NCBI GenBank assembly: GCA_000320545.1
Contig: ADNK01000008.1
Coordinates: 1 to 64,000 of the forward strand
Direction: 5' to 3'
DNA from: Bigelowiella natans CCMP2755
Taxonomy: Eukaryota > Protista > Cercozoa
DNA: 64,000 bases
Part shown: piece by piece, positions 1-64,000 of the stretch
How the letters are laid out: every line of letters begins with the position of its first letter
How positions within the stretch are numbered: position 1 is the first letter of the stretch
Notes under the pieces: generated by a model
What the model was told of the DNA's origin: nothing
What the model saw: the letters and a program-made list of their open reading frames with translations, nothing else
Database searches by the model: none
Translations under genes and position numbers: made by a program

Positions 1-539
1 AGATGAAGGAGAGGAACATCCCCTACTTCCAGAATTCCGAACGGAAGCAAATAACTGTTTTAGCCTCTTTGATCCACCACCTTCAAGTCTTACTAAGTGT
101 AGTTCTGTCGCAAACCAAGTGTATCTAAACCCCTTTTCCCAACAACAGGCGGAGCCACGACATGAGAAACGGGTGGTGTGGATGATCCCGAGAGGAATCT
201 CTATTACATGTAAGGGAGCGGCAGTTTGCCAACAACGGAATTTTTAGAAAAACGGAACCTCACCTACACCGACACCAGGGGGGGGGGGAGGGAGGAGGAG
301 GCCCAAAGGAAAATAGAGCGCCCCCCCCCCCCCCTCCTGCTGAACCCGGAAAGAGGAAAAGGAGAGGGCCGCGTCTCAACTTATCAACCGAAAGTATGTC
401 AGCAGCATTTTGACACTAGCAAGGAAGAATACTGCAACAATTGGAAGTAGAAGAAGAAGTAGCAGCCGAGATAGCAGTCACTATCTTGCCTATTATTGTT
501 ATTATTATCATTACTATCACTATTGTTATTCTTCTTCTA

Positions 540-2854
540 GTGGTGCTGACATTGCAGCATTCCACCCACACCACATAGACACTCAACGGTACCCTGAAAA
601 TGAGCTAAGCAGTTCATGGGAAGTCTCAAAATCGGGTTGTTTCAAGGTGATATAATAGCCCGCTCCCATGATGATGATGATGATGATGATGACGACAGCG
701 ACAATCGTAGATGTAGCAGTAGTAGTGCGGATAATGATGATGATGATGAAGAAGTCATTAGAAGATAGCCTTTTTGTTGGTATGCATGAGGCTCTAGATT
801 GCAGCAGCGTATCCTTCTCTTCTTCTTCTTCGTCTCCCATCATCAACACCATCATCATCACCAACATTTGGCAAACATCATCACACACATAATGCTGCCC
901 CTGATTCTCAATGCGACATCTCTTCCTTCCACCCTGAACAACCAAGACTCGCGGATTCGAGATCAGAAGAGAAGGCATTCTCAAAGCACCTGAGAAGCGA
1001 TTTGGAATAAGCAATGGCGGTATCGCTCACTCAGGGAGTAGCATCGATAGGGACTATGAGAGAAAGGGGGGGGGGGGGAGGGTAGTATCTGCCCTCTTTT
1101 CCTTTCTATCTCCACACCTCTCTTCTTCCACTATTCCTACTGCTGCTGCTGTTTTTGATTTTGGGGTCTATTGAATTGAATTTTGTCATTTTCATTGGTT
1201 CTCTCCGTTTCCCCTTATCATCATCATCATCATCCGCAGGAAGTACTAGCACGAAGATCAATGGAGGGAGGGCATCACCGAAGGGCCTCGTGAATCCGGA
1301 CTATCTACATCAGTTAGGCCGACTAGGAGGTAAAGAATATATATACGATAGTGTGTGCGTGTGTATTTTTTGTATTTAAGAAAGAGGAAGGGAGGGGGAG
1401 AGAGAGAGAGAGAGAGGGAGTAAAATCCCAAATTTGCAACATTATCCTCCGGAGATGGCAGCGATTTGCAGCAAGTCCCGTCAAAATATAGTATCAATAT
1501 TTTATTCACACACACCGTCGCATAACAACTCTCCCTCCCCGTCTCTCTCTCTCTCTCTCTCTTTCTTTCTCTCTTTCTCTCTCGTTCTGTGTACATTCCA
1601 TCCTCTGATATTGATGATGACGATGATGAAGGGGGGGCATCTGCTCATGTGTACAAGATGCTAAATACACGCTTCTTGAAGGGTGCAGAAGGTGGTTGAA
1701 ATAAAGGGGGGGGGGGGGAGGAAAAGATGGCAATAGTGCTTAATATATGAACCAAATATCTCAGAGATTCGAAAGTGCCAATAGAAGAGATAATTCTTGT
1801 TTCGCGACACGATCGTCCATATTATTATCGTCAAACAAGTGAAAAGTAGTAGTCCAAGTATTAGATGACCATTATATGTATACTATCAGCAGCAGTAAAG
1901 TAGTAGCGGTAGTAGAAGTAGTAGTAGTAGTAGTAGTGGGGCACTTGAAGCTTTAGTGAAATCCAGAAGGAAGGAGAGCCTGCATCGATTTATCTAAGAG
2001 AAGTTGTACGTACTGCTCTCAGAAGACGTACAAGACAGAGACGGGCAAGATGACCACAATGGCAACGACGACGAGAAAGGAGGCGATATGAGCAGCAGTG
2101 AGGAAGAATACTTACACACTAGCTCATCAGCACGAAAAATATACAACATAGTGGAAGAACATTTCATTTTCTTCTTCTTCTTCATATGATTCTCTTATCT
2201 CATTGACCTAAATCATCAATCCCCCATCGTCATTCATTCCCCATTTCCTTCTGTAACATTACGAACGGTGATAACAGGCCTGACGGACGAGATCTTGGTA
2301 GCTGTGAAGCAAATCCCTGTCGCGGACACGAAGCTCAGGCAGCAAATCGTGCAGGTTGTTACCCGAGAGACAAAGCATGATGTATGTATATTTATATAAG
2401 AGCGGGAAGAGTCCTGGCCTATGTTGTTGTTGTTGTTGTTATTATTGTTGTTATAATCAGTCGATGCTGCTGCTGCTTGTTTCGCTCTGATACTTACATG
2501 GAAAATACACAATTATATCGAACGTCTTCCTCCCCCACAACAACCTCTTATTACGTCAGGAACTACGTGTCTGCCAGGAGACTAGCTCTAGGTAGTAGTA
2601 GCAGCAGTAGTAATAGTAGTAGGATGAGTATACCGTCAATCAATTCCAGGGGAAGAAAGCGAAGGGGGGGTAGGCGCACATTCAACTAATCAGCCCTCTC
2701 TCCCTCCCTCCCTCCCTCCCCCCCCTCTCGAAGATACCTCATCGGCTACTTCGGAGCCTTCTTCTGTGATGGGACAGTAAATATTGCTCTCGAGTATGTT
2801 TCAGCATATATGCGTGTGTATGTGTGCGCGCGTGTGTATGTTTGTATAAGTAAA

Positions 2855-2894
<40 letters not shown>

Positions 2895-3446
2895 CTGAAT
2901 ATATAGAAGTGTGTGCGCGCTGAAAATGAAGGGGCGAGGAGTCTCTCCATGCACTAGTTAATGATGAGTGATGTAGAGTATATGAAAATATGCTTGGAAG
3001 CTGCGTCCTCCTCCATCGTCATCCCAACATCGTATAATATATACCTGCATACAGGTACATGAACCAAGGATCTCTTTCCGATGTGATGAAGGAGGTACTA
3101 AGATGGAGCATGCGAGCGAGCCACCAACGGCCAGCATGTCTGCAATGATTTTGCTACTGGCGTGATTTAATGTGGGTGGCGGTGGTGATGACGTGCGGTC
3201 GGTGATATTGGGCAAAGGGGCAAAAGGGTGAATAGAGTCATATGATCGTTGTCCTCGGGCTACAATCTGACATCATTATCATCATCCTGCTTTTTCTCTT
3301 TCTTCTTCCTCTTCTCCTTCTTCCGATTCCTTCATCACCAATCTATAAACGGTAGGCTGGCCCTTTCCCCCTTGATGTATTGGCATCGGCAACCCATCAG
3401 ATCTTAGAAGGTGTGCAGTTTTTGCACTCTAAGAAGGTAGTTATCA

Positions 3447-3482
<36 letters not shown>

Positions 3483-3611
3483 TACCTGCCCTACTTTGCG
3501 ATTTATGCTGTATTGCTCCATGATCTTCTTATTCTTCTTCTTCTTCTTCTTCTGCAGGTAGTGCATAGGGATATCAAACCCGAAAACTTGCTTGTAAACG
3601 ACAGGGGAGAG

Positions 3612-3652
<41 letters not shown>

Positions 3653-3878
3653 GATAATAATAAAAATAATATTAAGAATAAAAATATTAATAATGATACT
3701 AATACCACACAACACCGCCGGATATGCATCTCATGCTGAGAGAACAAGCAATCGTAGCGGCAAAAGGAGCGATACCGTCCTCACGTCATTAGTTGTACGT
3801 CCTATTCATAAAAAGCAAAAATGCGCTTTGATTCTGGGTCTTCGACTAGCTTTCGTAGCATCATACATCATATTTGTT

Positions 3879-3930
<52 letters not shown>

Positions 3931-5424
3931 AGGTCAAATTGGCCGACTTTGGTATTCTTGCTGAGCTTGAAGCTACCATCGGCCAACGCAACACCTACAT
4001 AGGGACGGCGGTGTATATGAGGTATTTGTAACAATATATGTCAATATTCCATTCATTTTATTAGTCGCGTGATCATGCATGCATGCTTCTACTCATCTAT
4101 AACGATCCTCCCCCCTTCCCCCCTCCCCCTCCCTCCCAAAAAACAACCATCTACTGGTGTATTCTGTGTTGTTTGTGTGCGGTCGTAGTCCGGAGCGCAT
4201 CTCAGCCCAGCCATACTCGTTTTCCTCTGATATCTGGAGCGTTGGCATCACCCTCATCGCCTGTTCGCTGGGAGAGAAACCGTGCGTAACTCTCGAATAA
4301 TCGACAGTTAACCGCATTTTGTCTCATAGCACAGCGTGCATACATACTTATGGAGAATTGAATCTGCAGCTTTGTTGTTGTTCTTCTTCTTCTTCCTCCT
4401 CCTCCTCCTCCTCTTCTTCTTCTTGACGTAGATTCGGAAAGCAGGCTGAGATGGGGATCTTCGGGCTCGCAGCTCGGATATGCGACGGAATCGTCCCTGA
4501 ACCAGGGAAACATGTGTCGAAGTCGTTCAAGATCCTCGTGGACATGTGCTGCAAAAAGGTGACGTGTCCTCCTTTCATTCCTCCTCTTCTGCTGACTGTG
4601 GTGAGTGCTGCGTATGGTTTCGTTTGTAAAGCCTCCTCCTCATCATCCTGTGGTGCTTGTGCAAAGGACCCACACGAAAGGGCAAAGGCGTCGGAGCTTC
4701 TAGGATACGAATTCCTGAAAGAGCATGATGTCAGGTCTGCTGTTTGGCCTTTTATGATGAGAAAGGTAGCAACCCAGTGGTAATTATCAGCGGCGAGAGC
4801 GACGATATACAGATCGTCTTAGTTCTCGCAGAGGAAGAAGGAATAGTGGTGGTGAGGAGGGAGAAACGTCTATGAAAATGCAGACGATTTTGTGTGTATG
4901 TCCTCCGTAATGACCTTGCGTGTTTTTGTAAATAGGAGAAAGGATTCCAGAAGATGATTACGAAGAGGCTCGGTCGTGTTCGGAAGGTTGCCTTTAGTCG
5001 CTGCACCCGCGAAGAATACGCACGCAGCTAATACGCGCAGAATTTGGCTGATCGAAGCATGTTTCTTATGATTTGTTGGTGCTGCAGGACTTGGAAGTCA
5101 TCTCAGAGCTATATGCAACGGAGATCATCGAGGAGGCCAGGCTGCAGCAGCAGGTGATGATGAGCACGTACGTGTGCATGTGCGTCTAGTAGAGGCTTCT
5201 CCCACCCACACACTACTCACCGGCGATACCTATGCGTGTCCCTCCCCTCCCCCCCCCTCGTCGTTTAGGAAGAGAAGTCCAGCTCGTTCGAGTACAAGCG
5301 CTCTTTGTTCCATAAGAGCAATTACTCGAGAATTGCAGAGCAGTTGGGGATGGTATCTGTTGACGACGTTGCTTTGGCGGTCGAGGCAAAGCTGAAATAC
5401 CTCCTATCTGATGATCGGGTCTAG
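540..5424 (+). CDS. MAP kinase kinase (MAP2K/MEK-like), multi-exon; 5' end unresolved and may lie upstream
   Basis: Spliced exons give the kinase subdomains in order with consistent phases: LGRLG|GGASAHVYK (1238-1691), ILVAVKQIP..RQQIVQ|ELRV (2278-2570), YLIGYFGAFFCDGTVNIALE|YMNQGSL, HRDIKPENLL (3558-3612), KLADFG..TYIGTAVYM|SPERI, SDIWSVG, ERAKASELLGYEF. Stop TAG at 5422-5424. Confidence 0.9.
3883..3926. repeat. (CT)n intronic microsatellite, representative of dozens of (CT)n, (CA)n, (TA)n, (ACT)n, (CAT)n, (CCT)n and poly-G/C tracts in introns
   Basis: Directly visible. Further examples: (TA)n ~2860-2888, (CCT)n ~11620-11658, (ACT)n ~11690-11726, (CA)n ~63175-63210. Confidence 0.95.
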
Positions 5425-5869
5425 ATGAGCATGTGTACAATGACTGCTGGATCCGAGCGCCTGCTGCCTCGATCCTAGTCTTTCCGGACGATACTTCCAA
5501 GGCACACATATATGCGTGTTGGGTATTTTGCTAACAACATTGCATACTAAAAATATGTACGAATCTAGGAAGGGGCTTTATTTCCCACCCCAGGTATGTG
5601 TGCAAATGTGTTGCTACATGCTAGGTCCGGACGAGTCCTCGACCAACGAACGTACTCTATGAGCATTATTCTGTTGTCGTCGTCGTTGTTGTTGTTGTTG
5701 TTGTTGCGCAGCGCTCCATTTACGCGTGCAATCCTTCAATTGTATTCGCGGCCTCATGCTCATGCTATGCACATGTACGCGCACATACGACTTATTTAGA
5801 CTAGATGAGGTTTTCCGGTTTTCCGCAGTATGCAAAGGCGAACGCACAGAGCGGATCGAGCTTGCATGA

Positions 5870-5879
5870 GACGGATGTA
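5870..5879 (+). promoter_or_regulatory. Recurrent 3' element GACGGATGTA, copy 1 (downstream of MAP2K)
   Basis: Exact 10-mer shared with 12572, 55446 and 60130; function unknown. Confidence 0.45.
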
Positions 5880-6590
5880 TAGACACACGTACAGATACAT
5901 TAATGTCTACATAGATAGGAATGATGTGATAAAATCTTTCTAAAAGTCATCCGGCGGCGGAGCTCGTATGCAGTTGCTGCGGGGCGCGGTCGTATAGCGA
6001 AGTACGAACAGCTCGCTCGACTATGTCTAAATGTATGGAGTTCATGTAGTCGCAACCAGCAATGCTGCAGTGTTGCGATCGAAGTGTTCGGATGAATGTG
6101 CATTTGCTTTGATGCTCGCGACGAGTCTGTCACAATAATATGCGCATTCTTTCTAGCATTGCAATCTTTATAACTCTAGCTAGAACTCATGATCGAAGCA
6201 GTCCCATGAAAGCGGAGCACTAACAAAAGGAACGAGACTAGCTGGCTAGGGAAAAAAGGATAAAATACTGTTGAAGCTTGTTATCTGCATGCAAATACAT
6301 GTTGTGCTCGAGCCCATGAAAGCATTTTTGTTTTCATGTCATTAATTCGCATGACGTGTCTAGATGTGCAAATTGTCATGTGCTTTTTAAGACGAGAGCT
6401 AACAGCCTGCTTCAATTTATTGAGAGTTGTAGCTGCGCACTCACTGCATTCATTCAACGATGAGCTTGCCTGATTTCTCATCTACACGCACGATCCATAC
6501 AACGTGCACAATGGTGGGAATTATTTATTTTTTTAACCTTTATTATCATTGAAATACAGATCCCTATCGATCTCATCGCTACTATAATGT

Positions 6591-6618
<28 letters not shown>

Positions 6619-6622
<4 letters not shown>

Positions 6623-8275
6623 TTCGACTTCACCATCTCGCCGATCAGCGTGTAGGCCCTGACCTCCTCGATCTTTACATTGACGAGTTGTCCCTTGAGA
6701 GCATCACCATCGCCATCAAAATACACTAGCTTGTTGTGGCGACTGCGGCCGAAAGCTTGCTCTGCGTTGCGTGGGTTGACTCCCTCAACGAGTACTTCTA
6801 GCTCGCGGCCAGCAAACCGCTGTGCGCGCTCCTCGGCCACCTCGTTCACAACGGCGTTAAGGCGATTTAGCCGATCGTTCTTCACAAAGTCCGCGATTTG
6901 ATTCTCCCACTCAGCTGCCGGCGTGTTGGGGCGCGGAGAGTATGCTGCGGTGTTGACGCGGTCAAAACCAATATCTCGCACCAGCTGCAACGTTCTCTGA
7001 AACTGCTCCTCCGTCTCCCCGGGAAATCCAACGATGGCATCACCGCTGATGGAAGCATCCGGCATAAAGTGGCGAATTGTGTCGATGATCGTTCGGTATC
7101 GTTGGTGCGTGTATCCTCGCTTCATCTCGCGTAGGATGTCGTTGTCGCCGCTCTGGAACGGAATATGGAAGAATTCGCACATCTGTATGTAGGGGAGCAT
7201 GCAAGGTTGCGAGGAGAGAAAGGAGGAGGAGGAGGAGGAGTGGGAGATCAGGAAACGTATAACGATGAACATGTCGTACTTTAACTAATCAGTGATGTAT
7301 AGTCGCATTGTCTTTATTATGGATATCTCTCTATTCATCCGTGGTTATTACCCCCCCCCTCACTGCCCTTCTTACTTACTTTTGGTAGTTCGCTGCAGGC
7401 CTTTATCAATCGGTGTGAGAAGTACCGGGGATGTGATGTGGCAAACCGAATGCGCTCGATACCTTATCATCATCATCATCACCATCATTATTACCATTTA
7501 TCATTTTGCGAACAAGCGAGGACAAAAACAGACGAGTCAGTCGCCAATGGCTGCTGGATCACACTTCAACTGGCCCAACCCGCCCCCTCAGGTGCAGTAG
7601 CAAAGCAATCGCACAATCATCACAAAAGCAGCCACCCCAACTACTACTACGACTACTACGACTACTACTACTACAACCTTTCACGTCGTGAACGTGGTTC
7701 AATAGGTCGGTGAATGTCCAAGCACGTCTTCCCGAGTGGTCATCAGCAAGGCCTGGGAGATCGCGTCCGTAAGCATCCACGTTCTGGCCTAGCAGCGTCA
7801 CCTCCTTGAAACCCAGATCAGCCACCATTTGCATCTCACCCTATTATTGTTATTGTTGTTGTTGTTATTATTATTATTATTATCATTATTGGCGAACGGT
7901 GTATGTGCGAGAATAAACAAGCGCGTTGAAACAACTCCTGTCATCATCAGCGCGCCCCCTTCCATATCATTGAGAGATATGTAGCGAGGGGAAAGATAGA
8001 TCGAGGACGACGAGAGGAGATGTTCGGGTGTGTGTCTGTTGATAACTGTGAGTGTGCGCGCGCGCGCGCATAGAATTCGCTCTACGCAATGATCGATGAT
8101 AGCGAGTTTGGTCATCCTTTCTAGGGACTATTAATACTTTGATGTTCTCTGGAAGGCGGCTCTGCTCGTGACCCCTTACGTTTGGAACAACGCAATACGT
8201 GCACTTTTCGTTGCACCCGTAGATCACGTTTACCTAGTCGATCGATTCATGATATGATGTTACTACAATTCGAAG

Positions 8276-8314
<39 letters not shown>

Positions 8315-8598
8315 TTTTAGTTCCACCCACTGTTACTAATCTTATTTCATCATCAATTCTTCTTATATCACCCATGCAGATATATCCGAGTCCCGCTTTG
8401 GCACAGTGATGTCCTCCTCGATGTAGATGTTTTCGGTCGCCAGGACTTGCTCACCGTCGCGGTTCTGCTCCAACAGCTGGCTGATACGGTTTGCATGCTG
8501 AGGACCCATTACAATATCCACCTGCAGCAGAGGATATGCATCGAAACGAAGTAGCTGTGAGCAATGACAAGCGGCGGCAAAATGTTGGATACGACGAC

Positions 8599-8636
<38 letters not shown>

Positions 8637-9579
8637 ATTCTTCGCGGAGTTCTGCATCATAGATATTACGTATCCTCCTCTTCGCCCTTGTCACACTATC
8701 ATCACAGCCTACAAATTCTAAAGATTTGTATTTCTTTGTGCCGTTTTGCTTGCATGACTCGCACAAAGTTAGCATCAACTCACCTCTGGGACTCTCCGAA
8801 GCAGTTGCTGGCCTTCCTGTTGGGCTACGCATCCTGCAACGATAATTTTCAAATCGCCCATGTGTTGCCGTTTCCTCTTCGCTTGAGATCCGAGCGCCGA
8901 GTAGACCTTGTTTTCCGCCTTTTCCCGGATGGAGCACGTATTGTAGACGAGGATGTCTGCCTTGGAAGCTTCATCGGTGCACTCATACCCAACCGATTCC
9001 AGAACCCCCGCCATTCTCTCTGAGTCTGCGAGATTCATCTGGCAGCCGAACGTGTGGATGTGAAACTTTTTCCTACGGGGTTGTTGTGCAATATGAGAAC
9101 ATATATGCGAAGGGAGAACATGAAAGAATAAGAATTAGGACATTTTGGGAAGCATACCTTTTCTCCCCATCTTTGTCGGTTCCCTCAAGTCCCGGTCTCT
9201 TCATAACTTGTCCATCTTTACCACAAAATTCAGCTGCTTCAATTTCCTCAGGACTCTCCACGACGTTCGGACGGATGAGGGTGCTTGGTCTTAGTCGCCG
9301 CCACGGTGTGAATACGCTGCGAGCTGTGGGTATCGTCCTAGTTTCAAAGGTAAAATAAGACTTAGCTGCGTCATAAGCGTGCTAGCATATCTTCTCTTCC
9401 GAGCAGAGAGAGGAATCGATGGCCGAGAGATGCAGCATATGGGGTATGCAGATACTAGTGCTAACAAACCTGAGAGAAGATGACGATGGCAACGAGCGGG
9501 GCGCTCTACGGATTCTTTGGGAAAACGTTCTACTATCCACACCCAGGACGATGCAGCTAAGTAGAGTAAGTAGCAGCAT
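6619..9579 (-). CDS. miaB: tRNA-2-methylthio-N6-dimethylallyladenosine synthase MiaB (radical SAM + TRAM) with signal-peptide and transit-like leader
   Basis: [18 protein letters not shown], radical-SAM motif [66 protein letters not shown]-terminal TRAM domain. ATG at 9579 begins [13 protein letters not shown], with an in-frame stop upstream. Confidence 0.95.
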
Positions 9580-9979
9580 CCTGGTTCCTTCAAGGAAGGG
9601 TCAGGAAAGGGGGTGGGGAATGGGTGATTATCCGGAGATTTGACAGAGATTCCAAGGAAACTGTCCGGTTCACATGAAATCTCCGGCCAAAAATATCGTC
9701 GAATTTTGAGGAAAATAGCCTACATTCGAACTCTGCGTCATCATTCCTCCCAGCATGTCTGCTGGGGCATTTTATGTTAAGTTGTTCCTGGTATGTTTGA
9801 TTTTTGCATCTTCATTCGTGTGTTGCTGCACAGGCTTTAGCCAGACTCTTCGTTGCCTGAACTGATTTTTATATAACCCGTATATATCGTAACATTTATG
9901 TCCAGATTCTCTATCTCCACCTCGGCTCCGTAGGTGTAGAAAAAAGGGAAAAACACGCGACAACGATCATTTCCTGAGA

Positions 9980-11378
9980 ATGGGGGCAGGACAGTCCGGT
10001 GGCCAGGCGACCGTCCGGACACCTTTTCAGTGCGCAGACTCTTTGAATGTGGACTGGAAAACTGCCATTCCCAAGGGTTCTAATAAGTACGTAGCAGAGA
10101 ATTTCTTTGTCTCATCATTAAGTTCTTGAGTACATGTGTTGATTGGTGGGCATTCGAGCAGCGTCACCATCTGGACTGGTACGTGGAACATCGGGGGATG
10201 TCGAATCAGTAATTCCAATATTCTTCATTATCATAAGCAGTGGTTAACATATACCGCCATTCTCATCAACAGACGAGGACTTGTCCCCGTGGCTACTGCG
10301 AGGGTTGGAACGTGAAGGCGGGATTGTTCTACCTGATGTGATATGTATTGGCCTTCAAGAAGTTGTACGTAGCATCTCGACTCTTTTTGGATACTACTTG
10401 CATCATTCGTCATCATGATATTCATCATCACCATCCTCGTCGCCATCATCATCTCAATATCAGGTTGGACTGACTGACCAAAAGCGACAATGCGGGTTTG
10501 CTATGAACGCTGCCAGGTCTTACGAATGAAGATCACTACATGTCTTCATCCGGACGGAGACTCCGGCACGCTGGCAGAATTGAATTTCCCTTTTTACCGG
10601 AGGAAGGGAGTGGGCTGCTTTCTATTTCGTTGGGTTGTTCCCATTTTCGAATTATCTAACCGTGTGTTCTGTTGCGCCGTGTGGCTGGATTGCTTTGTGC
10701 TGTTCAAAAGGATCGACCGCCAGTGCGCCACAATTTACAACTACACGAAAGACAACGTGACGAAGGCTTGGCGCAGGGTTGGTTTCAATGCAGCATCCAT
10801 GCGTATTTGTGACCGCGGCCGCTCTAGCAACAACGCATCGATATGCATGCAGCACCTGCTACCTCGTCGTATTCATATAACAAACTATTGGGTATTTGTA
10901 GACTGTGGAGAAGTGCCTGACGAAGGTGGTGATGTTCGCGACGGAGGGGTCATCATCGACAACAAAGAAGAAGGAAGATGAGGAAGATACAAAGACTCCA
11001 CAAACGGACGGAAGCTCACCACAAGATCCTTCATCAGAGTACTGTTGCGTTGTGTGCAAACAGGTGACCATCGTCGTAATGGTCCTCATTCTTGTTCTGA
11101 CAATTTCTTTCATATCATGTTGTGGTACTTTTACTTTTCCACAAACCCGTTTACTATGGTGATGTTATTGCTATTCAGATGGTTGGCATTTTGAGCCTCG
11201 TTTTTGTTCGAAGAAAATGGAGAAAGAAGGTCACCAACATGAGGACGTATCACATGGGAACAGGCTTCATGGGCGTAGGTTAGTAGCAATAGCAAGGATA
11301 ATTGCCACAACCGTCAACGTCGTTGTAATATTCGGCACTCCTCTCTCCTCGTTTACAACTGGGGGACAGGCGAAAGGA

Positions 11379-11418
<40 letters not shown>

Positions 11419-11690
11419 TCAGGTAAGAACAAGGGAGCAATTGGGTCATGGTTCGAAATCAACGGTTTAAGATGCCTCTTCGCCAACGCTCATCTAGATA
11501 GCGGCCAGGCGGCTGTAGAAAAGAGAAACCAAAGCCTTTCGCTTATTCTAAGTCCGCATTGCAGTAGATATATCGTGATAGAGTTCTGTTTCTTGCTCTG
11601 CCTCCCTCCCCTCTCATTCCTCCTCCTCCTCCTCCTCCTCCTCCTCCTCCTCCTCCTACTCCTCCTGTGACGGAATATAATCTTGACTCG

Positions 11691-11726
<36 letters not shown>

Positions 11727-12551
11727 ATTGTCCCGAAAAGATTTTGAAAAATCATATATCTTGCGAGTGAGGTGCCCTAATGCACGTAAATATTCATTAG
11801 TCCGTGTTTTCGATATCGCTTCTCTTCTGGTTGTAACATTTGGAACGCCTTCTCCTCTTACATGCTGCTGCTCCAATAAATGACTTACATCAGAGGACTT
11901 TCAAGTGCGGCATGGCGACGTGGATTTGATGTTGCTCGCTGGCGATCTCAATTACCGTTTGGATTTTGACAACACGGAGAGGGTAGGAGGGGTAGATATA
12001 GTGTGGTTGGTTAAGAGTGTGCAGCTGAACATCACCCCTCCTTGTTGCTATGTTGTTGGTGTCGCAGTCTTCGTTGAGATCGCTATATTTGAGCAGCAAA
12101 CAACCCCTTACTATTAACTTACTCTTTACGGCAGGTTTGCAACTTGATTCGCAATTGCGAATACAAGATACTCCTCTCTGCGGACCAGCTCGCCAAGCAA
12201 ATGGCTGCCGCAAAGGCCAAAAGTAATGGCGATGACGATGACGATGACGATGATGACGATACCGACGATGGTGCGAGGATTACAAAGTGCATGAGGATGC
12301 TGCGAGAGCCGCAGATCACCTTCCCACCGACGTACAAGCTAGTACCAATGACCAACGAGTACAGTGTGAACGAGAAAAACGGCAAAGTACGGATGCCCGC
12401 GTGGTGCGATAGGATCCTATACGTCGTCTCCTCCAACGCTGAGGCTAGCAAGGCGGTTTCGAACATCTTCTATACGGCCACCCCTCTGTACTCGTCAGAC
12501 CATAAACCAGTGTCTGCGTTGTACCACGTTGTGTTGGATGAAGATATATGA
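9980..12551 (+). CDS. Inositol polyphosphate 5-phosphatase (IPPc domain), N-terminus MGAGQS
   Basis: TWNIGG, ICIGLQEV, KQ|MVGI, GFMGV|GKNKGAI, FANAHL, LAGDLNYRL, DQL, ITFPPTYK, RMPAWCDRILY, SDHKPVSA, all joined by phase-compatible GT-AG introns. Confidence 0.92.
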
Positions 12552-12571
12552 TCATCGGCGGCAACAAGCAA

Positions 12572-12583
12572 GACGGATGTAAT
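12572..12583 (+). promoter_or_regulatory. Recurrent 3' element GACGGATGTAAT, copy 2 (21 nt after the 5-phosphatase stop)
   Basis: 12-mer shared with 55446 and 60130. Confidence 0.5.
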
Positions 12584-13175
12584 TTAATTGGTTGGATGAC
12601 GATATACGATCATCGACGGCAACGAGCGGCAATGCCATGAGCCTACTACTTTACGATGCACACACGCACGCTCATTATAATCATGCAAAAACAAATAGCA
12701 ATTGATCGTTATTCTTCGTGCGCTGTACACTCATTTCTTCTTATAGCATGGCCCAATAATGATACAGCACAAAAGTTGTAGCTTGCGCTGGGCATTTATA
12801 TCTGCGTTGTACGACGTATGCAGTCTGCAATGATTGCGCGGAAGCATGAGTTGCATGCATGTATGTTACGTAGCAAATAATGCTTCGATTCATATGATGG
12901 TATTGTTTAACAATATTTACAGCTGATATGATGGCAGCCGCAGCCGACATGATACTATCATCATTGATATAGTCACGTGCTTATTAACAAACAGTACTAC
13001 TTCGAAGCTGCTTGCTGCTTCATGCTTACTGATTATTGCGTGCGCCTATAGATCCGAAGACTTCTAATTCTATACTGCAATTTGCTCTGACCTTTCTTTT
13101 CCGCCATGCGCCATTTCCCCCTACTACTTTGATGCCAAGCTATCGAATCTCCAACGCGTACGCATTATACCCCCA

Positions 13176-16100
13176 TTAGGTCGCCAAAGCAGGCTGTTCG
13201 GTGTTCTTATTCGAGGGCATTCGAAGAGCAATACTAGCTGCTGTTGCACCTGAAGAAGTGGAGGAATGAACGTAAGCTAAGAATAGAAGGCAAAAAGGCA
13301 CATATCTAACAATGCACTACGACGACTGCTCACGCACGACTAGGGTTAGAGAATAACAACAACAGCGATGAAGGGTGCAACATAGAGCAGTGCACTACCG
13401 AATAAAGCAACCGTCGCCGATGTCAAGGCACCCGACACGCCTATCTTCTGAATGCTCAAGAAGACGGCCACAACGATCAAGTTCTACACCGCAGTAGCAC
13501 CAGCACCAGCACCAGCAGCACACAACAGCACAGTAACGGTGGATGAAGACGATGATGATGATGGTAGAGTGTGATGTGATCGAATTTCTATTTGCTGTTG
13601 TGTTGTTGTTGTTGTTGTTGTTATTTGTTGTTGTTGATTGAGAAATTGGTAGCAGCTCCATCATGATCAGGACCATCGTTATTATCATCATCATGATCGC
13701 TGTTCTTTGCTATTGATGGCTCTCTGCTCACCAGAGGGATGCCGTAGATGTTCATCATTACAGACCGATGAGAATCGGGGACATACCTACACATTATACA
13801 GTAGAAGCTACTCAGGAGCTACTCTGTGGCTGTTGTGCTGATGTGGGGGAAGAAACAGGCCAGCCGGATTTCTTGCCAAGACATTTGGTGGGGGGGGAGG
13901 GGGCGTTTCTATCCTACTTTGATCGGAGAGTGCCGATGGATGGGAAGTACATCCCCACGCACACCTCGAAAACCAAGAACGCCTGGAAACAGATGCATCA
14001 ATTTTTGTAAAAGTACACACACATGTACATATATACTTTAAAGGTAGCATGCGCTCATCTGAGTTCGTTTGATATACCATGAAAAATGAGTATTGGTGAG
14101 ACCTACCGCTATCAGCGGCGCAAATGGCGACAGGGGCGATGCCACCGACATGGCCGCAGCCGCCATGGAAACGCTTGCCGCACCTTCAAACGCAGTTAGC
14201 GAATTTTCAATTGAATGAGATGGTGATAGTTGATGGTAGTGAGAAAGCTGGTTTTGTAGTCATTATTCCATATCACGAATGAGTCTGGTATGCTACAACT
14301 GCAGTACCCAGCATAAGGCTGGCAGATTTCTCCACGGGCACTTCTCTCTTGGCGAATGAACCGAACATCGATGCACCTACAAACAATAGAGAGAACAACA
14401 ATAACAAGACCGACACCGCAAGAAGGTAGAAGCCCAAGTCATGAGAGAATGGAAGGCTAAATCAATAGTCATGTTGCTGAAGGCTACTCCTAGCTGCTTG
14501 TTCTTTGCAGTATTAGTTCGGATTGCTATGATCAAGATCAACGTAGCAGATGACACTACTAATACTACCTATGAGGCAACTAGCCATGAGGCACGAGAAC
14601 ACCTAAGGGGAGAGGAAGAAATACAAAATAATGATGACCAAGAGGAGAATGATGATGATGATGATGATGATGATGACGATGACGGTGATGGTGATGATGG
14701 TGATGAAGATTGCGCACACCGCACACACACACACACACGACTCATCTAAGCTTGCTACCTTGCCATAAGGTACTGCTGCGCCTGCAAGGGCTGCTTTCAT
14801 AGCTGGAGGCCATTGCATAACAAAGATATACATCGCGCCCTCGAACAGTGCCTGGATCGCCCCAACGAGCAATATCCTTCGGTCATTTAGCATCATCTTC
14901 CAGGCTAACGATGGTAGCAAGTAATGAGCGGAGAAAGTTATCATGGTGTGATCAACACCAGCTCGATAAACTACGTACGAAGCCAGAAAGCAGCGAATAG
15001 GAATATGGGATGGTAGTAGTAGTAGTAGTAGTACTAGTAGTGGGAGGAGGAAGAGAAGGAGAAGGAGGAGGAGGAGGAGGAGCAGGAGGAGAGTGCGTGG
15101 AAGTACCCTCTTTAATTGAAGGCTTTGAAGCATTTGTAGACCCCTCCACCCTAGTGTCCGTAGCGACATTTTCACGCCATGTTGTCGCCTTGGAGAAGAA
15201 AGAAAGAAATCGGGTTGCAATGAAAGCAATAATGCACACGTTGCATCATTGTTATTATCATTTTTCGTATTATCATTATCGAGGTGTTCTGGTTATTCAT
15301 CATCATCATCAATCCACAAAGATGGGTGGGGAAAGCTTGGCCAATCAAAAACACAAACCCATAGACCAAGCATATTACACCGTGGCGATGTGCGGATAGT
15401 AGTGGTAGTAGTAGTAGTAGAAGTAGTAGTAGAAGTAGTAGTAGGAATACTACCGCAGCAACTGCTCCTGCTGCCAGAAATACGGTTGACAGCTCAAATG
15501 GGCCTGTGGGTCCTCTGCATGATGATTGTACGTATTATGTGTATTATCATTCATTCTGAGCAGCGTTGTGCAATGATAACGACGATTGCACGAGGAGAGC
15601 GTTATAGTACAACGATACTGGGAGCAGGGGCTATGGATGAGTCTCTCTCGCTCTCTCTCTCTCTCGCTCTCATTCTTTTAGGGTGTGAGTGAGCATCTTA
15701 TTACGACCGGTAGCTTGCAGCTATCCCTGCCAACTGCCCGGCAAGGATCGCGACAATGCTTTTATGGGAGGGGGGGAGAAATGGAGAACGAAGGAGAAAC
15801 ACAATTATTCTTGGCAATGAAGAATTATAACAACGAAGAAGCGTAAGACACAACACCATCCATCAGAGTAGTATTGCAAACACATTGAAGCGGCAATTCA
15901 AGATTGAAATGAGACAACGGGGCCTGATATGAAGCCTTTTGCCTCATCAACAAGATCGTCGGTGATATATCGGTGAATGAAAATGGGGACGAAATCAAGT
16001 GAGCTGCTGCTTTGTTATAATACCTATCTCCTGCAAATGCAAGACCAAAGGTCTGCCCCAGCGAGGATATAGGCAACTTCGACTTCTGATGATCCCCAAC

Positions 16101-16192
16101 CTGTGTATTGGTGTGTGTGTGTGTGTGTGTTCACGTGGACTGGGACCATCCGCAACACAGATGTTTGTGATTTTTGTTTTTTAATACGGGAA

Positions 16193-16231
<39 letters not shown>

Positions 16232-17065
16232 TGCTATCTATCTATCTTTCTGTCGTCATCGTGTGTTTGTTCGTTCGCACCAGCCACGCCTCAGGAGCGC
16301 AGAAGAGCAGCGATGTTCCTATCCCTCCGGCAAGGCGACCCGCTAGCAATATCGGAAAGCTCAGTGCTTTCGTCGATAAAGCTCCCAGCGTGTAGAACAA
16401 CGTGTAGGCCAGAGTCCCTGCCTAACAGATGGGAAAACAGTCACAGTTTGGGAGAGAGCGAAGACGGTGTCATAGAACGAAATCAATGGACAAGCAGAAA
16501 AGCCCAGAAAAACAAGTTAGGTGAAATCCTATGGGAACGCCAAAGCGTCTGGTCCCTCGAGCCTTGATTTTGGCCAATCATGCTATCGAAGGCGCATGTT
16601 TTCTAGCAACTCCTTCTATACCGTGCAAGATGGCACTTGTGGTGGCAGCAGTACTATTGTTCGCATTATTACTATCATCATCATTATTGGTAGAAAAGTC
16701 GTAAGAGGAGGAGGGCGATGAGGAGGATGAGAAGAAACAGTGGATGTTATCGATTTGCCGTGCCAACCTTTCGGCCATAGCTATCGACGAGGCGCCCAAT
16801 GCTCGGCCCAAGCAACCCAGTGGTTACGAATCCGGCCAAAAATAGCCGTGATACCGTATTGAGAGTCACTGGCACACCGTTCAGTATCTTACTTGCGTAG
16901 ACCTCGTAGAAATAGGGACCTTGAAGCCAGTCTGCCATCCGCAGCAGCCAGAATACCAAGAGGAACCGCCGTTGGAATTGTCGGATTCTGTGCTTTTCAT
17001 CGTTGTCATCAGTCGATGAAGGGTCTGAGTTAGCGCCTTGCCGCTGGCGGTCTCCAAACTAGACG

Positions 17066-17116
<51 letters not shown>

Positions 17117-17497
17117 AATTATGTGTAAACATGTTAGTTTGTCTAGGTGTCTTGTGTGTGTGTGTGTGTGTGTGTGTGTAATGCTTTACTTTAATAGCAA
17201 GAGCAGTAGCCGTGAGACCCCCAAATAGGGTGTTAAATAGGCGATCTGGTGTTGACATCAGAAGGCTCGACGTCAATTCCTGATAATAAAAAATAGGTCA
17301 ATTCTAAAAGTAAGATAACAAAATGAAGGCGGACACATCTCAAACAGAATCTACAGTTGAACTATCGAATATCTGCTTCGTGAATGCATGTGCTATATTT
17401 GTCTTGGTTCAGCTGTTACCGGCAAGGAGCGCGTCGACATATCACGTCGCCTCGGGATGAAAGGAGATTTGTGACTCGTGATCGATAAAGACGTCAT
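13176..17497 (-). CDS. MFSD5: MFS transporter of the DUF791/MFSD5/MOT2 (molybdate-anion transporter-like) family; may extend further 5'
   Basis: MADWLQGPYFYEVY, LFLAGF..G..IGRLVDSYGRK, LLVGAIQALFEGAMYIFVMQWPP, FLVFEVCVGMYFPSIGTLRSK|YVPDSHRSVMMNIYGIPL|NLIVV. Stop TAA at 13176-13178. An in-frame upstream exon (17497-17420) splices to 17279. Confidence 0.88.
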
Positions 17498-18342
17498 GCC
17501 TTTGTTCTCTTCTAATATACAACAACATTCCCAGTTAGAGAACTTGTCGGCGCAATAGATGAAATTTAAGTCGGACTGGTGGCAGCAGCTATATTCTCAG
17601 CATATCTGTTATGAGAGGAAGGAGTCCATCTACGGGACATCGGAGCCAGACTTTGCCTGCGATTTCGGAACATGAATAATGTATTTGGTTAGTTTTCCAT
17701 AGACTAGAAGATTGAACTATGTCACAAAACCTTCTTATAAGTATAAAAACAACTACATCAACACACCATTGCTTATGCCATCAAAATGAAATCTACGGTT
17801 GAATCATGAAGCTGAAACGAGATTTGGAAAAATGTCGAACCTGCCGTTGACCAAAGCGAGTTTAGAAGCGGTCCGTGATTGTATCAGAGACTGCCGCTGT
17901 GCGCCTACCTGGTAGGTGGCACATACAAAAACCAATAGCCCGTGCAGCACCATCTCTGCTGATGTAGTTTTCACAATTGCGGTGCTTTCCTAGTGCACTG
18001 AAATTTGGTTCGGGTAAACAAGGGTAGGGGACTTTTGAATTCCAGATCTATTTTCCGATTTATCTGAAGCTTGCAGTTGTATACTACAGGCTATTCCAGG
18101 AATATTTACCTTCTTTTCTCTTGCATCTATTCTAAATCCGCCTGTATCCATCTACCAGGAACCGTTGTTTCAAGTCCCATTGCGACAAACGGACCGAAGA
18201 TGGCTTCTCCAGAGACAACGAGGAAAGTCGCATGGCTGAAATCTGCTTGTGTTTCGAACATCATGGATTCCCCCGGGATTCCTTTAATTTCAACCAAAAC
18301 ACACCGAACATCAGTAATGTATCCAGGCGCCTATATTTTGGC

Positions 18343-18381
18343 TACTCGTACGACTCGTACGAGATCTAGATCTAGATCTAG
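18343..18381. repeat. Palindromic array (CTCGTACGA)x2 + (AGATCT)x3 in a divergent promoter region
   Basis: Read directly: ctcgtacgactcgtacgagatctagatctagatctag. Confidence 0.8.
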
Positions 18382-18761
18382 TATTTTTAAAAATGGCTCT
18401 CTCATCTGCACCAAAATTTGAATCATATCCTGATATCGTCCTGGATTTCTTGTAAACGACATCAAAAGCATTCATCTTTCAATTTTTTGTCCTTTTCTTT
18501 TTTAAATGTTCCATTAGGAAAACTACCAAGCTCTCCATGAAGCATTAAATTACAGAATTAGAGGACGGAACAAAAGAAAGACAATGAGATTGAGTACAAA
18601 GAATTCGAAATGGATGTGAAGATGATTTATTTTCAAAATTTTAAATTTTTAAAAATTCGAATCCTTACAGTTCAAACACCTCTGCTCCTCTTGCCTCCCC
18701 AACCCAAACACTGGAGCAACCCAGAAACTAATCGACCTCTCAATGCCGATCTGCGAAATAG

Positions 18762-20769
18762 ATGCTGCGCAACCACCAAGAGTATACGCTGGCGCACGTG
18801 CACGTAAGCGTCTGCGTTGACCAGCAGACCAAGGCCAAATTGCCCCAGCCGAAGACAAAGCGAGCAACTTTCTGCAACTCATGCTTTCTGTACTGCTCAC
18901 AGAAACATACATGCCCTCATTGTGCTCAAATTTATCGTCAAGGCGATAGAGACGGTTTTGATGGGGAAAAGTGGCTATCTTGCTCAAAATGCCTCCGCTT
19001 CGTACACGTAAACTGTGACAAAGCTGTAAACGGTCACGACTTGGCAGAACGGGAACACAGTATCATCAAATCCAAGACATCTGGGGAAACCATCTCATCC
19101 TATCTATGCCTTGACTGCACAGCCCACAAAGAGCAGAAGATGAACGTAGAAGAAGACCATACGAATGAGAACAAAGATTTCTTCACTTTCTCTTCGTTGA
19201 TGCTTCAGGCTGCTGCAAGGCAAGAGGAGGCTCAGTGTGATGCCGCCGTGAATCTTGCAAGTCTTTCTCAGAAGCAGAAAATTGTTGATAAGAAGAAGCA
19301 GCAACCTGCGTCAAGTTCAATCTCTCCACGCAAATGTGCACCGCAGCATCAGGTGAAGCTTCAAGAGGCCGTTAACGTCAACAAGCAAACAAAAGATCAC
19401 ACGTTGAAGTCAAAACAGCCGGTCTCCGTGAAACTCGCTCCCCTTACCGTTGGCCTTTCCATACGTTCTACCTCGCGTTCTCATGATTGTGGAGGTAACG
19501 GCGCAACACAAAATGGCACATCTGGGACCTCCGCGAAGGAGTCACGCTGGGTGCGTTGCAGTCTCCCCAGCTGTAGGAAGTGGCGAAGACTAGGGAATAA
19601 GACTCCGCTTGATAAGTTATCCTACCCTTGGCAGTGCAAATACAACCGTTGGGACCCTCAATACTCTAGTTGCAGTTCTGCAGAGGAGGCACTTCTGTAC
19701 GATGAGACTGTTCTTTTAACGCACGAGAACACCCAGCAGTATGCCGCAGAGAAAAAGCGATTCTATGCTTCGTTGTCCTCGTTCAATCGCCAGATTGGTC
19801 GTCACATCTCTCGAAATCCTACTCTTGGCGGCAAGGACTTAGACCTGTATCGGCTGTATAAGGAAGTATCTGTACGCGGTGGATTCGAGCGCGTGGTCGC
19901 CGTAGAGGGCACCTGGGCGCGTATCTTTCGCACCTTAGACAACTTCTCGTCGACAGTCACCGATGCCAGGTACGCAACCTTCAACGTTAACGAATGAAAA
20001 GCATTCGCGATGATTTTATGCAGTTATATTGAGCATCTCTCTTTGCTGCTTTGGAATTGTCTTGTTTTTAGCTATCGTCTTCGGAGGTACTACCAGGAAT
20101 TTCTGTTTGCCTACGAGCAACACTACTTCTTTGGCAAAGAGATCCCCGAAATCCTGAGCAGCATAGTTCTCCCACCCATGCGAAGGCGGATGCGGAGAGG
20201 TTACGCCAAAAATACTCCAGGTATAAAACGATTCCACTCAAATGAGCTTTCTCTCCTAACGTGATTTTTTGTGCTTTACTACAGCGATGAAGCGTAGTAG
20301 AGTTTCTAAAGACTTCACAGGGATAACAGCTAGCAGAGCACAGACCCCAATTAAGGGTCTGAACGCTGCTGCTGCTGCTGCAGCTGCGGCTGCGGCTACT
20401 GTTGTTCCAGACGCCGCCGCAGTCAAAGGGACTCCACCGAAGAAGCTGAAGCAACAAATGAAGCAGTCAATTTCAGGAGTATTTGGACGATGCCCCAAAT
20501 TCCCACGACAAAGGAAGCGACCGCGTGCCTTTGTTAATAGTTCAGTGAAGCTGGTAGATAACAGAGAGTACAAGCTGTACCATAGTAAGAGGAAGATACG
20601 CCGTACACCTTCACCAATAAGCGATTTCGAGGAATATAGAAACGGTAGCGGATCTCCCACACACTGCTCGACTCAAAATGAAAATTCTTCGTTACCTTCA
20701 TCTTTATGGGAGAGATTCGCAGCATCTGGTGAGCCAATTAGCCCGTCCACCGCATCGCCGCTTAATTAG
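18762..20769 (+). CDS. Chromatin protein with PHD finger, CW zinc finger and ARID domain; true start probably ~18400-18700
   Basis: CPHC..KWLSCSKCLRFVHVNC..YLCLDC (PHD); WVRCSLPSCRKWRRL..WQCKYNRWD..SCSSAEE (zf-CW); PTLGGKDLDLYRLYKEVSVRGGF..W..TDA|SYRLRRYYQEFLFAYE (ARID). Introns at ~19970-20071 and ~20221-20284. Confidence 0.87.
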
Positions 20770-21370
20770 ATTTCCCACCCACTTCATTCCTTGGTCTTGA
20801 TTTCAGCATACATACATATATTGTCTGTTATTATCAATTTGTCACAAGCTCAACCGTTATCATATCATGAAGATGCGCGTGTCTGAGCGCATACAGCTAG
20901 AGCGCGCAATGCGACCATTGAATCTGCATTATTAAGTGTGTCTATTGATCTAGAGGTGTACGTTCGTATGCAAACGAGTAGGCCACGTTGTCATTACTTG
21001 ACACGTGCTTGATATGATTCATGGCTACGCTGCAACAACGATAATGCAATAACGATGCAGGCTCGCACCACATCGCAATGCGTACGCATGCATGACATCT
21101 CGCATGCGTATAGCGACATGCTTGCTAATAATATTGCAGGTATATATATAATGTCTATTTGTTTTGCTTATAGCGCATTTTAATTGATCCTGCAAACATC
21201 GTAATGCGGCCAATGATTTCTACTAATGTGGTTACACTAAAAAAAGTTTCATGCGCATCTTCTATCATTTTTCAATTTGAATTCTCTGCTTTCGTAACTT
21301 AAGTCTGATCTTTACTCTCCCCTCCATTTGTTTCAGGAGCTACTTCCTTGCTTTCATTCCTTAGTTTACC

Positions 21371-21407
<37 letters not shown>

Positions 21408-21457
21408 TTCGCCTCAGTAATCAATTAACATATATCATGCGAACAGAACTTTATCTT

Positions 21458-24175
21458 CTACTTAAGACCTAAAAACTTTTCGCAGTATGAGATAGCGACG
21501 TCCAACTGACAACCCGATTTCACTTTCCCTTCCTTGTCTATTTATTGAAATGAGTACCGTGGGGGCTCTGTTCAGGACTCAAACACAAAATTCACCATCA
21601 CCTTTTGCTAATTCGAGGTTAAACATCTCACTCAGCGATCCACTGAATAAAAATACAGTGATTTCAAGAACCAACAATAATTTGTGAATCTGTCTATCGA
21701 GCTGAACGGGATGTACCATTCTTGGAATTTGCTGAGAGATAATCTTGCCTGGCCTAAGGTCCTGCCCATGATAGCCCCGGCGGTTCCCAATTCGAATATC
21801 AAAGCTCCGCTCTGGTCGTACGTAGTAACGGCTTTAGGTAACACCACTCTAAGAAGGCGGAAGTAGTGGAATCTTCTATCTTCGCTATCACCTTGAGTGA
21901 GGCATTTTTGAATCGAAAAGTTTCAAACCAAGTACATTTGCTTGCACTGGCTGCGGACGTTCGTTGGGTCTCCGTTTGTGTCCCATTAGAAGCCAAATGC
22001 ACCTATTTTAAAAGAAAACAACGAGTCTTGAAATTGCTCATCTAACCATGGAAGCTCTATCAACCTTGACAAAGTAGCCTCTTCCGTGCGCATTTGCATG
22101 AGATTTCATCAGCTGTTATAGTTTGCGTGATCATTGTAAGCACATGTCATCTTCGTATAAAACCCTCCAAACGTTACGACGAGTCAGTATTGACTTACCG
22201 CTCCTTGGACTTCGACGTTGAGAGGCACCTCATCAAGAGCGAAAAGCTAGTAGGAGAACATACACGTCATTATAATGATATCATAAGGTGTGTCATCCTC
22301 ACTATTCTGGCTCTTGCCTTGGCTACAATGTGGAGCAAGAACAAGATGTCTCACTGCCGTCGCCGCTTCTTATACGCTATGTCATTCTCAGATGTTAACA
22401 ACCTTGGATACTGCAGCCATTCGTGTACACTTGTCCTTTCAAACCGGAGTATTGCCAGTGAGATAGCAGCAAACATATGCGTTATTATTGTGAAAATAAT
22501 ACCCATGCGACGTCTCTTTTAAAGCGCACGAAGGTGTCACTCTCGACCATGAATTGAACCTCTTTTTTACCTAACAATAGATGGGGAGCAGCACGCGCAG
22601 CATTAATGTATGACGATGAGATCTTCTTCTATCGAGACATTCTGCTATTATTCTGCTACGAATACATTTTTCCAAGCTCGAGAGCATCTCCTCCATGCTT
22701 CCCCCATTCAGGATACTAAAGTTTGAATATGAGAAAATCAGCGGGGGGGGGCGCTTTAAGTGGTATTCATTCATTCAACTGGAATCGTCGTTACCTATTT
22801 TGCGCTGCCTTGACGGCACTAGAACTTAGGTTCACGGGCCTCTCTCCCTAAGATAATACTTGCATGTCACGCATCGAAGAGTGAGCAAGCGTCACAAATT
22901 CAGGCGCTATCACACCATGGTGTCGATGTATCTGTTGTATATTGATCGAGCTTCGAGCATCATTTCCTGATTCGATTTACAGCACAATCACAGCACAACT
23001 GAATAATCGACACAGTACTGACGAACGGGATATCATAGTTTGTTACTCGTATTTTTTGCATCGATCTCTCGTGAAATGCATGTGCCTCCTCCAAGAATCT
23101 GAAACCAGACAAGCTTTCATTCAACAATGGTCTCAGAAGTTTTGAGATCTGTGTCTGCTGACCTTACGTTCTCGTCGCTGCGCTCAGATAGAGAGAATTT
23201 TTTAAAATACTTCAAGCCTACTTTCGTACCGATGACATCTCCAAGTGTACTCTTTGCATCGAGGCTAACCCCTAAGCCTTCCATGCCTTCGTGATGATTT
23301 AGCGAATAAACTTCATTCATATAAAAAAATTAAATATGGCTTTGTACTTTGAGATGTTTTGAGACGGGGTCCATTGACACTCGACCTGCTTCTGTAAATT
23401 ATAATGATAGTTACATAATCACACACTGTACATCTAACAAATTGGGAAGGTACTTCTTGAGTTCGGAGATGTCTTGCCGTGACATACGTCTTGATATTCC
23501 AACCAGTGTTGCGGCTTTAATATTTGACTAATAAAGTTCAGAGATTGTTGAATGTTGTTTGATTCTTTTCAGTTAACGGTATCTTACCCTCCCAAACAAC
23601 ATCTGAGCTGCTTTCCCCCTGATATCCTTCTGGAGGGGTATGTAAAGCTCTATTTCAGTGGAGGTGAATAAAATTAAACAAAAAACTTCGCGGACCAAGT
23701 TTTTTTCTGTATTCGTTTGCGCAGATCGGTCCTGCTCAAGTTCCTTAGAAGTTGAAAAATTATTTAAGGAAGCTTTCTTTCATAAAGAGATTTATATTAC
23801 CTGGATGGCAAGGTCGATCTCATGCGCATTGGCTCCTGTCATTGACTGTATCTACGTTTCATGTTTGCAAAAAGGTAATTGCGTAACATTGTTGCTGTCA
23901 GGCTATTAGAATACCACTTTTTATCAAAAATACCTTTGAGCTAGACCTCCGTCTCTTCTGCTGTGTAAAAAGTGGAACTTAGGAATTATCTATAGAAGGT
24001 TCTGAATGCGTACGTTTAGCAAGGATGACGCATCGCTGTCGATTGAAATCATCGATGATGAAAGATCCTGCAGAAAGGTGAAATGTCAGAAATCGTTTCA
24101 GTAGGCGATGCCAAAGGTTGCTACCGACGCCCTCCCGGACGAAAGGCTGCTTCTGCTCTCGCTGTGCCTATCCAT
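21458..24175 (-). CDS. Protein with an RGS-like domain and a C-terminal C2 domain (many short introns)
   Basis: Spliced exons read GFRFLEEAHAF..EARSIYNRYIDTM|GERPVNLSSSAVK..|VQFMVESDTFVRFK (RGS helix pattern), then QRTSAASASKCTWFETFRF|..LIFELGT..TLGQARLSL..CQLDVAISY (C2 pattern). Stop TAG at 21458-21460. Some internal junctions are unresolved. Confidence 0.75.
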
Positions 24176-25177
24176 GTATGTGCCCCCTCCCCTTATATGT
24201 ATCGATCAGGACAATGTCGTTTAGAAAAGTCGACGTAATTTTGAGTTCAAAATATATGTGTATATCTACCTGCGACATACGTAGATCGGGTGAAAATTGA
24301 GAAATGCCGATTGCCCTCAGCTGGGCATCATTAATGTAAGGTGACAATAGCCGTAATTATGGAGTTACGACATCCAAATAGTGTTGTCACAGACAAAAAA
24401 CTAGCACTTTTGAATCTCGGATCATAATCCTAATGTGATACCTTTCTCTTATATGATCGGGAATATCCATGCCGTTTGTAACCTACGACATCCGGTTATA
24501 GGTTGGTCGCATGTGGGGAATCCTTCCCATTTGGAAATTACGACAACAGAGTCTCCCCCTCCATGGCTGCAGTAGGACCGACGATGATGATCGGGGGAGG
24601 TGACTGAAATTGCGTTGTGAGAGTCTGGCGAGGGGAAATGCCGATTCCCCGCAATCATTCTACCCAGTTTAGAAGAGAAACTCGAGTTTTGGTGGTGGTA
24701 GCTGTGATCTGTACGTGCTGCACTTCTCTGGGAAGGAACAAAGCAAACGTGGAGGGGAGCGTCCAGGTATTAAAAGCCGCCATCTTGAATATTTGTGTAG
24801 GATTCTGCGCTCATTTTGATCGTCAGGCGTCTGTGCAACCCATCTCTACCACTATTTTCACTATTTCTCTTCTTCTCCATTCCCTCTCTTCCGTCGGAAG
24901 TTGCATGTTCTGCACGACTGAATTAAAGCATGATCATAATGGTCTTACACATTTAGGGATTCTACGCAAAGTTTGAGGGGTGGAAGGTGGAGAGCGACAG
25001 GCTTACGCGACAGGTGAGGGATTATAGAATCGACAGGGCTGATGATGAAAATTTGACAGAAGTAACAATATATTGCAGTGTGAATATTGGGCTGGAAGAC
25101 ACAAAGCCACGCTTCGCAACTTGAGGGTTTGAATAAATCATTCACACGGAAATATGTCCGATAAATAAGTTGAAAAT

Positions 25178-25213
<36 letters not shown>

Positions 25214-25732
25214 TTAAATACATATGTGCATATGTGGTGCAATTCTATGATCTAATAGAAATCAATGCAAGCTGCGGAGCCATATTTCAAGGGTGCAGAA
25301 ATAGATATAACTGGGAAATTTAAGGTTTCTTAATCCTTTACCTTTCATGATCCAATTCCTAATAGTAAGGCAACCATGTTCATTTCTCGGGAGCACATAT
25401 ACGACCACATGTACCGTTAGGATCCATATGTAAGCACGCTTGACGTAGAATTGTCACGGCTTTACGACGAATATATGAAGGTATAACAAACACTGAAGAT
25501 TACAACTCTTGTAGGGTTCATTATGCATGTAATTGCAGGCAAAAGATGATTGGCACGCCGCAAACAAGGCATGGGTCCTTCATGAGGCCAGGGTACAGCA
25601 TACTGCCTCAGAACAAAAGAACTCGTTATTTCGTTCGTTTTTGTGACATTTTACATAAATCAACTTCATCAGATGCCGGTTAGGAAAAAGCTTCCCTGGC
25701 CAAGGCCTTATCAGAAGGCAATGTTTGACTAG
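24108..25732 (+). CDS. Hypothetical protein (~150-190 aa) with a hydrophobic N-terminus; start is either 24108 or 24563
   Basis: A chain of GT-AG exons in consistent phase gives (MPKVATDALPDERLLLLSLCLSM|LVACGESF..)MAAVGPTMMIGG|AVICTCC..|GFYAKFEGWKVESDRLTRQ|CEYWAGRHK..|KSMQAAEPYFKG..|DPYVSTLDVELSRLYDEYMK|AKDDWH..|MPVRKKLPWPRPYQKAMFD*. I recognise no family. Confidence 0.55.
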
Positions 25733-26352
25733 CAATAATCAATGGGAATCAAGTTTTCGCAATAACTGTTCGTTGATTTAGTCGCGCTGCTAAATAGCTC
25801 AACAGCTAATGTGATCCAGGCGTTATTATTAGCACAGCTGGGAATTATTTGAGTTAATTCTTCATTATGCCAATGACGACGACGCATGTCGACCGATATA
25901 TAAGCATCTATGCAGATGTATACATCTACCACATTGTACAATAATTTTTGTCTTCTTTAATAATGCATTGGCTGTATGTTGCCTTGACGCCTTTACACAG
26001 CAGCTGAATAGATATCCTTGCTGCATGCAGTCATTCAGTTCTCATGAAACCAGAAATGCTCGCAATATTTTTTAAAATTTGCCAGTGCGCATGCATATGT
26101 GTACGTTGTTTTGCTCCACAGTATATGTATGTGTTCATCTCTATAATGAAGACTCAGCAGCTGCGGTGCACGGTATGTATCGTATACAACCCCCCACACC
26201 CTGCTGCTAGATGCACACAGCTAGAAATGTATTCGCATACAATCATCGAATATCTAGTATGTTCTGGAATCATGATAATCTAAATAAATGGCGCTTTAAG
26301 CGCTGAATCAGCGTTGTTGTGCTTGGTGCTATAGCCTCTGCGATGGTAATAT

Positions 26353-27644
26353 TTACCAATGTACTCTGCGCGCCTTCCGTCCCATACCCAAACTCCCGCC
26401 CCTGCGTGGAACACACGAGAATGTAACCCATCAGAGTTAGATCAAGAGCATTATTGACTCATCGCGCGTGGTCGAAACCGGCAATTTAAGCACGGTTTCT
26501 CACGGACGTTTTTCTCGAGGAAGAGAAACATAAATTGTGCTTTGTATTCGGACGCATATCGACATTTCGTACCAGCTCTGAGCTTGCCTCAAGTTTTGCC
26601 GTGTCTTGGTGATCCCAACTTGCTGTCTTGACACGAAGATAGCCGTCCCTAGGCCCAGAATGAGGATGTGGTACATCTGTGAAACCACCAAATGCAGCGC
26701 AACGACGATCCTACCGATCATCAACCGCGGAGTGATATCTCCAAACCTGAGAGTAATGACACCGCAAAGGTATTTATGTCGCGCAAGAAGAGAGTAGGGA
26801 GAAAAAGAAGAGGCCTATCCACAGGGTGGCTGTTGTCGATGATTCTCCGTCCCTCATTTGAGTGACCGAAAACATCGACAATATTTGTTCTGGAACACGT
26901 ATTGAACTTGGTGGCCGTGCACCGGACAAGTACGCTCCATTAACGATGGGATGTTTTCAAATTTAAAAGTAATGATCATCATCTCAGAAGATCGCGGAAG
27001 ATTGTTTCCACGACAAGACATCATGCGGTGGATCTTACTCAACCCCCCAGGAGGAGATGATCTCAAGGGCGGTGAGAGAATGTACGAATGTTCGCCTCAA
27101 CGCTTTCCCGCCAGATCTATCCCTATCACACCTCCTCGACGACTTTTCGAGTACTAGTGAATAGAAACTTACCCCGTCGTGGTCATCGCAGTGAAGGAGA
27201 AGTAAAGCAGCTTCCACATTGCTGCAGTGATTGTCAAATCATCGAGCTGCTCGACGAAAGGGATTTTGAATGCGTCCTAACGAAGATGAAAATGATGATG
27301 ATGGTACTGGTGGTGGCGTCTTCCCTCCCCCCCCCCCTCCCCCCCCCTCTTCCTCTTCCTTATCATCATTGCCACTATCGCCCTGCAGCTTATGGTGCTT
27401 TCTTTACATCGAAACTTCGTTCTCATTCTTCCACCCCCCCACATCTATAATTCACTCACACTCTCTTCTTTCTCAGCGAGGGAGAGAGGGGGGTCTACTA
27501 CATGCGGAAGGCAACTACTACTTTATCAATGAGGAAAACCAACAAATAGACTCCGTCGAAAAGGACGATAATGGACAAGTAGCTTTGCACCAGGAATGAC
27601 AACCCAATCTCAACGTGATCGTGCATCTATTTTTACATTATTTA

Positions 27645-27675
<31 letters not shown>

Positions 27676-27745
27676 CATCGTTGCATAGCATTCTGTGGAT
27701 TATGTGGGTACATGCTAATGGCTGTGGTATCATCAAGCATCATTT

Positions 27746-27784
<39 letters not shown>

Positions 27785-27898
27785 CGATCAGAAGTCACTA
27801 CAGCGAAGCGCTGATGAGGGTATTCCCATAAAATGTATGAATGCTCTTTGGTGAATGTATTGCAGAGGATCGGAAAGAAAGTTAGCGATCATACGTAC

Positions 27899-27934
<36 letters not shown>

Positions 27935-28442
27935 CTTGAACGCGATTCGAAGGCTAACGGACAGTAGCAGCATCAGCAAGAACCCCTTGAAAATAGCAGT
28001 GTTGTCTTAGCATTGATATGATGAGAGAGACTCGCCATGCGCAATCTGCCCCTTTCCATTTGACGACGGAATAACACAGCACTCAACCAATGATGAGTGC
28101 AGTGCTGGCTGCAAGCTACTACGACGGACAGCAGCTGCGACAGCACGGTAGGTGCAAGGGAACATGCTACAAATACCCACTTACTTGTAGTATGCAGAGT
28201 GCCATAAACGCCGGTTTTGTAGCGACATAGGGCTGATGATGATGATGATGACGACGATGACAAAAGAGGTTGCAGGGGGAAGAAAATAGGAGGCAGTCAA
28301 TACGTGCGGTGTCTAAATGTAAATATTATGTTTAATATGTTATGTGATCCCCCTTCTCGCTGCAGCATCATCATCATCATCATCATCATCATCGTCACCA
28401 CCATCCCAATTAGCATATTTGTTGTATCGCGCGGTGCTACTA

Positions 28443-28474
<32 letters not shown>

Positions 28475-29192
28475 ATTTGTGTTACTCACATCCTTGATGA
28501 GTGTGGGGTCCAACACCTCGATCAAGCACAGAGTCCCCACCTGAATACCGATCACTACCAGGAGCAAGTAGGTGATGACGAATTTTCGCATCATCTCCAC
28601 CCCGGGAACGTGGTGTCGGATCCAAGAAACCACGCGCCTACGTGTGGTTTGTATGTGTGAGTATGCGTGGTATGACGACGATTCAAAGAGAGCAGCAGCA
28701 GGAGGAGGAGGAGGAGGAGGGGGGGGGGAAGAGAATAACTTCACGACCGAATCGATTAAACTTAGGATCCATATGTTTCTAGTGTTCATGCTTCCTGTAC
28801 TTTTCATGTCAAGGGGGCGGGGGAGGGGGGGGGGGCTTATGTTATGACACGGTGCTACAAGAGGCAGCTTGTTATAGCTCCTCTTCTCCTGCTACCTGAA
28901 GAAGCCCATCTCGTAGTGATCTCGAAACTGAGAGACGACGTCTTCCCCCACCTGTCAGATGGAGAATGATGATGATGATGATGATGGTGATGATGATGGT
29001 GATGATCATGATGATCATAACAACGACACACCTGCGTCTGGAAGTAGTGCAAAGCCCAGCCGAAAATGACTACGGAGAATATCACTCCTGATAGACAGAA
29101 AGGTTGTAGGACGTACGACAAGGAATCATCGGAGTATTGAGAGTTGGCTTGCAATGGACAGGAGCTAGATTCATCCATGGCGACGCATATTT

Positions 29193-29255
<63 letters not shown>

Positions 29256-30175
29256 AATTATATATGTGTTTGTGTGTGTCTGTGTGTGCAATATGCGTGT
29301 GTCAGCACCGACCTATGAGCATCTCAAGACAGCATAACATTTGGGCAGGTATTCCTCTGCAAATCACGTCCCCAAACCCAGCAGAGCTAAGGATGGTGAT
29401 GGATCATACATCATCTATCTCTCACTTCTCGAATATGGCGAGACGACAACAGCATAGAGCAAGAGGATCGAGTTCATCATCATCTCGACGATAGCGCAGA
29501 TGATATGCATCGTCCTGCTATACGTGTCTTTGCAGGAAGGCGGCTATCACCAGCATGCAACGTATCTTAAATAAAGAGCTACTCTACTCGATGATTGATG
29601 ATGGTGCTGATGGTGATGACGCAGGAGAGTGTAAGTAAGAAAGCGTGTGATGATGATGACAAAATGCTGCTGGCCCTACGTCAGAACGCTGAGAGAAAAG
29701 TATACAAAGCCGACGAGGACCCCGGGAACGTGTCCTTCCTGAGCAGTTGAGCAAATTTAAGAAACAGAACGGGGGAGGAGGAGTGATGACAGGATGGCGA
29801 AGTAGGAGGTTAACGGGCATGTAACATCGTCAATAATGGAAGCTGCGATGCCTCGTGCCTCCCCCCCTCCCTCCCCCTTTTCCTCCTCCTTCTTTTTCTT
29901 CTTCTTCTTCTTCTCTTTTAACAATAGAAGCACGATAAAATTCATATTATTCACCATTTGATGGAGAGTCAAAGCCTTCTTTCTCGAATTGTGGTCCTCT
30001 CCCACCCAACCCTGTCGAGATACGACGACGCACCATAGGTGGTGTGTATGGAGAAAGATATGGAAGACGAAGAAGAAGAAGAAGAAAAAGGAGAAGAAGG
30101 AAGAGAAGGAAAAGAAGCAGCAGCAGCGGCAACCAATCGACCCCGACATTAGTAGAATCATAGCAAAAAGCAGAA

Positions 30176-30206
<31 letters not shown>

Positions 30207-30601
30207 TACATCAACACGAAAGGCAGCAGGGTCCGAGATGAAGATGGCGAGATATAGGAAGGAAAACCCCAACGCGAAGGCTAACCAGCCATTGACCAGT
30301 CGAGAAATCGATATCGGATTCCATTTAGTGATCTAATCACGAGGAGGAGGAGGAACATAATTGTCACTTCAAGATGTTTCTTTTCCACATCTTTCATGCA
30401 AAAGGCATTCGCCGATCGGATATCATTAAATTGTGCACACACGTCGAGGATAAGCGTCCAGCCCGAGTAAAGGATTAAGTAGCCCTGAGAAGGGCAAGCA
30501 GGGAGGGGGGAGGACAATTCGGGTGATGATGATGATGATAATGATGATGATGATACCACATTGAGTAGTTTTGGTAAGCTCTTCCTGCAACAACAGTGGT
30601 G

Positions 30602-30660
<59 letters not shown>

Positions 30661-30866
30661 TACTTGAGCTGCCACTAATAGGGTCGTGCAGAATGTACTT
30701 TTCCAGCCCTACCTCGCCAACAACAACAACATTATTTTAAGGTAACAATTAGCGCAATAACACCGTCATCGTCCCGCATCACCATCTTATTCGCATCGGT
30801 CGTGTACACAAATTTGAAGAAAATGGCGTGCGGAATGGGTGCAAGAATACTTGGTAGATCTTGCTC

Positions 30867-30901
<35 letters not shown>

Positions 30902-31861
30902 CTTTTTAAAACAACGGGAGAATGAAAACACCGAACCATGTGGACATTGCTCGTCTCGAATATCTCGGGGTCGAATGTTTGCAGCACGATGTACTCAGCC
31001 ACTAATAAGACTAGACTCCAAAACGCGCTGGTGTTCCCCAAGAATCGAAGGACCGTATCTCGACATGACCTATGAACAACGAGGAGTTTCAACAATCGAT
31101 AAGCATCGTGGTAGCCAGCTGGTTCGTACAACAACAAGTTTAGGACCAACTAAACACGTGCACAACAGCAGCAGTTTCAATATACGATGATGATGTTTTC
31201 GAGGGCGGAGAGCACGGATGGCCCTGGTATATGCACATGCAGGCACATGTCCCCTCTGCTTTCGTGTTTATGTGTAAGCTTATGTTTCGGAATCTGTAGC
31301 TAATTCATGACCACAGGATTCATGATGCAGCATCATACCCGTCGGTGTTCTTGTATTCAAACCGATCTTCCCCGTCGTAGTCTGCCTCTTTCGAGAGCTA
31401 AATCAAACAAAATCATAAACCAAAAGTCAGCGGAAGGTTCTCCAAAGAAGAGCAAAATTGAGCTTAGCGAGTTGGCCGCACATCATCGAACTCTGTAATC
31501 CGAACGTCCTAAATTCGAATAAAGCAAATTATGAGAAAGAGAAAGGCACCGGACAAGTATTGTGTTGCTGTGTGAGATGAATTTCGTGGTCCGTAACAAA
31601 CATCATATGTAGAGTAGCCGGGACGATTTATTCCATGGTCCGCTCCCGTTACGTGCATTTGGCCGCGTCCTCCTCCTCCCTATATCCCGGAAGCAAGATA
31701 CTACAATGGGGAGCTGCTACGTAGTAGTGTCTTTTCGTCGGTAGCCATGCAAGAGAAATAGGCAGCGCGTGTGCTGTGTTTTTAAGACTTTGTGTGGTAC
31801 GCTTTTTTAATTCATTAATTAATTTCATGGAAAACGGGTTGCTTATTTCTTCCTGTTCCAT
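26353..31861 (-). CDS. Potassium channel-like protein with two pore domains in two internally repeated multi-TM modules; 5' end uncertain (up to ~32250)
   Basis: Pore 1: GFVYFSLSVLT|SAGFGDVICRG..LEMLIG (29738-29680 joined to 29386). Pore 2: LLYFSFTAMTTTG|FGDITPRLMIGRIVV (27276-27173 joined to 26746). The pre-pore helices are repeated: FSFLYLAIFISDPAAF vs FDGVYLLVFLIDKDAF. Confidence 0.85.
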
Positions 31862-32291
31862 TGTCGCTCTATAAAAACGCCATGTTTCGGAATGATCAAA
31901 GCGAAAGGGCGAAACACAGGAGATTCGTGTCGAAATTCCGTTATTACCGGGCATTCGACTCCTCATCACCGGGACGAGCCGCCCCCACCGTTTCGGATCG
32001 GTGTAACCTCCACACCAACCCACTCCCAAGCTGCTCAGAGATCTGGACGTTGAGAGCAAAGAAAGAGAGAGGGAGAAGGAGAGAGTCGTAGAGAGAGAAA
32101 AGACCCGCTCCGCCCTCCCTGGCCCAGTACTGCGCGTGATCGATCTTCCCCCTACTTGAAACCGGGTGAGAGCCACCACCCAGCCCTCACTGAATAGATT
32201 TACACAGGTGTTAATGTGTAATCCTTACACTGATACGACTGATCATTTTGTCGCAGCAGCTGAATTTGAGGGGGAGCACCGTCCGTAAAAG

Positions 32292-33407
32292 ATGATCCCT
32301 ACATTCCAGATCTCGCTCGACTCACCAATCATGCATGGATTGGTAAGAATTCATCCATCACATGTTCTTCTGTTTACTTCTCCCCTCACAACGGGGTTAC
32401 TTACTTACTTACTTACTTACTGACAACCTGTGTCAGGTGACCATCGGCAAGTTCGATGGAAAGCATCCTTCACTGGCGTGTGCTACAGGGGCAGCCAACA
32501 TACTAATCCACAGCCCCCATTTGCGCCATTCTGACGAGAATGTGAGCACAATTTCGAAATATTGCCATGAAAGCATATGTCTTAGCATGGATCTTATTCC
32601 GTTCGTTTCGAGCGCTAACTTTGAGCTTCTCGACCCATCAGCAAGAGGTGCGGCAATTGGATGTCAACCGCCGCATTTCTGCCCTTACCTCGGGAGAATG
32701 GCCTCTTCCGACGATCACGTTTGACTCTGAGGCTTCGAGTGAAAAAATGAAGTCTCTCAGCGTTGATGCGATAGAACAGATGCAATCCAAGGTGAGAAAT
32801 GTGCGGTGTTCGGTATCATGATCACTGAGAGGAACGTGTGCGGCCAAGACAGGCAGATGATCAACGTCGAATCAAATGCCATGATGAACCCTAATGCTTC
32901 TTGCTTTGTACATACCATTTCTATATAATATATAAATACATATATATTATCACGCTCCATTATGCTGATATGTCATTATCTATTGCGTGTATTGCTGCGA
33001 AAAGAGTGATGAACCATTAAGGCGTACTGGACGACAAGTGAAGGAAAAGACTCGGTATGGATATATTTCACTATGAAAGAGCCGGCTTCGAATCTCACCA
33101 CCAATACACTTACCGACGATGATGATTCAATTGAGAAACAACATATTTCTATCGTGTCCCAGGCGCCACGCACTGCTAGTGGGGACTCAAGCAAACCTGC
33201 TGTGCTACGACGTGGAAGAGAACTCTGATCTCTTCTACAAAGACTGCCCTGAGGGGCTGAATACGATTGCATTTGGGACGATCCCTGGAATGAAAGAGCC
33301 GCTCACCATCGTAGGGTGAGAAGAGAAATAGAACTACTTTCTGCTGTAAGCTTTGTTGACTAACCCCCCTCCATTTATTCAAGATGTACCACGTATACAC
33401 ACAAAAA

Positions 33408-33456
<49 letters not shown>

Positions 33457-33857
33457 ATATGATTTACTTGTGCAGAGGAAGTTGCTCCTTACAGGGATTT
33501 GACCACGAAGGTGAATTCGCAGCAACACTACACACTTCACGCCTCCATAGTGATATTCTGGGAAAAACGAGATCTTTCTTAAAATGATGTTTGTTTGTCC
33601 TTACGACAAAATAATGCAAAAAGGAAGATTCTTGATTGAGCACAATCGGCTACTTTGCTGCCGTGTTTTGTGCCTTTTCTTTTCAGATTCTTTGATTCTC
33701 ATTCCTTTTAGATGTACGATAATTCACATTTTGCTCTTGTCGTGGCGCAGTAAGTGGCGTGATGTTGGTATGATCATGTTCAGGAAATGAGATGTTTTGG
33801 ACGGTCACAGGAGATAACGTTACGGTCTGCTGCAACCACCATCATTTCATTAACACA

Positions 33858-33900
<43 letters not shown>

Positions 33901-35461
33901 TCTTAAAAGATAACATGCAACGACGTGTTTGGGCATTTTTAGCTTGCCTCCATTTCCGGTGTTGATGCTTTGTCATCCGAATTTTCCGTATCATCTTTCA
34001 AATATCTCTTTCCCTGACTTTTATATCTTACCATCACTGATCTCCCCCCCCTCCTTTTAGGCTCTCGCATTTCTGGGAAAGAGGCTAATCGTAGGGTGGG
34101 TGTCATCATCGCTATCAGGAAATAACTGCACCGGATATATATGTGTCGTGCAATATTCACCTGGCTGAGTCAACGCAAAATAATACTGCCTCCCCCCCTG
34201 CCTTCAAATATGCATTCATCCCAACCCGAATATTGTATTAAGGAATTAAGGGTGGGAATGTCTTTGTTCTTAACAGGTCTGAAGACTATGAGATACGCGT
34301 CTTTGAAGGAGAGGATGTATGACATCCACGCACACTTTCGTTGCAGCAAACATTATCATAATAGCCATAGGAGTCAAATGAATTCGATGAATTATATATG
34401 TGGGCGGTGTTAACTCGGCCGAAATCATTAAGCGGGGGAGCAACCTTCGTGCTGTTTCTCGAGACATTGGTGCTTTCAGCTGGTCTTTCACGATCTACTG
34501 CCCAGTGTCCTTCTTTTTATGAAGCTTATTTCGCTATTTGTTTCTCTTCTCTTCACTCGTCATCAATCTTCATAATGACACATCCAGGTCGTTATGGAAG
34601 CTACGGAAAGCGATGTTGTAGTATCTCTCACCCCAATCGGGGTAAGAACAAAAAATCCCTGCTCCCCCCCTCCCCTCTGCAGCAGCTTACGTGATCCTCT
34701 CACATGCAACACAGAAGGAAAATTTTGCCTTTGGTCTGGCCAACGGCACTATTGGGGTAATAATACATGCAGCACGTGCGCATGTGTGTCTTGAATGACC
34801 TCTTGTATCGCTGCAGACGAATAAAGTTATGATGAAAAAGTGAAATCGTGATGTTAAAGCCATACGAAACCTTGCATGAGAGAGATATATGAGAGAGGGG
34901 GGGGGGGGAACATGTTTTGGTGGAAAGAAGCTTTCATGTGAGCATGAAACTAATATTCGATGATGGCAGGTTTATGGCGGCGAGAAGAAGCTATGGACGC
35001 GACGTTATAAGTAAGAGAGGAGGCAGCACGGGGAAAGAGGGGGGGAGGGTTATTCTACTTACAGCTCTCTCCCAACAACTGAATATAACATATGTATATT
35101 ATATATAATTTCTATCATATATATATATTATATATATATATTATATATATACTATTGTATTATTTGGAGAATCTATGCGGCGTGTGTCTGTCCTTCCTCA
35201 TTCGTTCCCTTTAGATAGTTCTTCCGACGAAAGAGTGAGAGAGCTCAAGAAAGATGTATTCCTAGACAACCCGCTTGCAACGGATGATTGATGCTGTTGG
35301 TCCACCTCCTCCCTCCCCCCCCCCCTCCTCCTCCTTTATACGTGTGGGGTTATGATCCTGATAATAGACATGATGTGCGCGACATGGCTATATTTGACTT
35401 GGACGACGATGGAGAGGCGGAACTGATCACAGGGGTGATGATCGTGCTTACTTGCCAACCA

Positions 35462-35496
<35 letters not shown>

Positions 35497-35653
35497 CAGT
35501 ACAAGTTGTAGTAGTAGTAGTGGTAGTAGTATCGAATGATTTGCGCTTATTCCCTACACTGACAACTGTCAGGCTATAGTCATATCACTGTAGCAAAACA
35601 ATAATTGACGGGGCTATCACGGAGATTCCCCAAATATCTTTGTGTTAGGACGT

Positions 35654-35696
<43 letters not shown>

Positions 35697-36692
35697 TTCG
35701 GGGAGTCGTTTCCCATGCACGATAAAGAGTTCATCGTGGATCATTACACGTCTTTTACTTTATTACCATTTTTCTGTCTTCTTCATCTTCTTCTTCTTCT
35801 TCTTCTTCTTCTTCTTCTTCTCTAGTGGTCAAATGGCCGATTGGATGTGCGCAAACGAGAGACGGGGCAAGAAATCTTCAAGGTCGTTTGCGCAACTGCG
35901 TCATCAGCCCCTTGTGATGTTGGCTGTACTCCGGATGATGATGATGACGACGACAAACGTCATTATCGATGGTCTATCGTTCAACGTCAAGTCTTACGAA
36001 TTCCACGAATAACCCCCTTCTCTTCCCCCTACCGCCTCACAGCTACTGTTATAATGCCACTAAAAAAAAAAGACTACTGCAATTGCTACTTCCGCGCTCT
36101 TTGCTAATAGAATTGTGTGTTGTTCTTATTATTATTATTCAATGCTTTCTTCTTAGGAACGGCTGTCCGCCCCCATCAGTGGCTTGTGCATTTCGGATTA
36201 CCGCATGCAAGGGAGCGAGGAGATCATCGTTGCAACTGCGAACGGCGACATTAGAGGCTATGGGTACTACTGCTCATACGACTACTACTACTACCACCAA
36301 TAGCCTTTGTGTGGACCTCCTCCTGTTTCATCTTGGAATGGATTTTTATAATGAGGAGAAGCGTATATGACACACACACACACGCACGCATGCACGCACG
36401 CACACGGACGATGCGTGAGCCCTTTTGTACGCTACAACAGGTGCGCGAGCTCCGATGAAGCCAAGGAGGAAATCGAAACCAAGGTAGTAGTAGTACTAGC
36501 ACTAGTACTAGTAATAGAAAATCATACCTATCATCAGAATGAAGACTGAAAACACAGATGTTTTTTAACCCCCCCCCCCCCCCCCTCACGGGCAACGAAC
36601 ACGGTCGTATCACTGGAGAGAACACGCGTGTTTTTTGCTCGGATTTATTTCATTTTTGATATTTTGGCTTTTTGACTTCTTCTTCCTCCCGA

Positions 36693-36732
<40 letters not shown>

Positions 36733-37265
36733 CTATTATCTTTTAGGTGGACAACATGCGGCTGGAGGCCTTAAAAACACAGAAAATGGCCCTGTTGCTC
36801 GAGAAGCGAAGGTGATCTTATCCCAATTTAGTTAATATGTGCATGTTAGCAGCTTTACCATTCTGAACAACCCTTGCATACTCAAGCTACGAGAACAACT
36901 TGAAGGCAGTCAAGGCAAAAACGAGAGATGCAGGTGGTGCTGTCCATATAATCGGAAATAAATGCGTGCGTGTACACAAAAAAGCATTCTCTAACTTACA
37001 TTTCATCAAACATCAGGGTTGGTACCTCAAGAAACGAAGTTAAAGCAGGTAGAAACCATTATTCGTCGTCGTCGTCATCATCATCATCATCATCACATCT
37101 TCTACTAAGAGGCTAAGTATTTTATTCTTGTATGCAGAACCTCCAACCGAACGTGACTGAGAATTGCATGGAGGTCCTGTGTGCATTGAATGTTCCATAT
37201 CTACTGTTATATGATGACTGGGTGCATAGATATAATGGATCATGCGACTCAGTGGAATTTATATA

Positions 37266-37297
<32 letters not shown>

Positions 37298-37442
37298 CTG
37301 CGAGTGTGAATGTGTTGTGAGTGTGTGCGTGTGTGTGTGTGTGGAAAAAGGTCCTGTTCGAGAGCACAGAAGGCACCGTCATCAAGATGCTGGTGAATGA
37401 ATGAATGCACGCATTTGAATCTTGAACGTGAATTACAACAAA

Positions 37443-37477
<35 letters not shown>

Positions 37478-38261
37478 ATTTGAACACATTGTTGATAATT
37501 GAGGACGTATCGACGAGTGATGGGACCATTGAATAGCGTAAACATCCTCGTAATGATCGATCTCTCATCATCGGCACCGCATGCTTGTGTCGTCGTCGTG
37601 TTTGACATATTCAGATCTGCGAGTCGCAGTCTCTGTTTCCTACTGGGACGAAAGTGTTCAAAAAGGTGCGTCTTTTTCTGTCGCTCATACGAGATGTACT
37701 CTTTCCAAACGGACTACTCTCACGGGCAAGGAATTCTTCTGAGCCTTTGTGTACTTGCCTGTCGGTGCAAAGATGAAGTGCGGGACAAATAATATAATAT
37801 GTGCTGCTGCTGCTGCTGCTGCTGTTGTGATACAGAATAAGCCGACAGCAACCCTCTCAGTACCCATCCAGAAGGATCAACTAGGTGATATTAATTACTA
37901 ATTGCACCCCCCCCCCCTTCCTTCCACCGTTTCAATGTCGTCAATTGTCATTACCACATGTTAATCATGCCCGTGCGTGCGCGCGCGCGCGCGTTTTTGC
38001 ATGTGATTCGCGACGTTCAAGCGTTGAGCATCATTGTTGGCGTTGTTGTTCGTTTCGTATCAGGCGCAGGCTGCACGTTTAATGTGAAAGCAGTTGTTGG
38101 CCATTTATCGTCTTATCAGGTTATCATATATCCTCCTCTGCCCTTGCTACTGCCGCTGCTGCTGCTGCTGTCGCCGTGACTAACAAATAAAGATGTATGA
38201 ATATGGCATCATATCCTTGCAGATCTCCACTCCCTCTGTGATAACAATGTGCGCATGTTGT

Positions 38262-38319
<58 letters not shown>

Positions 38320-38614
38320 CAGGACCACATATTTGAGAGCACTTGCGAGATCCCGCATTTTTGCGGCTTCATCCATAGACAAAGCCATGGCGACCTCAAG
38401 GTTGGTGGAGGGGGAAAAAGACATCTGGAAATTGTGTTCTTACAAATGCATGCAGCATTGTTGCTCATCACATGGTTATCCCCGGAGTAAGTGCTGACTC
38501 CCTCCCCCCAATCCCTCTTCATTCATGTGCACATAATGCCACCACAGATGCCAGAGTCCTGTGTCACCTTCGAGATGAACGAGAGAGTGAAGTCGCTTGA
38601 GACGTGGATAAGTA

Positions 38615-38655
<41 letters not shown>

Positions 38656-38985
38656 ACACCATCGGATAGGAAAGGGAGAAAATATATCGAATCTGAGCCA
38701 GGGGGGGGGAGGGGAAAGAGAGCCTTGACTGTTTTTGTTACCTGCACAAATATTGTTTCATGTAAAAACCCCCACTGAATGCTGGGTCGATGAAATGCAG
38801 ATAAGAAATTTGGAATGAGCTATGAAGGACGGGGAGGTAATGATAGCATGACGGCATACAGCGCAAAACAACAAATCCCGTGCTAGTTATGGAGGCCATC
38901 ATTTCGCTTTTCTCTCTGGAACGCACATGAATATATGTATATATGTTTATATTCCAAGCTTATAGTTGCATAGATATACAAATAT

Positions 38986-39026
<41 letters not shown>

Positions 39027-39042
39027 CCTTGAAATCCTTTTG

Positions 39043-39084
<42 letters not shown>

Positions 39085-39496
39085 GATACAGGAGGAAGAC
39101 TGGAGATGTGGTTTAAGTCTATCTATAATGATGATACTCTCTGTATCTTCTTCCAAGAGGTAAGTAGTTAGGTAGTAGTAGTAGTAGTAGAAGAAAAAAT
39201 ATATAATCTAGCGACTCTTTCTTCCTTGTCAAAACGCGCGCGCGTGTGTGTACGTGTACGTGTGTGTGAGTGTGTATGATCTCTTCAATGCCTGTCTTCT
39301 TCAGGGTGATAACGATTCCAGAAGCAGCGTGAAGCTTGCTTGCAAAGATATGCAGACGGTACATGCGTGGGGATGGGTGTTATTGTTGTTGCAATAAGTG
39401 TTTCTATAGCTTTTGTGCTGATGGTGATGACCCTGCGTTGATGTCATACCAAAATGTGTGTCATCCATGTGCACTAAAGCCTCATACGATGTATGC

Positions 39497-39538
<42 letters not shown>

Positions 39539-39561
39539 GACTCGAAGAAGCATGAAAATTG

Positions 39562-39613
<52 letters not shown>

Positions 39614-39808
39614 TTTGTGTGTGTGTTGTGCATCTAGTTGGGAGATATGATCCAGGAACTAGCCGATGCGTTTTCTCTGAAAGATTTAAAGTACTAAAAC
39701 ATAAGATATCGATTGCATATATTCACGTGGACAAGTATCTTCGCGCGAATCATCATAAACACTCTTTCGATGAGCTAGTTCAGTTTTCATATGTATTTGT
39801 GTGTGTTT

Positions 39809-39840
<32 letters not shown>

Positions 39841-40280
39841 ATTCGATCTTTTCCAGATCGATCGCGAGTTTCCCAGAGGAAATGAAAGCATTCAAGCAGA
39901 CGATTCAAGTGGTACGTTCGTCAACCTAGCGCAGAATCAACAATGCAGCGACACTCAAACAGCCCAACTTGCCAGCTAGCAACTGCCTTCCGCCTTCACA
40001 CGAAATTAGCGGAAAAGAAACATAACACACAAAATGAAGATCAAATGTTATGCCTCGCTGCCTGCGAGTGTTGCCATTCGATGCCATAGCATGCGCTTTC
40101 TCAAGAAGAGAGTATGGCGTGTCTTTGATGAACGTGCAAGCCACAAGAGTCTTCTGCTCATGGATAACGTTTGGTGTTTGGAAGGTGGAGGAGTGTGATC
40201 GCACGCGTCTTAAATTACAAGCGGACATTGCAGAGAATGTAAATCTCGTCAAGCAACTCGTCGTCAAGGTAGTTTATATT

Positions 40281-40323
<43 letters not shown>

Positions 40324-40923
40324 CTACTTGCACGCACGACGGGTATGGATTGCAGACATATACGGAAAACTGCACCTCGAATAAGATTCCCAATGACCTT
40401 CACCCTCCTCCCCGCCTATTCTAGGCCGAGGATGTCCGACTGGTTGGCAACATGGAGCACATGAAGCGCATCTACGCTCAATTATACGAGCTTAATCTCG
40501 AGCTCATCGGCGAGTACAAGAAGAGAGCCAGAAACCACGCTGAGTTGGTACGCTTTCACATTCTTCTGGCGACGTGTTTCATTTCTTATCTCCCGTCTTT
40601 GCATTTTCGACCAAAGGTGAGGAACCTCAAGACCGTGAATAGTATGATTCAAAAAGCGGCGCGACTTCGGACCGGAAGGTGACTCCAGATATGTCTATTT
40701 GTGTTAGTGCGTGTGTGTGTGTGTGTGTGTATGCGCGTCTGTGTGTGTGATATACGTCTCAAATCGTATGATGTGGCTTTCATGATACGTTTGTATGTTG
40801 CATGCATGCCTCCGTTCGATCAGGTATAAGACCCAAGTGGTGCAAGAGTGTCGTAAGGCTATCAAATCGAACAACATCCATGCTCTCGTTGACATCTTCC
40901 GCTCGGGGCAAGCAAGCAATTAG
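32292..40923 (+). CDS. BBS2: Bardet-Biedl syndrome 2 protein (BBSome subunit)
   Basis: MIPTFQISL..|VTIGKFDGKHPSLACAT, LLVGTQANLLCYDVEENSDLFYK, LQGFDHEG, FWTVTGDNV, GSEDYEIRVF, FGLANGTIG, FDLDDDGEAELITG|WSNGRLDVR, C-terminal KTVNSMIQKAARLR..ECRKAIKSNN. Stop TAG at 40921-40923. Confidence 0.95.
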
Positions 40924-41779
40924 ATGGCACTGCATTTCAAGGGCATTACATGTAGCTTGGATCATGTGGTTCACTGCCAATGTAGGTCATCTTAATGAGA
41001 ATTCAGTCAACAGCTTTAGGAGGCATTTTCAATACTAGCAATGGAAACATGGCCACCTGCATTGAAGCGTATGTAGTTCTGTCCGGTCTGGATGCTTGCT
41101 TGCACATGCATTCCCTGCTGAGCAGCAGTGCTCAGACCACGCTGCCACGCACGTTTGACTTTATCATTCGGCGATGAGCGACACATGCATGTTGTTTCAA
41201 GTGCAACAAAGATGCACACAACACACCCCAGTATGCCTCAGAAAATGAGCAATCTATGCTAATAACGCCTGCAGCGTCTGTCAAACTAAGTCTAAAAGAT
41301 TTAAGGAAATTGTAGTACAGCTTCATTCAACGCAGGCTCCGCAATGAAAAGGAAAAACTAGCTGCGTTAAAGCCAGCTAGCACATTGATCGTATCGCCGC
41401 TCACATGCAGCCAGATGAGACATTCAAAACATATTTAAGCGCAAAGCAGTGGGTATAATCATCGCTGCTAGATCTACCTCCTGTCCACTATAATAGTTTT
41501 AAGATCGATCGATCACGAGCAAATGAGCGTGCATGGCCAAGAAATGTGGTAGACGACTGAGCAGGCGCCACACAATGCTAACAAGATGACGACCGATGGA
41601 TCGGAATGTTCGGCGAGGGAACAAGAGGAGATAGACGTACATACTGAAGTACTGCATATTAGCTGTGGGATTGGAAACGCGTATCATACACCGCCGGCTA
41701 TGCGACATTTGCTAGCTACACCAACACATGTATATCATGTAGACGACGTTCCAGGTCAGGCTCACTAAAATAATTTGCT

Positions 41780-41907
41780 TCAGCTCTGCATGAAAGCTTT
41801 AATTTCTTCGCTGTTTCCCGTGTAGGTCCCAGGTGGTGGTGCTGGTAGTGGTGGCGCTTGCTGCTCATAGCCTGCTTCACCGACTCGAGCGTCCATTTCT
41901 ACAAATG

Positions 41908-41952
<45 letters not shown>

Positions 41953-42324
41953 TAAGCATCTGCGAATGAGCTCGAAAACTTTATTCGTGATCTTCAAATA
42001 CTGCTGTTGCTGCTGCTGCTGCTTACGCTGCATCGCCTCGCATAATAACCAAACCTGAATTATCCTTGACGACCGTGAAGTTAAATTGCGCAAGGGACGC
42101 TTGGTTTGGATCCCAGCTTCCCCAATTTCCACGCTGCTGGAAGCGTCCCGACACATTGCGTCCATATCTCTCAGCTGCTCTGCTGCTATCGGTGCGAGTC
42201 ACCGCGAGGCGCTTTTGGGCATCTGACGACGTTGCACGCATTGGTGTCAGTCAGTTGGTGGCTACCATCCTTTCCGTCTTGCCGTTACTTCTTCCTTGTC
42301 CCCCTCCCCCCCTTCCTCTCTGTT

Positions 42325-42362
<38 letters not shown>

Positions 42363-42829
42363 CTACCTTTGAATAAAGCGCCATCCACGCTCTCACCCAC
42401 AACTCCAAGTTTCTTCCTCACAGTCGTCCACAGGAATTCGTCCGCAGTCCCTACGGATCAAGACAAAAAGAAGAGGAAATAGAAGAAGAAGATATTGTCA
42501 AGTTCTTGGTAAATAGGACGACGAGGAGGAGGAGAATAATGGCGACGACATCACCAATGCTGACCCTCTCCTCAACCCTTTGCCCCCCTCCCCCCCCCCC
42601 TATCTACAATTGACAACCTGGAGCAAGCAAGTAATGGATTTCCACCGGAAAGCGTTGCCCGACACGATGAGCGCGATCTTCGGCCTAGGATGATGGATGG
42701 ATATCATTAGTAGTAATCACAAGGAGGAGGAGGTGGTGGAGGAGGAGGAGGCAAGGTTGTGATCAAAGCCAGATATATGCCCGCTGTATCATCTTCACTT
42801 GGTTTCCTGCACCAAAATGCTGCACACAG

Positions 42830-42880
<51 letters not shown>

Positions 42881-43621
42881 AGAGAGAGAGAGAGAGTGAG
42901 AGAGAGAGAGACCTGTATAAGATCTCCAGGAGTCCATGTAAGCTCTGCAAATGCGACGTGTCTGGCAGCTGTTAGAGTTATGCCGACTCCGCCAGCAAGC
43001 ACAGACAGCAGCGCAACACGCACCTTCATTTACAAAACCATCATCATCATCATCATCATCATCACCACCATCGAATTGTGAGTCACTTAGGGTTATAGGA
43101 TAAAAATCAAAGTAAATTGTCGTAACTCCGTGCATTTGACAACACATCTTAGACGACAACACTGGATCCGACCGAGGGGTATTTATTCATTTGCCCCGCA
43201 AAGCAACCATTATGAAAACAAATACATATACCGATTATTTCTACCATGCCCACGTAATCCTCTCTGTTTGCGCGCGCGCGCGTGGGTGTGCGTTGTCGTT
43301 GGAATGTTGGTAGTTTTCGTGTTTGTTTTGCATCGTTGGCGCACAAAGTAGTAGCACCTACCTTATCACTGGTTTGGAACAGATTCACCCTCTTCGCTCG
43401 CTCTTGGCTGCTTGTCGTCCCGTCGATTCTTATATACGATATGTTCTTGCACAGCTCTTCCTCAAGGCCGTCGAGGACCTTACCATATCAGACATAATAG
43501 CACCGACATTTGAGTCCCCGCTCAAAATTAAGAATGATCAGTATGACATTCGAATGAAGGCTGATATGTAATCAGGACTGAGAAAGACTGCCGACAAGTT
43601 ATTTTCATTACTCGCTCTCAC

Positions 43622-43719
<98 letters not shown>

Positions 43720-43946
43720 GCACTCTCCTACCTCCTTATGATGTGCAAAAATCAAGAGCTTTCCATTTGACTGTTCCGAAGCTGTTTGGACGAGAGGCAT
43801 GAGCTTGCTGATCATGCCAGGAAGCTTTGCTGGTCCTGTCGCTCGATAGATTGCGCTGTAGAATGATGGAATTTATATTATTACAAATCATCATATGTAT
43901 TCACTTAATTTGACATATGCTCGCGCGCACGCGCACACGCACTCCT

Positions 43947-43982
<36 letters not shown>

Positions 43983-44878
43983 ACGCACACGCACTCCTAC
44001 ACACACACACACACACACACAAAGGCATTCTTTCTCAGTTTATTTGTTTTTGAGGAAAAAGACAGTGACCACCCCCTCTTTCAAACTCACCTTATGAGCG
44101 AGTCCTTGAGCTGCGACATCTTCGCAGATTTTGGCAGGTCCTCGAGCTCCGCCATTAAAGCTTCAACAGGTGCCCTGAAGGCACACGGTCAAATCACCAC
44201 CCAATCGTGTACATTGCAATGTTGCTTTCCACAAAAAACATCTTCAACAACAGAATCGAACACCACACATTATTTTCTGCCCTAGAAGGACTGCTTGGCG
44301 ACATCATTATCGTTGGAGATGTCGCTCATTTAGTGCGCATTACTGTACGGTTGTTGTTGTTGATGATGATGTTCTCTTTATGTTCTCTTTTCCCACCTTT
44401 GAGCAGCTGTCAGCTGTACCGTAATGACCTTACGAATCTGTCGAATACAGCGGTGGGGCATGATTCAACAAATATTATCTATTACTCACAAAGATAATAA
44501 TTTGTAGTATTATCGGCATCCTCTTAATCCACAAATATATAAATGATAATGATACCCCCTACCCCCCCCCCCCCCCGACCTTAGGTGGAAGGTCCTTCAG
44601 AACGTCCTTCTTCAAGCGTCGAATTAAGAGATTCTTCTTTAAGACTGTATGGAGCTCTCTGTGATCATATTCAGCAAATAGCGGAATTTCTCTCATGTCT
44701 CCCCCCCCCAACCAAAAAATGTAAATACGATCGAAAATCTAAACACGAAACACACGATGTGGTGGTGGTAGTGGTGACTGCGCTATTCGTGATTTTGGAA
44801 CTATTGAGCAGCTGTGTGGAGAACAAAGGTGTCCGGCTTCACGATGTTCCAAACTAACACTGCTATCTGCTGCTACTG

Positions 44879-44911
<33 letters not shown>

Positions 44912-45123
44912 GCTATTGATGTCATGATAAAAGTGGGTGATTGGCGGACTTTTCGAATGAGCTGCCTCGATACGCTAATTGCTGCTGCCACTTCGGTTTC
45001 CTGCGTCCATTAAGGGTGGTGCTGCTGTCTTGATGATTCCGTCGTTGGTCTTTTGGATCACGACAATACCTCTCCCCGAACTCCTTTGCGTTCCCGAGCA
45101 AACCTGAGTAGTAGCAGCAGTAA

Positions 45124-45155
<32 letters not shown>

Positions 45156-45736
45156 AACGTGAGATGACTTGAGGGAGTAAGTACGTCGAGAGCCATCTTT
45201 CTTCGTTGTCTCTTTCACCAGGTTCTCTCACTGACACGCGTGTATTAATTTTGGCCGTTGTTTCTCCTTCCTTCTTGTCGATCGTCATATACGTTGTGAG
45301 CATCATATACGCAGTGATTATCTAAGCGTCGATCGCAAACAAGTAGCAAACAGTCGACCCATTAATAGCCACCTGGGCGAATGGCGTCTATTTGTGGAAA
45401 GAGCTCCAGCGGTCTCGACAACGCCGGTGTTCCAGAAACAAGGATCACACGGCGGGCCTTCTTTAGGAGAGGCAGCAAGAATCGAGTCCGCTGCGTTTTG
45501 TTCAGATCAAATACCGCAAAACAACGGCGAAACCACAGTGGTGGAGAACATGTCAGTATATGCAACAGTACGCGTTCATCATCATATGACCATGGCTCAG
45601 ATTGGAGGAACAGCAGCAGTTTTGTCGACTACCTGTGCTTCCAGTGTTTTGATGTGATGCGATTCGTCGCATATTATCACCTACGGGTCCACACCGCTAC
45701 TGTTCAATTATGCTTCTATCGAAAACACAATTCAAG

Positions 45737-45781
<45 letters not shown>

Positions 45782-46008
45782 ACAGGCAGTAACGCTCCCC
45801 CTTCTCCGTAGAACAACCTGGTAGCGACTTCTGTGCGACATCTTCTGAGCAAGATCGTAAGAGATGATGGTGATTTTGCGTTCGTTGACTATACGAGGTC
45901 CCATCTTCAGAATGCCCCCAAGCTCCAATATATCACTAAACAACGAGGACAAGCATTAGTTTCTTCCTACAAACATCTCTTAACACAGAGGCACTGCTCC
46001 GGAAAAGA

Positions 46009-46039
<31 letters not shown>

Positions 46040-48101
46040 GATTGTAGCGAAAACCGAGAACTTGCACAGTTAAATGAATGTGATATTATGAAAAGGTCCA
46101 AGTAGCTAATAGTGAGGGAGTAGGGCACGGTATCTTGTCACATTTGGACAACAAAGAACTCAACGAACTTCCCTCCCATTATTATCCTATACTTATTCTT
46201 CACGAAAGACGAAAACACTCTCCATCATTGTTCGGAAAAGCAAGAAGATGATTCTGTGCTTAATCCTGACTTTCCGCTATTTATGACAGTAATTCTCCCC
46301 CTCATATCTTCTGGGATCCAAGCTTCAATCTGGAATTTCCAAGTTTGGCGAACTGCAGAGGGACAAACTACGAGAAGGGGCCTTCCAGCAAACAAACGAG
46401 CAATCAACACAACAAACTACAACAGGCAGAATTCATTCTACAAGAATCTAGGCCTGAAACTATATCATTCCTATCTTCTTTCTTTCACCACTGCCACCAC
46501 CACTTCTTCTACTACTACTACTACTACTACTACTACTATCATACCAATCATCATGATAAGCTAGAGCAATAGCTATGGCTTGAATGGTTTTCCCCAGCCC
46601 CATTTCGTCCGCCAATAGTACACGCCCCCCATGTAATAGGCCAAAGAGCACTCCCTCTGTCTGAAAGGGATAGAGCCTTTTGCGAATATCACCAGGTATT
46701 GCATCGAATCTGGCATCGGCTTCGTTTTTGAGTTTCGCTTCTCGCTTCTCCCCTTCCTTCATCGCTTTTATAGCTCTTGGGTGTATTTCCTGCAAGACAA
46801 ATCTGTCTTCAAGCTCGCGAAATCTTTCCGTGAGGAGCTTGAGTCCGGGCTCCATTCTGAAAATCCAGACAGAATCCTGCCAGGAAGTAGTAGTAGTAGG
46901 TAGGTAACAGTCGAAAACAGAGTGGACCATACTTTGACAATAAGAACACACAACAACGAACCGCACTTGGGAAGACACTAAATTGCAATAGGAGCAAATA
47001 GAGACAATGGGAGATGAAATCAAAGGCATCAAACCTCTCGCTTCCATTCAGCTTTACATTCAGGTGGCAGCGATCTAAAATATGTATGAATGTAATCTGT
47101 TCAATCTATCGAAGGGGGGGGGAAGACCTGTATAAGTTTACGAGCTCCTGGTTGAATACCGACGTCGCTGAGAACCAGCCGAACGTCCAAATAGACAACA
47201 TTACCCTGACCTAGGCAATTGTAAATTTCTCCCATAATAAACAATATTGATTGCTGATTACGATGTCCCTATATACCTTAGAGTTGTCGTCTTCGAGAAA
47301 CTCATCATTTCCAAAAGCTTGAAATAACTGATCACCACTTTCGTGGGATGATACGTCATCGTCGCTGTATCTGCCTGATAAGATATTTATCGTCAAGAAA
47401 ATCACGCACCCTGAAGAATGCGAAGTTAAAATACCATCTTGGTTTCGGACCATGTGTAACGTTCGAGCAACTTTTGCTCGTTGATTGCGACCAATCATTT
47501 CAATTGTCTGCAAATTGTCGCTTTGTTAGTGTATATTTGTTTGACTGTGAGTGGATTTGCAACCTTAGATGGTTGAACCCTTCGCATCGGCTCTACTTTC
47601 GAGGATCTTTTATAACCACCTGTGTTCACCATCGAACTCTTATCGTCAGCCCATGCAAAATATTTGCACTGAGGCGACTCAGCGCACACATAAAACCACC
47701 GTCCCTGGTTAGGTCCAGCCTGTGTAGCAAACATTGTGAATCCAATGCTGCTAACTTCTTTGTCTCCATCGATACCTTCTTCACTTGACGAGTGACGCTT
47801 CTTTTTTGGTGACCATAACATAAAGGAGGCTGTCCCAGGATTGGAGGTTGTTCTATTGGCTGACGATCGAGCGAAATTTTGAGGAAATTTGATTCTCTTG
47901 CCACCGGGGAGCCAATGTGAAGAACATGCGAAAGGGAGACAACCGTTGCAACTCCAAAGAGAAAGTATCGAAGACGCATTCTTAAGAAGTACATCCTTGC
48001 TCTGGAAGCAATGTAATAATTAGATGTCATAATATCTTATTGAAAAACAGCGGTAACCTGAAAGAGGGCATCGAGGAAGTAGAAGAGATCGATGAAGACA
48101 T
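41780..48101 (-). CDS. SNF2-family helicase, SMARCAL1/ZRANB3-like, with N-terminal GRF zinc finger and HARP-like segment
   Basis: [99 protein letters not shown]|[18 protein letters not shown]. The N-terminus reads PPLCYGH..TRQVKK|[20 protein letters not shown]. Start is 48101 or a nearby downstream ATG. Confidence 0.9.
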
Positions 48102-48416
48102 CACAGGCGACGTTAATAACGAGAAGAGATGAAAGGTTTCAAAATGAGGGGGGCACAAGGGCCTACGGAGATCGACGAATTTCGCATGGATGAGGCTAGA
48201 GCCGCATGTGGAGTGGTTGCATAGGATCTTCATGGATCTTTTGATGTGAGCTGTGCACCATCATCATCGTGATGATGCTCCAGGAATTTGATCATCGAAG
48301 TCGAATAGCAACACAGGGATTAATTGCCACAAAATTGCCTGCGTTTTATACAAAATTCCCCAGTCGCAAAGGAGTCTTCTCCCGGGCAAGATTTTGGTGT
48401 TTGGGAAACCAAACAC

Positions 48417-48428
48417 CTTCGCGGGAAG
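48417..48428. promoter_or_regulatory. E2F-like overlapping site CTTCGCGGGAAG in the helicase/DBF4 bidirectional spacer
   Basis: Reads TTCCCGCG on the minus strand and TTCGCGG on the plus strand, close to the TTTSSCGS consensus but imperfect. Confidence 0.3.
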
Positions 48429-48634
48429 AGTGCGGGCATCAGGGATTCTCAGTGAATCCCCAAGGAGGTGAACACACGTAGGCGATCTTCAGAGAAAATG
48501 AACGTCTTTGTTCCATTTAAAATAAAAAAGGAGACAAATTCACGCGCTCCTCCACGATTCATTCCCCTTTCCTTGACACAACCGAGGTCCAACAACAAAC
48601 CAACGTCCCACGAAAGACGGAGTGTTCTATCAAT

Positions 48635-50447
48635 ATGGGAAAGAAGAAGTCCAAGGCGAATACAAAGGATGTCCCGCTCGAATGTACACCGCTAAGGAAT
48701 CCTTTCAAGGGCGAGAACGTGTTCTTGGACATATCATCAACCAAGAAGCTCAAAGCAATCCAGGCTCGTTTGGAAGTCGCTGAAATGGTACATTTCGAAT
48801 TTCCGAACCTACTTCTGTGGTTGCTAACACATCGTATCTCAGCGAATAGTCCCCAGTCTAGACAGGGAAGTCAGCATTTTGGTACGTCTTTACGAATCCG
48901 TCAAAGGTTTCTTAATCTCACAATGCACAATGAACGAAAAGGTTACGGACCAATGCATTCGAAGGCCTACGCGGCAGAAATCCAGCCAGGTAATAGTTTG
49001 TAGTAATTTTTAAATTAAGTTTTAGGTCACAATGCGGATTCTTTTAATTAGAGCAAATCGAGCTCTAGAAGCCTGAGAGGGCATAAGCTATTTGAAGCTT
49101 CTCTAAAAAAGGCGAAAGGGGTATTCCAAATACATTTCTCGGATCGATTCTTTTCTTATTGACTGTTACAAATTTATAAGGATTCAACGCAAGTGGTGAA
49201 CATAGTCAACAAAGCTGAAAATATGGGAATAAAAGTTTACAGTTGTGAAAGAATAGAGCGGGTTAGTTTTCAAAAAAATAATATGCTTTCTGTTTAATTG
49301 ACTAGAATTTTACGTTAGGAATTGGATAAGTTAGGCATCTTACATCAATCTCAAAATCAAGGTGTGTATGAATTTCACCGATAAAGATTCATAAGATTTA
49401 GTTGGTGTTATTATTGACATCAGTGCGCAAAAAAGGAACGAAGAGAAGAAGATATCCAAAGTTAATCCTTGGGGACTTAAGTGGTCGCTATGCAGCAATA
49501 GTCAAAGACTTTAGGTGCGCTTCAATCCAGAATTTCCAGAATATATCTTGAATCTCTTGTACTTTCAGCGGTATCGACTCTGGATCGACATATCCGGAAA
49601 TGAATGTGGATGCTAAGGAAGGAGAATGCCCTTTCCTCCCGAAGAAAAGGACAAAGTCGGCCAAATCAAAGGCAAAATTTGATCAAAACTGGAAGTTGAG
49701 AGGCTATTGCGAGTGTTGCTCAGAGCATTATACCCGGGGACTTGCAAAACATGTGCTATCCTCAAAACATAAGGTAGTACCATGTTGGTTGCGTTTATAT
49801 ATAATTCCTGAGAGTCCGAAAATATTTTGTCAGGCATTTGTGAATAACCGATCCAATTTCAAACAACTCGATGAGTTGTTTCTAGTTGTAAATAAGGAAA
49901 TAGAGACCTCAAGCCATGGTCTCACGAATAATGTGAAAGAAAATAGAACTCATCCTGATTCGCAGAAGACCAGAACGAGTCGAAAGACTCCACTTTTAGC
50001 ATTAGAGAAGGTCTGGATGCATAACACATCAACAATTGCAGATTTCTGAATTATTTTTACTTTCGGTAGAATACAATTCAACCTTCGAGACCCTGCAAAG
50101 AAATTTCTGGGATTACAAAGGTTATACTTTCAGCTAATCATCATACGGACAGCCTACTAATATTGACTTTTCAGATGATGCAAGAAGCAACGCCTAGTCG
50201 AAGTTCAAAATACATTTTGAAGAAAAGGAACAGACCTTCAGCATCTGGTGACACAGCGGGGGGAAAGCAGAAACACGTCGAAATAATAAAGTCTAAATCA
50301 TCTTCTCCGCCGAACAAAAGGTCAAGAACGGAAGTTCTAACACCACCTCCGGCAATATTCAGCAACGATTATATGCACTCCCCGATCGACGATGATGGGC
50401 AAAAGTCCTCAGATAGGGTACGAGATGGTAACGAAGTATATTGTTGA
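48635..50447 (+). CDS. DBF4: Dbf4/ASK-like regulatory subunit of Cdc7 kinase (DDK)
   Basis: Motif N/BRCT-like: NVFLDISS..|RIVPSLDREVSIL|..IVNKAENMGIKVY. Motif M: PKLILGDLSGRYAAIVKDF..PEMNV..GECPF. Motif C zinc finger: GYCECCSEHY..KHVLSSKHK|AFVNNRSNFKQLDEL. The last exon may end at ~50499. Confidence 0.85.
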
Positions 50448-51415
50448 CGAAGCTAATAGAGCTTTGGTCTGTGCAGTGAGGACAAAATGCGAACTGTGAA
50501 ATAGAATTTATTATAAGTGAAAATGACATTCCATCGTATATGCACTGTACTGAAAGCGGTAGCCGTCGGCAGGTTGCATATAACCGCAGCGCAGCGCATG
50601 TTATCCGACGATTCTTATTATAAGCTACTATCCTACCAATGCCATACGCTACGCGACAACCCATATTGCCACTTACTGGCAAGGCACTGTTTGTATAAAG
50701 GTACGGCACTGAAGCTATGCGCTTAAGCGTCCGCACCGTTGTAAACAATGAAAGCAATTCGCTATGCCCACGCTGGCTGGGCTTGCAAGCACACCATTGG
50801 TGCATGCTAGCATGCTAGCATGGCTGTGCATCATTGCTACTAATGAAGCTCGTACATGTTATGATACCGAGCATGACCAGCCTAGCTAGATGCCATTGCG
50901 TACGTAGGCTGCACTAGTGTAGGCAGAAAGCGCGCTATGACAAAAGCATATTAGATGCTGCTGGTTTAGCTAATTCACTTAAACAAATTATTGATACGTG
51001 GTCATATGCAGCTAGAATGCAACTTACCCAGCTAGCTGGGGTTCCAGGAATTTACGTACGTAAGCTTCACTAGTTCACTCTCTGCACACGCACACACATG
51101 TTACTAAGCGTATCACATCTGATCGACGACAGCACTCATAGTTCAATGCCGTTGCATGCAGCTAATTACGTATATCACCAGCTATAGCGCTACACGTATA
51201 CATTTGGCAGGGCGTAGCAACATCGGTAGTTTGAAACTTTAATAATATCGATCGAATGGATGCTTGACTTGCACATTTTGACATGCGCTCACTCTAGAAG
51301 GTAAGGTACATTATGCGTGATTCACAATGTGAGCTGGCTACAAAAACTCACTGCAACGTCCATGACCAAACAATGACTGCAGCACAAGTTAATACATCAT
51401 ATGTATTGTCATCAT

Positions 51416-52515
51416 TTAATAGAGACTTGTTTGCTTCATAATAGACATGAACTCATCCAGGCTGATCTTTCCATCCTGTTGACCAGATATATCGTTAGCG
51501 TAATGAAAGACTGATTTTTTGCTGTCTTCTGCAATAGTGACCTGGTCTGTATCAAATTCCTCGATCATAGCAGTGAGTTCTTCATCTGAGAGAACCTCGC
51601 CCTAATTCATAAATTAATTTCTGTGATTTTACATAGCAGTAAACTTAATGGCAGATAAACCAGTTCTCTCGATACACGGCGCAGGTTTTTCATCGATATG
51701 AATCCGGTATCGTCGTCGTCAAATAGAGCGAAAGCCTTCTTCATTTCCTCCTCGGGGTCACGCTGAAGGACCTTTTCCCCCATGATCTCTGCAAAATCAG
51801 CATATGAAATTTTCCCGGTCTGGTTCCTACACAGGATAGGAGGACAACATTCTTTATCAGGGATTGAAATTTAAGAAATTTTAATAAGAATGCCTACCTG
51901 TCGTACTCTTTCATGATTTTCACAACCTCTTGCTTCTGAACATTAAACCCAAGAGCTCGCATTGCGACCTTCCCAGTAAATTGCAAAGGAAATTAAAATT
52001 GAATATATACAACATACAGTTCCCATCTGGAATCTAAAACTTGATTTATTTCATAGTACAACTGGTTTCATTAGTTTGGTTACCTTGAGTTCATGGTAAT
52101 CAATACTGCCCGTCTTATCCGTATCGAAGAGATCGAATGCCTATGTCATTTATTTATTGATCAATTTTTATTCTAGCATTTGCAACTAGACAATAGAGAC
52201 CTCCTTAATCTCCTGTTTTTGTTCTTCTGTGAGGGTTGGTCTGGTAGATTTCCCACCTGCACAAGCAAGCAAATGTAATGACCAAAAATCGTGGGAGGAA
52301 GAACGAAGTCCCAATTGAAAATAGAATAGCGTTTCAGAACATCTTACACTAGATGAGTATTAAAATTTTACGATCGCAAAATGAATTTTCCGAATCGCAT
52401 CCCCATAACAATGTAAATGCTGACCCAGGTGCAGATACAGTAATTCCCATATATAAGTTCCCCTCTCTCCCGTAGTTCCTACTATCCCTTCCCAATCACT
52501 TATTATATTTTTAAA

Positions 52516-52560
<45 letters not shown>

Positions 52561-52722
52561 CCCTACTCAACATGGGCAATCCTCCAAAAACTGAGAATGG
52601 GTCTTTTTCTTCCCATTATTTCATTTTGGTGAAATTCTAATAAATGATTCATTCCTATTTTTACCCTTACGACGGCTGTACTTGCCAAAGCCAAGTCCGT
52701 GCTTTGTTTCCGTGGACAACAT
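51416..52722 (-). CDS. CETN3: Centrin, CETN3/Cdc31 type
   Basis: MLSTETKHGLGFGKYSRRKG|GKSTRPTLTEEQKQEIKE|AFDLFDTDKTGSIDYHELK|VAMRALGF..RDPEEEMKKAFALFDDDDTG..NLRRVSRE..LTAMIEEFDTDQ..DGKISLDEFMSIMKQTSLY*. Confidence 0.92.
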
Positions 52723-53459
52723 TCTCAGTATGGGCGCCTTCTTAGACTCAGCTTTAACTTCTCGCCTTGTTCTGTTCCCGCCATATCCCTCTTTGTGCAG
52801 ACTAAAATGCTAATGTGGTAAAAATCATCTGATTTATGACATACGTCATGAGGATACTAGGATTTCCAAACAAATTAAGCTAGATCAACCCTTTGAATAG
52901 TGTGATATCAGGATCTTAAAATGTGGAAGCAGATCATTTTCTACCAAGAATGTACGTAAAGGACATTTTGCTGGGAAAGTGTTGTCTCAAGTTTAAATTG
53001 CATGGAAATGGGTCAAGTTCAACAGCATCAGCTTTTTGGCGCGTCACTGTTGTTATTGTTGTGAAAACGAGTGAAAAACGAAAGACATCCTCAAAACCGG
53101 AGGGGTTTGGATCTACGACTAAGTGAATGAACGCATAACGCACTGGGTTTATCCGAAAATAATATTTGGAGATTGGAATGCTCCTGAGAACGCATCAAAA
53201 CGAGCACTGTACAACAGCTCCAAGAATATGCTGAAGCAAGTCTCTTTTATTCATGCGACAATATTTATAATCAATATTTGCTATTAATTTGCAAGATTTC
53301 TTCCTCAATATTTGCATGCGCGGTGGGCCTCACCGACACATACGATATCGATTATCTTGTGCTTTGCTTGCTTTATAACACAGCTAATGCAACGCTTTAA
53401 TAACAGTCTCAGTAACACACAAGACACGGTGTTTCGAAGTACACGTCCTTGTGTCTATT

Positions 53460-54579
53460 ATGGTTTTCCTTTCGTTCGGATGGACAGCGCAAAGAGTGGC
53501 AAGGTTTGAAGTACTGCGTTCATTCCGAATCCTCTGATTGTATCTTTCGAAATGTGTTGCCTTTGAAGGAAAAGGATTCGGAATTTCTCGGGGACATCTC
53601 GATTTCTCACGTCATCTCCCGGTCTTAATGATAAGAGGGGCACAGCTGTGGTAATCGGGGGGACCGGATATGTTGGGTCACACGTAGTCAAACAACTACT
53701 GAGCAAAAACTATCGCGTTCGAGCCACTTCTCGGGATGCAAAGAAAGCGGCCTGGATTAAGAATATATTGTCACCAACCTCTGCTCAGAATGAAGCAAAC
53801 AAGGGAACAGGAGAAAATGAAAGCGATGTCGAAATCTTCGAGCTTAGCTTGTCAAACACTACCCCCACCGATGCCAAGATGGACTCCCTCCTCAATGGGA
53901 CTGATGCTGTATTTTTCTGTGCTGGCTTCGAAAGGCAAGATCCATCAACGATAGATTTTATGGTTAACAACGCACAGGCTACAATCCAGGCTGCCAAGCG
54001 TCAAAAGGTTTCATGTGTCGTCCTGACCAGCAGCGGAGGAAGCACAAATCCATCTGACCACCCCAACGAGGTCCCAAAAAAGGAACATGAACATTGGAGT
54101 GACCCAGAATCACAAAAACAACGTGGAAGATTCTCCCCGGCTGCAAAGACACTAATGGAGATTCATGCCCTGGCTGCCGTTGGAAGGAATCAGGCCAACC
54201 AGATCGTTCAACCGGAGAAAGCCAAAGATGCGCCAAGACTTTGCATAATGAACCCCAACCTCATCCTCGGTCCACAGCTACACCCGGGGCCAATTTCAGG
54301 CAACTCACTACCTTGGATTGTGCGAATTCTAAAGGGAGAGGCCATGAACGAGACCATACCTAACGACTCCATGAGTATCATTGATGTCCGAGATCTGGCT
54401 CTTTTGCACGTGGCCTGCTTCGAGAACGAGGATGCGTCAGGAAGGTCTCTAGTCTATAATTGCAAGTGCCTGTCTTTAGAAACACTGAAAACTAAATTAG
54501 ATATTTGATAATTGGTATCACGTATTGGAAATATGTGATACGAGACGCTGCGACTCATTATGTTTCTGCAACATATTTG

Positions 54580-54617
<38 letters not shown>

Positions 54618-54929
54618 GTTATATTTACATGGATTATTACGCGTTTGCGTGTACGTGCACGTGCATAACTATGTTTATATATGGCGTACATTAGGTATTT
54701 TGGAGTAGATAAGTCCTATCCATGGGAGGAAATCTTGACGGTTTTCGAGGATGCACTACCATCCTATGAAAAGCCTCCAAGATTCGAGGGTGTGCAGCAC
54801 ACTCCAACTCAATTTGATTTTACTCGAAGAGACTCCCTAGGTGTTAAATTACGGCCCCTAAAAGAAACAATGGGCGATTTAATAGCCTTCTTGCAATCGA
54901 AAGGGGTTTTAATCGGTGAAAGGTCGTGA
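53460..54929 (+). CDS. Extended SDR / NAD-dependent epimerase-dehydratase (DFR/CCR-like), possible mitochondrial presequence
   Basis: VIGGTGYVGSHVV Rossmann motif, VVLTSSGGS, NPNLILGP, IIDVRDLALLHV, ASGR|YFG. Introns at 53504-53574 and ~54444-54693. The leader MVFLSFGWTAQRVARIRNFSGTSRFLTSS is rich in R and S. Confidence 0.88.
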
Positions 54930-55445
54930 TTTCTTGTCCTTTTAATAGACATGGTATAAACTTTATATGTAGTAATGTATAGCAGATACATTGCCCATTA
55001 CTTGAATATGGTAATAATGAATCAGAGTGAGACAGGTTGAATGCAATTAATGATGTACTTCGCATTGCCATTCGAATCTGCCATACTATTAGTCATATAT
55101 GCATACACAATCCACTGGCCCAGTAGGCGGATCGAATCGAAGTAGAAGGCTTAAGCGTCATGTTGCATGGATGCTGCATTACAAAAGGCAACTTGCGAAA
55201 TTGCATAGCTATGCCATAATTTTATGTCGCGTCTATACGTACGTCATTCTACTACTCATTGATCATTTAAATCAGCGGCTATCTCTAGCAGCTTGGTAGC
55301 ATCCGCCCATGCCATCTACCACCTTTATTTCCATTGCTCTATACGCTGAGAGCATGCGCAATATATATAGGCAGATCAAACACATATTGCATGGCGATCT
55401 GCTGCTGCAGGACTAGAGGAGTGATCGATGCGATGCGATATATGG

Positions 55446-55459
55446 GACGGATGTAATGA
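55446..55459 (+). promoter_or_regulatory. Recurrent 3' element GACGGATGTAATGA, copy 3 (downstream of SDR)
   Basis: 14-mer identical to 60130-60143. Confidence 0.5.
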
Positions 55460-55944
55460 TTAATTTTATCAACTAGAATGGTCATCCTAATGTAGCTATG
55501 CAATGCAGCGGCTACAGCGCTTACATTACGATGACACGATATGTACAGCTACTAATAGTATCGTAATAGTCCGTGCTACTATACGTCAACAGAGCGTACC
55601 GCTATGCCCTTATATATATATCCTGAATCTAGACCATATAACATGCAGACAGGCTATATATAGCTCCTAGCTATATGCAGCAGCCACGATATACGATATC
55701 GATGCATGTGCTACTGCACATATGTCTATCAATTAATAACATGTTATTACATACACACATACTAGGCAACACTCATACATGCATAGTATAGATACAAAAT
55801 ACCACGTATTCTGGCTCTACGATATGTTGCTGTGCACAGGTTGCGCAGTTTCAAAACAGATACCCCATGCATGAATGCACGTACGTTGCACAAAAATATT
55901 TCGCAACAAATAAATGAAGGATATCCTTTACAGGGGGGAGAGCA

Positions 55945-56676
55945 TCACATAGCTCCAACTTCTTCTTGCTCGGCTAAGATGGCGTCCATAAGCATCTCAT
56001 CCTCAGCATCTATGAGCGGGTCTTCACCTCCGACTCCAAATTCTAGATGACCGGGATTGGGGACTGGGCTATCAATTTTGTTGTTGTCAAAACCCTGCAT
56101 GTCGTCATCATCGAAGAAAGAAGACTTTTTGTTCTGTGGAGACCAGTCTCCGACTCTATCCCGGCCTTTGTCTACAGCTGGCCGATTGTACTCGTATTTA
56201 TCGGCAGGCTCCTCGAGGCCCAACGAATGTGCCACGTGTGAAACACCTGCCACCTCTTTTCTACCGGCTGGCTTATAGTTTGATAACGGCGATTCAGCAC
56301 TTGCTACAGCCGTCGTCTTGCCCTGATTTGCTCTCTTGAACTTATCAGGATCGAAGCCTGCAGCCTCCGCTAGCTGCGCGTTTTCCTTCAACTTAGTCTC
56401 TATGAGAATTTCGTTGTCTATTTCTTCCATGTCCTTCAGCAAAGCATTTCGCAGAGCCTCATTGTTTTGCTCCGATGTTTCATTTTTACCCTTTCGCTCT
56501 TGCTTTTTTGGTTTCTTCTTCTCTTCCGTTTGACGGCGTTTATTTATGTTTGAATCTGGAAGACAAGTTTTCCTTTAGAATTTCTGTTTCTCAATGTATG
56601 TAAATGACAAGGGTGTGCATCATGCCATGTCAACATAAACATCATTGATGTTTTACGCCAAATACATATAAATATA

Positions 56677-56717
<41 letters not shown>

Positions 56718-57155
56718 AATCTGTATATGTTAAAACATTGTTTGTTGATCAAGTTAAAAAGTATGAAGTGAACCTTGTACTGACTCTCTTTTTGTTTCGT
56801 CTAAGCTGGTGCTTTCTGGTCTGCGCTCTGGCTTCACATCTCCTTTGTTATCCACACTTACACTACTGCTATCCTTGTTTTTTTTATGTTCTTCATTAGC
56901 CCACTTATCTTCTTCTTTTTGCGCTTTTTCGAAAGGGTTCTTCGTTCTCTTCGCTGCGGCCTTAGAGCCAGCCTGTAAGGCGTCGTACTCGTCATCAATT
57001 TCCTTGTTTTGCTCCATTTGCCTCTTCAGGCTAGATTTATTTCCCTCAGTTTCTCTAGGTTTCTCCGAATCCGCAGCTTTGCCATTTATCTGCTGAGAAT
57101 TCTTAGACTCAGCGTCCTCCGGAGAAGCTGGTGGGGACGACGCGCCACATCCCAT
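55945..57155 (-). CDS. Hypothetical hydrophilic protein with dual N-acylation motif MGCGAS
   Basis: Two long open frames (56754-57155 and 55945-~56560) are separated by a (TA)n-containing intron. The protein is charged and low-complexity with an acidic C-terminus, DEMLMDAILAEQEEVGAM. Confidence 0.72.
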
Positions 57156-58056
57156 TGCGAACTATTGATTGTGAGAAAAGGTGCATGAATTAGTTTCTGT
57201 TCGTCCATACTGCAAAAGTAGAAAAGAAAAAGAGGATCAAGTGCGCAGTACGACTACCTTCTCCTAAGATGCAGAGATGAATAAATTAAGTTGAAATAAC
57301 TGGAATGTCTTAACCCGAGCGAATTAAAACAGCTGGGGTCGTGCGGCTGCAGTATCGACTGAGTCAATATTGAGCAACAAGCAACACATTCAATGGATCG
57401 TATTTACTGGTTACATAATTTTTCACTTGGGAAGATGTGTTTGTTGCAGACAAGACGAATGTATTTTCCTCTCTTAGATCATGCGAAGTTAGCATAAAAG
57501 CGAATCAACACAAAACTTCATCACACAGTCTCGAGAGAACTTGGATGCAGTTCACAAGAGGCATCTTTGAAACTCAATCTAGAATTGGAGGTGTGGATTT
57601 TCTTCTCAACACCCCGTGCTTGAGAAAAACGGGCTGCACATTCGAATGTACCAGGAAGCCCTGGATAACCCGAATACCCAATGGGCACGTGGAAAGTCAT
57701 TATTATCTCTACATGATGTACCAGGTCAGTTTCGAGACTAGAATGAGCAGTCCGCGCAGAGCCTGACTCTTCGTTGGCCGGCACAGCGTAGTCCTCTGCT
57801 CGATTGTGTGTGCCACGAGTATGGAGGGATAGACTCTACTGTCGTCGTGAATTCTAAGAAACAAGAAACCTAAACAAGCCTCGGAAACCCTGAACTGAGT
57901 GCGATTATTTGTTTTAGAACAAAAAGTCTTCGCATGTCACATCGGCGTTGCCAAAAAAACGCTTCCTCCCAATCGATACGCCGAATCCTTCACATTTTAA
58001 CCTTGCGACAACCCAAATTTGGAAGTCACAGGTGGATAAAATCCCCACTGCGAGTG

Positions 58057-58080
58057 GTAGATCTAGATCTACACAGATCT
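58057..58080. repeat. Perfect 16-bp palindrome GTAGATCTAGATCTAC plus a third AGATCT, in a divergent promoter region
   Basis: Read directly; same repeat unit as 18362-18379. Confidence 0.8.
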
Positions 58081-58343
58081 ACGCCGGAATTTTGACAGAA
58101 ACGCATTTCATCCCGGCAATACCGGCCCTCCTCGCATTCGGCAATCAATCAATCCTGTCATATGATGTATAGAGGAATTATGAAGTGCGACAATGATATA
58201 TGTTGTCGTAAGAGGATAATGGGAGAGTGGTGGTGTACGCTCAACACACAGACTCGACGGAAGGAGCGGAAGGAGGACGGGGCGGGTCCCTGTGCCGTGC
58301 AAACGGATTTCGCCTCGAGTCTCGCAAGCCGTGCTCGCCGAAG

Positions 58344-59404
58344 ATGATGCGAGATTTGGCCAAAGTATTGGGCCTGAAAAATGCTGCTAATCGAGCACTC
58401 TCTGCCTTGGCCTTAGGTATTCACCAAGGAGTTGGGCAGGGCTTTTTACGTTCGTGATAGCTACAATCATGAACGCTGATGCCTTTGTTCGTAACGTTTT
58501 TAAATTGATGCTTTATTGTATCTCATACACTCAGAAGATGATATTTTTATTATTATTACTCCAAATAGTGGCCATGCTTGCTTTAGCAGCGAACGTCTTG
58601 GGGACGAAGAGGGGCATTAGAAAAAAAAAGGATTGGTTCAACGGATGTCTTCGAAGCGAATCGGGATATCTAGGACAGTCATTGGAAGAAAAGAGATGCC
58701 TAATGATTACAGACAAAATGGAGCCATGTTCATCGCATGCAACGACGAACTTTCCTGTTTGCTGCTGGGTGAAGGCAGGGTCAAAATTGGACATGTTCCA
58801 TCCCGAAAGATTCAACGAAGTTTTTATCTCAAGCGACCAGCTGTCCTTACTGGAAACAAGCCTGCATAACTCTTATGCAGTACTTCGTCCTGGAGGGCAA
58901 ATCATTATCCAACCGGACAAGGGCCTCAAATTTTCGACATCAAATTTGAAGCTGGCAGGATTCATACATGTACGCACGGGTGCGACGGAAACACCGTCCC
59001 GACGAATTATAGGGACAAAGCCAAGTTGGAATGTGAATTCATTCAAACGTTTACTTACCAAAAGTTCCTGGGAAGCACAACCGGAGGAGTCAGCAGTTAT
59101 GATTGACCCGGAGTCATTAATTGACATCTCCCCGAAACCGGATGCCGAGAAAGTCTTGGCCAGTAGCCCACCAGCTCGACGACGCGCATGTGAAAATTGT
59201 GTTTGTGGCAGGAAGGAAAAGGAAGTTCGAGGCGAGCTCGTCGATGAGGAAATTTTTGACAAAAGTGGAAATCTGATACCACCTAAAACCGGTGGGTGCG
59301 GGAACTGTGCACGGGGAGACGATTATAGATGTGACGGGTGTCCTTATAAAGGACAGCCTGCTTTTAGAGTTGTAGACAATATGGTTAAGCTTAAAAATGA
59401 ATAA
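58344..59404 (+). CDS. DRE2: Anamorsin/Dre2 (CIAPIN1) Fe-S assembly protein with an N-terminal hydrophobic leader
   Basis: Methyltransferase-like segment ([17 protein letters not shown]), [48 protein letters not shown]. Exon 1 (58344-58416) joins 58569 through a phase-1 GT-AG intron. Confidence 0.9.
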
Positions 59405-60129
59405 ATTACCGAATAATAGACCTAGAGGCTATACTGCATATTCGATTGTGAAGCATACTCTAGATAGTAGCATAATATGTATGTATCGTTTATCATCTAG
59501 ATCATGGCACAGGCTCAAGCATCATCATGCATCATGCATCGTCATCATCGCGTCCATCATCGCATACCTAGATGCATAGCAGAGTAGCGTTATCGTCATC
59601 ATCTATTATTAATGTTATCATTACACATTAGAATCAGCACACATGACACAGCACATGGTCGCGTCGTATGGTTGTTGTCCCAGCTATTATCATCTAGACG
59701 ACTAGGGCGGTGCGTCTCCGCGAGCTTGTGCGAAGCTACGCTCTGCACTACAGATGTGTAGTGATCACATTGTAGTGGCTGCACAGTATAGATCTAGAGA
59801 TGTTTGCGATGCGATCGATGTGCACCGTCACGCACTAGCTAGCTACTAGACTAGTATAAGTATAGAGATAGCGCTGCCAGCTGGGAACGACCACATCATT
59901 GAAGGTATTGTCATTGTGTTGTGACATGCAGGCCATTGCCATGCTCATATTGGATTTGCTGCCAAAGCACCAACCTAGTAGCAACTTCGCAGCGCTGCTG
60001 ACTCGTCAGTAGCCCATGCTACCGCATCTTGAGGCTAAATAGTCATGCGCACGCTGCGACGCTCTCTAGCTCTGTCTGTACCAGCTAGCCAGGAATAGCT
60101 AGATAGCTACGTGTACACATGATATGTGA

Positions 60130-60143
60130 GACGGATGTAATGA
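60130..60143 (+). promoter_or_regulatory. Recurrent 3' element GACGGATGTAATGA, copy 4 (downstream of DRE2)
   Basis: 14-mer identical to 55446-55459. Confidence 0.5.
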
Positions 60144-60283
60144 AATGTTTAAATTTTTTCAATGATATGTGCACATAGATAGCGTGTGCGTTACATGGTA
60201 CATGATGTGCTCACTCCTTTAAACAACGCAGTAGCTACGCTAGTGTTAAAGGGCGCACGTACAGTTGAAAAGATTTAATCACT

Positions 60284-60297
60284 TCATTACATCCCTC
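60284..60297 (-). promoter_or_regulatory. Inverted near-copy GAGGGATGTAATGA (downstream of WASHC3)
   Basis: 13/14 match to the element on the opposite strand, in sense orientation for WASHC3. Confidence 0.4.
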
Positions 60298-60550
60298 TCA
60301 CAGTTGCATGCGACACTGTCATCGCATACAGCACCATGGTCATGGGTGCAATGAACTTGCATGCTACCGCTACACATGTTAGGCTTGGTTTTGGAAAAGG
60401 ACAAAATACTTGTACAATTTTTAAGTAGCTACGTGTTGTCGATTCGGGATTAGCGCTCTACATGTGTTTGCGCACGTGCGAATTGCTTCACCGGCCTCTC
60501 CTGGATCGCGTGTTTCCTTTGTTGTATCTCTCTGGACTGCTACCTTGTAC

Positions 60551-61040
60551 CTAATCCTCAAATTCATCGTCATCATCCTCCGACTCGCTGTTGCCATCCC
60601 CAACCGTTACCAAGGCCCTAGCATCCGCACTAATTCCGGCAGTATCGACCTGGGGCTTGGAGGCAGCAGCAGCACCACCAGCAGCAGCAGGAGCTGGGGG
60701 AGGCGGAGCCTGTGATGGAGGTGCAGCATCATTTGAAGAAGGCGCGTCTTTTGACTCCGCCCCCGGGGTTAAAGCGTTAGCTGCGGAGGCAGGGCCCTCT
60801 GGGTCGAGGCTCAGGATTTTCTTATCGTAGCCCTCCTGCTGCATTTTCATCTCGATGACTGGTGGGGGCACACCGAGCTTGAGCATCCGGAAGTACTTGA
60901 CGAATCTCGGATCGTCCTTCAGCTTAGGGCCTTGAGAGGAAGAAGAAGAAGAAGAAGAAGAAGAAGAAGAAGAACAACAACAGCATGATGATAGGGGCAA
61001 ATGGCGGTGTTATTATTCTTCTCAACACATCACGATGGAT

Positions 61041-61083
<43 letters not shown>

Positions 61084-61821
61084 TCACGGGCTATTCGATG
61101 TTTGTGTCCTGATGCATCATCGTATATGGCGGGCCTGTTCTCTTTGCACTACTACTACTACCACTATTACTTCTACCACTATTACTACTACTACTACTAC
61201 TACTACCTGCTGGAGGAGCAATAGCTGGTGGTGCAGCTGCTGACTCACCACCGGCTGCTGCCGCCGCTGCTGCTGCTGGGGTCGGTGATGGTGTTCCATC
61301 AGCAGGTGGTGGAGGCAATCCAGCCCCTGGAGGGGGTGGAACACCAGCGCCTAAGTGTGACGCGTGTAAGCACATGTCAATTATTGTTAATCTCCCTCTC
61401 GGATGATGATGATGATTATGATGATTGCACACCCGGAGGATGGTGATTCCGCATGGTCTTTTGGGCATGCGCTACGGAAACATCAAGGGGTTATGCCGAA
61501 GGAGTAGAAAACGCAAAAAACTATTTTTTTTAAAAGAAGACAATGACTGTCAAAACCCAGCACCTGGAGGGGGGGGAACGCCTGCAGGGGGGGGGACAGC
61601 AGCAGCAGCACCAGCATTGTTTTCTCCAGCCGGACTGCTATTGTTCGCGGCAGCAGCAGGTGGTTTGCTGTCGCTGCTGCTACTACTAGGGTGTGATTTA
61701 GCAAGCCAATCGATTGAGTCTAACTTTCCTTCCAAAATTCGGAGCAGAATCTCCAACCTTTTTTTGTTGATATACAGTATTATTCACGAGGGGAGAAATA
61801 ATTTAACAACGAGGGTAAAGT

Positions 61822-61870
<49 letters not shown>

Positions 61871-62659
61871 CAAGATACTCAACGGGTGATCATTCTCGCA
61901 GGGATATGGTACATTATTATTTCAGAATGATTCAAATTCTCAGACAATTAAAAACGAATACAAGGATGTATATCCTCATTATGACTGTTCAAAATTGACG
62001 ACGACGACGACTACTACTACTACCGTTTACATTTTAATTAAAAGCTAATTATCTCTCTGTTCCAAAATCATGATTCGGCCACTACTACTAGCAGACACAC
62101 ACCTTTGAACATCCATTGATATCTTCCCCAACTTCTGTTCGCAATGCACCTGATGTCATAGCCAAAGCTACCACCTTCAGGCCAAGCAAATTTACAATCG
62201 TACACACACAAACAATACACACGCACGCACACACACTCTCTCTCTTTCTCTCACACACACACCAAACTACGTGCGTGCATAATACATGTTACTTATGTAT
62301 TATACTTTAAAATGCCAATCCTATACACCGTGCGAATAATTGAGAAGATAGTATTTACCAGCATCTTATTGACGAAATCCGCAGTCGAAACCACAAAATG
62401 GTTGACGATCATCAGCACCTGAGGAATGGGGTCATGATTTATTCCAAGAAACTCATTATTTCTACTACAATTAGATAAGAACGCTGTCTTCTATAGCACA
62501 AGCACCGATGAACTATTTTGTAAGAAGCGCATAGCGGAGAGGCGTATTGCGTACGGAAAACACGAAGGATCATCTCCACCACACCTTTCTCGACGGAATG
62601 GCCTGGATTTTGTCCAGATTAGGTTGGCTAGGCCCCCTTGGACGCGTCTCGCCCGACAT
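60551..62659 (-). CDS. WASHC3: WASH complex subunit 3 (CCDC53)
   Basis: NLDKIQAIPSRK|VLMIVNHFVVSTADFVNKML|VHCEQKLGKISMDVQR|LEILLRILEGKLDSI, a Pro/Ala-rich linker, KLKDDPRFVKYFRMLKLGVPPPVIEMKMQQEGYDKKILSLDP, and an acidic tail. Confidence 0.87.
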
Positions 62660-62844
62660 CTAACATCGAAGAGGAGAAGGGCATTCATTATCCCTCAAAT
62701 ACTTCACGTAAGTAATAAGTTGCTGCTGATGCTCCTGATGCTGTAGCATTCATCTTCTTCTTTCTCTTGCGCCGACATACACGTACGATACAATATTTGT
62801 GAATTTGAATATCCATGAATGGACCCTCCCCCCCCCCCCCCCCC

Positions 62845-63173
62845 CTATCTATTCACGTATATGTATATCACTTTGCTATCATAAGCTTTGTCCATGATGT
62901 GTGTGCTGGACGCCCCCGGGATCTTATCCGCCCAGTTGTATTGCCTTCCAAGCCATTCGATGTACTCGGAGAACTGAATACACTGAGAAGGAAAACAGCA
63001 AAGAGTCCTCAATTAGTCATCTTCGCCGTCGCGATTGAACAGCAAGAGCATTTCATCATAAAACCACGAAAAGACCTTCCTTCAAATTAACCATGTGTCA
63101 ATCATGTGGGGGAATGCTCATAAGGATATGAGAATAAAGTGTGGATGCACAGCTATGTGTCGCTAAGGCGTTT

Positions 63174-63212
<39 letters not shown>

Positions 63213-64000
63213 CACCATATCACGATTCTTGTCCAAGTCCTCCCTAAGTTGATCTACGGATTTCTGGGTGAGATTGAATTCCGTAAGGGTTTGATGCAAC
63301 TCCATGAAGTCGCAGTTCTTGATGTTGCCACTTCCTGTTGGGTCAAATCGCCGAAAGACGTTGGCTGCCGCTGTGCGCTGCTTTAGCGCTTGCTCGTCCA
63401 GAAACAACTTCTCCCATCTAAATGTAAAACAAGTTTGGTTTGAGTGCACCCAGGTCCTTCGACTTAGTCCGGATTATAATATGGGGAAGGGAAAGTCAAG
63501 TGTGCAACAACACCTGTCGGCTGATCCCCACCAACTTTGAAACTCCTTCAGCTCTATCACGCCACTGTGCAAACAAAATTCAAACGGTGTGAATGCGTAC
63601 AAAATGCGCGCGTGTGCGTTCGGTTTTGTGTACGCGTGTCTAGTTATAGCGGGCATTCTTCAGAATAAGCATTTTAGTCTTTTGCAAAAAATCGCTTTGC
63701 AGGCAGACATTCAAATAATGGCTCTATTTTTAGTAACCTTCCGTCGCTATCGAGCATCAATAATGCGTATTTGATCTCTAAAGTTGGGTAAAAAAATTGA
63801 TGAGTTTATTCAAATGCCATCTCATCCTCCTCTTCCTTTTATATTACTACCGTAGACAAGAAACCAACCTGTCTGTGTAAGCATGTGCCCCAGATTGTAG
63901 CACAGAGCCTGAAACTCTTTCGCATCAATGCTGCCGCTGCCATCCGTGTCAAACTTGTTGAAGACGATCGTAGCTGTACTTACAGAACTGCTCATCTCTC
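62845..64000 (-). CDS. Four-EF-hand calmodulin-like protein (may start at 63995 or beyond the window; may splice into WASHC3)
   Basis: EF loops FDTDGSGSIDAKEF, LDSDG|SGVIELKEF, FDPTGSGNIKNCDF, LDKNRDM|CIQFSEY in phase-consistent exons. Confidence 0.85.

What the first reader, a model, noticed from the sequence alone, without database searches (positions are those of the whole stretch)
26353..31861. Two-repeat K+ channel built from a duplicated multi-TM + pore module, with asymmetric filters
Seen: two pore domains, each preceded by several TM helices that align between the halves (LQTFDPEIF ~ IEVLDPTLI; LYLAIFISDPAAF ~ VYLLVFLIDKDAF). Filter 1 is T-S-A-G-F-G-D; filter 2 is T-T-T-G-F-G-D. Established: K2P channels have 4 TM and 2 pores, and fungal TOK has extra TMs only before pore 1. 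The Y-x-L-x(3)-D-P-x-A-F..YFS..T-T-x-G-x-G-D-I-x-P pattern recalls prokaryotic Ion_trans_2 channels. Inference: an internal duplication of a bacterial-type channel giving a topology distinct from K2P and TOK, functioning as a dimer with possibly altered selectivity.
Basis: partly seen in the sequence, partly recalled or inferred. Interest (0 to 1): 0.75.

Follow-up and report, generated by a model that had tools for sequence, protein, structure and literature searches.

The report
Tandem two-pore potassium channel gene
This alga (Bigelowiella natans) has a many-exon gene that most likely makes a potassium-channel protein from two copies of a four-helix, one-pore unit joined head to tail, a layout not among the described two-pore channels, but no RNA evidence could be obtained here that the two halves form one message.

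Summary
It holds two K+-channel pore loops, ..YFSLSVL-TSAGFGD and ..YFSFTAM-TTTGFGD. Each pore loop is preceded by three hydrophobic helices and followed by one, so the layout is (TM1-TM2-M1-P-M2) x 2, 8TM/2P.

The two pore modules are clearly related: 29% identity over 84 residues, z about 16 against shuffles, and reciprocal best among ten pore modules of this genome. There the support is matching phase-0 introns.

A collinear paralogue lies on another contig. Nothing related was found elsewhere, but only single exons could be searched.

The layout differs from K2P (4TM), TOK (S1-S4 before two 2TM pores) and the 12TM kinds, of which this genome also has two. A bacterial origin was not tested.

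Verdict: a likely real, probably unannotated gene, and a new variant of the tandem-pore K+ channel kind. The scan holds no earlier follow-up of this stretch.

The parts
31724..31861 (-). Unverified.
   Evidence: Open frame and a GT donor in phase 0 seen; no Pfam match; no RNA or homology support.
30946..31149 (-). Exon A: cytoplasmic stretch plus TM1 (31029-30973), ends ..LQTFDPEIFETSN.
   Evidence: Best of three frames by codon usage. A weak A-like copy at G000:C285 (E 0.0037). No relative among 1.84 billion representatives.
30664..30708 (-). Exon A2 (GWKSTFCTTLLVAAQ): first half of TM2.
   Evidence: Chosen partly because it mirrors exon D2 (..Q|G.. junction, phase 0), so it is the least secure exon.
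30443..30484 (-). Exon A3 (GYLILYSGWTLILD): second half of TM2.
   Evidence: The paralogue has LLFSGW at the collinear place upstream of its pore 1.
30210..30332 (-). Exon B: TM2-M1 loop and outer helix M1 (30290-30234), ends ..ISDPAAFRVD.
   Evidence: Aligns with exon E at z=7.3.
29680..29738 (-). Exon P1: pore helix 1 (EGHVPGVLVGFVYFSLSVL plus 2 nt of the T codon).
29313..29386 (-). Exon C: filter 1 (T)SAGFGD (29385-29368) and the start of inner helix M2.
   Evidence: Pfam Ion_trans_2 E=0.0011, 19.2 bits, below the 22.5 cut-off. 35% identical to the paralogue's pore-1 exon, which passes the cut-off at 29.7 bits.
29032..29087 (-). Exon S6a: rest of inner helix M2 (GVIFSVVIFGWALHYFQTQ).
   Evidence: The paralogue has a matching exon ..VGFFVICLHQFRE.
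28896..28951 (-). Linker exon LK (VGEDVVSQFRDHYEMGFF plus 2 nt). It joins half 1 to half 2 in frame. If its donor is not used, a TAG stop follows at once (28893-28891).
   Evidence: Highest per-codon coding score of all exons. Its first residues continue the ..Q-Q-V-G match with the stretch after the inner helix of half 2.
28490..28637 (-). Exon D: cytoplasmic stretch plus TM1' (28567-28511), ends ..IEVLDPTLIKD.
   Evidence: The paralogue's D-like exon is 46% identical over 26 aa. It has the same ACGTAG|N acceptor in the same phase, no Met, and stops just upstream.
28185..28232 (-). Exon D2 (PYVATKPAFMALCILQ): first half of TM2'.
   Evidence: among the 18 single-exon, frame-keeping joins between D and D3 it is the only one with a gtaag-type donor (GTAAGT).
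27935..27985 (-). Exon D3 (GFLLMLLLSVSLRIAFK): second half of TM2'.
   Evidence: The paralogue has ..VLMMFMILLTSTRL at the collinear place.
27522..27626 (-). Exon E: outer helix M1' (27584-27528), ends ..VYLLVFLIDK.
   Evidence: 47% identical to the paralogue exon, which ends ..LINK|gt at the same place.
27173..27276 (-). Exon F: turret and pore helix 2 (DAFKIPF..LLYFSFTAMTTT plus 2 nt of the G codon).
   Evidence: The paralogue has LLYFSISVQVT downstream of its E-like exon.
26573..26746 (-). Exon G: (G)FGDITP, inner helix M2' (26709-26653) and a basic tail.
   Evidence: The Atlas feature search gives Ion_trans_2 clusters (0.91, 185 of 256 shared features).
26353..26401 (-). Doubtful.
   Evidence: Negative coding score. 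Alternative: exon G runs on unspliced to a stop whose last base is 26500.

Best explanation
One nuclear gene of Bigelowiella natans, on the minus strand with at least 15 short exons, encodes a protein of about 445-490 residues. The protein consists of two homologous repeats, each with two peripheral helices (TM1, TM2), an outer helix, a pore helix with a K+ signature, and an inner helix. With an N-terminus inside, the helix order puts both pore loops outside; the loop charges fit this only in part. By analogy with K2P and TOK channels, two such subunits would form a pore with four pore loops, two TSAGFGD and two TTTGFGD. The result would be a K+-preferring leak-type channel without any recognisable regulatory domain. 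The repeat arose by internal duplication before this gene and its paralogue on contig C3716 separated. Shown: the exons, the open frame, the two signatures, the eight hydrophobic peaks, the similarity of the two pore modules, and the collinear paralogue. Inferred: one transcript, the dimer, K+ selectivity, and the role of TM1-TM2.
For: All 15 exons have AG/GT borders and join in frame without a stop. 11 of the 15 score best in the predicted frame by codon usage. There are eight TM peaks plus pore helices. K+R minus D+E is positive for four of the five predicted inner stretches and negative for three of the four outer ones; the exceptions are the TM2'-M1' and TM1'-TM2' loops. The pore modules are 29% identical over 84 aa, z about 16, and are reciprocal best among ten modules of this genome (105 against 82 and 88). 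Three phase-0 introns (A|A2, A2|A3, A3|B) are mirrored by D|D2, D2|D3 and D3|E, with exons of 15/16 and 14/17 codons. For one transcript: the linker exon keeps the frame. Exon D has an acceptor, and the paralogue keeps that acceptor in the same phase in an exon with no Met and with stops just upstream. The possible stop of a half-1 gene and the possible starts of a half-2 gene lie only 84-450 nt apart. Twenty run assemblies of about 40 Mb each, from 7 studies, hold 0.21-0.34 of the locus's words. That is roughly 1.2-1.9 kb, about the size of the whole spliced message.
Against: There is no read-level RNA evidence, so every junction is a prediction. Exon A2 was picked partly for its symmetry with D2. 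The TM1 and TM2 exons of the two halves are not similar beyond chance. Left unspliced, the linker exon ends in a stop right after ..GFFR, and an in-frame ATG at 28807 could start a separate half-2 protein. Filter 1 has S-A where canonical channels have T-V. No exon of this gene reaches Pfam's cut-off on its own. No start codon is established.
Confidence: 0.58

Rival explanations
1. Two neighbouring genes, each a 4TM/1P subunit (S1-S2-S3-P-S4), made by tandem gene duplication. Their products would assemble as tetramers or heterotetramers.
For: Read-through of the linker exon's donor gives an immediate TAG (28893-28891). An ATG at 28807 opens a frame that runs straight into exon D. 4TM/1P subunits are reported from three prokaryotes (PMC2234077).
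Against: The gap between that stop and that ATG is 84 nt, which leaves no room for a 3' UTR, a promoter and a 5' UTR. The stretch from 28807 to exon D is proline-repeat low complexity. The paralogue's exon D has no Met, stops just upstream, and the same acceptor and phase, so it is an internal exon there. The same tight order pore 1, D-like, E-like is kept at the paralogous locus.
Confidence: 0.2
2. A member of an already described repeat-channel kind (the Paramecium-type 12TM/2P Kv-like tandem, or TPC) whose S3-S4 exons I missed.
For: The same genome has two Kv-like two-repeat genes: C534 and C1151, with Pfam Ion_trans 4e-40 and 4e-36 plus an upstream first repeat. The ends of TM1 (..LQTFDPEIF..IEVLDPTLI) recall the end of S1 in Kv channels (from memory, not tested).
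Against: The introns between TM1 and the outer helix are only 110-308 nt and consist largely of microsatellites. They have no room for about 55 more codons plus extra introns. No similarity to the voltage-sensor parts of C534 or C1151 appeared in a local tblastx. No run of basic residues at every third position is seen. The pore-to-pore spacing is about 211 residues.
Confidence: 0.07
3. A decaying or silent locus: an unexpressed pseudogene, or an artefact of my exon choice in repeat-rich DNA.
For: No model containing exon A is in a protein library that does hold the JGI proteome of this alga. An A-like fragment with an in-frame TGA exists at C285. Filter 1 is non-canonical. The terminal exon H scores badly.
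Against: A frame open across 15 exons and 1338 nt is hard to explain in a dead gene. The paralogue conserves protein sequence and intron places. About a third of the locus's words are present in small, transcriptome-sized assemblies from 7 studies.
Confidence: 0.1

Closest known systems
K2P / KCNK and plant TPK two-pore-domain K+ channels (M1-P1-M2-M3-P2-M4)
   Same: Two pore loops with K+ signatures in one polypeptide. The two filters are unequal. A dimer with four pore loops is expected. There is no voltage-sensor S4.
   Different: Eight predicted helices, not four. Four helices lie between the two pore loops, not two. The M1-P1 loop of about 15 residues is too short for the extracellular cap of animal K2P. 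There are no EF hands or 14-3-3 site as in plant TPK. No sequence match could be tested at full length.
Fungal TOK1 (S1-S4, then S5-P1-S6-S7-P2-S8)
   Same: Eight helices and two pore loops per subunit, with extra non-sensor helices.
   Different: In TOK all four extra helices precede pore 1. Here each pore has its own pair, and the two halves are repeats of one another. TOK is said to be confined to fungi (PMC2234077).
Paramecium-type 12TM/2P tandem Kv-like channels, and TPC (2 x 6TM)
   Same: Whole subunit repeated in tandem: extra helices plus a pore, twice.
   Different: Four helices per repeat, not six. No S4 and no Pfam Ion_trans match. TPC filters are not K+ signatures. This genome has true 2 x 6TM K+ genes at C534 and C1151, and they are not similar to this gene outside the filter.
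Prokaryotic 4TM S1-S2-S3-P-S4 K+ channel subunits (two Actinobacteria, one alpha-proteobacterium; PMC2234077)
   Same: Each half has exactly this helix order.
   Different: Those are single-repeat proteins. Relatedness was not tested here, because no sequences were in reach and single exons were too short.

Membership tests
K+ channel pore superfamily (Pfam Ion_trans_2, PF07885) | Pore helix followed by a T-x-G-[YFL]-G-D type signature between two helices | tested here: met
   ..YFSLSVL-TSAGFGD and ..YFSFTAM-TTTGFGD, each between hydrophobic peaks.
K+ channel pore superfamily (Pfam Ion_trans_2, PF07885) | Profile match above Pfam's gathering score | tested here: inconclusive
   Only single exons could be scanned. 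Exon C scored 19.2 bits against a cut-off of 22.5; exons A, D and G gave no match. The paralogue's unsplit pore-1 exon passes with 29.7 bits. The Atlas features of exon G point to PF07885 clusters.
K2P / TPK | Two pore loops per subunit | tested here: inconclusive
   Met by the spliced model, but the single transcript is not shown.
K2P / TPK | Four helices, with only M2 and M3 between the pores | tested here: not met
   Eight peaks, four of them between the filters; the filters lie 211 residues apart.
K2P (animal) | Long M1-P1 loop forming the extracellular cap | tested here: not met
   Residues 131-146 only between M1 and pore helix 1.
TOK | S1-S4 all before pore 1, then two 2TM pore units back to back | tested here: not met
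   Two helices precede each pore unit, and the halves are repeats.
TPC / 12TM tandem Kv-like | Six helices per repeat with a charged S4; Pfam Ion_trans | tested here: not met
   Four peaks per repeat; no Ion_trans match on any exon; the introns are too short to hide S3-S4. Subject to cDNA confirmation.
Prokaryotic 4TM/1P subunits | Sequence relatedness of a half to those proteins | not testable with these tools
   It needs the joined half as a query. Exon-level searches found nothing.

The most novel reading that the evidence does not exclude
A lineage-restricted class of tandem-pore K+ channel, S1-S2-S3-P1-S4-S5-S6-S7-P2-S8. It would have arisen by internal duplication of a 4TM/1P subunit, independently of K2P/TPK, TOK and the 12TM tandems, and is so far seen only as two paralogues in a chlorarachniophyte and is absent from its published gene catalogue. 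It would be a further, independent origin of the tandem architecture, whose origin is currently described as unknown (PMC13715775).
Probability: 0.45. Interest if true: 0.65.

Novelty: new variant of a known kind. Interest (0 to 1): 0.5.

Why it matters
Tandem-pore K+ channels are known in three layouts: 4TM in animals, plants and algae, 8TM TOK in fungi, and 12TM in Paramecium (PMC2234077). A 2026 paper states that the origin of the tandem architecture is unknown and that bacteria lack it (PMC13715775). A fourth layout, built by duplicating a 4TM/1P unit, would show that whole-subunit duplication happened repeatedly and on different starting subunits. It would also give a natural test case for how two unequal filters (TSAGFG and TTTGFG) share one pore, and for what a two-helix appendage does next to each pore unit. 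It also flags a probable gap in the Bigelowiella gene catalogue.

Tried and rejected
After that, no letters of 30081-30117 went to any database, pattern, genome, paper or findings search. Local scripts did read the whole window, including a local tblastx of 26000-32500 against loci of the same genome. Those places lie in the intron between exons B and P1.

I then used coordinates only.

3. The first P1 exon (29517-29426 with a 39-nt intron, giving filter ENSAGFGD) was rejected after I listed all frame-compatible donors.

4. An exon IYQVFLHPF..RIRW (30859-30783) looked conserved in the paralogue (10 aa). I dropped it for the shorter path that mirrors half 2. It remains a possible alternative.

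5. Searches that found nothing: the big profile search with exon A (0 hits at E<=0.001); the word search with the 183-aa open stretch around exon D, which sees only proteins of 100-320 aa; metagenome loci with exon G; an alignment of exons E, B and the paralogue's E-like exon, too little conserved to scan with; PDB with exons F and G, where the intron splits the signature; Atlas with exon A.

6. Codon-usage scanning for missed exons was too noisy in this microsatellite-rich DNA.

7. Getting the public gene model through a neighbour failed. The neighbouring ARID protein (P0001) has no contig on record, and the contigs of its relative are not syntenic.

8. The joined, spliced model was built only inside local scripts, from coordinates. 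It was used for the frame check, hydropathy, and pairwise comparison with pore modules of the same genome. It was handed to no search, family, structure or fold tool. Full-length Pfam, homologue search and structure prediction were therefore left out.
Full report
WHAT IS THERE. The window is eukaryotic DNA with about 45% G+C, short exons and introns full of microsatellites. A neighbouring ORF (18762-19994) is 99% identical to a protein that EukProt names jgi/Bigna1/66119. The genome is therefore Bigelowiella natans, as earlier notes of this scan suggested.

On the minus strand I read the region in three frames. I fixed 15 exons by coordinates: A 31149-30946, A2 30708-30664, A3 30484-30443, B 30332-30210, P1 29738-29680, C 29386-29313, S6a 29087-29032, LK 28951-28896, D 28637-28490, D2 28232-28185, D3 27985-27935, E 27626-27522, F 27276-27173, G 26746-26573 and H 26401-26353. 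All have AG and GT borders, the phases agree, and the join is open for 445 codons up to the TAA at 26353. The introns are 80-471 nt long.

THE OBSERVATION. Both signatures are real.
- Pore 2 reads ..LLYFSFTAMTTT(G)|FGDITP across a phase-2 intron.
- Pore 1 reads ..FVYFSLSVL(T)|SAGFGDV. My first attempt used a different upstream exon and a 39-nt intron.
- A Kyte-Doolittle scan of the locally joined model gives peaks at residues 41-59, 78-96, 112-130, (pore helix 142-160), 174-192, 244-262, 277-295, 317-335 and 385-403. That is TM1-TM2-M1-P-M2 twice.
- With an N-terminus inside, the helix order puts both pore loops outside. The loop charges fit this only in part: K+R minus D+E is positive for four of the five predicted inner stretches and negative for three of the four outer ones; the TM2'-M1' and TM1'-TM2' loops are the exceptions.

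IS THE REPEAT MORE THAN CHANCE?
- Exon by exon against shuffles: B vs E z=7.3, C vs G z=5.8, sum over all pairs z=6.0.
- The complete pore modules align over 84 residues at 29% identity, score 105 against 28 +/- 4.9 for shuffles.
- Each module is the other's best match among eight further pore modules that I could cut from single open frames of this genome (next best 82 and 88).
- For TM1 and TM2 the support is structural. Three phase-0 introns fall at corresponding places, with exons of 15/16 and 14/17 codons and a ..Q|G.. junction in both halves. Exon A2 was chosen partly for that symmetry, so this argument is partly circular.

RELATIVES.
- In the alga's own genome PF07885 rings 47 times, but not in this window at E<=0.01, because introns cut the domain.
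- Exon E finds one paralogue, C3716:1215-1304 (47% identity).
- That locus (L002) is collinear on one strand. It has a pore-1 exon ..CLYFSTATMTGVGFGDVV.. (Pfam 29.7 bits), an S6a-like exon, a D-like exon (46% over 26 aa), a D3-like exon, an E-like exon ending ..LINK|gt exactly as ours ends ..LIDK|gt, and a pore-2 helix LLYFSISVQVT.
- The duplication therefore predates the two paralogues.
- Exon A has a weak copy with an in-frame TGA at C285.
- Outside this genome nothing was found with exon A in 1.84 billion representatives, with the exon-D stretch in the word search, with exon G in JGI metagenomes or in PDB.
- These searches were exon-sized, so they say little about distant relatives.
- The library does hold the JGI proteome of this alga, so the blank for the 68-codon exon A suggests the gene is missing from that catalogue.

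ONE GENE OR TWO? No reads could be laid.

For one gene:
- The linker exon keeps the frame between the inner helix of half 1 and exon D.
- Its first residues continue the ..Q-Q-V-G match with the stretch after the inner helix of half 2.
- Exon D begins at an ACGTAG|N acceptor in phase 2. The paralogue keeps the same acceptor and phase in an exon that has no Met and has stops directly upstream. Exon D is thus an internal exon there.
- Any stop for a half-1 protein (TAG 28893-28891, or a read-through stop whose last base is 28855) lies only 84-450 nt from any start for a half-2 protein (ATG 28807, or the two ATGs inside exon D).
- Twenty small assemblies (about 40 Mb each, 7 studies) hold 0.21-0.34 of the locus's words. 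That is about the size of the whole spliced message, not of half of it. The tool only guesses that these runs are RNA.

Against one gene:
- If the linker exon's donor is not used, it is followed at once by a stop.
- An upstream in-frame ATG exists in this gene.

I put one transcript at about 0.7. The complete best explanation, which also requires the 8TM layout and channel function, I put at 0.58.

COMPARISON WITH WHAT IS KNOWN. A survey from the Kung laboratory lists two-pore K+ channels with 4 TM (animals), 8 TM (fungal TOK, S1-S4 then S5-P1-S6-S7-P2-S8, 'not encountered outside the fungal kingdom') and 12 TM (Paramecium). It also lists single 4TM S1-S2-S3-P-S4 subunits in two Actinobacteria and one alpha-proteobacterium (PMC2234077). 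A 2026 paper on a viral K2P states that the origin of the tandem architecture is unknown and that bacteria lack it (PMC13715775).

The present model has the 4TM/1P helix order twice. It fails the helix-count tests for K2P, TOK, TPC and the 12TM kind (see the membership table). My paper searches for such a layout found none, but they were few and keyed on words. The 'bacterial-type' idea could not be tested. Its only support is an Atlas look-alike cluster for exon G, which is a lead and not evidence.

MECHANISM. By analogy with K2P and TOK, two subunits would give a pore lined by two TSAGFG and two TTTGFG loops. Ser keeps the hydroxyl of the first filter position, Ala replaces Val, and both loops keep G-F-G-D, so K+ preference is likely but may be weakened. 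No RCK, CNBD, EF-hand or S4 was seen in any exon, which suggests a background or lipid/pH-type gate. All of this paragraph is inference.

LIMITS. The spliced model was joined only in local scripts. No joined sequence went to any search, family or structure tool, so full-length Pfam, homologue search and folding were left out.

Noticed in passing
G000:C534 (L003:2014-4394, + strand) and G000:C1151 (L004:5833-2046, - strand): Two genes of the same genome encode Kv-like channels with two six-helix repeats. Each has a long ORF with a full S4 (RVLRLLRLLRLARLAK), a TVGYGD or TVGFGD filter and Pfam Ion_trans at 4e-40 / 4e-36, preceded on the same strand by a first Ion_trans repeat. This is the 12TM/2P layout that PMC2234077 mentions for Paramecium as unpublished data.
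   Followed up: partly
G000:C3716:1-9000 (L002), minus strand: This is the paralogue of the channel gene. The first 235 bases of the contig repeat bases 1235-1469 (the same peptides appear), so the 3' part of the paralogue may be mis-assembled. A further pore-helix-like stretch (..GYIYFSTSI..) lies upstream at 5376-5350.
   Followed up: partly
G000:C285:12268-12417 (L001:6269-6418, + strand): A copy of exon A (46-49% identity) with an in-frame TGA and no Ion_trans_2 match on that contig. It is perhaps a gene fragment or a pseudogene.
   Followed up: no
window 18762-19997, + strand: A PHD / zf-CW / ARID gene, which is JGI Bigna1 66119 (P0001, 677 aa). Relatives at 50-54% identity include one in Plasmodiophora brassicae (P0004). 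Another (P0003) lies on metagenome scaffolds whose neighbouring genes are called as long uninterrupted products (L020-L022; ENA and Logan), possibly an uncultured relative with few introns.
   Followed up: partly
window 30650-30590, 29260-29195, 28470-28370, 27960-27900 and others: Nearly every intron of the gene carries (CA)n, (TA)n, trinucleotide or homopolymer repeats, while the exons are free of them. Several such repeats give long false open frames, for example the 191-aa frame 30332-29760.
   Followed up: no
They were left out of all later searches.
   Followed up: no

Follow-up and report, generated by a model that had tools for sequence, protein, structure and literature searches.

The window, by which we mean the whole 64,000-nt stretch of DNA analysed here, carries at 58344-59404 on the forward strand a gene for a Dre2/anamorsin protein with an N-terminal leader. 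All features described below lie on this strand. The gene is real and expressed, has two exons, and encodes a preprotein that consists of a ~64-aa extension and a normal two-domain Dre2.

Gene structure and transcripts

The coding part of exon 1 (58344-58416; 24 codons and 1 nt) opens with ATGATG and encodes residues 1-17, a basic N-region, together with the initial third of a hydrophobic core. It is followed by a 152-nt phase 1 intron (58417-58568) with GT..AG borders and by exon 2 (58569-59404), which ends in TAA (59402-59404). The spliced frame of this leader-bearing gene yields a product of 302 aa. Exactly these 152 nt, which the original prediction had proposed as an intron, are skipped by one contig each in X1, X6 and X9, public runs that come from three separate studies of the same organism and were at first only assumed to be RNA. 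The contigs extend from 58228, 58288 and 58258 to ~59491-59521 and show zero base differences from the DNA. We regard them as derived from spliced transcripts because the intron is removed exactly. The predicted coordinates and peptide were likewise correct, with the spliced frame giving the identical 302 residues.

The 5' ends of the contigs precede the ATG at 58344 by 56-116 nt, and the most upstream of them defines a minimal 5' UTR at 58228-58343. A search of this segment in every frame found no ATG, and an in-frame stop lies further upstream; 58344 is therefore the first AUG that a scanning ribosome would meet. A translation start downstream of the hydrophobic stretch, which the original prediction had named as a finding that would speak against it, is thus very improbable. 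On the 3' side, the TAA stop and 3' UTR (59402-59521) run to the furthest contig end. The public gene model of the locus (P0001, 288 aa) begins within the intron, at the ATG at 58538, and continues across the 3' splice site. Intron retention was rejected as the origin of this model, given that no contig covers 58417-58568 and only traces of raw reads were seen there. The 5' end of P0001 is probably wrong, and the corrected, transcript-supported gene model is apparently new relative to the public one. In the 76%-identical transcript of a relative (P0002/P0004), the junction residues are identical and a Met stands at the same position.

Leader, domains and cysteine motifs of the product

The N-region (residues 1-17) is basic, with four K/R and one D. 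The core that follows (residues 18-36, 19 aa) is uncharged and Ala/Leu-rich, the uncharged stretch measuring 19-20 aa, and its Kyte-Doolittle mean in a 9-residue window exceeds 1.4 at residues 21-33. Its strongly hydrophobic part spans ~14 residues and passes into a stretch of polar and small residues that contains A-x-A and V-x-G sites. The part of the core encoded by exon 2 (residues 25-36; 58569-58603) offers candidate signal-peptidase sites after A-L-A or V-L-G. Directly after the core stands KRGIRKKK, with six K/R in 8 residues and then one Asp, at the head of a 28-aa hydrophilic spacer (residues 37-64; 58604-58687) that resembles a transit peptide and carries seven K/R and three D/E (net +4). 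The ~20-aa hydrophobic stretch with a basic segment behind it had been anticipated and is what the translated sequence contains.

The spacer is predicted to be disordered, is left so in the AlphaFold2 model, and evolves with a dN/dS of ~1.3. A hydrophilic, transit-peptide-like region thus lies between the hydrophobic core and the mature domain. The window protein has 66 residues before its first beta-strand, 25 of them ahead of the aligned exon-2 piece and 41 within it; three members of its clade have 59-65, and the median among 62 other Dre2 proteins is 8. In-frame Met residues stand at positions 27, 70 and 75, the first of them within the hydrophobic core.

Behind the leader, an N-terminal SAM-methyltransferase-like (anamorsin N) domain was delimited at residues ~65-177 (58688-59026) from pLDDT and PDB matches. 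It is followed by a flexible linker (residues 178-222; 59027-59161) with pLDDT of ~50-64 and by the Pfam CIAPIN1 domain (PF05093; 59171-59377), which was found at E 8.5e-13 and 49.1 bits against a cutoff of 22, in residues 201-269 of the exon-2 translation. The Pfam Anamorsin_N profile stayed below threshold (E 0.28). Modelling of a 277-aa piece with AlphaFold2 gave block mean pLDDT values mostly of 88-95 at its residues ~40-150 and low confidence in the linker. The best Foldseek match of the model in the PDB was the human anamorsin N-domain 2yui (E 1.1e-6), followed by 4m7r and 2ld4; a sequence search against solved structures returned no match. The product thus has the SAM-methyltransferase-like N-domain and flexible linker of the Dre2 family. 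Judged from its sequence, it is a Dre2/anamorsin homologue by descent with a non-canonical motif I.

The hallmark of Dre2 is a CX8CX2CXC motif (motif I) followed by a CX2CX7CX2C motif (motif II), which hold one Fe-S cluster each (PMC8251831). As originally predicted, motif II (59297-59341) is intact in the window protein (C268, C271, C279 and C282), and motif I (59162-59206) is degenerate, with Ser223 (AGT, 59162-59164) in place of the first Cys and with C232, C235 and C237 kept. Ser223 stands exactly 8 residues upstream of C232-x2-C235-x-C237, in a column where at least 90% of the 68 Dre2 proteins in the alignment have Cys. Motif I accordingly holds three Cys only; the first spacing is variable across the Dre2 family. 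We scanned the linker of the mature protein and found no Cys able to substitute for the first motif I ligand. Absence of any Cys within 25 residues upstream of the motif I core was seen in 8 of 296 Dre2 sequences (7 distinct proteins, the window protein included). The AGT codon differs from TGT by a single A-to-T change. RNA editing or a sequence error at Ser223 was considered and rejected, the three RNA-derived contigs being identical to the DNA.

Among the closest relatives, the window protein and Norrisiella both lack the first Cys of motif I. Gymnochlora has it, 7 residues away from the next Cys, as does P0124 at a distance of 9 residues, and P0002 has a Cys 12 residues upstream. Across the sequences of the leader-bearing lineage, the putative first ligand of motif I is labile and the rest of both motifs is invariant. 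A further, possibly related sequence, P0139, also has no first motif I Cys and no leader in any frame, and its sample number adjoins that of Norrisiella; in the tree it falls outside the leader clade, a position that we attribute to its long branch (1.87).

The title of Netz et al. 2016 (cited in PMC6508740) calls the [2Fe-2S] and [4Fe-4S] clusters of yeast Dre2 essential, and the [2Fe-2S] centre of human CIAPIN1 receives electrons from NDOR1 (PMC6006191). From the missing Cys we infer a possible altered cluster ligation in the window protein. The motif I site may bind a [2Fe-2S] cluster through a non-Cys or external fourth ligand, may hold a cluster bridged between subunits, or may have lost its cluster. 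We put forward only tentatively, and with more doubt than conviction, that the periplastid Dre2 of Bigelowiella and Norrisiella might work with a three-Cys motif I, either with a non-Cys or external fourth ligand or with motif II as the only redox-active site. If true, the three-Cys motif I would amount to a naturally occurring variant of the CIA electron-transfer chain that arose in a remnant cytosol free of mitochondria. In part of the leader clade, a Cys that hardly varies among eukaryotes has been replaced or can be dispensed with, which offers Fe-S biochemists a natural three-Cys variant to study; it is a detail and not a new system. The word 'cysteine' is absent from the main text of PMC6105332, the study that predicted a periplastid Dre2 in B. 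natans, and with that text silent on cysteine motifs, the loss of the first motif I Cys appears to be unreported.

Relatives, phylogeny and selection

An exhaustive profile search of 1.84 billion representatives gave 1180 Dre2-family matches, of which only the protein's own cluster fell at E < 1e-30; the next match was at E 2e-24. With no other match below E 1e-30, the lineage of this Dre2 is very divergent. Its nearest relatives are P0002/P0004 (a culture transcript, 76% identical), P0125/P0270 (Norrisiella sphaerica MMETSP0113), P0126 (Gymnochlora sp. CCMP2014) and P0124 (from a JGI transcriptome). In a maximum-likelihood tree of 151 Dre2 proteins, the window protein, P0002, Norrisiella, Gymnochlora and P0124 form a clade with an SH-aLRT support of 98. 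The named members of this clade, Norrisiella and Gymnochlora, are chlorarachniophytes, and all bear a nucleomorph. An organism that has no periplastid compartment (PPC), which the original prediction had listed against itself, is not borne out by relatives of this kind. The GC content of the window is 41-49%; the two chlorarachniophyte nuclear genomes that have been sequenced have 45% GC and a mean intron of 184 bp in B. natans, and 27% GC in Amorphochlora amoebiformis (PMC12730881). The window agrees with the former and not with the latter, and the alga is most likely B. natans.

The leader recurs in other members of the clade. In Norrisiella sphaerica (P0270), a basic N-region of 20 aa with five K/R precedes a hydrophobic core of 18 aa and a spacer of 22 aa, and the Met is itself preceded by an in-frame stop. 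In P0124 the hydrophobic core is followed by a ~45-aa Ser/Gly-rich, acidic-to-neutral stretch that resembles a typical transit peptide, so that the spacer ranges from 22 to ~45 aa among the orthologues. The flank of the hydrophobic core is near-neutral in P0002. The Gymnochlora record has an apparently truncated N-terminus. On the sequences compared, the leader-bearing Dre2 appears to be an old, fast-evolving clade common to several chlorarachniophyte genera, a finding that is apparently new.

We estimated dN/dS by segment between the window gene and P0002 (dS ~0.43), with the per-segment values resting on small codon counts. The ratio was 0.15 in the CIAPIN1 domain, 0.25 in the N-domain and 0.33 in the linker; it was ~0.6 in the hydrophobic core, which is 79% identical, and ~1.1-1.35 in the N-region and spacer, which are still in frame. 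Such a profile is what would be expected of a translated targeting presequence, with the mature domains under purifying selection.

Identity of the window protein to other Dre2 proteins is ~25-30%, and the clade sits on a long branch. In a quick tree its sister was P0248, a canonical leaderless Dre2 from an environmental sample (SH-aLRT 83). Twenty of the representatives in the profile search were named, and the next-best matches with names were a beetle, the green alga Pyramimonas and the amoebozoan Cavenderia. The only matches of a word-based search were the model of this gene, a close relative and a dinoflagellate-like protein. Of the alignments used for profiles, A1 was drawn towards alveolates by the dinoflagellate-like sequence, and A4 was dominated by low-complexity words, giving 29 matches and missing known clade members. 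A metagenome scan turned up no culture transcriptomes; its matches were all distant Dre2 genes from the environment, at 24-50% identity. No named chlorarachniophyte Dre2 of the host type was returned by the protein profile searches or the metagenome scan.

The green-algal affinity that the original prediction had proposed to look for was sought in the trees and profile matches and did not emerge; the clade has a long branch and no resolved sister of known taxonomy. For Nbp35, both B. natans copies fall in a SAR clade, which points to duplication in the host (PMC6105332); by analogy, host duplication may also have given rise to the second Dre2.

Destination of the protein and known systems

A periplastid CIA pathway that includes a leader-bearing Dre2 was already proposed in 2018 and is not new. 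The screen of Grosche et al. 2018 (Genome Biol Evol, PMC6105332) covered B. natans, Guillardia theta and Phaeodactylum. Their Table 1 lists for B. natans a cytosolic and a PPC Dre2, together with predicted PPC forms of Nbp35, Nar1, Cia2 and Tah18; no PPC CIA set was found in the nucleomorph-less diatom. The G. theta PPC proteins Dre2, Nar1, Nbp35, Tah18 and Grx3 were localised as GFP fusions in the same study. The premise of the original prediction that Dre2 has no signal peptide is outdated in view of these entries, the GFP-localised G. theta protein among them. The leaders of B. natans Dre2, Nbp35 and Tah18 are called 'not very pronounced' (PMC6105332), a description that fits the long 17-aa N-region seen here, and the window gene very probably encodes the PPC Dre2 of that study. 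A single Tah18 was detected in B. natans in the same table, which weakens the picture of two complete CIA sets. A second CIA pathway bears on how Fe-S clusters are supplied to a relict nucleus in a compartment that has no mitochondria, a question that was raised and partly answered in 2018 (PMC6105332).

We consider it probable that the leader-bearing Dre2 is targeted to the PPC. On this view, the hydrophobic core would direct the preprotein to the ER as a signal peptide, the spacer would function like a transit peptide, and the pair would bring Dre2 through the outer plastid membranes to what remains of the endosymbiont's cytosol. There, electrons would pass from a co-targeted Tah18 to Dre2 and on to a co-targeted Nbp35 scaffold, and the result would be the maturation of nucleomorph and PPC Fe-S proteins. 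As regards this part of the original prediction, the leader-bearing and expressed Dre2, the leader kept in other genera, the nucleomorph-bearing host and the published CIA set all speak for it; the sequence makes the compartment probable at best, and the idea had a precedent.

An anchor or a mitochondrial signal would also fit the leader, because a 17-aa basic N-region precedes a 19-aa hydrophobic stretch. In outer-membrane signal anchors, a moderately hydrophobic stretch with a basic flank is the classic layout. The 19-20 uncharged, Ala/Leu-rich residues of moderate hydrophobicity, which suffice in length for a membrane anchor, and the basic cluster behind them could accordingly form an uncleaved N-terminal anchor that tethers Dre2 to the cytosolic face of an organelle (the mitochondrial outer membrane, the ER or the outermost plastid membrane), where CIA electron transfer would then occur at the membrane. 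Precedent comes from the myzozoan Toxoplasma, in which NBP35 has a conserved N-terminal transmembrane domain and resides in the outer mitochondrial membrane, and in which Tah18 and Nar1 are also mitochondrial (PMC12674569); the weak leaders of the B. natans proteins noted in PMC6105332 would agree with an anchor as well. Toxoplasma Dre2 itself, however, is cytosolic (PMC12674569). The basic flank, moreover, is not conserved, being near-neutral in P0002 and acidic-to-neutral and Ser/Gly-rich in P0124, and the strongly hydrophobic core runs for only ~14 residues before the polar stretch with its A-x-A and V-x-G sites. A second set of CIA genes that correlates with the nucleomorph is better explained by a second compartment (PMC6105332), which we favour because the duplicated set tracks nucleomorph presence. 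An anchor is therefore unlikely in our estimate. The same N-region also invites the reading that the leader is an intermembrane-space signal, in which a basic presequence precedes a hydrophobic stop-transfer sorting segment. Both yeast Dre2 and human anamorsin have been reported to occur in this space and to be Mia40 substrates. The N-regions of the window protein (four K/R and one D in 17 aa) and of Norrisiella (five K/R in 20 aa) are long and basic, that of P0124 would possibly be basic too if an upstream Arg-rich Met were used, and the twin CX2C motif II is intact. Yet the N-region of the window protein is short, includes an acidic residue and evolves neutrally, the named clade members are all nucleomorph-bearing algae, and the CIA partners with similar leaders (Nbp35, Nar1 and Cia2) have, to our knowledge, no role in that space. 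We give this destination a slim chance.

Delivery of Dre2 by the bipartite leader into the plastid stroma instead of the PPC would look much the same at the N-terminus, given that PPC and stromal preproteins of chlorarachniophytes both carry a signal peptide and a transit-peptide-like sequence and are not yet reliably separable by sequence (PMC3542566). Plastid Fe-S clusters, however, are made by SUF, no CIA component is known to act in the stroma (PMC6105332), and leader-bearing partners of the cytosolic type indicate a cytosol-like compartment; the stroma is thus a very improbable destination. Least credible of all is a leader that exists only through mis-annotation, with a functional Dre2 that is cytosolic, leaderless and begins at a downstream start. 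The public model P0001 does start elsewhere, and Met27, Met70 and Met75 would be available. Against this, exon 1 is spliced in frame in all three transcript contigs, and ribosomes meet 58344 first behind a 5' UTR of at least 116 nt with no ATG. The leader frame and start position are kept in Norrisiella and in the species of P0002 (dS ~0.43), and a start at Met27 would fall inside the hydrophobic core.

Targeting to the PPC, our preferred reading, places the protein beside several described systems. Like the predicted B. natans PPC Dre2, it is nucleus-encoded and has a putative weak bipartite targeting sequence beside a separate cytosolic Dre2 (Table 1 of PMC6105332); the main text of that paper treats the B. 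natans PPC Dre2 without its cysteine motifs, without orthologues in other chlorarachniophytes and without a Dre2 phylogeny. With the PPC Dre2 of Guillardia theta (JGI ProtID 199508), it shares the standing of a leader-bearing second Dre2 in a nucleomorph-bearing alga, and the G. theta protein belongs to a PPC CIA set together with Nbp35, Nar1 and Tah18 (PMC6105332). Guillardia theta is a cryptophyte with a red-algal endosymbiont, so that its PPC Dre2 and that of chlorarachniophytes have independent origins. The G. theta Dre2 was localised to the PPC as a GFP fusion in Phaeodactylum, a heterologous host, whereas the location of chlorarachniophyte Dre2 is a prediction from sequence.

Toxoplasma gondii NBP35 (PMC12674569) is likewise an early CIA factor of a SAR-group organism with an N-terminal hydrophobic segment, which in NBP35 relocates the protein from the cytosol. 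It differs in being another protein, encoded by a single-copy gene, whose segment is an uncleaved mitochondrial outer-membrane anchor (PMC12674569). Compared with anchors of this type, the window protein agrees in the length of its uncharged stretch and in its basic flank, a feature that neither P0002 nor P0124 has. With human anamorsin (CIAPIN1) and yeast Dre2, finally, the window protein has in common the SAM-methyltransferase-like N-domain, the linker, the CIAPIN1 domain and motif II, and in its motif I the CX2CXC core is separated from the position of the first ligand by the same 8 residues as in human anamorsin (motifs as in PMC8251831). It differs from both in its 64-aa leader and in the Ser at the first motif I ligand.

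Gene model of the Dre2 locus

The 302-aa Dre2 model (58344-59404, + strand), rather than the 288-aa public model P0001 listed in EukProt/MetaClust (58538-59404, + strand), is the one backed by transcript contigs. The start ATG of the public model lies within the intron (58417-58568), from which the model runs on across the 3' splice site. As a result, part of the hydrophobic sequence at the N-terminus of P0001 ([11 protein letters not shown]...) is intron-derived.

Basic N-regions in leaders

In the transcript of P0124, a Dre2 orthologue from a JGI transcriptome that falls in the same clade, the called start is preceded, 29 codons upstream, by an in-frame, Arg-rich Met (L001, positions 1-260), so that P0124 too may in reality have a long, basic N-region. 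The leader layout of this Dre2 was also observed in the predicted first exon of a SMARCAL1-like gene (47626-48030, - strand), which encodes a basic N-region (~22 aa), a hydrophobic core (~15 aa) and a hydrophilic stretch, in that order. In this genome, long basic N-regions may be the rule where proteins of nuclear or cytosolic type carry leaders.

Sequences flanking Dre2

Upstream of Dre2, exons of a neighbouring gene (57500-57751 and 57722-57844) were covered by RNA-derived contigs within 57500-57844. Directly 3' of Dre2 lies a CTAG-rich region (59405-60120) with abundant short palindromes, in which 15 CTAG sites were counted (21 per kb vs 2.4 per kb window-wide). A G>A variant was common at position 60126. 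The adjoining 174-bp element (60127-60300) is bounded at both ends by 21-bp inverted terminal repeats, complementary at 19 of 21 positions. Its ends recur, next to varied flanks and with poly-A/T loose ends, in numerous unrelated RNA-derived contigs whose summed depth is very high. The element resembles a miniature inverted-repeat (MITE-like) element that is dispersed and transcribed.
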